From the NCBI GenBank assembly GCA_049512295.1, contig JBEKXG010000014.1, positions 1-36,387 on the forward strand: a DNA stretch of 36,387 bases. Direction: 5' to 3'. Positions 1 through 36,387 of the stretch are shown here, piece after piece. Below the pieces are notes generated by a model. That model did not search any database. It saw only the letters and a list, made by a program, of their open reading frames with translations, and had not been told where the DNA came from. A program made the position numbers and the translations under genes. Numbering within the stretch: position 1 is the stretch's first letter; each line of letters opens with the position of its first letter. This DNA is from Syntrophobacteraceae bacterium (GTDB taxonomy: Bacteria > Desulfobacterota > Syntrophobacteria > Syntrophobacterales > Syntrophobacteraceae).

Positions 1-34
1 GCTCGATGATCGAAGTGCCAAGTACCTTGTCCAT
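1..34 (-). CDS. 5' end of an unidentified CDS running off the left edge (MDKVLGTSIIE...)
   Basis: ATG at 34-32 on the minus strand is preceded by GAGGAGG with an 8-nt spacer. Only 11 codons lie inside the window, so no product call is possible. Confidence 0.25.
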   Translation of the reverse strand, partial: MDKVLGTSIIE

Positions 35-75
35 GTCGGTGACCTCCTCGGGATAGAATTCACCAAGGTACTCTC

Positions 76-699
76 TCACACTTCGGCCTCAATTTCCAGC
101 ACTATTACGTGCGATTGCCCTGGCGCTCGCCCTGGGATACCTTGCTTTTCGCTGCGTGCAACCTTTTCAAAGACCGCACGTATGGCCGCATCCTGATAGT
201 AACGGCGGCTCGCTTCGCCACCCGAGTAACGTACAAGAAGCGACCGTGCAACAGTGTCTTCCAAGCTAAAGCCCATGTGCTGTTCGTACCGGGCGCGAAG
301 CTCAGCCGGGGAAGGGAACTCGGACATTGAATGCGGCTTGCTTGTGACCCCGGTGGTCTTGTCGTACTCGACAAAGAGATGGCCGTTGCAGGAATAACAA
401 AAGAGGACGTTCAGCCGTTTGCACGCACCATACACTTTGGCCTGTTCGAGGCCATGGGCAGGATGAAGATGCTCAGCTTTTGCCTCAATCAGGGCAACGG
501 CAACCGGCTGGGTATCCTGGTTGACTTTTACCCGCAAGGTATAATCGACTCGCCCCTTGGCGTTTTTGCGCGGTTTGCCGTTTATGATCTCAATGGCCCC
601 GGCGGTTTCTTCGCGCCGGATAAGGTCTTCAGTCCAGCCACAAGTGTGTATTGCCGGATCGATGAGCTTGGCGCGGGTATCAGCTTCACCTAGTCCCAT
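76..699 (-). pseudogene. hsdR: Type I restriction enzyme R subunit (HsdR), N-terminal nuclease-domain fragment only
   Basis: MGLGEADTRAKLIDPAIHTCGW...VDYTL...ALIEAKAE...RRYYQDAAIRAV is the typical HsdR N-terminal region. The ORF stops about 25 aa later, and no helicase motif I (xTGxGKT) appears in any frame below position 150. Intact HsdR is several-fold longer. The track ORF is 76..726; the MGLGE start at 699 is preferred. Confidence 0.75.
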
Positions 700-1050
700 T
701 ACTGAGAGCCTCTGGACACGAATCAAGACATGAGGAATACACCTAAGAAATCCAGATTGGATGCAGAATCATATTACAGCCATTGGCTATTTGTGCAAGA
801 ATTTCTTCGTGCTCACCGTTGGCAGGGTCTGACACACTACTCACTCGATGTGGAGCTCGTCTCGCCCCTTTTTTGAGTTGCAAAAACCAGTACCGTACAT
901 GGCCGTGTCGTACATGGGCGTTGCCACTCTGTGATTCTTGTGATACCGTTCACGGGACCTCATAAAAGCGCTCACGTGGACCTCGCTCCTACCGATTATT
1001 ATGTTGATGTGAGTCGCTCACCCATGCATTGCTCGGGACCAGGAATTTTG

Positions 1051-1755
1051 ATGAGCACTCTTGATTTAATTCGGTTCATTACTCGGTATGCCACAGAATC
1101 TGGGATTACACTCACCACGGTGAGATTGGTGAAGTTCGTCTATCTCGCGGACCTTTATTTTGCAAGGCAACGCGACGGTCACACCCTTACCGGGTATCCT
1201 TGGGCTTTTGTGTATTACGGTCCGTACTGCTCTGAGATCATGGAGGACTTAGATAAAGCTGCTGGTGGGGGACTCATCCTACGTGATTCAAGAGAGAGCA
1301 AATTCAGTGACAGCGACTTCCACCTTTTTTCATGCCGTGATCCGGAAGCGGACAAGCTCGAAGACCTTTTCCCAATTTGGGTTATCTCGCCTCTGAAGAG
1401 GGCCATCAAAAAGTTCAGCGAAGATACAGAGGCTCTTCTTGATTACGTTTATTTCGAAACCGAACCGATGGAGGGTGTCAAAAAAGGCGACCTGCTGGAT
1501 TTCGGGAAAGCAAGGCCGTCCGTGCGTTCTAAACCACTGCAGTTCAAAAAGTTGTCCCAGCAAAAAATTGAGGCTGGGAAAATTGCCATTGCTAATCTGA
1601 AAGCCAAGGCAAAGAGTAGCAAAACGAATTTACGAAATGACTTCGACGAAGGCAGGCAGTTTTTTGATGAGGTTTATTTCGAATCTTTGGAAAATATGGA
1701 CGATGAAGACCTAAAAGCAGGTCTGACTGGCAAAGCCCGGATTTCACCTGAATGA
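1051..1755 (+). CDS. Panacea/SocA (DUF4065)-like antitoxin-domain protein with a Lys-rich then acidic C-terminal tail
   Basis: The start MSTLDL at 1051 has AGGA 6 nt upstream; the track ORF begins at 931. The core VRLVKFVYLADLYFARQRDGHTLTGYPWAFVYYGPYCSEIMEDLD fits the Panacea pattern (KLxKLxYxA...G.P...Y...YGP). The stop overlaps the next start (ATGA at 1752-1755). Confidence 0.55.
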   Translation: MSTLDLIRFITRYATESGITLTTVRLVKFVYLADLYFARQRDGHTLTGYPWAFVYYGPYCSEIMEDLDKAAGGGLILRDSRESKFSDSDFHLFSCRDPEADKLEDLFPIWVISPLKRAIKKFSEDTEALLDYVYFETEPMEGVKKGDLLDFGKARPSVRSKPLQFKKLSQQKIEAGKIAIANLKAKAKSSKTNLRNDFDEGRQFFDEVYFESLENMDDEDLKAGLTGKARISPE

Positions 1756-2477
1756 GTTTATTGCAGTACATCAAACCGGAAGATTTTTATGTTCCTGTGA
1801 AACCCAGTTCCTACGGTACTGGGCAGTTTTGCCGAATCATCGTGCCGATTATAGAAAAGATTCCCTCCATCTTAGACATCCAGCGGGACAGCCCTACTGA
1901 ACACAGTTTGACTGCGTTCAAGGTGAGAAAAGCAGGCCAGCACACCGACTTTAGGCGAGTGCTGCCCCTGAAATATCTCAATCTGCGCTCAAACGAGGAG
2001 CTTTTAATTCAACGTTCAAAGTACCGTCCAGGCGTTATCATGAATCCTAGGCTGGATTTTGATCCTGACCTGTTCAAACTTTTGAGAAATAGATCAAAAA
2101 CCCACTTACTCGAAGACAGCCTTTTCGTAGCACCCTGTTATAGTGTCCAAGCCGATGATTTCGATACGGGCGTGCCTCTTGAGATGAGCGAAAGAGTCAA
2201 GTGCCTCTTATACAGCCAATTCTTCTACTGTGCTGCGAATTACACATTCCGTCAAACCGAAGGTATTTTAAGATTCGACAGGATACAAGTAGTAGTCGGT
2301 CGGCACCCAGCCGCGATTCAGCCGCTCCCGTATGCATTATCTGAAGAAGCTTTCTCAATCTTCAGGGCCATGTTTCTTTTCTGTATCACAGGAGAACAGG
2401 ATGAGGATCTAAAGATTCTCAGAGAACTGTTAAAAGATTCATATCTCTCTGCTTTGGCTGCTCATGCCCACCCCTAA
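1752..2477 (+). CDS. Hypothetical 241-aa protein, candidate toxin/effector partner of the Panacea-like protein
   Basis: It has a 4-nt ATGA overlap with the upstream gene and an uninterrupted 241-codon frame. No family is recognised. There is only a faint MazF/PemK-like motif order: LPLKYLNL..EE..KYRPGVIM, then LFVAPCYS, then ILRFDRIQVV. Confidence 0.6.
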   Translation: MSLLQYIKPEDFYVPVKPSSYGTGQFCRIIVPIIEKIPSILDIQRDSPTEHSLTAFKVRKAGQHTDFRRVLPLKYLNLRSNEELLIQRSKYRPGVIMNPRLDFDPDLFKLLRNRSKTHLLEDSLFVAPCYSVQADDFDTGVPLEMSERVKCLLYSQFFYCAANYTFRQTEGILRFDRIQVVVGRHPAAIQPLPYALSEEAFSIFRAMFLFCITGEQDEDLKILRELLKDSYLSALAAHAHP

Positions 2478-2977
2478 CTCATCTACGATTCTCTTTTGAG
2501 CACAACCGGTAGGCACCAGAGCCGTCATTTTCGAGTAAAATGTCGAAGACGATGTTGGGGGATGGCCGGATGTGAGATCCTCGATCCTGTGCTCGAAAAT
2601 GCCGCGTCACGAGGCGAGATAGAGCGCAATCTTTAGCCTGCCACACAATTGTGGAATGAACGCGAGAAAAACCACTCACAATTTTTGCGGCGTTGGGGGT
2701 GGCTGCATCTTCGAGAGGGGTTCCGGAAAGGGCGGGGGGTGGTCCGAACAGGGGGACCCCTTACCGAAATACGATTGCAGTCTGACGGCAAGGAGCGACC
2801 ACACCAAAAAACAGAAGGGCCATTTCGAGCAGCGGAGAAAACCTCAAATTCCAATCCGTGCACATGAGAGACACTAAAAAAATCGGTCTTTCTGCCTCTC
2901 TGTTGGGGATACTGTTGGGGCAATGTTTCAACCCGAAGAAAATAAAGCAAATCTATCGACTAAGCTCCTGATTAACC

Positions 2978-3053
2978 TGGAGGGCGACGCGGGGATCGAA
3001 CCCGCGACCTTTGGTTCCGGAGACCAACGCTCTATCCCCTGAGCTAGTCGCCC
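2978..3053 (-). tRNA. tRNA-Arg (anticodon CCG), CCA encoded
   Basis: The reverse complement GGGCGAC-TA-GCTC-AGGGGATA-GAGC-G-TTGGT-CTCCGGA-ACCAA-AGGTC-GCGGG-TTCGATC-CCCGC-GTCGCCC-T-CCA folds as a canonical 76-nt cloverleaf. The anticodon loop is CU-CCG-GA. Confidence 0.95.
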
Positions 3054-3162
3054 TCTATAAGGCAGGAAAAAATGCGGATGCCGCTGCCGAAAACCCGGCA
3101 GGACCCAAGTCGGTTGCGTATCACAGGCGCCGGCCTTTGTCAATAAAACCGCGCCGCCGGTG

Positions 3163-3348
3163 CTTAATACCAAGTTGCGTCCAAACATCCAAATCTCGAC
3201 GCTCTGCGAGGTGTGGGGGATGGGGGGACATGTGCCCCCCATCCCCCCTTCCGCCTGGCGGAGCCTGTAGATCCCCGGATCGGGTCCGGGGCAGGCTCTG
3301 GGGGTGCGGGGTATCTGTAAACTGAAAAATCATTCCCCCGCTCTTTTC
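3163..3348. repeat. Composite intergenic repeat: halves A (3163-3194) and C (3326-3348) split by a 131-nt insert carrying a G13/C13 hairpin and hairpin element B (3271-3300)
   Basis: A plus C occur contiguously at 7422-7472 (cttaataccaGgttgcgtGcaaacatccaaaatcattcccccgctcAtttc). B recurs at 5519-5548. AAATC flanks both sides of the insert. Confidence 0.7.
3215..3247. repeat. Near-perfect 13-bp G/C palindrome (GGGGGATGGGGGG-acatgtg-CCCCCCATCCCCC)
   Basis: Read directly from the sequence. The stem has 13 consecutive pairs and a 7-nt loop. No U-tract follows on either strand. Confidence 0.85.
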
Positions 3349-3453
3349 CATTGTTTCAACCTTGAACGCAGCTTCGTATAAGAGACCTTCGACCCTCGAC
3401 TCGTGACATTCCGAAAACACCCGATCAGACCGGCAGTTTCCGGCACGGAAACT

Positions 3454-3939
3454 TTACCATTCCGGGAACTCGGGCACCTTTGCGCAGGCGGGCTGCATTT
3501 CCTCTTTTTTGGCCGGGCGGACCTCTTTTACCAGGATGTCGAATTCGGCCCGCGTTCCGGCCCTCGGATCGTTAAAATCAGCCACGATCACCTCGCCGCG
3601 CACCTCTTTTACCATGAACTGCACGAGGCACTTGCGCTTGATCTCGCGGTACATCCTGCCGGGCTTGACCCTCTCCTTTTTGTAGTCGGCCCCGGGAAGC
3701 TCACGAACCAGTTCCGGGTCGCATGCGCCGAATATCTCTTCGGGCGGGACGCGGACCTTTACGCGGTCACCGGCCTTTTTGCCCATGAGCGCCGATTCGA
3801 CTGACGGATACTGCACGTCGACGCCCATTACAAAACTGCATGTCTGAGACTGGACAATCGGCCCCGGGCCGTCGGCCGGCACGACCCGCATCTCGCATTC
3901 GATTGTCACCCGGGAACATTCCTTTATCCGCTCTTCCAT
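3454..3939 (-). CDS. FKBP-type peptidyl-prolyl cis-trans isomerase (SlyD-like, no His-rich tail)
   Basis: The start MEERIKE at 3939 has GGAG upstream; the track ORF extends to 4020. The pattern ...FVMGVDVQYPSVESALMGKKAGDRVKVRVPPEEIFG..DPELV...VIVADFNDPRAGTRAEFDILVKEV matches the SlyD/FKBP layout, including the insert-in-flap region. Confidence 0.8.
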   Translation of the reverse strand: MEERIKECSRVTIECEMRVVPADGPGPIVQSQTCSFVMGVDVQYPSVESALMGKKAGDRVKVRVPPEEIFGACDPELVRELPGADYKKERVKPGRMYREIKRKCLVQFMVKEVRGEVIVADFNDPRAGTRAEFDILVKEVRPAKKEEMQPACAKVPEFPEW

Positions 3940-4098
3940 ATTGCTCCAATTAAAAAGACGAAAAACATGACATTTGCAGTGAGCAGACCTCTCCTGTTCG
4001 CGCACTCGCTCTTCACCCATTCACCCACTCACTGCACACCGTTTCTTTTCCGCTTTTTGCCGCTTCTGGTTGCCGTTTGGCAGCGCTGGATTTCTTCA

Positions 4099-4107
4099 TG
4101 CTATAAT
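4099..4107 (+). promoter_or_regulatory. Candidate extended -10 promoter element (TGcTATAAT)
   Basis: A perfect TATAAT at 4102-4107 is preceded by TG at 4099-4100. TTGGCA lies 19 nt upstream, which is a suboptimal spacing. It would start a plus-strand transcript at about 4114, at the edge of the repeat-rich region. Confidence 0.4.
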
Positions 4108-4112
4108 ATTCC

Positions 4113-4147
4113 GTGAAGCGTGAAGCAGGAAGCGGGAAGCATGGAAG
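4113..4147. repeat. 5 x 7-nt tandem repeat (gtgaagc gtgaagc aggaagc gggaagc atggaag)
   Basis: Read directly from the sequence. Confidence 0.85.
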
Positions 4148-4177
4148 GCGTTTTTTCAGTTCACTCTTCACTGCTCC

Positions 4178-4203
4178 ATTGCATTTGGCCTGTATTTGCA
4201 ATG
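4178..4203. repeat. 26-nt box attgcatttggcctgtatttgcaatg, copy 1 (internal inverted repeat ATTGCA-N14-TGCAAT)
   Basis: An exact 26-nt duplicate lies at 4481-4506 in the same orientation, 303 nt away. Confidence 0.9.
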
Positions 4204-4216
4204 CAACCCGCTCAGC

Positions 4217-4278
4217 CCTCGTCACCCCGGAAGTGTCCAGTCCGGGGCCTCGTCACCCCGGAAGTGTCCAGTCCGGGG
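4217..4278. repeat. 2 x 31-nt tandem repeat, each unit a hairpin CCCCGGA-agtgtccag-TCCGGGG
   Basis: The units at 4217-4247 and 4248-4278 are identical. The stem arms are the same as those of element B at 3273-3289. Confidence 0.9.
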
Positions 4279-4297
4279 CCTCAATCCTCACTGCTCT

Positions 4298-4353
4298 TCC
4301 GCTGTTCACGCTCGCTGTTATCCGCTGTTCACGCTCGCTGTTATCCGCTGTTA
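4298..4353. repeat. 2.4 x 23-nt tandem repeat (tccgctgttcacgctcgctgtta)
   Basis: The copies are 4298-4320, 4321-4343 and a partial one at 4344-4353. Confidence 0.9.
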
Positions 4354-4480
4354 TTGTTGAGAAGGAAATTCGAAACTGTCAATGAAATTAAGTTGTTGCT
4401 GGATTATCCGCCGAATTTGAGCTGTATTTTCAGCGAAAAATTCCACATGTTAATAAAATCAAGCATTTACGCAGGTCCCT

Positions 4481-4506
4481 ATTGCATTTGGCCTGTATTT
4501 GCAATG
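4481..4506. repeat. 26-nt box attgcatttggcctgtatttgcaatg, copy 2
   Basis: Exact duplicate of 4178-4203. Confidence 0.9.
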
Positions 4507-4700
4507 AAGAAGTCCTGTCGATGGGTTTTTCGCAGCATGAACTTTCCCTCTAAGCCCTTTGGCCCTGGCGGGAGCGAACGGCCTCGCGCTCGAGTATTCA
4601 TTTTAACCATTGACCGGCAAAAAGGGGACATTTTCTGTTTACTGTCGGACCCATTCTGATTAAAAGCTTAATCGGGCTAACACTTGACCGGGAATCGACC

Positions 4701-5519
4701 ATGAGTGGCACGAAGATAAAAGCCGATCCGATGAAACAAATTCATGCGGGTGAAAGCGTTCCTTTTCTCACGTTCAGGAACCTGTCCGGCGTTCCGGGGC
4801 TTTTGCACGGGGTTTTCACCAGGCGGGGCGGGGTAAGCCTGCCGCCTTTCGAGAGCCTGAACGCGTCTTGGAGCAATGGCGACTCACCCGGGGCCGTGCA
4901 GGAAAATCTTACCCGCATAAAGAACGCTATCGGACTCGAAAGGCTCGTTTCCGGCCGTCAGTTCCATGGCGACTCGATAAATTTCATCGGCAATGAGTCC
5001 GCCCGGAGCCTGCACGAGCGCCCGCCCCTTTTGATCGCGCCTCCGGCAGACGCGCTTGCGACCGATCTGCCGGGCCTTGGCCTTGTAATAAAGATCGCGG
5101 ATTGCCAGTCCATTTTCCTCGCCGACCCGCAAAGCCGCGTCATTGCCAATATCCACTCCGGGTGGCGCGGAAGCGTCCTCAATATTGCCGCAAAGACGGT
5201 CCAGTACCTCAGGGACCGCTTCGGGCTGAATCCTGCCGCCACGTTTGCCGCCGTTTCCCCGTCCCTTGGCCCATGTTGCGCCGAATTTGCAAACTACCGC
5301 AGGGAGATTCCGCAGAAGTTCTGGTCCTTTCAGGTTCGCCCCGAATACTTCGACTTCTGGGCAATCACGCGGCACCAGTTGACGTCGGCCGGAATCCGCG
5401 GGGAGAACATCGAGTTTGCGGCAAGATGCACCGTGTGCGGGAAGGCGGAATTTTTTTCGTACCGGGGCGAAGGCCCAACCGGGCGCATGGCGGCGGTAAT
5501 CGGGTGGAAAAGCTGTTAA
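4701..5519 (+). CDS. pgeF: Peptidoglycan editing factor PgeF / YfiH (DUF152) family protein
   Basis: LLHGVFTRRGGVS.PPFESLN, RQFHGD, IKIADCQSIFLADP...ANIHSGWRG and CCAEF...FSYRGEG..TGRMAAVIGW match the family motifs, including the His/Cys/His metal-site pattern. Confidence 0.85.
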   Translation: MSGTKIKADPMKQIHAGESVPFLTFRNLSGVPGLLHGVFTRRGGVSLPPFESLNASWSNGDSPGAVQENLTRIKNAIGLERLVSGRQFHGDSINFIGNESARSLHERPPLLIAPPADALATDLPGLGLVIKIADCQSIFLADPQSRVIANIHSGWRGSVLNIAAKTVQYLRDRFGLNPAATFAAVSPSLGPCCAEFANYRREIPQKFWSFQVRPEYFDFWAITRHQLTSAGIRGENIEFAARCTVCGKAEFFSYRGEGPTGRMAAVIGWKSC

Positions 5520-5548
5520 TCCCCCGATCGGGTCGGGGGCAGGCTCTG
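5519..5548. repeat. Hairpin element B, copy 2 (atCCCCCGAtcgggTCGGGGGcaggctctg)
   Basis: Same loop and tail as 3271-3300. The stem carries a paired G/C swap that keeps the 7-bp stem intact. Confidence 0.75.
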
Positions 5549-5561
5549 TCAAAGGCCTTTT

Positions 5562-5585
5562 CCTTCGCGCCTTCGCGTCTTCGCG
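5562..5585. repeat. 3 x 8-nt tandem repeat (ccttcgcg ccttcgcg tcttcgcg)
   Basis: Read directly from the sequence. It lies just upstream of pyrK. Confidence 0.85.
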
Positions 5586-5600
5586 TGAAACATTGAAGCT

Positions 5601-6482
5601 TTGGAGCTAAGTTTGGATAAGATAATCGAAGATGCCCGCATAATTTACCAGGAGAAAATTGCCGGGCAGATATTCCGGCTCCGGCTGCATTCGCCTCAAA
5701 TCGCGGGCGCGGCCCGGTGCGGGCAGTTCGTGATGATTCGCGTGCGTGAGGGGACCGATCCGCTGCTGCGCCGCCCCTTTTCCTTTAGCCGGATATATGC
5801 CGGACAGGGGGATTTCGAAATCCTCTACAAGGTCGTGGGCCGCGGCACGTGGCTCATGTCGCAGCTTGCGCCGGGATCGGCCGCAAGCCTTATCGGCCCT
5901 CTGGGAAACGGATTCGAACTGCCGGTCGACAGGACTGCTCCCTTGGCCTTCATTGCCGGCGGGATCGGGATAGCGCCTCTTCTGGAGCTGATCGCACAGG
6001 TGGTTTCAGACCGCGGGCCGAGGGGCCTCGAAAACCTGCGCCTTTTCTACGGCGCCCGCGCGGTGTCCGAGCTTTTGCCCGAAGACTTTTTTCGGGACCT
6101 GGGCGTTCAGGTCCACTTTGCAACCGACGACGGCAGTTTTGGCTACACGGGGCGCATTACCCGGATGTTCGAAGAATTTACGGCGGCGGGGGACTTCCGG
6201 CCCTTGGAACTCTATTCATGCGGACCGCTCGCCATGCAGTATCACGTGGCGAGGTGGGCGCTCTCAAATGACGCGCTCGCCCGGCTTTCGATGGAATCTC
6301 TCATGGCCTGCGGGATCGGGGCCTGTCTGGGGTGCGCGCTCCCCGCATCGACACCCGGCGACCCCGAATCCGAACGCTTCGTCCACGTGTGCGAAGACGG
6401 CCCGATCTTTTCGGCAGGATCTATCAAATGGAGCAAAATTTTAGCCCAGCAGACGCCTCCCCCGGCCTGGCTGTTCAGCTAG
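5601..6482 (+). CDS. pyrK: Dihydroorotate dehydrogenase (class 1B) electron-transfer subunit
   Basis: It has the FAD/NAD-binding pattern (GQFVMIRV, RRPFS, GGIGIAP) and a C-terminal 2Fe-2S motif (CGIGACLGC...C). The start is uncertain: TTG at 5601, or TTG at 5613 which has GGAG 6 nt upstream. Confidence 0.88.
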   Translation: MELSLDKIIEDARIIYQEKIAGQIFRLRLHSPQIAGAARCGQFVMIRVREGTDPLLRRPFSFSRIYAGQGDFEILYKVVGRGTWLMSQLAPGSAASLIGPLGNGFELPVDRTAPLAFIAGGIGIAPLLELIAQVVSDRGPRGLENLRLFYGARAVSELLPEDFFRDLGVQVHFATDDGSFGYTGRITRMFEEFTAAGDFRPLELYSCGPLAMQYHVARWALSNDALARLSMESLMACGIGACLGCALPASTPGDPESERFVHVCEDGPIFSAGSIKWSKILAQQTPPPAWLFS

Positions 6483-7426
6483 GGCCGCTGCGCCTCAAAA
6501 ATCCCGTTATGAGCGCATCCGGCACCTTCGGCTACGGTGAAGAGTACTCGAGCTTCTTCGACCCGGGACGCCTCGGGGCCGTCGTGGTGAAGGGGATTTC
6601 GCTCAAACCCCGCGCCGGGAACCCCCCTCCCCGCCTGGTCGAAACCCCGGCAGGCATGATAAACGCAATCGGCCTGGAAAATGTCGGGGTCGAAATGTTT
6701 TTGTCCGTCAAGCTCCCCTTTTTGCGCAATCTGGACGTTCCCGTAATCGTAAATATCTTCGGCAGCACGATCGAGGAGTATGCCGAGCTTGCCGCCCGGC
6801 TCGATCGTGTGCCGGGGATAGCCGCCCTGGAGATCAACGTAAGCTGCCCGAACGTAAAAGAAGGCGGGATGGTTTTCGGTACCGATCCGGCGATGACCGC
6901 CAGGGTGGTGGAATCAGTCAGGCGCGCCACGAGTCTTCCGCTAATCACCAAGCTCACGCCGAACGTGACGAGCATCTCGGAAATCGCCAAAGCCGCCGAA
7001 GGGGCCGGAAGCGATATCGTCTCCTGTATAAACACCGTGGCGGCCATGGCCGTAGATATTTTTTCCAGGAGGCCGCGGCTGGCCAATATTTTTGGGGGGC
7101 TTTCCGGACCTGCGGTAAAACCCGTTGCTCTTCGGTGCGTCTATGAGGTCAGCCGGGCGGTCAAATGCCCGGTGATAGGAATCGGCGGGATCACCAACGC
7201 AACGGACGCCCTCGAGTTTTTGCTCATAGGCGCCGGCGCCGTCCAGGTGGGGACCGCCAATTTCATAAACCCCGGCGCCGCGGCCGAGATAATCGATGGG
7301 ATAGAGCGCTTCCTCAGGGTGGAGGGAATTCCCGATATAAAAAGCTATATCGGGAGCCTTGATACAAGCTGCCTTTTCCCTTTTGCCGAGGATTCGTGCG
7401 CCGTAATCGAATCGGAAATCTCTTAA
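6428..7426 (+). CDS. pyrD: Dihydroorotate dehydrogenase catalytic subunit (class 1B)
   Basis: LKNPVMSASGTFGYG, KGIS, NAIGLEN, NVSCPN and GIGGI are typical PyrD motifs. The ATG at 6428 is the only plausible in-frame start before the conserved N-terminus, and it gives a 55-nt overlap with pyrK. Confidence 0.92.
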   Translation: MEQNFSPADASPGLAVQLGPLRLKNPVMSASGTFGYGEEYSSFFDPGRLGAVVVKGISLKPRAGNPPPRLVETPAGMINAIGLENVGVEMFLSVKLPFLRNLDVPVIVNIFGSTIEEYAELAARLDRVPGIAALEINVSCPNVKEGGMVFGTDPAMTARVVESVRRATSLPLITKLTPNVTSISEIAKAAEGAGSDIVSCINTVAAMAVDIFSRRPRLANIFGGLSGPAVKPVALRCVYEVSRAVKCPVIGIGGITNATDALEFLLIGAGAVQVGTANFINPGAAAEIIDGIERFLRVEGIPDIKSYIGSLDTSCLFPFAEDSCAVIESEIS

Positions 7427-7472
7427 TACCAGGTTGCGTGCAAACATCCAAAATCATTCCCCCGCTCATTTC
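7422..7472. repeat. Uninterrupted A+C intergenic repeat filling the convergent pyrD / ROK-kinase gap
   Basis: It matches 3163-3194 plus 3326-3348 with a few substitutions. The pyrD stop codon lies inside it. Confidence 0.75.
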
Positions 7473-8504
7473 TTACCGCTTTGAGAGCGGCTTGGCATAA
7501 GACCTGTTCACCGGTTCACCCACTCGCCTGCCTGCGCCTGCGGCCAGCCGCGCGGCCCCGATGAGGGCTGCATCGTTTCCGAGGCGGCTTTGCGTAACAA
7601 CGGCAAGACCGGGGTCGAGCATCGAGCAATTTTGAGCAAGGGCCTTTTCCAGCGGGCCTATGAAAAGGTCCCAGGCCGTGCTGACCCCTCCTCCGATGAC
7701 CGCGCGCCTTATCCCGAGGGCCGAGAAGATGTTTGCCAGACAAATCCCCAGCGCCCGGCCCATCTTATCGAAAAGGGCCAGCGCCGTGGGATCTCCTCTT
7801 TTCGCGCATGCATAGATCGCCTGTGCGCTTAGTTTCCCCTCTGATTCGAGCGCACGGAGCGGGCTCTCCTCATTCTTTTGCTCATGGACGGCTCTTCTTG
7901 CGCCCGATACGAGCGCACGCGCCGATGCAAACGCCTCCAGGCACCCTTCCGACCCGCAGGGGCAAACCGGCCCTCCAGGCTCCACAATCATGTGGCCGAT
8001 CTCCGCCGAAAACCCGAGGTCGTCTCCTTCCCACAGCTTTCCATTGAGGAAGAGGCAGCCTCCCGTACCCGTGCCAAGCGTGATCCCGACCCAGTTTCGA
8101 ACTCCCCTGGCGGCGCCCGTAAAGCTCTCACCCAGGCCGAAGGCGTTTGCGTCGTTTTCCATACAAACGGGGATTCCCAAATTCCGCCGTATATCATGCC
8201 CCAGTGGGTATCCATCGAGCACCGGAAGGTTCGGAGAAAAAATCACCGAACCGCCGGCCCTGTCGATTTTCCCGGCGACCGCAAGCCCGATGGCCCCGAC
8301 CTCCATCCCCAGCTTCGCTGCTGAACGAACGAGCGCCCGGCACTGGGCGAGCAATTTTTTCGAAATCCTTTCCGCCCCCCGGTCAAGCGGCACCTGCGTT
8401 ATCCGCGACTCGATTATTTCCCCGGAACGATCCACCAGGGCCGCCCTGAGGTTGGTCCCACCTAGGTCGACTCCGATACATGCGCTCTTTTCAATATTTT
8501 TCAT
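7473..8504 (-). CDS. ROK-family sugar kinase (glucokinase-like)
   Basis: The start MKNIEKSACIGVDLGGTN is at 8504; the track ORF extends to 8615. The ROK zinc motif CPCGSEGCLE is present. There is no N-terminal HTH, so this is a kinase rather than a repressor. Confidence 0.85.
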   Translation of the reverse strand: MKNIEKSACIGVDLGGTNLRAALVDRSGEIIESRITQVPLDRGAERISKKLLAQCRALVRSAAKLGMEVGAIGLAVAGKIDRAGGSVIFSPNLPVLDGYPLGHDIRRNLGIPVCMENDANAFGLGESFTGAARGVRNWVGITLGTGTGGCLFLNGKLWEGDDLGFSAEIGHMIVEPGGPVCPCGSEGCLEAFASARALVSGARRAVHEQKNEESPLRALESEGKLSAQAIYACAKRGDPTALALFDKMGRALGICLANIFSALGIRRAVIGGGVSTAWDLFIGPLEKALAQNCSMLDPGLAVVTQSRLGNDAALIGAARLAAGAGRRVGEPVNRSYAKPLSKR

Positions 8505-8556
8505 GATCCCGGTATTTATCGCCGGGCGGGCGGTATGCCAGCCCTCATGCTGTTGA

Positions 8557-9186
8557 TTATTTGAACAGGAATGCTTCCGGCACATAAAAGACGTAGCTGT
8601 GTGCAAGAATGTCAAACTGGGAGTTTGTCTCCTGTTCTATGCCGCTCAGGAGGTCCTTTAGAGACGAAGCGTTGCGGATGGTATCCATGAAGACGCCGGG
8701 ATTATAAAGCTCGGGGTGGAGCGGAAGCAAAAAATCGCGGACGTTGCCTTTCCACGCGACGTTGAGCTTTTCGCGTTCCTCGTTTATGATTTTGAAAAAT
8801 CTTCGCACCAGGTCGGTACGCAAAACAGGGGACGGCGCCTTGGTGGCGCACTCCATGAGTCCGGCGAGCCAATAGACGCGGCGCATGCGTTTTTCATCTT
8901 CCCGAAACCTGAAAAGCCACAGGAACGTGTAGTGATAGCCGCCGTCCAGTCTAAGGTGGTTAGGAACCAGCGTTATGGAGGGCCTGTCCGGCGTTGCTTT
9001 GCGGCGCTGGGCTTCCAGCTTTGCGGATTCTTCCCGCATGCACAAAATGGCGCTTCCGGAAAGCCATTCGCCTTTGCGAAACTCGAGCGGAGACGAGGCG
9101 ATCAGGTTGGTTCCAGGTTTAAGCCTGGTGGAAAGATCGATGATATCCGCCATTGTCTTCCCGAACGGGAGCAGCCTAGTTTCCAT
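8557..9186 (-). CDS. Hypothetical protein
   Basis: Long open frame with protein-like composition and no recognised motif. The start is uncertain (9267, 9186 or 9153). The plus-strand ORF 8716..9360 over the same DNA is R/G/P-rich and looks spurious. Confidence 0.5.
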   Translation of the reverse strand: METRLLPFGKTMADIIDLSTRLKPGTNLIASSPLEFRKGEWLSGSAILCMREESAKLEAQRRKATPDRPSITLVPNHLRLDGGYHYTFLWLFRFREDEKRMRRVYWLAGLMECATKAPSPVLRTDLVRRFFKIINEEREKLNVAWKGNVRDFLLPLHPELYNPGVFMDTIRNASSLKDLLSGIEQETNSQFDILAHSYVFYVPEAFLFK

Positions 9187-9356
9187 CCGGAAAGGGTCCT
9201 TTTCCGCCCTGGAGGTGTCAATCTTCGGGCTTCCTTGTGCGCCGTACCCAAGTACGCCTCCGCGCAAGCCTTCGATTTCCTAGCCAGAACGAAAAATCCC
9301 TCCTTTCCGAATCGGAAACTGTTAGTGTTTCAACCGGGGTTTCCGGATGGACGCTG

Positions 9357-10379
9357 CTAGTTTATGAAAACGTTCCTGTAGAAATCCATATGTTCGATCA
9401 CGGTACCGGCGCCTCTGGCCACAGCGGTAAGCGGGTCGTCGGCAATGTTGACTTTGAGCTTGGTGGATTCGGTGAGAAGTTTATCGAGGCCCTTTAAAAG
9501 CGCTCCTCCGCCGGCGAGCCAGAACCCGTTGTCGTGAATGTCGGCGGCCAGGTCCGGCGGGGTTTTCTCAAGCGCGCGCCTCACCGCTTCAACGATTGCC
9601 GCTACAGGTTCCTTTATCGCTTCGCGGATTTCTTCATCACCGACAGTAAATATTTTCGGTATGCCGGACAGAATTTCCTTGCCCGTAATTTCGATCGTTT
9701 CGGGCTTTTCGGGAGCAACGGCCGAACCTATCCTCATCTTCACCGATTCTGCCAGGATCTCGCTTATTATCATCTGCCGCTCGCGCTGGATGTAGCGCAG
9801 GATCGCCTCGTTGGCCTCGTCCCCCGCCACCCGGACCGATTCGCTGTAGGCCACGGCAAACATTGAAATTACCGCCACCTCGGTCGTCCCGCCCCCGATG
9901 TCCACCACCATGCTTCCATAGGGCTGGTCAACGGGAAGGCCGGCTCCGATCGCCGCGGCCATCGGTTCTTCGACCAGATGTATGTACCTGGCCCCGGCTT
10001 GTTCGGCGGCCTCGATTACGGCCCTTTTCTCAACCGATGTGATCCCGGTGGGGACAGCTACGACAAGCCTGGGGCGCAAGAGATGACGCTTGTTCAAAAC
10101 CTTCGACAAAAAATACTTGATCATCACGGCTGTTACTTCGAAATCGGCAATGACGCCGTCTTTGAGCGGACGAATGGTTACGATTCTTTGGCCGTGTCTT
10201 CCGATTATGTTTCTTGCTTCCTGCCCCACCGCTATGACCTGGTGGGTATCCTGGTTTATTGCGACAACCGACGGTTCGTTTAGAACGACCCCTTTACCCC
10301 GCATGTAGATAAGCGTGTTCGCCGTCCCCAGGTCCATCGCCAGGTCTTTTGAAAAATATGACAAAAGCCATCCAAACAT
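9357..10379 (-). CDS. mreB: Rod shape-determining protein MreB
   Basis: DLGTANTLIY, NEPSVVA, VVAVPTGIT.VE.RA, VVDIGGGTTEVAVIS and GGGALLKGLD form the actin-fold ATPase signature of MreB. Confidence 0.95.
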   Translation of the reverse strand: MFGWLLSYFSKDLAMDLGTANTLIYMRGKGVVLNEPSVVAINQDTHQVIAVGQEARNIIGRHGQRIVTIRPLKDGVIADFEVTAVMIKYFLSKVLNKRHLLRPRLVVAVPTGITSVEKRAVIEAAEQAGARYIHLVEEPMAAAIGAGLPVDQPYGSMVVDIGGGTTEVAVISMFAVAYSESVRVAGDEANEAILRYIQRERQMIISEILAESVKMRIGSAVAPEKPETIEITGKEILSGIPKIFTVGDEEIREAIKEPVAAIVEAVRRALEKTPPDLAADIHDNGFWLAGGGALLKGLDKLLTESTKLKVNIADDPLTAVARGAGTVIEHMDFYRNVFIN

Positions 10380-10446
10380 ATATGACCCTTCTATTTTGCC
10401 TGTTATTGCGCATAGTCTATAGATAATGAATCAGCCGGTCAACTGT

Positions 10447-11892
10447 TTATGAGGCCGTTTTTTCAGCTTTTACACCAAAGGCTGAAAACAGCCGCTGGTT
10501 GACAAGGGGCCAGAGGTCCTCCATTTTTGCCGCGTCCTGTGGAAAACCGGCCGAAGAGATGTAGGGGTGGAGTTTGACACCCTTGACTCCTTTGAGCGCG
10601 ATCTTTCCAAAGCGGGTAAGCTCGGCAAGCAGGCTTTCGGCCTCCTGCACCGTCGTTTCGGCAAACAAAACGCCAAAGCGGTTCTGGGTAAGCTGCCCGA
10701 CCAGGACCCCGGGAGGCAGCGCATCGCAAAGAGACGATGCGAGTTCGCGCTGCAACTGACGGATTCTTTTGGGCAGGACTTTCGTGGTAAGTATCTGCCA
10801 GGGTTCGAATTGAATTAGCCCGAGAGCAAATGGAGCGTTTGACTGCATGGAGGCGTGAAAGAGGCCTTCGACTCTTGATTCAAAAGCCGGGGCGTTGAAC
10901 AGCCCCGTACAGATGTCGTATGAGTGGAGCGCCTCGTTTTCTTCCTTGTAATAGATCTGCTCGAGCAGGAGCTGAAGAAAATGAAACGCGTGCCCTACGG
11001 CGCGCTCGGAATCGGAGTTCCAGTCGATCACCTGCCGCGACAGGAAAACGAGGGCAAGTTCATATCCCAGCGAAGTCTGGCCGGGCATTCCCCAGAGCGT
11101 GCCCTGATGGGGAAGGTTTTCGCCGGACGAAAAAAGGTAATGGTCCGATGTGTCGGGATTGAGACGGATGATGAGCAGATTTTTCTGGTTTTGCAGGACC
11201 CAGCCGATCAGTCCCTGCTTTGTCGGGAAAGTCTGATTGACCAGGCCTCGCGGAGTATTTGCCGTGCAGCCCAGGATGCGGAAACTTTTCGTCCCGGGTT
11301 CCTTGAGGGCCAGAAAGCCGAAGTCCGTGCCAAGAAATTGCGACCACCTGGTAACGAACAGCTCGCAGTAGCTTTCAAGAGCGTAGCCCTTGAAAGCGAC
11401 TTCGTCGAGCCCGTGCAAAATATCGAATACCTTGGCGTAGTTTTCCTGCCGCCTTGTTTCTTCACGGTTTTTCAAAAGTCCCCCGAGTAGCTCGGCAAAC
11501 TCCTTTATCCATTTTTGCTGCTTGTCGTTAAACCCCCAGCCATATTTTGTATCGACGTAGAGAATCCCCGCTCCGCCCGCAACCGGGACAGCAAAGAGCC
11601 CTTTTATGTGGGATTCGCCCTCCCGGTAGAAAGGAAGGGTAAGGGATATCGATGAGGTCGCCTCATGGAGCTTATCGAGGTGTATGGTTTGCCCCACTTT
11701 TTGTACCTGGGAAAGTATGCCGCTTCCTTCCAGGGGAAGTGAAATCTCGGAGGGAATGAATTTGCTGAGGCTCTGAACGGCGGCAAGGTTCAACTGACGG
11801 TTTCTTTCATCGTAAACAAAAAAACCTGTGGTATAAGCTTCGAGGATGTTGGACAGAAGGCTTACCAGTGGCTGGTAGGGATTGGAATCCAT
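10447..11892 (-). CDS. GAF-like sensor protein with a degenerate GGDEF domain
   Basis: The C-terminus has GGDEF-domain motif order (YDICTGLFNAPAFESRV; FALGLIQFEPW; VLVGQLTQNRFGVLF), but TQNRF replaces GG(D/E)EF. The N-terminal two thirds are GAF-like by pattern only. Confidence 0.6.
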   Translation of the reverse strand: MDSNPYQPLVSLLSNILEAYTTGFFVYDERNRQLNLAAVQSLSKFIPSEISLPLEGSGILSQVQKVGQTIHLDKLHEATSSISLTLPFYREGESHIKGLFAVPVAGGAGILYVDTKYGWGFNDKQQKWIKEFAELLGGLLKNREETRRQENYAKVFDILHGLDEVAFKGYALESYCELFVTRWSQFLGTDFGFLALKEPGTKSFRILGCTANTPRGLVNQTFPTKQGLIGWVLQNQKNLLIIRLNPDTSDHYLFSSGENLPHQGTLWGMPGQTSLGYELALVFLSRQVIDWNSDSERAVGHAFHFLQLLLEQIYYKEENEALHSYDICTGLFNAPAFESRVEGLFHASMQSNAPFALGLIQFEPWQILTTKVLPKRIRQLQRELASSLCDALPPGVLVGQLTQNRFGVLFAETTVQEAESLLAELTRFGKIALKGVKGVKLHPYISSAGFPQDAAKMEDLWPLVNQRLFSAFGVKAEKTAS

Positions 11893-12069
11893 GGGTCTGC
11901 TCGATTCTACGCGTTACCTGTGCGGTAGACGTTTACGCTGTCACAACAAAATCCCTGGTCCTGTTTTTGCCTTGAGATTTTCCTGTATGATACAATAGTG
12001 TCTTAAGGTGTATTTGTAGTACTGGAATGGGGCTTTTCTGTCAATAGGCTTGAGTCCCTGGAGAAACTG

Positions 12070-13881
12070 GTGGGTAAAATAGTGATTTTACCGGATATTT
12101 TGTGCAACCAGATCGCTGCGGGCGAGGTCGTCGAACGGCCTGCGGCGGTGGTGAAAGAGCTGATCGAAAACAGCATAGACGCTCGGAGCGCCAGGATTTC
12201 GGTTGGCCTGCTCGACGGCGGGCGCCGGGAAATCCGCGTAGTGGACAACGGGTGCGCCATGAGCCCCGAGGATGCGCTCATGTCGCTCGAACGGCATGCC
12301 ACAAGCAAGATCAGGTCTGCCCAAGACTTGAGTTCCATATCTTCGCTCGGATTTCGCGGAGAGGCCATTCCGGCGATTGCGGCTGTAAGCCGCTTTGAGC
12401 TGAGCACTCGAGAACATGAGGCCCTTTGCGGGACATCTATAAGAGTTGAAGGAGGCGTAATAAAAGACGTTCGCGAAAAGGGGTGTCCTCCCGGAACTCA
12501 GGTGCTGGTGCGCGACCTTTTCTACTGCGTTCCGGCAAGGCGCAAGTTCCTGCGGACCGCTGAAACAGAACTTGCTTACATAACCGACCAGTTTCTGCGC
12601 ATTTCACTGGCAAACCCTCAGATCCACATGCAGTTGTCAAGCCAGGAAAAGTTGGTGTGCGACCACTTGAAGTGCGACGGTCTTCTCCCGAGGGCCTCGC
12701 AGGTGCTTGGACCCGAGATTGCAAGGTCGCTTACATCGATCGATTTTGAAAAAAGCGGCGTAAGCGTTTCGGGTTTCCTTGCGCCTCCCGACATCCAGAG
12801 AACGAACAGCCAGAGTCTTTTTCTTTATGTAAACGGAAGAGCCGTCTGGGACAGGCTTCTTCAGAGGGCCGTTTTAACAGCCTATGAGGCCCTCATTCCG
12901 CGCGGAAAATTTCCGGTCGCCGCACTCTTTGTGGGGATTTCGCCGGCGCTGGTGGACGTAAACGTGCATCCCACAAAAAGAGAAATCCGGTTTAGAAACC
13001 CCGGCGAAGCAATATCGATTCTGCGGGATGCCCTCTTTGAGGCCCTTTCGGCGCTTCGCCCTAAGTCGTACGGATTTGCGCGGCAGGAAGGCGGATTTTT
13101 CGAAAAAAGGCAGTCGGCCCCTTATGGCGGGATGGCACGTGAAGGCCAGGCGCCTTTAGGTTCCGCAAGCCGGCCTCAGGATACAGAATACCGTGCGCAG
13201 CGTGGATATACTGGATACCCGGTATCCGGAAGCGCACCGCCCGATCAACGCGTCTTGCCGGAAAAGCCGGCCTGCGCGCCGCTCGAAGCTGAGCACGATG
13301 CGGAGGAAGTTGCTTACTCCAGCCTTAATCTCATCGGGCAGCTCGCAAACTCGTTCATCCTTCTTGAAGCCCCCGACGGCCTTGTTCTCATAGACCAGCA
13401 CGCAGCCCATGAAAGGATCGTCTTCAACAGCCTGAGCAAAAAGAAGACAAAGGCCGCACAGCTCCTCACCCGGCCCTCAGTCGTGGACCTTTTGCCAAAG
13501 GAGGCCGTGCTGCTGAAAAGCCTCATCCCTTCTTTACGCGATATCGGATTTGAAATCGAGCCTTTCGGAGGAAGCAGTTTCGCGATCCATGCAGTCCCGG
13601 CGACTCTATCGGAGTTTAAACCCGAAGAAATACTGCGCGACTACCTCCGGCACGCCGAAGAGGAGTGTCCGGCAAATGAAGGCGAAATCCTCATGGGTCT
13701 TGCCAGGGTCGCGTCTTGCCACGGGTCTGTGCGGGCCAGGCACAGGCTTAAGACAGATGAAATAAAGGGCCTGCTTGCATTGCTCGATTCGGCTGATGCT
13801 CCCTTTACATGCCCTCACGGCCGCCCACTTTCATACAAGCTGACTTATGAGCAGATTTTCCGATTCTTCAAAAGGAGCTGA
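12070..13881 (+). CDS. mutL: DNA mismatch repair protein MutL
   Basis: The GTG start has GGAG 6 nt upstream. NQIAAGEVVERPAAVVKELIENSIDA, LGFRGEA, VNVHPTK.E.RF and C-terminal QHAAHERI...CPHGRP are all present. Confidence 0.95.
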   Translation: MGKIVILPDILCNQIAAGEVVERPAAVVKELIENSIDARSARISVGLLDGGRREIRVVDNGCAMSPEDALMSLERHATSKIRSAQDLSSISSLGFRGEAIPAIAAVSRFELSTREHEALCGTSIRVEGGVIKDVREKGCPPGTQVLVRDLFYCVPARRKFLRTAETELAYITDQFLRISLANPQIHMQLSSQEKLVCDHLKCDGLLPRASQVLGPEIARSLTSIDFEKSGVSVSGFLAPPDIQRTNSQSLFLYVNGRAVWDRLLQRAVLTAYEALIPRGKFPVAALFVGISPALVDVNVHPTKREIRFRNPGEAISILRDALFEALSALRPKSYGFARQEGGFFEKRQSAPYGGMAREGQAPLGSASRPQDTEYRAQRGYTGYPVSGSAPPDQRVLPEKPACAPLEAEHDAEEVAYSSLNLIGQLANSFILLEAPDGLVLIDQHAAHERIVFNSLSKKKTKAAQLLTRPSVVDLLPKEAVLLKSLIPSLRDIGFEIEPFGGSSFAIHAVPATLSEFKPEEILRDYLRHAEEECPANEGEILMGLARVASCHGSVRARHRLKTDEIKGLLALLDSADAPFTCPHGRPLSYKLTYEQIFRFFKRS

Positions 13882-14806
13882 TGAGGGGCGCGCCACCCCG
13901 GTGGTCCTCCTGGCCGGGCCGACCGCATCGGGAAAGACTTCGCTGTCGATCGAACTGTCCACACGGCTTTCAGCCGAGATAGTGAACGCCGATTCAATGC
14001 AGGTTTACCGGCACATGGAGATCGGGACTGCAAAACCAACCCTGGAGCAACGGCGGACGGTTCCACACCACCTCATAGACATAGTCGACCCCGATGAGCC
14101 GTTCGATGCGGCAAGATACCTCCACCTTGCCCGTGCGGCGATCGAAGATATAAAGAAGCGCGGCAGAGTCCCTCTGGTGGTGGGAGGCACCGGCCTCTAC
14201 ATGAGAGTTCTAACCCGCGGCCTCTGTCCGGGACCTTCCTCGGACCCGGAACTGAAGAACAAACTCGTTGCAGATGAGAAGTCTAAAGGCCTCGGTCAGC
14301 TCTATTGCGATCTTGTGCGGATCGATCCCGAATCGGCGGCAAGAATCCACCCGAACGACCGGCAGAGAATTCTTCGTGCGCTTGAGGTTTTTAGCCTTAC
14401 AGGCGTTGCTTTGTCCGCTTTACAGAGGGGCCACGGTTTCAGGGAGCAGCTTTTTCCCGCGATCAAGGTCTTTATCAACCGGGAGCGCGGGGAACTCTAC
14501 GAACGGATAAACCGGCGGGTCGACTCGATGCTCGAAGCAGGCTTCAAAGACGAGGTCGAAAGGCTCCTCGCCATGGGCTACGCAACGCAGCTCAAATCGA
14601 TGCAGTCGCTCGGATACAGGCAGATGGCCGCTCACCTTGCGGGCGCCGTTTCATTCGATGAGGCGGCCTATCAAATAAAGCGGGAAACGCGCCGCTACGC
14701 CAAGCGGCAGATCACCTGGTTCCGCGGCGACCATGAGTTTCGATCTTTCGACGCCGGCGATACCGAGGGGATATACCACTATATCCGGCAAGGAACTGAG
14801 GATTGA
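13847..14806 (+). CDS. miaA: tRNA dimethylallyltransferase MiaA
   Basis: LLAGPTASGKTSLSIELS, EIVNADSMQVYR.M.IGTAKPT, VPHHLID and VGGTGLY are present. The start is ambiguous: ATG 13847 overlaps mutL by 35 nt, and in-frame GTG 13901 is the alternative. Confidence 0.92.
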   Translation: MSRFSDSSKGADEGRATPVVLLAGPTASGKTSLSIELSTRLSAEIVNADSMQVYRHMEIGTAKPTLEQRRTVPHHLIDIVDPDEPFDAARYLHLARAAIEDIKKRGRVPLVVGGTGLYMRVLTRGLCPGPSSDPELKNKLVADEKSKGLGQLYCDLVRIDPESAARIHPNDRQRILRALEVFSLTGVALSALQRGHGFREQLFPAIKVFINRERGELYERINRRVDSMLEAGFKDEVERLLAMGYATQLKSMQSLGYRQMAAHLAGAVSFDEAAYQIKRETRRYAKRQITWFRGDHEFRSFDAGDTEGIYHYIRQGTED

Positions 14807-14849
14807 GGGATTTTGGTTTTTAACCGTTCACTGTTCGCTGCTCACTGTC

Positions 14850-15578
14850 ATGATTGACGGACATGCTCACCTCAATGAAATAAATGATATCGACGCCGCA
14901 ATTTCGCGGGCCGCCTCCGCCGGAGTTTACGCAATAATAGGGGTCGGTATGGATATCGAGTCGAATCGGGCAACACTGGATATCGCCGGCAGGTTCCCCG
15001 GGATCGTTTATCCGGCGGTTGGATACCACCCATGGTCGATAGTTCCCGATGAAATCGAACGAAACCTTGCCTTTGTAGAAGAGAGGCTCCCATTTTGCGT
15101 GGCCCTTGGCGAGGTCGGCATCGACTACAAGACCAAGATAAAAAAACAGGTCCAGTGGGAAGTCTACGAACGGCTCCTCTCGATGGCAAAAACCGCAGAT
15201 AAGCCGGTCATAATACACTCACGGTTCTCATATTCCCGCACATTCGAGATGACCGCATCGGCCGGAATCGAACGGGCAGTCTTCCACTGGTTCACCGGTG
15301 AAAAAGAGGTCCTGACCGGACTGCTCGATTCCGGATACTTCATCTCCGTAACCCCGGCGCTTGCCTACAGCCCTTTTCACCGTGATGCGGCGGCGTTTGC
15401 CCCTCTTGAGCGCATCATGGTTGAAACCGACGCGCCGGTCGAATACCAGGGCAAAATATCGGAGCCAGCCGATTTGATCCTTGCCCTCCGGGAGCTTGCA
15501 CGGATCAAAGGCATTTCGGTTGAGGAGGCCGCAGGGATTACGGAGCTGAACACGCGTTCCTTTTATCGGCTGGGATAG
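14850..15578 (+). CDS. tatD: TatD-family metal-dependent hydrolase
   Basis: The start MIDGHAHL is at 14850; the track ORF starts at 14733. HAH, GEVGIDY, IHSR, HWFTG and ETDAP are the conserved metal-ligand motifs. Confidence 0.85.
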   Translation: MIDGHAHLNEINDIDAAISRAASAGVYAIIGVGMDIESNRATLDIAGRFPGIVYPAVGYHPWSIVPDEIERNLAFVEERLPFCVALGEVGIDYKTKIKKQVQWEVYERLLSMAKTADKPVIIHSRFSYSRTFEMTASAGIERAVFHWFTGEKEVLTGLLDSGYFISVTPALAYSPFHRDAAAFAPLERIMVETDAPVEYQGKISEPADLILALRELARIKGISVEEAAGITELNTRSFYRLG

Positions 15579-15601
15579 CCGGAAGCCGCTTACCCCTGTA
15601 G

Positions 15602-16063
15602 TCAGGTTGCTTCCCGTTGCTTTTCCAAAAAAATCAAAATTAAACGATCGTCCGCCTTTTCCCGCTTATATTCCCGGTATCCGAGCTTTTCGTACAAATA
15701 TAGATTCCGCGCGCTGCGATGGCCCGTAAACAGTTCGAACCTTTTTACCATATTATTATGACTTTCAATGTAGGCCAGGAGCGCATGACCAATCCCCTGA
15801 TTCTGATGCGCCGGATGCACTATCAGCTTCCCCGCGTAACACGTGTCGCCCTTCACCAGGGTTCGCACGGAACCCACCAGATCATTTCCCTGCATAACCT
15901 TGAAAACATTATGGGATTGAAACTCGCCCTTGAGGTCTTCCAGCGTCTGCAGCAACGGTTGTATCGAAAAATCATTGTAAATTTCGGCCTCGCTTCGATA
16001 CGCCAACTTTTGCAGCGCCAGGATCCGGGGAGCGTCTTCGATCATGGCCCGTTCGATTTCCAT
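15602..16063 (-). CDS. GNAT-family N-acetyltransferase
   Basis: It has the acetyl-CoA binding pattern LIVHPAHQNQGIGHALL and ...NLYLYEKLGY. The 153-aa size is typical. Confidence 0.8.
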   Translation of the reverse strand: MEIERAMIEDAPRILALQKLAYRSEAEIYNDFSIQPLLQTLEDLKGEFQSHNVFKVMQGNDLVGSVRTLVKGDTCYAGKLIVHPAHQNQGIGHALLAYIESHNNMVKRFELFTGHRSARNLYLYEKLGYREYKREKADDRLILIFLEKQREAT

Positions 16064-16196
16064 GATTTTTCAACTCCGGATGTCGTCAACCATATCTCCA
16101 GTTTTCCCATTATGCGCTATTATTATTGTGGTAAGCAGATTAATTTAGTAATCGCTGGTTCGAAAATTAAATTTTGGGAAGAGGTTGAGGGCCCAG

Positions 16197-17322
16197 ATGA
16201 ATGAGGACAATGAAAAAGAAGATGAAATAGTGGAAGAGGAAAGCTTCGCCGAACTTTTACAGGAGAGTTTTGTGAAGCCTCTCCGGTTCAATCCGGGGCA
16301 GAAGGTGAAGGCGCGGGTCGTCAAGATTTCGGCGGAGTGGATCTTCATAGATTTGGGTGGAAAGAGCGAAGGCTATCTCGACGGGAAGGAATTTCTGGAT
16401 GAGGAAGGCAACCTTTCGGTAAAGGAAGGTGACGTCGTTGATGCTTATTTGCTGTCGGCGGACAGCAATGAGCTGCGTTTTACCACCCGGATCACCGGTG
16501 GCGAGGCCGGACGATACTACCTGGAAGATGCGTGGCAAAACGGAATACCCGTGGAAGGTCTTGTTGAAACGGGAGGGAAACCCAAAAGACATCCTGGGCC
16601 GCCATCTTGCTTTCCGAATCACTCAATACGATGAGAAAGGGCGAAACATCGTTCTGTCTAATAGATCGGTGCTGGAAGAAGAGCGTCAAAAGCAGAGGGA
16701 GGAGCAAAAAGGCCTTTTACGGGAAGGGGCCAGGGTTACCGGAACGATCAGCTCCATCCATAGTTTTGGCGCTTTCCTTAAAATCGGCAGCCTGGAGGGG
16801 CTTATCCCCGTCTCGGAAATCGGTTGGGACCGGGTGGAGGAAATCAACGAAGTGCTGAGAGTCGGCCAGGAAATTGAAGTGATGGTTATGAAACTGGATT
16901 GGGAGAAGGAGCGTCTGTCTTTCAGTTTAAAACGAGCCTTGCCGGACCCCTGGGAGAACATAGAGAAGGATTTTCCTCAAGGATCGCGCCACAGCGGCGC
17001 CGTGGTCCGATTGACGAATTTTGGCGCCTTCGTCTCGCTTGCCGCTGGAGTGGACGGTCTTCTTCACATTTCCAGACTCGGGGCGGGCAAAAGGATCAAG
17101 CATCCGCACGAGGTCCTGACAAAGGGCCAGGTTGTTGAAGTAAAGGTCGATAATGTTGACAGGGACAATAAACGCATCTCACTGTCATTGGCAGGAGGTG
17201 AACAGGCGGAAGATCAGAAAGAAGGTGATGGAGACTATTCGCCATATTTAAAGGAAAATCGCCCTATGGGAACCCTGGCAGACCTTTTGAGAACAAAACT
17301 CCAGGAGAAGACAAAAAAATAG
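16197..17322 (+). pseudogene. S1 RNA-binding-domain protein (multi-S1, RpsA-like), reading frame broken near 16571-16590
   Basis: ATG 16197 has GAGG 6 nt upstream. S1 domain 1 and the start of domain 2 (GIPVEGLVE) are in frame 0, which stops at 16634. The rest (LAFRITQYDEKGRNIVLSNRSVLEEE plus two more S1 domains) is in frame +1 with no independent start. Confidence 0.75.
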
Positions 17323-17594
17323 AAAGTCTGCCTGCAAAGCTCCTATACGGAGTTGCATTCAAAATGGATCACAAGGCGGCGAGAAGAAGGCGACGGAGGC
17401 GTACACCATGGTACGTCGATGGGCCGCCCTCAGAAAAGATCGGGCGCGGACTGGACGCATTGCCTGAAACTCCTGCGTGTAGCGGAGACCCGCAACGAAG
17501 TGAGGGTCCGACGACGAAGCCGGCACCGTGAGCGTTTGAATGCGAGTTCGTATCAACCACCGTTTCGCCTGTGCCCCGAGGAGGCAGGAGCATA

Positions 17595-17798
17595 ATGAAC
17601 GGCCAACTGCGCAGTGACATTCGACCCGGCAACCGCGTTGCAATTATCTTGAAAAAGGACCAACGAAGCGGGAAACGAACCGTCGGGGTTGTCAAAGATA
17701 TCCTTACCTCTTCAGCCTCCCATTCTCGTGGGATCAAAGTGCGGCTGGAGGACGGGCAGGTCGGGCGGGTGCAGGAAGTCCTTTCAGATGAGCAATGA
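17595..17798 (+). CDS. ywbE: YwbE-family small protein (DUF2196)
   Basis: MNGQLRSDIRPGNRVAIILKKDQRSGKRTVGVVKDILTSSASHSRGIKVRLEDGQVGRVQEV matches the YwbE pattern (KxDQRTG...G.V.DILT.S..H..GIKVRL..G.VGRV). AGGAGGCAGGAG lies upstream of ATG 17595. Confidence 0.75.
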   Translation: MNGQLRSDIRPGNRVAIILKKDQRSGKRTVGVVKDILTSSASHSRGIKVRLEDGQVGRVQEVLSDEQ

Positions 17799-18014
17799 GG
17801 AAAGCTGAGCGACACGCAGGATTTACGGAACTGATGACGAATCCTGTCTCCGCGCCCCCCAAGCTTCTTACAGCAATGATTTTGAGGCCTTGACCGGCCT
17901 TCTAAGCCCGAAAACGCCTATTTTGGGAAAATTAACTGTTACCCTGGCCCGGCCCAATTCGCCATTCAGGTTTTCCTTAAGGTCGAGAGCCTTGTGGCGG
18001 CCTACCCTGAGGTC

Positions 18015-18932
18015 CTACTGCCGGTGGCCTAGCCTTGTTCCCTCGTCGAAGTCCGCGGTTGTGCCTGTTCCCCAACGTAACTCGACGTCATAATACAACG
18101 CGAAGGTTTCGCTGTTCGACCGGGTTTCCGGCAGCACATAGACGATGCCATTCGCCCCGGTAAAAGCCGGGCTCACGACGTTATCGTAGAACTTCGCCGG
18201 AACATTGATGCAACCATAGGAAATACGCTTGTCGAGCGGCGTTGGAGTGGCCAGGCGCTGCAGGCGGCGCTCCTTGGGATTGGTCGTAATCACCCTATGC
18301 AGGGAAACGGCACCGTCGTAGTCCACCCAGAGGATGTCCTTTCCGTGTAAATTATAGCCCAGCGAGGCCACGAAGCGGCCCGCCGGTGTGGTGCGCTCCT
18401 CAGGGCGAATGTCCGACAACTTCCGGTCACCGATACCGGGGATGGCGTCATCACCCCGCGCAAGGCCCAGCAGGGCTGGGGCTGCGCCACTAAGTCGCCC
18501 ATCGGCATCGAATACAAAGACTTTGGCGTCCACCTTGTCGACAATCACGAATGGCATGCCGCGATTGTCACCTGAATCGACGACCCAGTCTGCCACGTGC
18601 TGGGCGTCCCGGGACTTATGCTCCCGTTCGAAGTTCGCCCGTTTGGGATGAGGTGCCGCCACGGGTTGCGTCTCAATAGATAAGGGGGCTGCTGCAACTT
18701 CATGCGCAGACAATGAGCGGCTCGGGTTGAACGATTGGGTAGCGTTGTCCGCAGCGGCAACTTGGTGGGGGGTAAAACTGACGGCCAGCAGGCCAAGACA
18801 AAGTCCTTTGGTTATGGCCGCTGCGAGCGAGCGTACACTCCCCGAGCGCTTTGTGCACCGCAATGCCGCCAAAAGACACAGCCTGATCTTTCTTCTATTT
18901 GTTTCATTTGATTGTTCGCGCCGCATCGGCAT
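18015..18932 (-). CDS. L,D-transpeptidase (YkuD-fold) family protein, secreted
   Basis: It has the catalytic pattern ...VSLHRV...(27 aa)...ISYGCINVP (His ... S-x-G-C-[IV]-[RN]). The N-terminal hydrophobic segment ends in VAA-AD. Confidence 0.7.
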   Translation of the reverse strand: MPMRREQSNETNRRKIRLCLLAALRCTKRSGSVRSLAAAITKGLCLGLLAVSFTPHQVAAADNATQSFNPSRSLSAHEVAAAPLSIETQPVAAPHPKRANFEREHKSRDAQHVADWVVDSGDNRGMPFVIVDKVDAKVFVFDADGRLSGAAPALLGLARGDDAIPGIGDRKLSDIRPEERTTPAGRFVASLGYNLHGKDILWVDYDGAVSLHRVITTNPKERRLQRLATPTPLDKRISYGCINVPAKFYDNVVSPAFTGANGIVYVLPETRSNSETFALYYDVELRWGTGTTADFDEGTRLGHRQ

Positions 18933-19013
18933 ATTTCTCTAGTCCAGCAACAACCGTAAGTAGCCCTGCCTCGCATTTTATCAATCAGCGGGGCAGGGCG
19001 CCGGTGGTGCGGC

Positions 19014-19205
19014 TTAGTTGCGGTCCCTTTTGGGCGGAGGAACCGGTGCTGGCGCAGGCTGGCGCTCAGGAGCCGATTGGACTACCGCGGGTGAGTAAGC
19101 AGGAGTGGTCTCTTGCGCCACTTTCTGCGTGCCACAAGCGCAACCAGCCAAAGTTATACCGATGATAACAGATAATAATGCGAGCCCAAATGATCTTTTT
19201 CTCAT
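19014..19205 (-). CDS. Small lipoprotein (63 aa)
   Basis: GAAGGAG lies 6 nt upstream of the ATG. The signal peptide has the lipobox LAGC, and the mature part is Pro/Ala-rich. Confidence 0.6.
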   Translation of the reverse strand: MRKRSFGLALLSVIIGITLAGCACGTQKVAQETTPAYSPAVVQSAPERQPAPAPVPPPKRDRN

Positions 19206-19304
19206 AGTGCACTCCTTCTTTGGTTTATTTTATTAGTAACCCACTCTCATCAATTGCCGGCCCTCCAGAATGACAGGTTCAACCACTCCGGGACCCTTTT
19301 TCCC

Positions 19305-19668
19305 TTATTGTTGTAATGCCTCCTTTCCGGAATTAATTAGATCTCCATTTCTTAGTGGTTTAACGAGGTAATCGACGGCGTGCAGGCGAAAACTATCTTG
19401 AGCTGTTTCTGTACTGGGATATGCCGTCATGATGATCACGCGAGTTTTAAGTTTTCTCCGCGTTACCTCCGGTAAAATGTCTATTCCCCATCCCTCCATC
19501 GAGAACGATATCAGCGAGTATCAGTTTAAATTTTGTTTCATCCATTCTTGCCAGAGCTTCCGGGTAACCGTCGGCAGTGATCACGTTATGCCCTTCGGAT
19601 GCGAGCAATCCAACAAAGCTGAACCTGATGCTCTCTTCATCATGGATAATGAGAATAATCGCCTTCAT
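19305..19668 (-). pseudogene. Stand-alone response-regulator receiver domain, frame broken near 19490-19505
   Basis: MKAIILIIHDEES...KLILADIVL (frame A, GGAG RBS before 19668) continues as MEGWGIDILPEV...RVIIMTAYPS...AVDYLVKP in a second frame (ORF 19305..19499). The junction lies in ggagggatgggg. Confidence 0.7.
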
Positions 19669-19931
19669 CCAATCTCCATGTGAGAGGTTTCCCTCTTTTA
19701 GAAGCAATCGGACAATTCCCGGGTTCTTCTTCAGAATCGCCAACCACCGCTCACCTGTCGGGACTGGTGAGTAGTTACATAAATGCGTGGGATGATGATC
19801 AGTGATGATCAGATAATCAAATTCTGTGCCGGAAAGGATAAGGATGTCACTTCTTCCGTATTGTGATGGAATCATAAGAACTTAAGCCTGGACGGGTAGG
19901 TGCTGGCCGATAGCTTGGCAAGAAAATAGAT

Positions 19932-19981
19932 GTTGCATGCAACGGAAGCGTTGCATGATTTAGGTGTTGCGTGCAACACCT
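19932..19981. promoter_or_regulatory. Cluster of three related palindromic sites (GTTGCATGCAAC; half-site GTTGCATG; AGGTGTTGC-gt-GCAACACCT)
   Basis: Read directly from the sequence. The cluster sits in the divergent intergenic region between the receiver-domain gene and the toxin-antitoxin pair. No binding protein is known. Confidence 0.4.
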
Positions 19982-20147
19982 AGCGTGGGGGGGCAGCGGC
20001 CAATTCGTGGTGCATCTTCTGGAGTGAGCCCCGGAAACATGGTCATTGGCATAAGTTTTCTATCCGCGACGGGTTCGCCGTTTCTTTCCTTCCAGATTTG
20101 CTTTACAATCCCACAAGACCGACCATACAAGAAATGGGGGTAATGCC

Positions 20148-20375
20148 ATGAGTTCCAAGGACGATCTTATATCTGAGGCGGTTTCCCTTCCTGTGGAAAT
20201 CCGAATTCGGCTTGTTGAAGAACTCCTTCAAAGCCTCAACCCTTCTCACAAAGACATTGATGAGCTGTGGGCCGTCGAATCCGATAGGAGAGTGGCTCAA
20301 ATTGAGGGAGGTGAGGTAAAGACCGTGCCTGGAGACGAGGTATTCGAGCGGCTTCTTCGAAGGCTCAAAAAATGA
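20148..20375 (+). CDS. Addiction-module antitoxin component (TIGR02574-like)
   Basis: SLPVEIRIRLVEELLQSL...ELWAVESDRRVAQIEGGEVKTVPGDEVF fits this small antitoxin family. It shares an ATGA overlap with the toxin gene. Confidence 0.7.
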   Translation: MSSKDDLISEAVSLPVEIRIRLVEELLQSLNPSHKDIDELWAVESDRRVAQIEGGEVKTVPGDEVFERLLRRLKK

Positions 20376-20665
20376 CGTACCGATTCCACCCGGAAGCAGA
20401 AGCCGAACTCAATGACGCAGTTGATTACTACGAAGAATCTCAGGAAGGCTTTGGACTGGAGTTCGCCAAAGAAGTCTACGCTGCAATTGAAAGCATCTGT
20501 GGGTTCCCGCTCGCTTGGAATCCTCTTTCTCAGAACACGCGGAGGCGCCTTCTAAAACGCTTCCCATACGGGGTGGTGTATCAGCCCAAAAGTGATGAGA
20601 TAATCATCATAGCCGTTATGCAGCTCAACAGGGAGCCCGGTTATTGGCGTCACAGAAAGGCTTGA
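20372..20665 (+). CDS. RelE/ParE-family type II toxin
   Basis: YRFHPEAEAEL.DAVDYYEE...FPYGVVYQPKSDEIIIIAVMQLNREPGYW is typical of the ParE/RelE plasmid-stabilisation toxin family. The 97-aa size fits. Confidence 0.8.
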   Translation: MTYRFHPEAEAELNDAVDYYEESQEGFGLEFAKEVYAAIESICGFPLAWNPLSQNTRRRLLKRFPYGVVYQPKSDEIIIIAVMQLNREPGYWRHRKA

Positions 20666-20791
20666 GAGAGCCAAATACTAATGGAACTCTCCGAGGCCGC
20701 CGTCATCTAACCCAGGTCGCTTTGCTGGAGGCTACCGTGCTTAAGTAGTGGCAATTAGATAAGCTTGCCAAAACCGGCGCTTATGGAAACA

Positions 20792-21334
20792 TCACGGATT
20801 CTCGACTTGTCCCACATCAAACCATTCAGCCAGCATCACCGCATGATCATGATCGAGAAAATCCGTGGAATAGGCAAAGATATTGCCTATTGAAGTGGTT
20901 GATTGTGCAATGTCGGAATATGAGCCCTCAAGCTTCATATTATCAAGGACAAGCGCGATTTGATCCTCTGTCAGGTTGAAGGGTGAGCATTGGAAAAGAG
21001 AAATCTTAACCGGCCTGGAGTAGGTTCGGGAATTCTCCCGGATAATCTCGACCATCATCCGAAGGTTTCCTTCGCTTTTCAGCGCGAGGACGGCTACGTA
21101 AGCATCGGTCATGAACAGTTCCGAATAGTAAAAACGATTGCCGGCATTATCCGGGAATACCTTAATATCCTGATGGATGAGCATTACATCCTGAATGAAG
21201 CATTGGGGACGCTCGGGACTCTCCGAAAAGGCAGCGCCGAACAAGGCTTCAAGGTCCGACGATGAAACCAATTCTTCGGCTCTGCTCCGTGTCCGAATGA
21301 AATCGGCAATTTCGGTAAATTTCGCTTCTTTCAC
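20792..21334 (-). CDS. Hypothetical 180-aa protein translationally coupled to the AOR gene (positional equivalent of E. coli YdhW)
   Basis: The GTG start overlaps the AOR stop (GTGA at 21334-21331). No recognised catalytic motif. Equivalence to YdhW rests on gene order and remembered similarity, and has not been verified. Confidence 0.5.
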   Translation of the reverse strand: MKEAKFTEIADFIRTRSRAEELVSSSDLEALFGAAFSESPERPQCFIQDVMLIHQDIKVFPDNAGNRFYYSELFMTDAYVAVLALKSEGNLRMMVEIIRENSRTYSRPVKISLFQCSPFNLTEDQIALVLDNMKLEGSYSDIAQSTTSIGNIFAYSTDFLDHDHAVMLAEWFDVGQVENP

Positions 21335-23433
21335 GCAAGCAAGCCTTTTTTGCCGAGTTCATCCGCAACACCCGCGAGCCCGAGCTTAAGATAGGCCTCC
21401 CGTCCGGGCGAGCCGGTCTTTTTGTCCCAGCCCATTTCTTCGTAGAACATATCCATCGCTTTTTGCATATCGTCTTTATCCATCTGGATTGTGCCCTTGG
21501 CGAACGGCACCCTGTCCTTGCCGTCCCCATAGACCCATGCCGGAATGGTATCGTGCTCGGTACGCATCTCTTTTGTTCCCATACCTCGGATAGTCAGGGC
21601 GCGGTGGAGCACGAAGATGCGTTCGGCAACTTCGTCGAGTTCGTTCCGTGATTTTTTGTCCCCGGTAACAATGCTGTAGAGCAAAGACTCGATTGTGTCA
21701 TCCCCTTTGTAGCCGCGCTCCCTTAGCGGTGAGGACGACCATGGCCCCATCCAGTTGCAAAGGGAGATTGTGTCGTGTAATTCTTTTCTGAGGAGCGACC
21801 ATTTAGCCATTTTGGCCTTATGTACATTCATTGGCGTAAACGCGCCCGGCGCATCCACGGCATCCTCCGAGCCCCAGAGATCCGATGCCAGCTTTTTCTG
21901 CACATCTATCGGGAGCCCGTTTCGGGTGAAGTTGGAATGCGAATGGCACTGCGCATCCCGATTGTATTGGGTGTTGATGATGACCCCGCACTGGCCCGCA
22001 TCTTCGTGTGAGTGATGTTTGGGGTGTCCGAGTTTCCAGTACCGCAAGCTGTGGTCATTTTTCCAGTCCGATTCGGGAATTCCCCAAGCTTCGAGCATGT
22101 AGCCGGTCCCAAGCCCGAGAGCGGTCGCCAACTCGCCTTCCTTATTGGCGATCTTCGGCAACAATTCAAATAAGAACGCCGGATCGCCCTTTTCATATTT
22201 TTCCCAGGAGTAGCTCTGAAAATCCTTTGCGCTCACCTTGCTCCTGAAAATACCTTCGTAGTAGCACTTCTGAAAGTCGCGCTGCAGTTGGCTATAGTTA
22301 TTCCAAACGCCAAGGTCGTCGGCCAGATGCATGCCGATCATACACGCTTCGATTGAAGTCTGGCCGTTCTCTCCGTCAGGGAAGCTTTTGAAGAAGGTCT
22401 TGCCGAAAACCAAACCGCCGCAGGTGTTTTGGCCTGTTTCCGGTATGCCGTACTTGGAAGCAACGGCCGGAACCTTGAGAATGGTGTGGCATCGAATAGG
22501 ACAGCCGGTACGGCCGTTGCCCCGCACTGTGTACCGCCAGGCCTTTTCGCCCAGAAAAAAAGCGGCACTATTGGTTCTATAGGCAATTCGATTGAGATTG
22601 TGCGGATCGCAAGTGCCGGTATCGATAGGTGGATTTGCAGATTCCCACCTCCGCCCTTTGGATGCGACCCAGCGAGATGCCGGATCGTAGTGCCCGGCCC
22701 ATGGCTGCGGACTGCTGGGAACCACGTGCTGATTGCTGGCGCCAAAAAGCGAGAGGTGATGCTTTATCGCTTTCTCCCACTCTTCCTTGTCCCCGGCAAT
22801 ATGTATGCTGCCGGTGCCCAGCACGCCGATTGCTTTAAGGTTTTTTGATCCCATCACGGCTCCACCCCCGGAAGAGTGGGAAACCGAATTCATGATAACT
22901 GACATGGGAACAAGATTCTCACCTGATTGACCTATTGCTGCAACGACGGATTCAGGCCCCATTTGTCTGGAGATTTCATAGGTGGCCCGCCGTATGCCCT
23001 GTCCCCAGATCCACCGGGCATCGAGAATGTCGGCTTTCCCATCGACAATCCGAATCCAGACAGGATGATCCGACCGCCCTTCTATGATTATGGCATCGAA
23101 TCCGGCGTATTTGAGTTCCGCTGCAAAATGGCCGCCCATGTGCCCTGTTCCAACGAGATGCTTCGGCCAGCACGTGGGCCACAGAATAGTGACGGCAGTC
23201 CTCCCGTTGCAGGGAGCACTGGTGCCCGCCAGAGGACCGGTGGCAAAGATGATTTTGTTTTCGGGATCGAAAGCTTTTGTGTCCGCCCCAACCTCATCCC
23301 AGAGGACCTTGTAACCTATTCCCGTCCCACCGATATAATCCTTGTATTTTTCGACAGTATCTTCATGCGAAATACGGCCGGTAGACAAGTCAATCCGGAG
23401 GACCTTTCCCACCCATCCGCCATACTGAGCCAT
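21331..23433 (-). CDS. Aldehyde:ferredoxin oxidoreductase (AOR) family, long YdhV-like form (700 aa)
   Basis: It has the AOR N-terminal domain (GKVLRIDLSTG...GGTGIGYKVLWDEV...FATGPLAG), the GENLV and GSKNLKAIGV motifs, and CPIRC from the cluster motif. The length equals that of E. coli YdhV. Confidence 0.9.
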   Translation of the reverse strand: MAQYGGWVGKVLRIDLSTGRISHEDTVEKYKDYIGGTGIGYKVLWDEVGADTKAFDPENKIIFATGPLAGTSAPCNGRTAVTILWPTCWPKHLVGTGHMGGHFAAELKYAGFDAIIIEGRSDHPVWIRIVDGKADILDARWIWGQGIRRATYEISRQMGPESVVAAIGQSGENLVPMSVIMNSVSHSSGGGAVMGSKNLKAIGVLGTGSIHIAGDKEEWEKAIKHHLSLFGASNQHVVPSSPQPWAGHYDPASRWVASKGRRWESANPPIDTGTCDPHNLNRIAYRTNSAAFFLGEKAWRYTVRGNGRTGCPIRCHTILKVPAVASKYGIPETGQNTCGGLVFGKTFFKSFPDGENGQTSIEACMIGMHLADDLGVWNNYSQLQRDFQKCYYEGIFRSKVSAKDFQSYSWEKYEKGDPAFLFELLPKIANKEGELATALGLGTGYMLEAWGIPESDWKNDHSLRYWKLGHPKHHSHEDAGQCGVIINTQYNRDAQCHSHSNFTRNGLPIDVQKKLASDLWGSEDAVDAPGAFTPMNVHKAKMAKWSLLRKELHDTISLCNWMGPWSSSPLRERGYKGDDTIESLLYSIVTGDKKSRNELDEVAERIFVLHRALTIRGMGTKEMRTEHDTIPAWVYGDGKDRVPFAKGTIQMDKDDMQKAMDMFYEEMGWDKKTGSPGREAYLKLGLAGVADELGKKGLLA

Positions 23434-23454
23434 GCCGCACTCTCTCTTTCACTT

Positions 23455-24183
23455 CTATTGGTGGCAATCCACGCACGCCTGAGATCCGTTGGCCACCGCA
23501 GTAGAAATTCGGGGTGGCACTTTGCCGGTAAGATCAACCCAGGGCGCATAAACCAGGGCCTCTGCCGGACATGCTTCCACGCATTTTGGCTTGCCGTCAC
23601 ATAGAAAACACTTTGTAGCTTTTTGTGTATCCGGATCGAACGAGATCATCTCCCAGGGGCAGGCTTTCCTGCATATTCCACAACCTGTGCACTTGTCCTG
23701 TTCGACAACACGGGCATTTGTGGGTGGCCGGACAACAATTGCGCCACTGGGACACGCATTGGCACAAGGAACCGGATGCGGACATTGTTTGCAGTAATCC
23801 TGAATGATCAGCCCCGTCCCCCAGTCGCCGTGACTAAGATGCCCTGTATAAAGCCCGGTAGGGCCGAAATTGATGTTTCGCCTCACCTTGATCCGCGACA
23901 TGGCCGGGGAAGATTTCCCGTCATTGAAATCAGTGCATGCCAGTTCGCATCTTCGGCAAGCGACACATTTTGTGGGGTCGGCTATGACCAGGCCTTGAGC
24001 CTGCTCGGTTATTATCAGGGGAGCACTCATCGCGCTGTCAGGATACAGGAGTTGCCAGGAGGCTATCCATGCCACCGTGGCCCCGCAAAGCTTCAGGAAG
24101 CTCCTTCGGGAAGAAGATCGGTCGGACCCTGAGATGCCTGACAACTGCTCGATAATTCGATTAATCTCCGATGGAGTATGCAT
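23455..24183 (-). CDS. Tat-signal 4x[4Fe-4S] ferredoxin-type subunit (YdhX/DmsB-like)
   Basis: It has a perfect twin-arginine motif SRRSFLK (24091-24111) followed by a hydrophobic stretch. Four Cys clusters are present (CVACRRCELAC; CKQCPHPVPCANACP; CTGCGICRKACP; CFLCDGKPKCVEACP). GGGAGGG lies 8 nt upstream of the ATG. Confidence 0.9.
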   Translation of the reverse strand: MHTPSEINRIIEQLSGISGSDRSSSRRSFLKLCGATVAWIASWQLLYPDSAMSAPLIITEQAQGLVIADPTKCVACRRCELACTDFNDGKSSPAMSRIKVRRNINFGPTGLYTGHLSHGDWGTGLIIQDYCKQCPHPVPCANACPSGAIVVRPPTNARVVEQDKCTGCGICRKACPWEMISFDPDTQKATKCFLCDGKPKCVEACPAEALVYAPWVDLTGKVPPRISTAVANGSQACVDCHQ

Positions 24184-24417
24184 CTGGATTACCCTCCCGC
24201 AAAGTCGTTTCCTGCTGATCCTTATCCTATGATAACAGGTAATTCAATATTAGTGGAGGCTTTCCAGGTGTTGCAGAAAGCGACCTCCAACGTGAGATTT
24301 CGGTTCGTGCGGATGCCGGAGGACCTAAACTTGCCAACTTATTAATTTTGCGATAGTTGAATGTATGAAACGGGAGGTTGTGTTTTCCGCGACCTGTTTC
24401 TTAATGCACAGGCGAGA

Positions 24418-24519
24418 GACATCCTCGCATCTTCCTCCTTCCATTCTCGCGGAATAGAAGTGCGGCTCGATGACGGCCGGATCGGACGTGTACAGGAGGT
24501 CCTTTCAGACGAGCAGTAG
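24418..24519 (+). pseudogene. 3'-terminal remnant of a second ywbE gene
   Basis: DILASSSFHSRGIEVRLDDGRIGRVQEVLSDEQ* aligns with the last 33 codons of ywbE (DILTSSASHSRGIKVRLEDGQVGRVQEVLSDEQ*). Similarity ends abruptly upstream of 24418, and many of the nucleotide differences are synonymous. Confidence 0.65.
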
Positions 24520-24905
24520 CGTCTGAGGACTGAGTGCTGAGGAGCGAAAGCCGAGTAGGGTTGGCACTGTTTCCGTGCCCACCATTTTTATTCCATGCAC
24601 CGAATGCTCTGTGGCAGGCAGATAATGCCTATGGCCCTACATAATTCCCAGCTTAGTTTGGCCCGACCCTGTGGCGCTCAAGGTGATGCCGGTGTGTCGG
24701 CCTTATAAGACAAATGGCGTACCTGTTTCATTAATATCTTGTGAAGTCGACACGTTTGCAAGATGATCGCGGGGGCCGGCGCAGCATGCTTTCAGACCGA
24801 TTCGTCTTGGCCATCGAGAAGAAAAGATTTACGCGAAAATTTGAGCGGAGTATTATCTGCAACGAATAACCGGAAGCGGTTTAAGTGGAAATACATGCAT
24901 GTTTA

Positions 24906-24926
24906 CATCAATGTGATTCATTGATG
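24906..24926. promoter_or_regulatory. Perfect 8-bp inverted repeat CATCAATG-tgatt-CATTGATG upstream of the 577-aa gene
   Basis: Read directly from the sequence. It is followed by a direct repeat GAATTCAT x2 (24933-24940 and 24951-24958). Confidence 0.3.
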
Positions 24927-25043
24927 GGAGCTGAATTCATGATTCCTAAGGAATTCATCCGGCAGGGTAGCATGTTCGCCAAGGAGATCACTGCACGCAG
25001 TGAGGTCTTGTATGAAAAAACTCACCGATCCAAAGGCTAAAAT

Positions 25044-26777
25044 ATGAAAACGACCTCGCGTAAGATGGCGTTGAAGCCATATCTCGAAACGGTAAGAAAA
25101 CATTGCCTGGGGCTTTCGAAGGAGGAACTGGTCGAGACCCTGCTGGAACTGGCGCAAGAGGAGCCGGTAAGGGGACGAGTCGATTTTTTGGACCGGATTC
25201 GGGCTTTCGCTCCCAAATCTACTGACAGGAATAGCAGAACCGGGAAAGACTTTGCAGAATCCTTACTCGAACGAATTGCCGCACTTCGGGAGGAGGTCGA
25301 AGAGAGGATCGAGTCTATCGAGAATGGCGACTACTGGGAGGATGGCGATCACTGGGACGAAGGCCATCACGAGGAAGGTCCGGATTATGTTACCTCCGAG
25401 CAGATCGAGGAGCTGGAAAACTTATTCCTGGAGACCGGCGGCATTTTTCTGGATGGCAAGTTGGAGACTGCCTGCCGATTATATCGCGCCCTTTTTGATT
25501 TCTTGGACGAAAAAGAAGAGGTCTTCGGTTACCTGTCTCACGATTCGATGGACATCCGTGAAGAGAGGGCCAGGTATTGCCGGTGCGTTTATGAAACCGT
25601 CGATCCGAAACGCCGTGTACAATCTTTATTAGAATCGATGAATATCGATGCCGGCGCCAATGCTTACCGTATGGACCTGTCGTCCGAACCGTACCCAATG
25701 TTACAGGATGTAATAGATGCCAAACCGGGCGAGTTGGCGGACTGTAACACGTTTCTTCCCACCTGGGAGAAGAGGCTGGCCCGCTGCGGCGGCGACCGGG
25801 CTGCAGTTCTTAGACTGGAAGCGATGGAAAGAGTTGAGGGAATCGAAGGTGTTTCTAAACTGGCGAGGGAGTGGAAATCCGATCAGCCGCGGGGCTTCCT
25901 TTTCTGGATTCAGTGCCTCGAAAAAAAGAAGGATTGGCGAGGGATGCTCGATGCCTGCCGGGAGGCCCTGGACGCTTTGCCCGGGGGCCATTTCCGGGAG
26001 CAGGCGGCCGAATATCTAACGACGGCCGCTTCGCAACTGGGGGAGAAAAAATACGTGCTGCATGGAAATCGGGAGCGATTCCTGTCCTTACCCGGTGAAA
26101 GTAACTTACTGGAGATGCTCGGCGAGGCGGCAAGGCAGAACGTGCGCTTGCAGGAGTTGGACGCCGTCATTGCATCGATGGATGACAGAGATGACGGCCA
26201 TCCGCATGGAGATCTTCGCGTCAAGATGCTGCTGATGGCCGGGAAGCTCCACGAGGCTTTCGGTGAAGTTCATGGTGCAAAGAGCCTTGGCTGGTCCAAC
26301 GGAAAGGCCGGAGTAGTATTTGCCTCTATCTTATCTGTACTGACGGAAAACTCCTCAAAGGCGGTCGTAACCAAAGCCTTGCTGAAGGAATATGCCGAGA
26401 GGCGCGATTTCTATTCTTATGAGGACGATGGCGGTAAAACGAAGACGGGAAGCGTTTATAAAGAGGTCCTCACCGGTCTCGAGTCGGTTAAGTTCGACGA
26501 ACCGGAAGCACGGAAATACGGAGCATGGGTGGATAGAATCGGGCGAGACCGCATCGATGGGATTGTATCGGGCCAGCATCGAGGCGCGTATGACCGGGCT
26601 GCGCGCGTGCTGGCGGGTCTGGCGGAATATTACATCCTTGCAAATGAAAAAGACAAGGCGCGCTCACTGCTGCATGAATTTTTGTTTGTCAAATTCCCGC
26701 GACACAATGCTTTCAGGCGGGAGGTAAAGAGTGTCGCGTCCGGTTCTGCGCTGATCCAAGAACTGCGGGTGATCTAA
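25044..26777 (+). CDS. Hypothetical 577-aa protein, predicted all-helical, with a strongly acidic segment
   Basis: Uninterrupted 577-codon frame with the acidic stretch EEVEERIESIENGDYWEDGDHWDEGHHEEGPDY. No enzymatic motif is recognised. Confidence 0.6.
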   Translation: MKTTSRKMALKPYLETVRKHCLGLSKEELVETLLELAQEEPVRGRVDFLDRIRAFAPKSTDRNSRTGKDFAESLLERIAALREEVEERIESIENGDYWEDGDHWDEGHHEEGPDYVTSEQIEELENLFLETGGIFLDGKLETACRLYRALFDFLDEKEEVFGYLSHDSMDIREERARYCRCVYETVDPKRRVQSLLESMNIDAGANAYRMDLSSEPYPMLQDVIDAKPGELADCNTFLPTWEKRLARCGGDRAAVLRLEAMERVEGIEGVSKLAREWKSDQPRGFLFWIQCLEKKKDWRGMLDACREALDALPGGHFREQAAEYLTTAASQLGEKKYVLHGNRERFLSLPGESNLLEMLGEAARQNVRLQELDAVIASMDDRDDGHPHGDLRVKMLLMAGKLHEAFGEVHGAKSLGWSNGKAGVVFASILSVLTENSSKAVVTKALLKEYAERRDFYSYEDDGGKTKTGSVYKEVLTGLESVKFDEPEARKYGAWVDRIGRDRIDGIVSGQHRGAYDRAARVLAGLAEYYILANEKDKARSLLHEFLFVKFPRHNAFRREVKSVASGSALIQELRVI

Positions 26778-26779
26778 GT

Positions 26780-26967
26780 ATGAAATATATGGCGCTCGTT
26801 GAGAAAGGCGGTGCAAGCTATGGCGCCTGCGTTCCCGATCTCCCGGATGTATCGTGGCCGGACAAAGCCGGGAGAAAGTTCTCGGATTAATAATGCACGT
26901 CTTTTTGCGTCTACCTATGGATACCGAACTATTGGTTTGGCACGATTACAAACTGATCCCAAACTGA
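26780..26967 (+). pseudogene. hicB: HicB-family antitoxin remnant (frameshifted, truncated)
   Basis: MKYMALVEKGGASYGACVPDLP is a typical HicB N-terminus. The expected continuation PGCIVAGQSREKVLGLI is in the +2 frame from 26842, so one C is missing in ctcccgga. No hicA is adjacent. Confidence 0.55.
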
Positions 26968-27379
26968 AAACCCCAAACTCCAAACCGGACCCCAAACTGC
27001 TAACTGCTCCGGAAGCGGCGGAACCTGAAATCAACACCTTTCCTCAGGCATCTGGCCCTCTTGACATTCAACAAGACGGTCATTCCTTAGTATTAAGGCT
27101 GAGGACTCATCGGTCTAACAGGGTAACCGGGGGTTTTCTCCCTCGGTGCCCACACCACTCGGCAAGCGGGTCCGCAGGGGACTTTTCACTGAGTTTACCG
27201 GGCCTTACCCTTGCAAATCAATGCTCACCCACAGAACTCTGGCAGACTGAGACCGCAGACCTCAGACCGCTCGATTGGGTGGTTTCGCCAGCGCCGGTTT
27301 TGATAAAGGGCAAGTAGCCGGCCAAAAAGGAAGCCCGCCGGCATCGTTCGGCGTGGACATGACCAGATAGGGAGACGTC

Positions 27380-27742
27380 ATGTGGGGACTGGAAGAACTG
27401 AAAATCCACAGGGAAATAATAGATCGCATAGACTGGGAAATGACACCTGAAAAGGCTGTTGAAACCTATCTCGAGTGGGGGACCGGATGGGCGCGCAAAG
27501 ATGATTTTGTTCGCTACCCCGGTCAGGAATCACTCTATTTTGTCATTTATGACTGGGAAAAACCGGCCCGGGTTACCCTGATCCGCAGAACCATGAAAGA
27601 GGCCGATGAAATCGCTAAAATTCCCGTTCCGGCCGAGATGGTAAGTAAAGCGGTTCGTGAGGCTGGACGTAAGCCCGGAGTTGGAGTGTACGCCATTTCA
27701 GATGAAATAAAGGCATGGGTAAAGGAGGCGCTTGGCTGCTGA
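27380..27742 (+). CDS. Hypothetical 120-aa protein
   Basis: GGGAG lies 5 nt upstream of the ATG. The frame is clean and no motif is recognised. Confidence 0.55.
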   Translation: MWGLEELKIHREIIDRIDWEMTPEKAVETYLEWGTGWARKDDFVRYPGQESLYFVIYDWEKPARVTLIRRTMKEADEIAKIPVPAEMVSKAVREAGRKPGVGVYAISDEIKAWVKEALGC

Positions 27743-28489
27743 ATTTTATGTATGCGCCAGCTTGGTGCGCTACGACGAGGTTGCCTCGGGGGTGATCCGG
27801 CACGCGCTGCGCTTTACCGCTCCCCGGACCCGAAAGGCCTGTGTCTGGCCCGCTCGCCATTGCGCTTCCAGCCTTACCAGCCTGCAATACCCGCCAAGGG
27901 CCGGCGGTTCCGGCTTAAAGCAGGGTTCGAGGTTTGCGGGTTTTCCCCGCAGGTGCAGGTCATTCTGAACGCGCTGAAACGCTACGGCATGATGCTCTCC
28001 GACAACGGCTCGGCATAGTATATCTCGGGAGCCCAGGACCCGCGCTGGAATAATGACGTGCTCCATGAACTGAGCCTCGTCCATGGGTCTGATTTCGAAG
28101 CGGTGGACGTGTCTTCGCTGATGATCAGCCCGGATTCGACGGCGGTAAAATTTACGCCGATCGTCTCCGTGAGCGCGGTGAAGCCGTCGGCTTCCGAGCA
28201 GGGGCCGGTAAACGGGACGTTCAGGTTCACCGGCGTGGGCGGGTTGAATGTCTCTGTGAAGGTATTCTATGTACTCGGAGGTACGGCTGCAAATGGGGCC
28301 GACTATGCGCGGCTGTCCGGCTCCGTCGTCATTCCGGCAGGCGCGGCAACCGCGGACGTTCTCGTCAAACCCGTCGATGATGCGCTCAGGGAAGGAACTA
28401 TAACGGTCATAGTCAACATCGCCAAAAACCGGTTCTACACGGTGGGTTCACCCGCTTCGGCAAAGGTCGCCATAGCGGACGATTACTGA
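27743..28489 (+). pseudogene. Decayed gene for a secreted protein with a C-terminal Calx-beta domain
   Basis: The 5' end is missing. There is a frameshift near 27893-27900 (YPP | KGRRFRLKAGF). An in-frame TAG at 28016-28018 sits where related proteins appear to have Trp (DNGSA*YISG). The Calx-beta pattern GGTAANGADY...VVIPAGA...VKPVDDALREG is present. Confidence 0.65.
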
Positions 28490-28535
28490 TACCGGACGTA
28501 ATCTAAATGCACGCATGACAAAGAAGGGAGTCTAA

Positions 28536-31244
28536 ATGGGTAGACGAACGCCTGGAATCATCAAGTTCATCGGCATGCTTTTGGTTCTTTCAACCGGCAT
28601 TTTGCCCTGTGCCGTTTCGACGGCTGCAGCGGACCTGATCGTATACGGGGATGCTCTCAGCTCCGGGTGGGGCGACTGGTCGTGGGGCGTCAAGGACAAC
28701 TTTTCCAACACTTCGCCCGTGCACAGCGGCTCGGATTCGCTGGCCGTAACATACACGGCCGGTTGGGGCGGCCTCCAACTGGGAACCAATCAGCAGTTCG
28801 CCGCCGCTTCGTACAACACGTTGCAGTTTTGGGTCAACGGGGGCAGCACGGGCGGTCAGAAGCTCCGCGTGTATCTGGACGGCGACGGAACTTCCCTTAC
28901 CAATTATGCGGTCGATATAGGCCCCTTGACCGCTGGCGCCTGGACGCAGGTAAAGCTCCTGCTGAGCAATCTTGGCAGTCCAGCGCAGATCGGGGGAATC
29001 GTATGGCAGGATACCACCGGCGGTGCCCAACCGACGTTCTACCTGGACGACATCTCCTTTATCGGTCAGGTGATCCCTCCGCCACCACCGGGGCCGGGAC
29101 CGAATCTTAGTGTCGATGCGGGAGCGAACCGCCACGCCATCAGCCCGGATATCTACGGGATGAACTTTGCCGGCGAAACACTGGCGAAAGATCTCAGGAT
29201 TGCGGTACAGCGCTCGGGAGGCAATTCCACCTCGCGCTACAACTGGCAGACCAATATGCACAATACCGGCAGCGACTGGTATTTCGAGAATATCCCGGAC
29301 GGAGCGCCGGTCGAGAACGGTTCGACGACCGATCTGTTCGTTGAGCAGGACCGCCGGACCGGGGCGAAAACCATTTTGACCGTGCCCCTGATCGGCTGGA
29401 CCCCGTCGGCGAACAGTCCGCGCAATCACCCTTATGATTGCGGCTACAAAGTTTCCAAATACGGCGCCCAGCAGAGTACCGATCCCTGGGATTCTGACTG
29501 CGGAAACGGCGTCCTCGCAAGCGGCGTCAAAATCACCGGTAATGACCCCCACGATGCAAGCACGGCGATCGGGTCTCCGTTCGTCAAAGAGTGGGTCAGC
29601 CACCTCACCACCAAGTACGGCTCTGCCTTGAGCGGCGGTGTCGCCTACTACGACCTGGACAATGAGCCCATGCTGTGGAACAGCACGCACCGCGACGTGC
29701 ATCCTAAGGCGACGACATACGATGAGTTGCTCAATAGCACCCTTTCGATTGCGGCAGCAGTAAAGTCTGCCGACCCGACGGCTAAAACCCTCGGCCCAGT
29801 GCTATGGGGCTGGTGCGCCTATTTCTATTCCGCCCTTGACGGCTGCTCAATCGGAAATGATTACAAAAACCACGGCAACACGCCATTCGTACCCTGGTAC
29901 CTGCAGCAGATGCAGGCCTACGAGAAAAAGAACGCGACCCGCATCCTGGATTATCTGGACCTTCACTATTATCCCCAGGCAAGCGGCGTTTCATTATCTC
30001 CGGCTGGCAACGCAGCCACCCAGGCCCTCAGACTGCGTTCCACGCGCTCCTTGTGGGACACCACCTACATCGATGAAAGCTGGATTTCCGATACAGCGCC
30101 CGGTGGAGTGCCTGTAAGCCTTATTCCACGCATGAAGGGGTGGGTGAACGCAAACTACCCTGGCACCAAGCTCGCCATCAGCGAGTACAACTGGGGGGCG
30201 CTCGACAATATCAATGGCGCGCTGGCGCAGGCCGACGTGCTGGGGATTTTCGGCCGTGAGGGGCTGGACCTCGCAACACTGTGGTCTCCTCCCGTTGAAA
30301 CCGATCCGGGCGCTTTCGCCTTTCGCATGTACCGCAACTACAACGGCGCGGGCGGCGGCTTTGGCGATGTCAGCATCAAGGCCGCCAGCGCCGCCCAGGA
30401 TTCCGTGTCCGTTTATGCGGCGCAGAGCAGCGCGAACAATGCGCTTACGATCATCGCAATCAATAAGACGGCCGGAACTCTTACCAGCAATGTCGCTCTT
30501 TCGAACTTTAAGCCACAGTCACCCGCAGCGGTTTACCAATACAGCGTGGCGAACCCCGGGGCCATCGTGCACGCAGCCAATCTCGCCGTCACGGCGTCCG
30601 GCTTCAGCGCCGTTTTGCCGGGCAATTCGATCACGCTCTTCGTCTTGACGCCGGCCCCGCCTCCGGTAACCGTCGCGATTAAACCGTTAAGCGCCACGGT
30701 GCAGGTTGGAAAAACACAGCAGTTCACCTCCAGCGTTTCCGGAACCACGGCTACCTCGGTCACCTGGAGGGTGAATGGCGTTACGGGCGGCAATGCGACT
30801 GTCGGGACGGTATCGACGTCCGGCCTTTACGCGGCTCCGGCTAAGGTGCCCAACCCGGCTGCGGTGACGGTGAGCTGCGTTTTGAACGCAGATACCACTA
30901 AATCCGCCTCGGCAACCGTTACAATCACGCCGACTCCGGTAACCGTCGCGATTAAACCGTTAAGCGCCACGGTACAGGTTGGAAAAACGCAGCAGTTCAC
31001 CTCCAGCGTTTCCGGAACCACGGCTACCTCGGTTACCTGGCGGGTGAATGGCGTTACGGGCGGCAATGCGACGGTCGGGACGGTATCGGCGTCCGGCCTT
31101 TACACGGCTCCGGCTAAGGTGCCCAACCCGGTCGCGGTGACGGTGAGCTGCGTTTTGAACGCGGACACCACGAAATCCGCCCCCGCAACGGTGACTGTCG
31201 CACCGGCAACTTCGGTCCCGGTCTCAACGCCAAATGGAGGGTAA
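28536..31244 (+). CDS. Secreted glycoside hydrolase, GH44-like catalytic domain, with an N-terminal CBM-like domain and two C-terminal Ig-like (Big_2-type) domains
   Basis: There is a signal peptide, then a CBM-like module, then a PPPPPGPGP linker. The catalytic region has ISPDIYGMN, RSGGNSTSRYNWQTNMHNTGSDWYFEN, DLDNEPMLWNSTHRDVHP and ISEYNWG. It ends in two 91-aa repeats (KPLSATVQVGKTQQFTS...VTWRVNG). Confidence 0.7.
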   Translation: MGRRTPGIIKFIGMLLVLSTGILPCAVSTAAADLIVYGDALSSGWGDWSWGVKDNFSNTSPVHSGSDSLAVTYTAGWGGLQLGTNQQFAAASYNTLQFWVNGGSTGGQKLRVYLDGDGTSLTNYAVDIGPLTAGAWTQVKLLLSNLGSPAQIGGIVWQDTTGGAQPTFYLDDISFIGQVIPPPPPGPGPNLSVDAGANRHAISPDIYGMNFAGETLAKDLRIAVQRSGGNSTSRYNWQTNMHNTGSDWYFENIPDGAPVENGSTTDLFVEQDRRTGAKTILTVPLIGWTPSANSPRNHPYDCGYKVSKYGAQQSTDPWDSDCGNGVLASGVKITGNDPHDASTAIGSPFVKEWVSHLTTKYGSALSGGVAYYDLDNEPMLWNSTHRDVHPKATTYDELLNSTLSIAAAVKSADPTAKTLGPVLWGWCAYFYSALDGCSIGNDYKNHGNTPFVPWYLQQMQAYEKKNATRILDYLDLHYYPQASGVSLSPAGNAATQALRLRSTRSLWDTTYIDESWISDTAPGGVPVSLIPRMKGWVNANYPGTKLAISEYNWGALDNINGALAQADVLGIFGREGLDLATLWSPPVETDPGAFAFRMYRNYNGAGGGFGDVSIKAASAAQDSVSVYAAQSSANNALTIIAINKTAGTLTSNVALSNFKPQSPAAVYQYSVANPGAIVHAANLAVTASGFSAVLPGNSITLFVLTPAPPPVTVAIKPLSATVQVGKTQQFTSSVSGTTATSVTWRVNGVTGGNATVGTVSTSGLYAAPAKVPNPAAVTVSCVLNADTTKSASATVTITPTPVTVAIKPLSATVQVGKTQQFTSSVSGTTATSVTWRVNGVTGGNATVGTVSASGLYTAPAKVPNPVAVTVSCVLNADTTKSAPATVTVAPATSVPVSTPNGG
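30661..31206 (+). repeat. 2 x 273-nt in-frame tandem duplication inside the hydrolase gene
   Basis: Units 30661-30933 and 30934-31206 align base for base, with roughly 20 mismatches counted by eye. Confidence 0.9.
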
Positions 31245-31251
31245 ATTCCGA

Positions 31252-32268
31252 TCAGTAATAGCCTTCATGCGAGGCTTTGCCTCTGAACAGGTAGTAGCAA
31301 TAGGCGGTGTAGGTGAGAACTACCGGCAGGATGACGACGGCGCCGACGAGCAAAAACGACTGTGACGTGCCCGCCGCCGCCGCCTGCCGGAAGGTGACGG
31401 CAAACGGAACCAGCCATGGCCAGAGGCTGATGCCCAGCCCAAGGTAACCCATAAGAAAAACGCCGATGCTCAGGAAAAAGGGACGATTCTCCACGCCCCT
31501 GTGCAGATCTCGCCATATCATGATGAAAAGAGCTGCGGTCACAAGGGGCACGGGCAACAGATAAAAGAAATTGGGAAGGCTGAACCACAACTCTCTTACC
31601 CCCGCGTTCATTATAGGCATGCTGATGCTCACGATCCCCATGAACACGCCCACATAGCCAAGGACATAAGAGGCGCACTTTCGCGCCCAGTCCTGCGTGA
31701 TTCCGTCGGTTTTCATCACCAGCCAAGTGGCGCCCAGTAGCGCATAACCGAACAGCAGGGCTGCTCCCGTCATGAAACTGTATGCATTGAGCCAGTCAAA
31801 AGGGTGGCCCGCAAAGCTTCGCCCCTCGACGTGCACCCCTTTGACGAAGGCCCCGAGGATCATGCCCTGCATGAAAGTGGCGACTATAGACCCAAAGTGG
31901 AATGCGTAGTCCCAGATAAAGCGGGATTTGGCGGCCTTGAATCGAAACTCGAACGCCACGCCGCGAAAGATGAGACCCAAAAGCATCAGGATGACCGGCA
32001 TGTAGAGCGCCGGCATAAGGATCGCATAAGCGAGCGGGAAGGCCGCAAAAAGCCCCCCGCCGCTCAGCACCAGCCAGGTTTCGTTTCCGTCCCAGAAGGG
32101 TGCGATGGAGTTCATCATGCGGTCCCTGCATTCATCCGACGGCGCAAAGGGAAACAGAACGCCCACCCCCAGGTCGAAACCGTCCAGAAAGACATACAGG
32201 AAAAGTGCGGTGACGAGCAGGCCAAACCATATGAGCGGAAGATCCAGGAAGTTCTCGAGGCTAAACAT
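31252..32268 (-). CDS. cydB: Cytochrome bd ubiquinol oxidase subunit II
   Basis: MFSLENFLDLPLIWFGLLV...FLDGFDLGVG is the typical CydB N-terminus. ATG 32268 has GAGGAGGGA upstream and overlaps the cydA stop by 8 nt; the track ORF extends to 32292. Confidence 0.9.
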   Translation of the reverse strand: MFSLENFLDLPLIWFGLLVTALFLYVFLDGFDLGVGVLFPFAPSDECRDRMMNSIAPFWDGNETWLVLSGGGLFAAFPLAYAILMPALYMPVILMLLGLIFRGVAFEFRFKAAKSRFIWDYAFHFGSIVATFMQGMILGAFVKGVHVEGRSFAGHPFDWLNAYSFMTGAALLFGYALLGATWLVMKTDGITQDWARKCASYVLGYVGVFMGIVSISMPIMNAGVRELWFSLPNFFYLLPVPLVTAALFIMIWRDLHRGVENRPFFLSIGVFLMGYLGLGISLWPWLVPFAVTFRQAAAAGTSQSFLLVGAVVILPVVLTYTAYCYYLFRGKASHEGYY

Positions 32269-33664
32269 GCCGTCCCTCCTCTTCTGAAACAAAGCGTGTT
32301 AGAAGAGCAGGCTCCTTGACACCGTGCGAACCATAAACATCCGCCTCGGTATCGGGACCTTTTCTGATGAGCTTAACAATGTAATAGCTCCCGGCGCCGA
32401 ACACGACCGCATAAGTGAGGACAAAAGCGCCAAGGGATATGGCGATCGGGATGCCCTGCACCGGGGAGACCGCCTCTGCCGAGCGCATGACGCCCTGGAT
32501 TATATAGGGCTGCCTGCCGATTTCCGTGACAAACCATCCAGCGAGCACGGCGACGAATCCGGCCGGGGTCATGGCCATGCACCAGTACTGAAACCACCTC
32601 GTATCAAATAACCGCTTCCGAAAATAAAGGACGAGCGCCGACAGGCCGGTCAAAATCATCAAGGTGCCAATCCCCACCATGATGCGAAAGGACCAGAAAA
32701 CCCAGAGCACCGGCGGGCGGGCGTCTTTGGGCCAGGCCTTTAAGCCCTTGACCTCCCCATTGAGGTCATGGGTGAGAATCAGGCTCGACAGCCTGGGAAT
32801 TTCGACTGCATATTTAGTGGTTTCCTCTTCTTGGTCCGGCCACCCGAAAAGATTCAGCGGCGCGCCGCGCCTGGTTTCCCACAGTCCTTCAATGGCGGCC
32901 ACCTTGGCCGGCTGGTGCATGAGCGTGTTGAGACCGTGCATATCGCCAAACACCAGTTGCACGGGGGCTACGAAAATCGCCATCATCATGGCCATCCCCA
33001 GCATCACGCGAGCCTGCCTTATATGGAGACCGCTCCACAGGTAAAAAGCGCCGATGCCGCCGGCAACAAAAGCTGTGGTCAGGTAGGCGGCTGTGACCAT
33101 ATGGACGAAGCGGTAGGGAAAAGACGGGCTGAAGATAATCTGCAGCCAGTTTACTGGATAAAGCAGGCCGTTTTCAGCAATCCGGAATCCCTGCGGCGTC
33201 TGCATCCAGCTATTGGCCGCAAGAATCCAGAATGCGGAAATCAGGGTCCCAACCGCCACAATCATGGTTGCAGCAAAGTGCATCCCGCGGCTGACCCGGT
33301 TCCAGCCAAACAGCATCACGCCTAGGAATGATGCCTCGAGAAAAAATGCGCTCAGAACTTCGTAGCCGAGCAGCGGCCCGATAATGTTTCCGGCTTTGTC
33401 TGAGAATTGGCTCCAGTTGGTCCCGAACTGAAAGGACATGACCACGCCCGATACGACGCCCATGCCGAATGTGACGGCAAAGATCTTGACCCACATGCGG
33501 TATATTTCCGCATAAACCGTGTTGCCGGTTTTCAGCCATCGCCATTCGAGTACGGCGAGCCAGCTCGCAAGGCCAATTGTGAAGGCCGGGAAAAAGATGT
33601 GAAACGAAAGCGTAAAAGCGAACTGGATGCGTGAGAGCAGGACCGGATCGAGGTTTTCAATCAT
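32261..33664 (-). CDS. cydA: Cytochrome bd ubiquinol oxidase subunit I
   Basis: LLSRIQFAFTLSFHIFFPAFTIGLA, GPLLGYEVLSAFFLEA and the Q-loop region GWPD are typical CydA features. Confidence 0.93.
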   Translation of the reverse strand: MIENLDPVLLSRIQFAFTLSFHIFFPAFTIGLASWLAVLEWRWLKTGNTVYAEIYRMWVKIFAVTFGMGVVSGVVMSFQFGTNWSQFSDKAGNIIGPLLGYEVLSAFFLEASFLGVMLFGWNRVSRGMHFAATMIVAVGTLISAFWILAANSWMQTPQGFRIAENGLLYPVNWLQIIFSPSFPYRFVHMVTAAYLTTAFVAGGIGAFYLWSGLHIRQARVMLGMAMMMAIFVAPVQLVFGDMHGLNTLMHQPAKVAAIEGLWETRRGAPLNLFGWPDQEEETTKYAVEIPRLSSLILTHDLNGEVKGLKAWPKDARPPVLWVFWSFRIMVGIGTLMILTGLSALVLYFRKRLFDTRWFQYWCMAMTPAGFVAVLAGWFVTEIGRQPYIIQGVMRSAEAVSPVQGIPIAISLGAFVLTYAVVFGAGSYYIVKLIRKGPDTEADVYGSHGVKEPALLTRFVSEEEGRHV

Positions 33665-33699
33665 GACCTGAGTCTCCGGATTAAGGTTTTAAGCTATAT

Positions 33700-34173
33700 T
33701 CAAGCGGCAGTATGACGCGACCTGCCGAACCAGCCCGACAGGGCCTTGAGGATTATCCCTGTACCGATGCCCCAGGCGCCGTTAATGAGAAACGCTGTCA
33801 GTAGAAGAGGCGGGTGCCAGCCTCCTCCCATCGGGCGGCCCTTGAGCGGCAGCACCAAGAGAAGAGCCACCGCCGAGGGCAAAACGGCGCCAAACAGAAA
33901 AGCCGTTACCCAATAGCCGCTGTGGGCCGGGAATCTATGGTCGACCAAGGCAAATAGAATACCCCAGATTCCGCCCCAGAACGCCAGAGACAACACAGCA
34001 GGCACTCCAAACGGATTGGTGGCCGCCATCGAGAAAGGCCCGAAAGGCGCTAAGCCCACTTCCCGGAGCGCCAACAGGGTCAACTGGTGAAAGATCAAGG
34101 TTGCGGCAAAGCCGGCAATAAAGCCGAACAGAAGCCGTGTCGAGTAGCCCGTATCCGCCATTTTATAATCCAT
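33700..34173 (-). CDS. Hypothetical integral membrane protein (about 4 TM segments) upstream of cydAB
   Basis: The start MDYKMAD at 34173 has GGAAGGA 6 nt upstream. There are four hydrophobic stretches and no recognised family. Confidence 0.5.
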   Translation of the reverse strand: MDYKMADTGYSTRLLFGFIAGFAATLIFHQLTLLALREVGLAPFGPFSMAATNPFGVPAVLSLAFWGGIWGILFALVDHRFPAHSGYWVTAFLFGAVLPSAVALLLVLPLKGRPMGGGWHPPLLLTAFLINGAWGIGTGIILKALSGWFGRSRHTAA

Positions 34174-34339
34174 GACCGATCCTTCCTGACAGATAACGAA
34201 AATAAACATTCCTGGCCCCGGCAAGATCACAGGTCTCAAGCTTACTGATAAGGCTTGATATTTATTTTCCGGGTAACTCCGTATAGCCGCAGAAGAGGAA
34301 TGACCAAATTAGTGAAGACTGACAACTGACGGCTTGTCG

Positions 34340-35473
34340 TCAGGGCTGCCGCGCTCTGGCCCCTCGGGGTTTCTCGCCAAGGGTTACGGTTATCTTTTGC
34401 GATGTGCCATCCCAGCGGACGATCTCCAGCCGGACCTTATCGCCCGGATGCAACATGCGAATTTCCCGGATCGCGGCGTCTGCACCCTGCACCTGGGCTC
34501 CGTTCACGCTAACGATCACGTCTCCACCGACGGTCACAATATTGTTCCCGATCTGCGCCCGCCGATTTCCTCCCCTCACTCCAGCTTTGTCGGCGGGTCC
34601 GCCCGGGGTGACTTCGATTACCATTGCGCCCGTCCTGACCGGGAGTCTCAGCGCTTCGGCGATGTCCGGGAACAGGTTCATCAAAGTTGCGCCCAGAAAT
34701 GGATAGCTGTAATACCCCTTTTCGATCAGATCATTCACTATCCTTTTGGCCGTATTGACCGGAATTGCGAAGCCGATCCCGACGCTTGCGCCGGTCGGAC
34801 TGAAAATAGCCGTGGTGATGCCGATCAGTTTGCCGGAGGAATCGATGAGCGGCCCCCCGGAGTTGCCCGGATTGATAGAGGCGTCTGTCTGGATGATATC
34901 CTCGACCAGCGTGCCGTTTTCCGCCCTCATTGTGCGCCCGACGGAGCTGATCACCCCGGTCGTAAGGGTCTGGCCCAGACCGAAGGGGTTACCGATAGCC
35001 ATCCCTTTCTGGCCGACTTTAAGATCGGCCGAATCGCCCATCGGAATTATGGTCAGGATTTCTTTGGGAGCCTCTATCTTCAGAACCGCCAGATCGGTGT
35101 CCGGATCGGAGCCTATGAGCCTGGCCGTGTACTTATTGCCGTCGGCCAGAGTGACTTCCAGCTTTCCATCGCCGATCACATGATTGTTCGTCAGGATGTA
35201 GCCGCGCGAATCGATTATCGAACCTGACCCGGTCCCCTTGCGGGGAACTACGTTCAAAAAGAAATCGTGCTCGATAACCGTGCTGGTGATGTTCACCACA
35301 CCCGGCGCAAGACGCTGGTAGAGGTCGATATTGTTCCTCTCTTCCTCGGTCAGGGCGACGGCCATGGGAGTACAAGCCAGGAAGAACACCAATAGCGCCA
35401 GACTTACAACCAGGACGGAGGACTGAGGACGGAGGGGTGGGGAAGCATGGGGGTGTTTTTCCTCGTGACTCAT
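34340..35473 (-). CDS. htrA: HtrA/DegP-family serine protease with one PDZ domain
   Basis: It has an N-terminal anchor or signal. The triad contexts are TNNHVI, DLAVLKI and GNSGGPL. A C-terminal PDZ is present (GAMVIEVTPGGPADKAGV...GDVIVSVNG). Confidence 0.9.
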   Translation of the reverse strand: MSHEEKHPHASPPLRPQSSVLVVSLALLVFFLACTPMAVALTEEERNNIDLYQRLAPGVVNITSTVIEHDFFLNVVPRKGTGSGSIIDSRGYILTNNHVIGDGKLEVTLADGNKYTARLIGSDPDTDLAVLKIEAPKEILTIIPMGDSADLKVGQKGMAIGNPFGLGQTLTTGVISSVGRTMRAENGTLVEDIIQTDASINPGNSGGPLIDSSGKLIGITTAIFSPTGASVGIGFAIPVNTAKRIVNDLIEKGYYSYPFLGATLMNLFPDIAEALRLPVRTGAMVIEVTPGGPADKAGVRGGNRRAQIGNNIVTVGGDVIVSVNGAQVQGADAAIREIRMLHPGDKVRLEIVRWDGTSQKITVTLGEKPRGARARQP

Positions 35474-35503
35474 GACTCGTGACTCCTTGTTGCGGGTTGC
35501 GGG

Positions 35504-36337
35504 TTACTCCATATAATACCGCCGGCTCTGCTTTCTGTAAATCCGTCTGAGAAGCCAGGCCACCAGCAGTATCGCAAGAACCCACCCGGTGATCCTGGGC
35601 CAGGGACGCATAAGTGCCGGGGCTACGGCTTTGACCCGGTTTACCGGTAGAGCGAATCCGATACGTATGCTCGAGCCGGTGGGACTGAGAATCGCAGTGC
35701 AGATCCCCACCAGTTCCCCATCCAGATTTATGAGAGCCCCTCCGGAATTGCCAGGATTTATAGGCGCATCGGTCTGAACCAGGTTTTTGAGGACTTTGGA
35801 ATCATCCCTGATGGTCCGGCCGGTCATGCTGACAATGCCCGAGGTAAGGGTCTGCCCCAATCCGAAAGGATTTCCCACGGCGAGGACCCTTTCTCCTACT
35901 TTCAGCTTATCCGAATCTCCCAGCACGATAGCCTTAAGGGGCTTATCCCCAACGTCCACTTTTATTACTGCCAGGTCATCGTTGGGGTCGGCAGCAGTAA
36001 TTGCGGCTTCGAGCCGTCTGCCGTCGGAGAGTACCACCAGGATGTTCTGCGCTCCTGAGACAACGTGGCTGTTCGTTATGATCAGTCCGTCCTCCCTCAA
36101 TACGACCCCCGATCCTGAACCCGTTACGGATGGGGTCGCACAGAAGAAAAACTCGGCCTCGCATATCCGGGTCGTGATGTTTACCACGGATGGCGCGGCC
36201 TTCTCGTAGGCCTGAATAGTGGTGATTTCCTCCGCTGTAAGGGCCCAGGCCTTCGAATACGCCGCCGCAGTAAAGACAAGCAGTATCGAGATAGCCACCC
36301 GGGGACCTTTTGCGCTAAACGGCAATTTCCAGTGCAT
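35504..36337 (-). CDS. Trypsin-like (S1C) serine protease lacking PDZ, with a C-terminal transmembrane anchor
   Basis: The triad contexts are TNSHVV, DLAVIKV and GNSGGAL. The protein ends ...RPWPRITGWVLAILLVAWLLRRIYRKQSRRYYME (hydrophobic helix then a basic tail) instead of a PDZ. Confidence 0.8.
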   Translation of the reverse strand: MHWKLPFSAKGPRVAISILLVFTAAAYSKAWALTAEEITTIQAYEKAAPSVVNITTRICEAEFFFCATPSVTGSGSGVVLREDGLIITNSHVVSGAQNILVVLSDGRRLEAAITAADPNDDLAVIKVDVGDKPLKAIVLGDSDKLKVGERVLAVGNPFGLGQTLTSGIVSMTGRTIRDDSKVLKNLVQTDAPINPGNSGGALINLDGELVGICTAILSPTGSSIRIGFALPVNRVKAVAPALMRPWPRITGWVLAILLVAWLLRRIYRKQSRRYYME

Positions 36338-36387
36338 GGAGGCTCCGCTTTTTCAGGTCCGGAAATACTCAATCCGGAATGCTCAGC

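Follow-up and report, generated by a model that had tools for sequence, protein, structure and literature searches.

A Panacea-domain protein and a double-sized relative of MazF as a candidate PanA-type toxin–antitoxin pair in a Syntrophobacteraceae bacterium

What is encoded by two overlapping genes that lie between the remnant of a restriction gene and a tRNA gene in a Syntrophobacteraceae bacterium (assembly GCA_049512295.1, contig JBEKXG010000014.1)? An earlier note on this stretch of 36,387 nucleotides (hereafter the window) had read the upstream gene (gene 1) as a Panacea-like antitoxin and had left its partner (gene 2) without a family, apart from a weak resemblance in motif order to MazF/PemK toxins. 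The analysis described here indicates that the pair is probably a type II toxin–antitoxin module of the PanA/PanT kind, in which the toxin has a MazF fold and is likely an endoribonuclease. This assignment draws on sequence comparison, structure models and analogy with characterized systems. The linkage of the two genes is directly observed, and it is found wherever an intact copy of gene 2 with its upstream DNA is available.

The gene pair and its Panacea protein

The coordinates of both genes, their motif strings and the ATGA overlap were re-read in the sequence and agree with the earlier note (Table 1). The overlap is made of the gene 2 start codon (1752–1754) and the gene 1 stop codon TGA (1753–1755). 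The start of gene 1 is that of its homologues in the family alignment (A3), and an AGGA is found 6 nt upstream of its ATG. Gene 1 contains the strings VRLVKFVYLADLYF... and GHTLTGYPWAFVYYGPYCSEIMEDL, and gene 2 contains LPLKYLNL..EE..KYRPGVIM, LFVAPCYS and ILRFDRIQVV. At the loci where gene calls give the junction, the two genes overlap by 1–11 bp or are separated by a gap of a few bases.

Table 1. Features of the gene pair and its flanks in the window
Feature	Position	Strand	Basis or remark
HsdR N-terminal fragment (truncated type I restriction R-subunit)	76–726	-	NCBIfam NF046051, PADLOC REase_I
Gene 1, predicted PanA-type antitoxin	1051–1755	+	ATG start, 234 aa
Panacea globular core, residues 1–150	1051–1500	+	pLDDT >90 over residues 1–150
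Lys-rich long helix, residues 170–204	1558–1662	+	AlphaFold2 helix H170–204, pLDDT about 90
Acidic/aromatic C-terminal tail, residues 205–234, proposed toxin-neutralising element	1663–1752	+	conserved in A3
ATGA start/stop overlap (putative translational coupling)	1752–1755	+	read from sequence
Gene 2, MazF/PemK-fold toxin candidate	1752–2477	+	241 aa
K90-Y91-R92-P93, aligned to MazF G-H-R29-P (catalytic-arginine motif)	2019–2030	+	hhalign to E. coli MazF R29-P30
P128-C-Y130-S131, aligned to MazF P50-C-T52-T53	2133–2144	+	hhalign register
R174-F-D176, aligned to MazF L-A-D-Q strand	2271–2279	+	hhalign register
tRNA-Arg(CCG)	2978–3053	-	ARAGORN; Rfam tRNA 64.7 bits; boundary with higher-GC chromosome

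The identification of gene 1 as a Panacea/SocA-domain protein holds in a profile search. SocA_Panacea (PF13274) matches residues 26–140 with 27.1 bits against a gathering cut-off of 25.7 (E 8.6e-6), and the same model is matched by 37 of 37 homologues (best E 2.2e-8). Homology searching gave 482 hits for gene 1, the best 120 of the 482 being full-length. In the AlphaFold2 model (mean pLDDT 87) the Panacea domain forms a globular core, whose invariant motifs in A3 are VK..YL.D..A, W.F..GP and T..LLD..Y..TEPM. A fold search of this model against the PDB returned weak winged-helix-like matches (PadR, RTP), the best of all being a chain of a DarTG complex (E 0.02), and no Panacea structure is found among the matches, so that the search has no bearing on the reading of gene 1.

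The core is followed by a long Lys-rich helix, whose basic character is kept across A3, and by an acidic and aromatic C-terminal tail with the family motif DExYxxALExMDGEDLxxGLxGxAxI, in which D206 is conserved in at least 90% of the sequences and G227 is invariant (A3). In the model, residues 207–217 of the tail form a short helix, the block pLDDT drops to 48–49 from residue 221, and residues 228–232 stay below 50. Part of the tail is thus conserved in the family and nevertheless predicted to be disordered when alone. A similar tail is present in the distant gene 1 partners, and a tail-less paralogue of gene 1 (locus L035, 661–1329) has no gene 2 homologue downstream. Conservation, predicted disorder and analogy suggest that the tail may be the element that neutralises the toxin.

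Gene 2 as a relative of MazF

Sequence searches give gene 2 a large family and no name. The protein has no match to Pfam, NCBIfam or PADLOC models, and phmmer and two family profiles found no match among PDB sequences. When 46 close relatives were searched against Pfam, PemK_toxin (PF02452) was matched by just one of them, at E 0.094. Homologues amount to 541 hits, and at 50% identity the metagenomic members fall into about 540 clusters; the named members that were seen are all annotated as “hypothetical protein”.

A relation to MazF emerges from structure and profile comparisons. Foldseek finds a barrel fold of the MazF type in the AlphaFold2 model of gene 2 (pLDDT 84.3, pTM 0.75): in a search of the PDB, ranks 1–30 all go to chains of MazF, at probabilities of 0.66–1.00 and target-normalised TM scores of 0.46–0.62, at E-values that range from 5e-3 to 0.25 and are thus all above 1e-3. 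The query-normalised TM is only about 0.3, which is low because the MazF core makes up only half of the protein. A fold search against viral predicted structures returned noise only. Furthermore, an alignment of 99 diverse family members (A2) was compared by hhalign with a profile of 13 annotated MazF/PemK/ChpB toxins, giving a probability of 93% (E 3.3e-7). A distant subfamily of gene 2 (A5) gives 84% (E 8e-6) in the same register as A2, while a less diverse profile (A1) reaches only 13% and an unrelated control, A2 against A3, stays at 0.2%. In this register, KYRPGVIM is paired with GHRPAVVLS, APCYS with VPCTT, and RFDRIQ with LADQ, exactly as the earlier note had proposed by eye.

The way in which gene 2 departs from MazF is different from what had been supposed. 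Instead of an N-terminal extension of 70 aa, the model shows a short N-terminus, a first barrel strand at residues 24–33, and an inserted beta-hairpin and loop at about 34–87; further additions are an inserted helix in the middle of the domain and one extra helix at the C-terminus. An arrangement of two MazF domains in tandem was also considered for the 241 residues and rejected, since the order of secondary structures fits one barrel with insertions. MazF/PemK toxins are compact single domains of roughly 110–120 aa (111 aa in E. coli MazF, about 106–121 aa in the other toxins aligned), and gene 2, at about 240 aa and with its insertions, falls outside this size. At the levels of predicted fold and of profile, gene 2 is an unannotated, double-sized relative of MazF.

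Linkage, one-sided decay and neighbourhood

An ORF of the gene 1 family lies immediately upstream on the same strand in 26 of 26 intact gene 2 copies for which upstream DNA is available. These are 22 copies plus four from distant contigs, of Acidobacteria, Polyangia, Planctomycetota and unassigned origin; the genome scan was run with A1 and is therefore skewed to close relatives. At none of the loci examined did gene 2 occur intact in the absence of gene 1. Because both ORFs have large families of homologues and are adjacent in every locus examined, the neighbourhood of gene 1 and gene 2 is beyond chance juxtaposition. The earlier note had left room for gene 2 homologues that are unlinked to antitoxin-like genes; those found are always tied to the same one.

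Gene 2 is broken at four loci, and at three of these gene 1 is intact: gene 2 is truncated in L008 and frameshifted in L009 and L044, the frameshift of L009 being found identically in a second assembly (L010). Such one-sided decay, in which gene 2 is lost and gene 1 is kept, is what a toxin–antitoxin pair predicts. At the fourth locus, L042, gene 2 is interrupted by an IS element; a 410-aa open frame there was considered as a fusion of PanA and toxin and rejected, being a gene 2 remnant cut by the IS/transposase ORF.

The neighbourhoods of the pair vary between loci, and in L047 and L049 the pair is cargo of integrase elements. Most of its carriers are Desulfobacterota and other uncultured anaerobes. 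With its overlapping genes, its joint mobility and its patchy distribution, the pair bears the generic marks of type II modules. In the window, the GC content is 44–49% over about 750–2750 and 58–62% further right, so that the pair is low relative to its host. The flanks are as the earlier note had described them, an HsdR remnant on one side and a tRNA on the other. The HsdR fragment matches the EcoAI-type R subunit model NF046051 at E 9e-34, covering just 2–178 of its 768 positions, and PADLOC REase_I at E 2e-21; its ORF stops at 76–78, and a search for a continuation in another frame found none. A search of 1–3100 for an integration scar, in the form of a directly repeated 3′ end of tRNA-Arg, found none.

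Restriction–modification or other defence genes are found within 4–5 kb at about 14 of the 26 loci by raw neighbour count. They include type I, IIG or III restriction–modification genes, a TIR protein, a reverse transcriptase, a YhcG nuclease and DUF499. The defence-island context that the earlier note had suggested is supported. These neighbours, and the HsdR fragment that the window copy abuts, invite the idea that the pair works mainly in abortive infection or phage defence, the Panacea domain responding to a signal from a phage or to a missing neighbour restriction–modification system and then freeing the MazF-like effector. For cases in which an appended element does the neutralising, Ernits et al. 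prefer to see Panacea as a sensor (PMC10440598), which would fit such a division of labour. We hold this idea as a tentative possibility. Neither protein matches any PADLOC model, tblastn with gene 2 found no match in the plasmid and phage collections, only housekeeping genes flank the pair at about half of the loci, and toxin–antitoxin modules generally cluster in defence islands with no proof that they act in defence. A primary role in phage defence would extend the toxin–antitoxin reading and does not exclude it.

Active site, mode of action and known systems

The best-conserved residues of gene 2 are those aligned to the core motifs of MazF: in A2, K90 is conserved in 96/99 sequences, R92 in 98/99, P128 in 99/99, and R174 and D176 in 95/99 each. 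P93, next to the arginine, is kept in 80/99. R92 is the position equivalent to the MazF catalytic arginine (R29 in E. coli), which is accordingly retained in the family. The catalytic threonine gives another picture. MazF Thr52 aligns with position 130, which is Tyr or Phe in 98/99 sequences, and is followed at 131 by Ser or Gly in 91/99 (Ser 52, Gly 39), where a register shift by one residue is possible. In the register found here, with Tyr/Phe opposite Thr52, only part of the canonical active site appears to be preserved, and gene 2 could differ from MazF in its chemistry or in its target.

Gene 2 might then keep the CcdB/MazF fold without being an RNase, acting on some other target, for example DNA gyrase like CcdB, or through remodelled chemistry. 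Besides the apparently replaced threonine, this would suit the doubled size of the protein and two residues of the inserted hairpin, R45 and H51, that are conserved in 88/99 sequences each and have no counterpart in MazF. Such a change of activity is nevertheless improbable: the 30 top-ranking Foldseek matches are all MazF endoribonucleases and CcdB is absent from the top 50 in the PDB, R92 and the preceding K90 are nearly invariant, and translation was inhibited by both of the PanA-linked MazF-like toxins that have been tested (PMC8832971). Least credible is a pair that is not a toxin–antitoxin at all, with gene 2 as a non-toxic accessory or regulator co-transcribed with the Panacea protein, e.g., for restriction–modification control, since, even if the toxin role is predicted and a sequence-level family assignment is absent, the two-gene unit is strictly kept in unrelated neighbourhoods, including loci without restriction–modification genes, the architecture is overlapping and antitoxin-first, inactivation hits gene 2 only while gene 1 stays intact, and the fold to which gene 2 is akin is that of a toxin.

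In the preferred reading, the pair would be a type II module like PanA/PanT. Gene 2 would be a toxin with a single MazF/PemK domain (the SH3-like barrel of CcdB/MazF) that has grown to about 240 aa by insertions. By analogy with MazF and the two tested PanA-partnered toxins, it would most likely be a sequence-specific endoribonuclease that halts translation. Gene 1 would be the cognate antitoxin, built of the Panacea domain, the basic helix and the acidic/aromatic tail. The tail would bind gene 2 and block its RNA-binding groove, in much the way that MazE uses its acidic C-terminus against MazF, and the Panacea core would serve as a scaffold or a sensor. The two genes would be translationally coupled through the ATGA overlap, and the module would travel as a unit, settling preferentially beside restriction–modification and other defence genes. 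We infer the toxicity and RNase activity of gene 2, its neutralisation by the tail, and whatever role in defence the module may have.

A bolder combination, which we regard as unlikely, is that a remodelled active site and a toxin released from the tail make this a restriction-linked abortive-infection module widespread in anaerobic Desulfobacterota. With its threonine apparently replaced and the new Arg/His of the hairpin, gene 2 could cleave or bind a target unlike that of classical MazF, and the antitoxin tail could free the toxin upon a phage signal or upon loss of the neighbouring restriction–modification system.

Among the known systems, MazEF, PemIK and ChpBIK (PF02452) share with gene 2 the barrel fold found by Foldseek, the motif order and register found by hhalign, and the arginine at the R29 position. 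Gene 2 differs from these toxins in falling short of the Pfam model, in its double length and in the apparent replacement of the catalytic threonine. The antitoxin of these systems is a DNA-binding protein of the AbrB/MazE type or is of the PemI type, whereas here it would be a Panacea protein, though its proposed neutralising segment would be acidic and aromatic like the C-terminus of MazE. SocAB of Caulobacter, a type VI toxin–antitoxin system and the founding member of the Panacea/DUF4065 family, has a SocA-like Panacea domain in common with gene 1. The toxin of that system, SocB, binds DnaN and has no kinship with MazF; SocA serves as its ClpXP adaptor. Gene 1 scores only 11.2 bits against the SocA equivalog of NCBIfam (cut-off 190), and nothing was found that points to a ClpXP-adaptor mechanism for it.

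The closest parallel is given by PanAT pairs with EndoA/PemK/MazF-like toxins, of which those of Bifidobacterium ruminantium and Pseudomonas moraviensis were validated experimentally (Kurata et al., 2022, PNAS; PMC8832971). In these, PanA antitoxins neutralise toxins that HHpred predicts to be of the EndoA/PemK/MazF family and that inhibit protein synthesis; the MazF-like PanT form clusters T5/T6 of Dataset S1 (PMC8832971). As in the present pair, a Panacea antitoxin without an extra N-terminal domain lies directly upstream of the toxin and overlaps it, in the order antitoxin then toxin and with -1 or -4 overlaps, and the MazF kinship of the two validated toxins is visible only by profile or structure methods. 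Gene 2 appears to be set apart from these toxins by its length of about 240 aa, the inserted hairpin, the inserted helix and the extra C-terminal helix, and gene 1 from known PanA by a basic helix and an acidic tail that are particular to its family. The novelty that the earlier note expected in gene 2 therefore stands in part: the family is unannotated, but its fold is known, and the expectation was overstated because PanA with MazF-fold toxins had already been published and validated (PMC8832971). Gene 2 is a new family inside a known toxin class, neither a new toxin fold nor a new principle.

The sole cultured organism found with this pair is Desulfocurvus vexinensis (L004). The only Panacea gene listed for this species in the 2022 dataset is marked “no_PanT” (PMC8832971), under an accession that differs from the current one of L004, and the NetFlax supplementary text files contain no Desulfocurvus entry; a literature search on the accessions found no citing paper. 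If the “no_PanT” entry is the L004 gene, the toxin family is uncatalogued and the published Panacea catalogue apparently gains a partner that it lacked.

The analysis thus gives a fold and a probable, predicted function to an unannotated protein family. PanA can neutralise via appended linear elements and not the Panacea core (PMC10440598), and the tail of gene 1, strongly conserved and always co-occurring with the toxin, offers a test case for this mode of neutralisation. Since restriction–modification genes are frequent neighbours of the pair, it would be reasonable to include it when little-studied anaerobes are screened for defence systems.

Layout of the locus and the Panacea gene

Gene 1, a candidate PanA-type antitoxin gene, and gene 2, its candidate toxin partner, lie between a fragment of a type I restriction enzyme gene and a tRNA gene. 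The ORF positions and the overlap are exactly those of the earlier note; every peptide string quoted there is present, and the HsdR remnant and the tRNA gene were both found at the flanks. The restriction fragment encodes about the first 195 residues of an R subunit, which match the family, and its stop is reached 75 bp from the contig end; no continuation was found in another frame, and no HsdM or HsdS nearby with the probes used. GC content is 44–49% over ~750–2750 and reaches 58–62% further right, among housekeeping genes (Cu-oxidase_4, pyrK/pyrD-like, ROK, MutL, AFOR). The sole sigma-70-like site within 700–3100 is on the minus strand. Three 12-mers resembling TACCGTACATGG lie ~100–160 nt before gene 1 begins and could serve as an autoregulatory operator, although no DNA-binding domain is recognised in the gene 1 antitoxin. 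The intergenic region 4160–4510 contains perfect tandem duplications and an exact 26-nt repeat.

Coordinates of features in the window, in the gene 2 protein and in related loci
Feature	Positions	Strand	Remarks
Gene 1	1051–1755	+	ATG start, 234 aa
Gene 2	1752–2477	+	ATG start, 241 aa
ATGA	1752–1755		Common to gene 2 start and gene 1 stop
Type I restriction R subunit (EcoAI-type, HsdR), N-terminal fragment	76–726	-	NCBIfam NF046051, E 9e-34, model positions 2–178 of 768; PADLOC REase_I, E 2e-21
tRNA-Arg(CCG)	2978–3053	-	Downstream of pair
TACCGTACATGG-like 12-mers	891–902, 906–917, 944–955		
Gene 1 direct repeat, copy in Panacea core	1436–1458		LLDYVYFE, residues 129–136
Gene 1 direct repeat, copy in C-terminal tail	1661–1683		FFDEVYFE, residues 204–211
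Tandem duplication, 31 nt x2	4217–4278		
Tandem duplication, 23 nt x2	4298–4343		
Repeat, 26 nt	4178 and 4481		
Gene 2 protein, hairpin + loop	inserted ~residues 34–87		AlphaFold2 model
Gene 2 protein, helix	inserted 143–150		AlphaFold2 model
Gene 2 protein, extra C-terminal helix	218–239		AlphaFold2 model
L009/L041, frameshifted gene 2	4810–5543		ORFs of 140 aa and 104 aa
L035, tail-less gene 1 paralogue	661–1329		
L035, YhcG/DUF1016 PDDEXK nuclease	1544–2761		
L003, reverse-transcriptase-domain protein and partner	5774–8688		655 aa; 316 aa on opposite strand
L047, element with pair	1–4723		
L049, element with pair	1–4735		

The gene 1 product reaches the Pfam gathering score of SocA_Panacea (PF13274) by a thin margin (27.1 bits versus 25.7, residues 26–140), and the same model is matched by 37/37 aligned homologues (best E 2.2e-8), in agreement with the Panacea assignment proposed earlier. 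The family comprises 482 matches, the best 120 of which all span 92–100% of the 234 residues. In the AlphaFold2 model (pLDDT 87), residues 1–150 form a confident globular core, followed by a long basic helix (170–204), a short helix (207–217) and a low-confidence C-terminus. Across the family the C-terminus bears the motif DExYxxALExMDGEDLxxGLxGxAxI, in which G227 is invariant. Segments that are conserved yet disordered alone are typical of pieces folding onto a partner. The tail motif also resembles a conserved core helix (D-x-V-Y-F-E-T/S...M), because an internal direct repeat of gene 1 (23 nt, 87% identical) encodes both; this likeness may be partly due to chance and is weaker in homologues.

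Family and fold of the gene 2 product

Gene 2 is unmatched in Pfam, NCBIfam and PADLOC, and in PDB sequences, whether the query was the protein itself or either of two family profiles; Pfam on 46 relatives gave nothing beyond one PemK_toxin match (E 0.094). The gene 1 protein likewise has no PADLOC match. Despite this absence from sequence libraries, gene 2 is a real family: a word-indexed search found 48 relatives, and an exhaustive profile search found 541 clusters at 50% identity, the majority 225–260 aa long. When the AlphaFold2 model built from 46 sequences (pLDDT 84.3, pTM 0.75) was compared with the PDB by Foldseek, ranks 1–30 were exclusively MazF endoribonucleases (M. tuberculosis, Bacillus, S. 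aureus), with probability up to 1.00, target-normalised TM of 0.46–0.62 and E of 5e-3 to 0.25, none reaching 1e-3. The query-normalised TM is ~0.3 because half of the chain falls outside the MazF core. An arrangement of two tandem MazF domains was rejected, since the order of secondary-structure elements in the model fits one barrel with additions.

As an independent test, gene 2 profiles were aligned by hhalign with a reference profile built from 13 MazF/PemK/ChpB toxins annotated in E. coli K-12 and on plasmids. The profile of 99 diverse relatives (A2) gave a probability of 93% (E 3.3e-7), a separate distant subfamily (A5) 84% (E 8e-6) and a shallow profile of close relatives (A1) 13% (E 0.0021), while the control, A2 against the gene 1 family, gave 0.2% (E 0.26). 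The A2 alignment spans gene 2 residues 89–213 and MazF residues 25–110, and A5 falls in the same register, so that both reproduce the MazF/PemK-like motif order guessed in the earlier note: K90-Y-R92-P is aligned with G-H-R29-P, A-P128-C-Y-S with V-P50-C-T52-T, and R174-F-D176-R-I-Q with L-A-D-Q. Of the seven positions conserved most strongly, five are MazF-aligned (K90, 96/99; R92, 98/99; P128, 99/99; R174 and D176, 95/99 each) and two, G24 and P72 (96/99 each), are not. At the position of the canonical catalytic threonine the family has Tyr or Phe instead, followed by Ser or Gly, and the inserted hairpin carries conserved R45 and H51 (88/99 each). The residue pattern therefore suggests that the active site may be modified.

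Linkage, decay and surroundings of the pair

All fetched loci were scanned with HMMs of both families. A gene-1-family ORF precedes, on the same strand, every one of the 22 intact gene 2 copies having upstream DNA; the junctions available from gene calls show a 1–11 bp overlap or a spacing within a few bases. The same arrangement occurs in four further loci of the distant subfamily (Acidobacteria, Polyangia, Tepidisphaeraceae and an unassigned contig), whose upstream proteins match the gene 1 profile (E 1e-20 to 1e-38) and retain an acidic/aromatic tail. The linkage expected earlier is thus borne out, and no intact gene 2 without gene 1 was found among the loci scanned. In one locus (L035), the full pair is preceded at a distance of ~2 kb by a second, tail-less Panacea paralogue; a YhcG/DUF1016 nuclease gene, not a gene 2 homologue, follows this paralogue, and the two may constitute a different PanA partnership.

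Gene 2 is cut to its first ~118 codons in L008/L040 and frameshifted in L044 and L009/L041, the last with the same split in an independent second assembly (L010), and gene 1 is intact in each; in L042, gene 2 is decapitated by an IS and gene 1 is absent. One-sided decay, with gene 2 broken and gene 1 kept, is the pattern expected of a toxin gene and its antidote. In L009/L041, from an uncultured Syntrophobacter, a complete type I restriction-modification system lies upstream of the pair, and on the side of tRNA-Arg, Cu-oxidase_4 and pyrK/pyrD the locus shares synteny with the window (~67% nucleotide identity). Therefore, the module was probably present at the tRNA-Arg site before the two lineages split, and the toxin later decayed in one of them.

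In a raw count, ~14/26 distinct loci have genes for restriction-modification or other defence-type functions within 4–5 kb: type I restriction-modification genes (window, L008, L009, L011, L045), a type IIG enzyme (L007), ResIII-type enzymes (L031, L033, L039), a large N6/N4 methylase (L028), a TIR protein (L026), a reverse transcriptase (L003), the YhcG nuclease (L035) and DUF499 (L044). L003, from a metagenome-assembled Syntrophobacteraceae genome, is a dense conflict-system neighbourhood, having an RHS/AHH toxin with Imm11 immunity upstream of the pair and a reverse-transcriptase-domain protein with its partner directly downstream. Searches of plasmid and phage collections gave no match to gene 2. 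In two distant relatives (L047 and L049), genes for a phage-type integrase and a primase (Prim-Pol/DUF3987; Toprim plus AAA_25) are found just upstream of the pair, which is therefore carried as cargo on small integrative elements.

Relation to known PanA/PanT systems

According to Kurata et al. (2022; PMC8832971), PanA antitoxins partner dozens of toxin types, PemK-domain toxins included. For two validated PanA-linked toxins without a CDD hit, from P. moraviensis and B. ruminantium, HHpred predicted membership of the EndoA/PemK/MazF family of RNases, and each of them blocks protein synthesis. Systems of this kind are therefore already known, and the earlier note put the novelty too high; its observations stand and its interpretation largely does. 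In Dataset S1 of that study, the sole Panacea gene given for Desulfocurvus vexinensis, the one cultured organism in which the pair was found (L004), is marked “no_PanT: no cluster found.” The gene 1 partner in this organism (WP_156939671.1) is still named “hypothetical protein,” and none of the papers searched cites the D. vexinensis accessions. Thus, the gene 2 toxin family appears uncatalogued, with the reservation that the Dataset S1 gene and the current L004 gene carry different accessions and may not be the same gene. Size, insertions, catalytic-threonine position and partner all set gene 2 apart from classical MazF, and for these reasons it is regarded as a MazF-fold PanT rather than a PF02452 member.

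The gene 2 toxin would probably be an endoribonuclease blocking translation, toxicity and RNase activity both being predicted, and would be kept inactive by the Panacea antitoxin. The acidic/aromatic tail of gene 1 may be the neutralising element, filling the substrate groove of the toxin in the manner of the MazE C-terminus on MazF. Such a role would fit published work on multidomain PanA antitoxins, in which appended elements often do the neutralising and the Panacea core is perhaps a sensor (PMC10440598). Any defence role of the pair is one that we infer. On the best-supported reading, the two genes form a type II PanA/PanT module and represent a new family within an already known kind of system.
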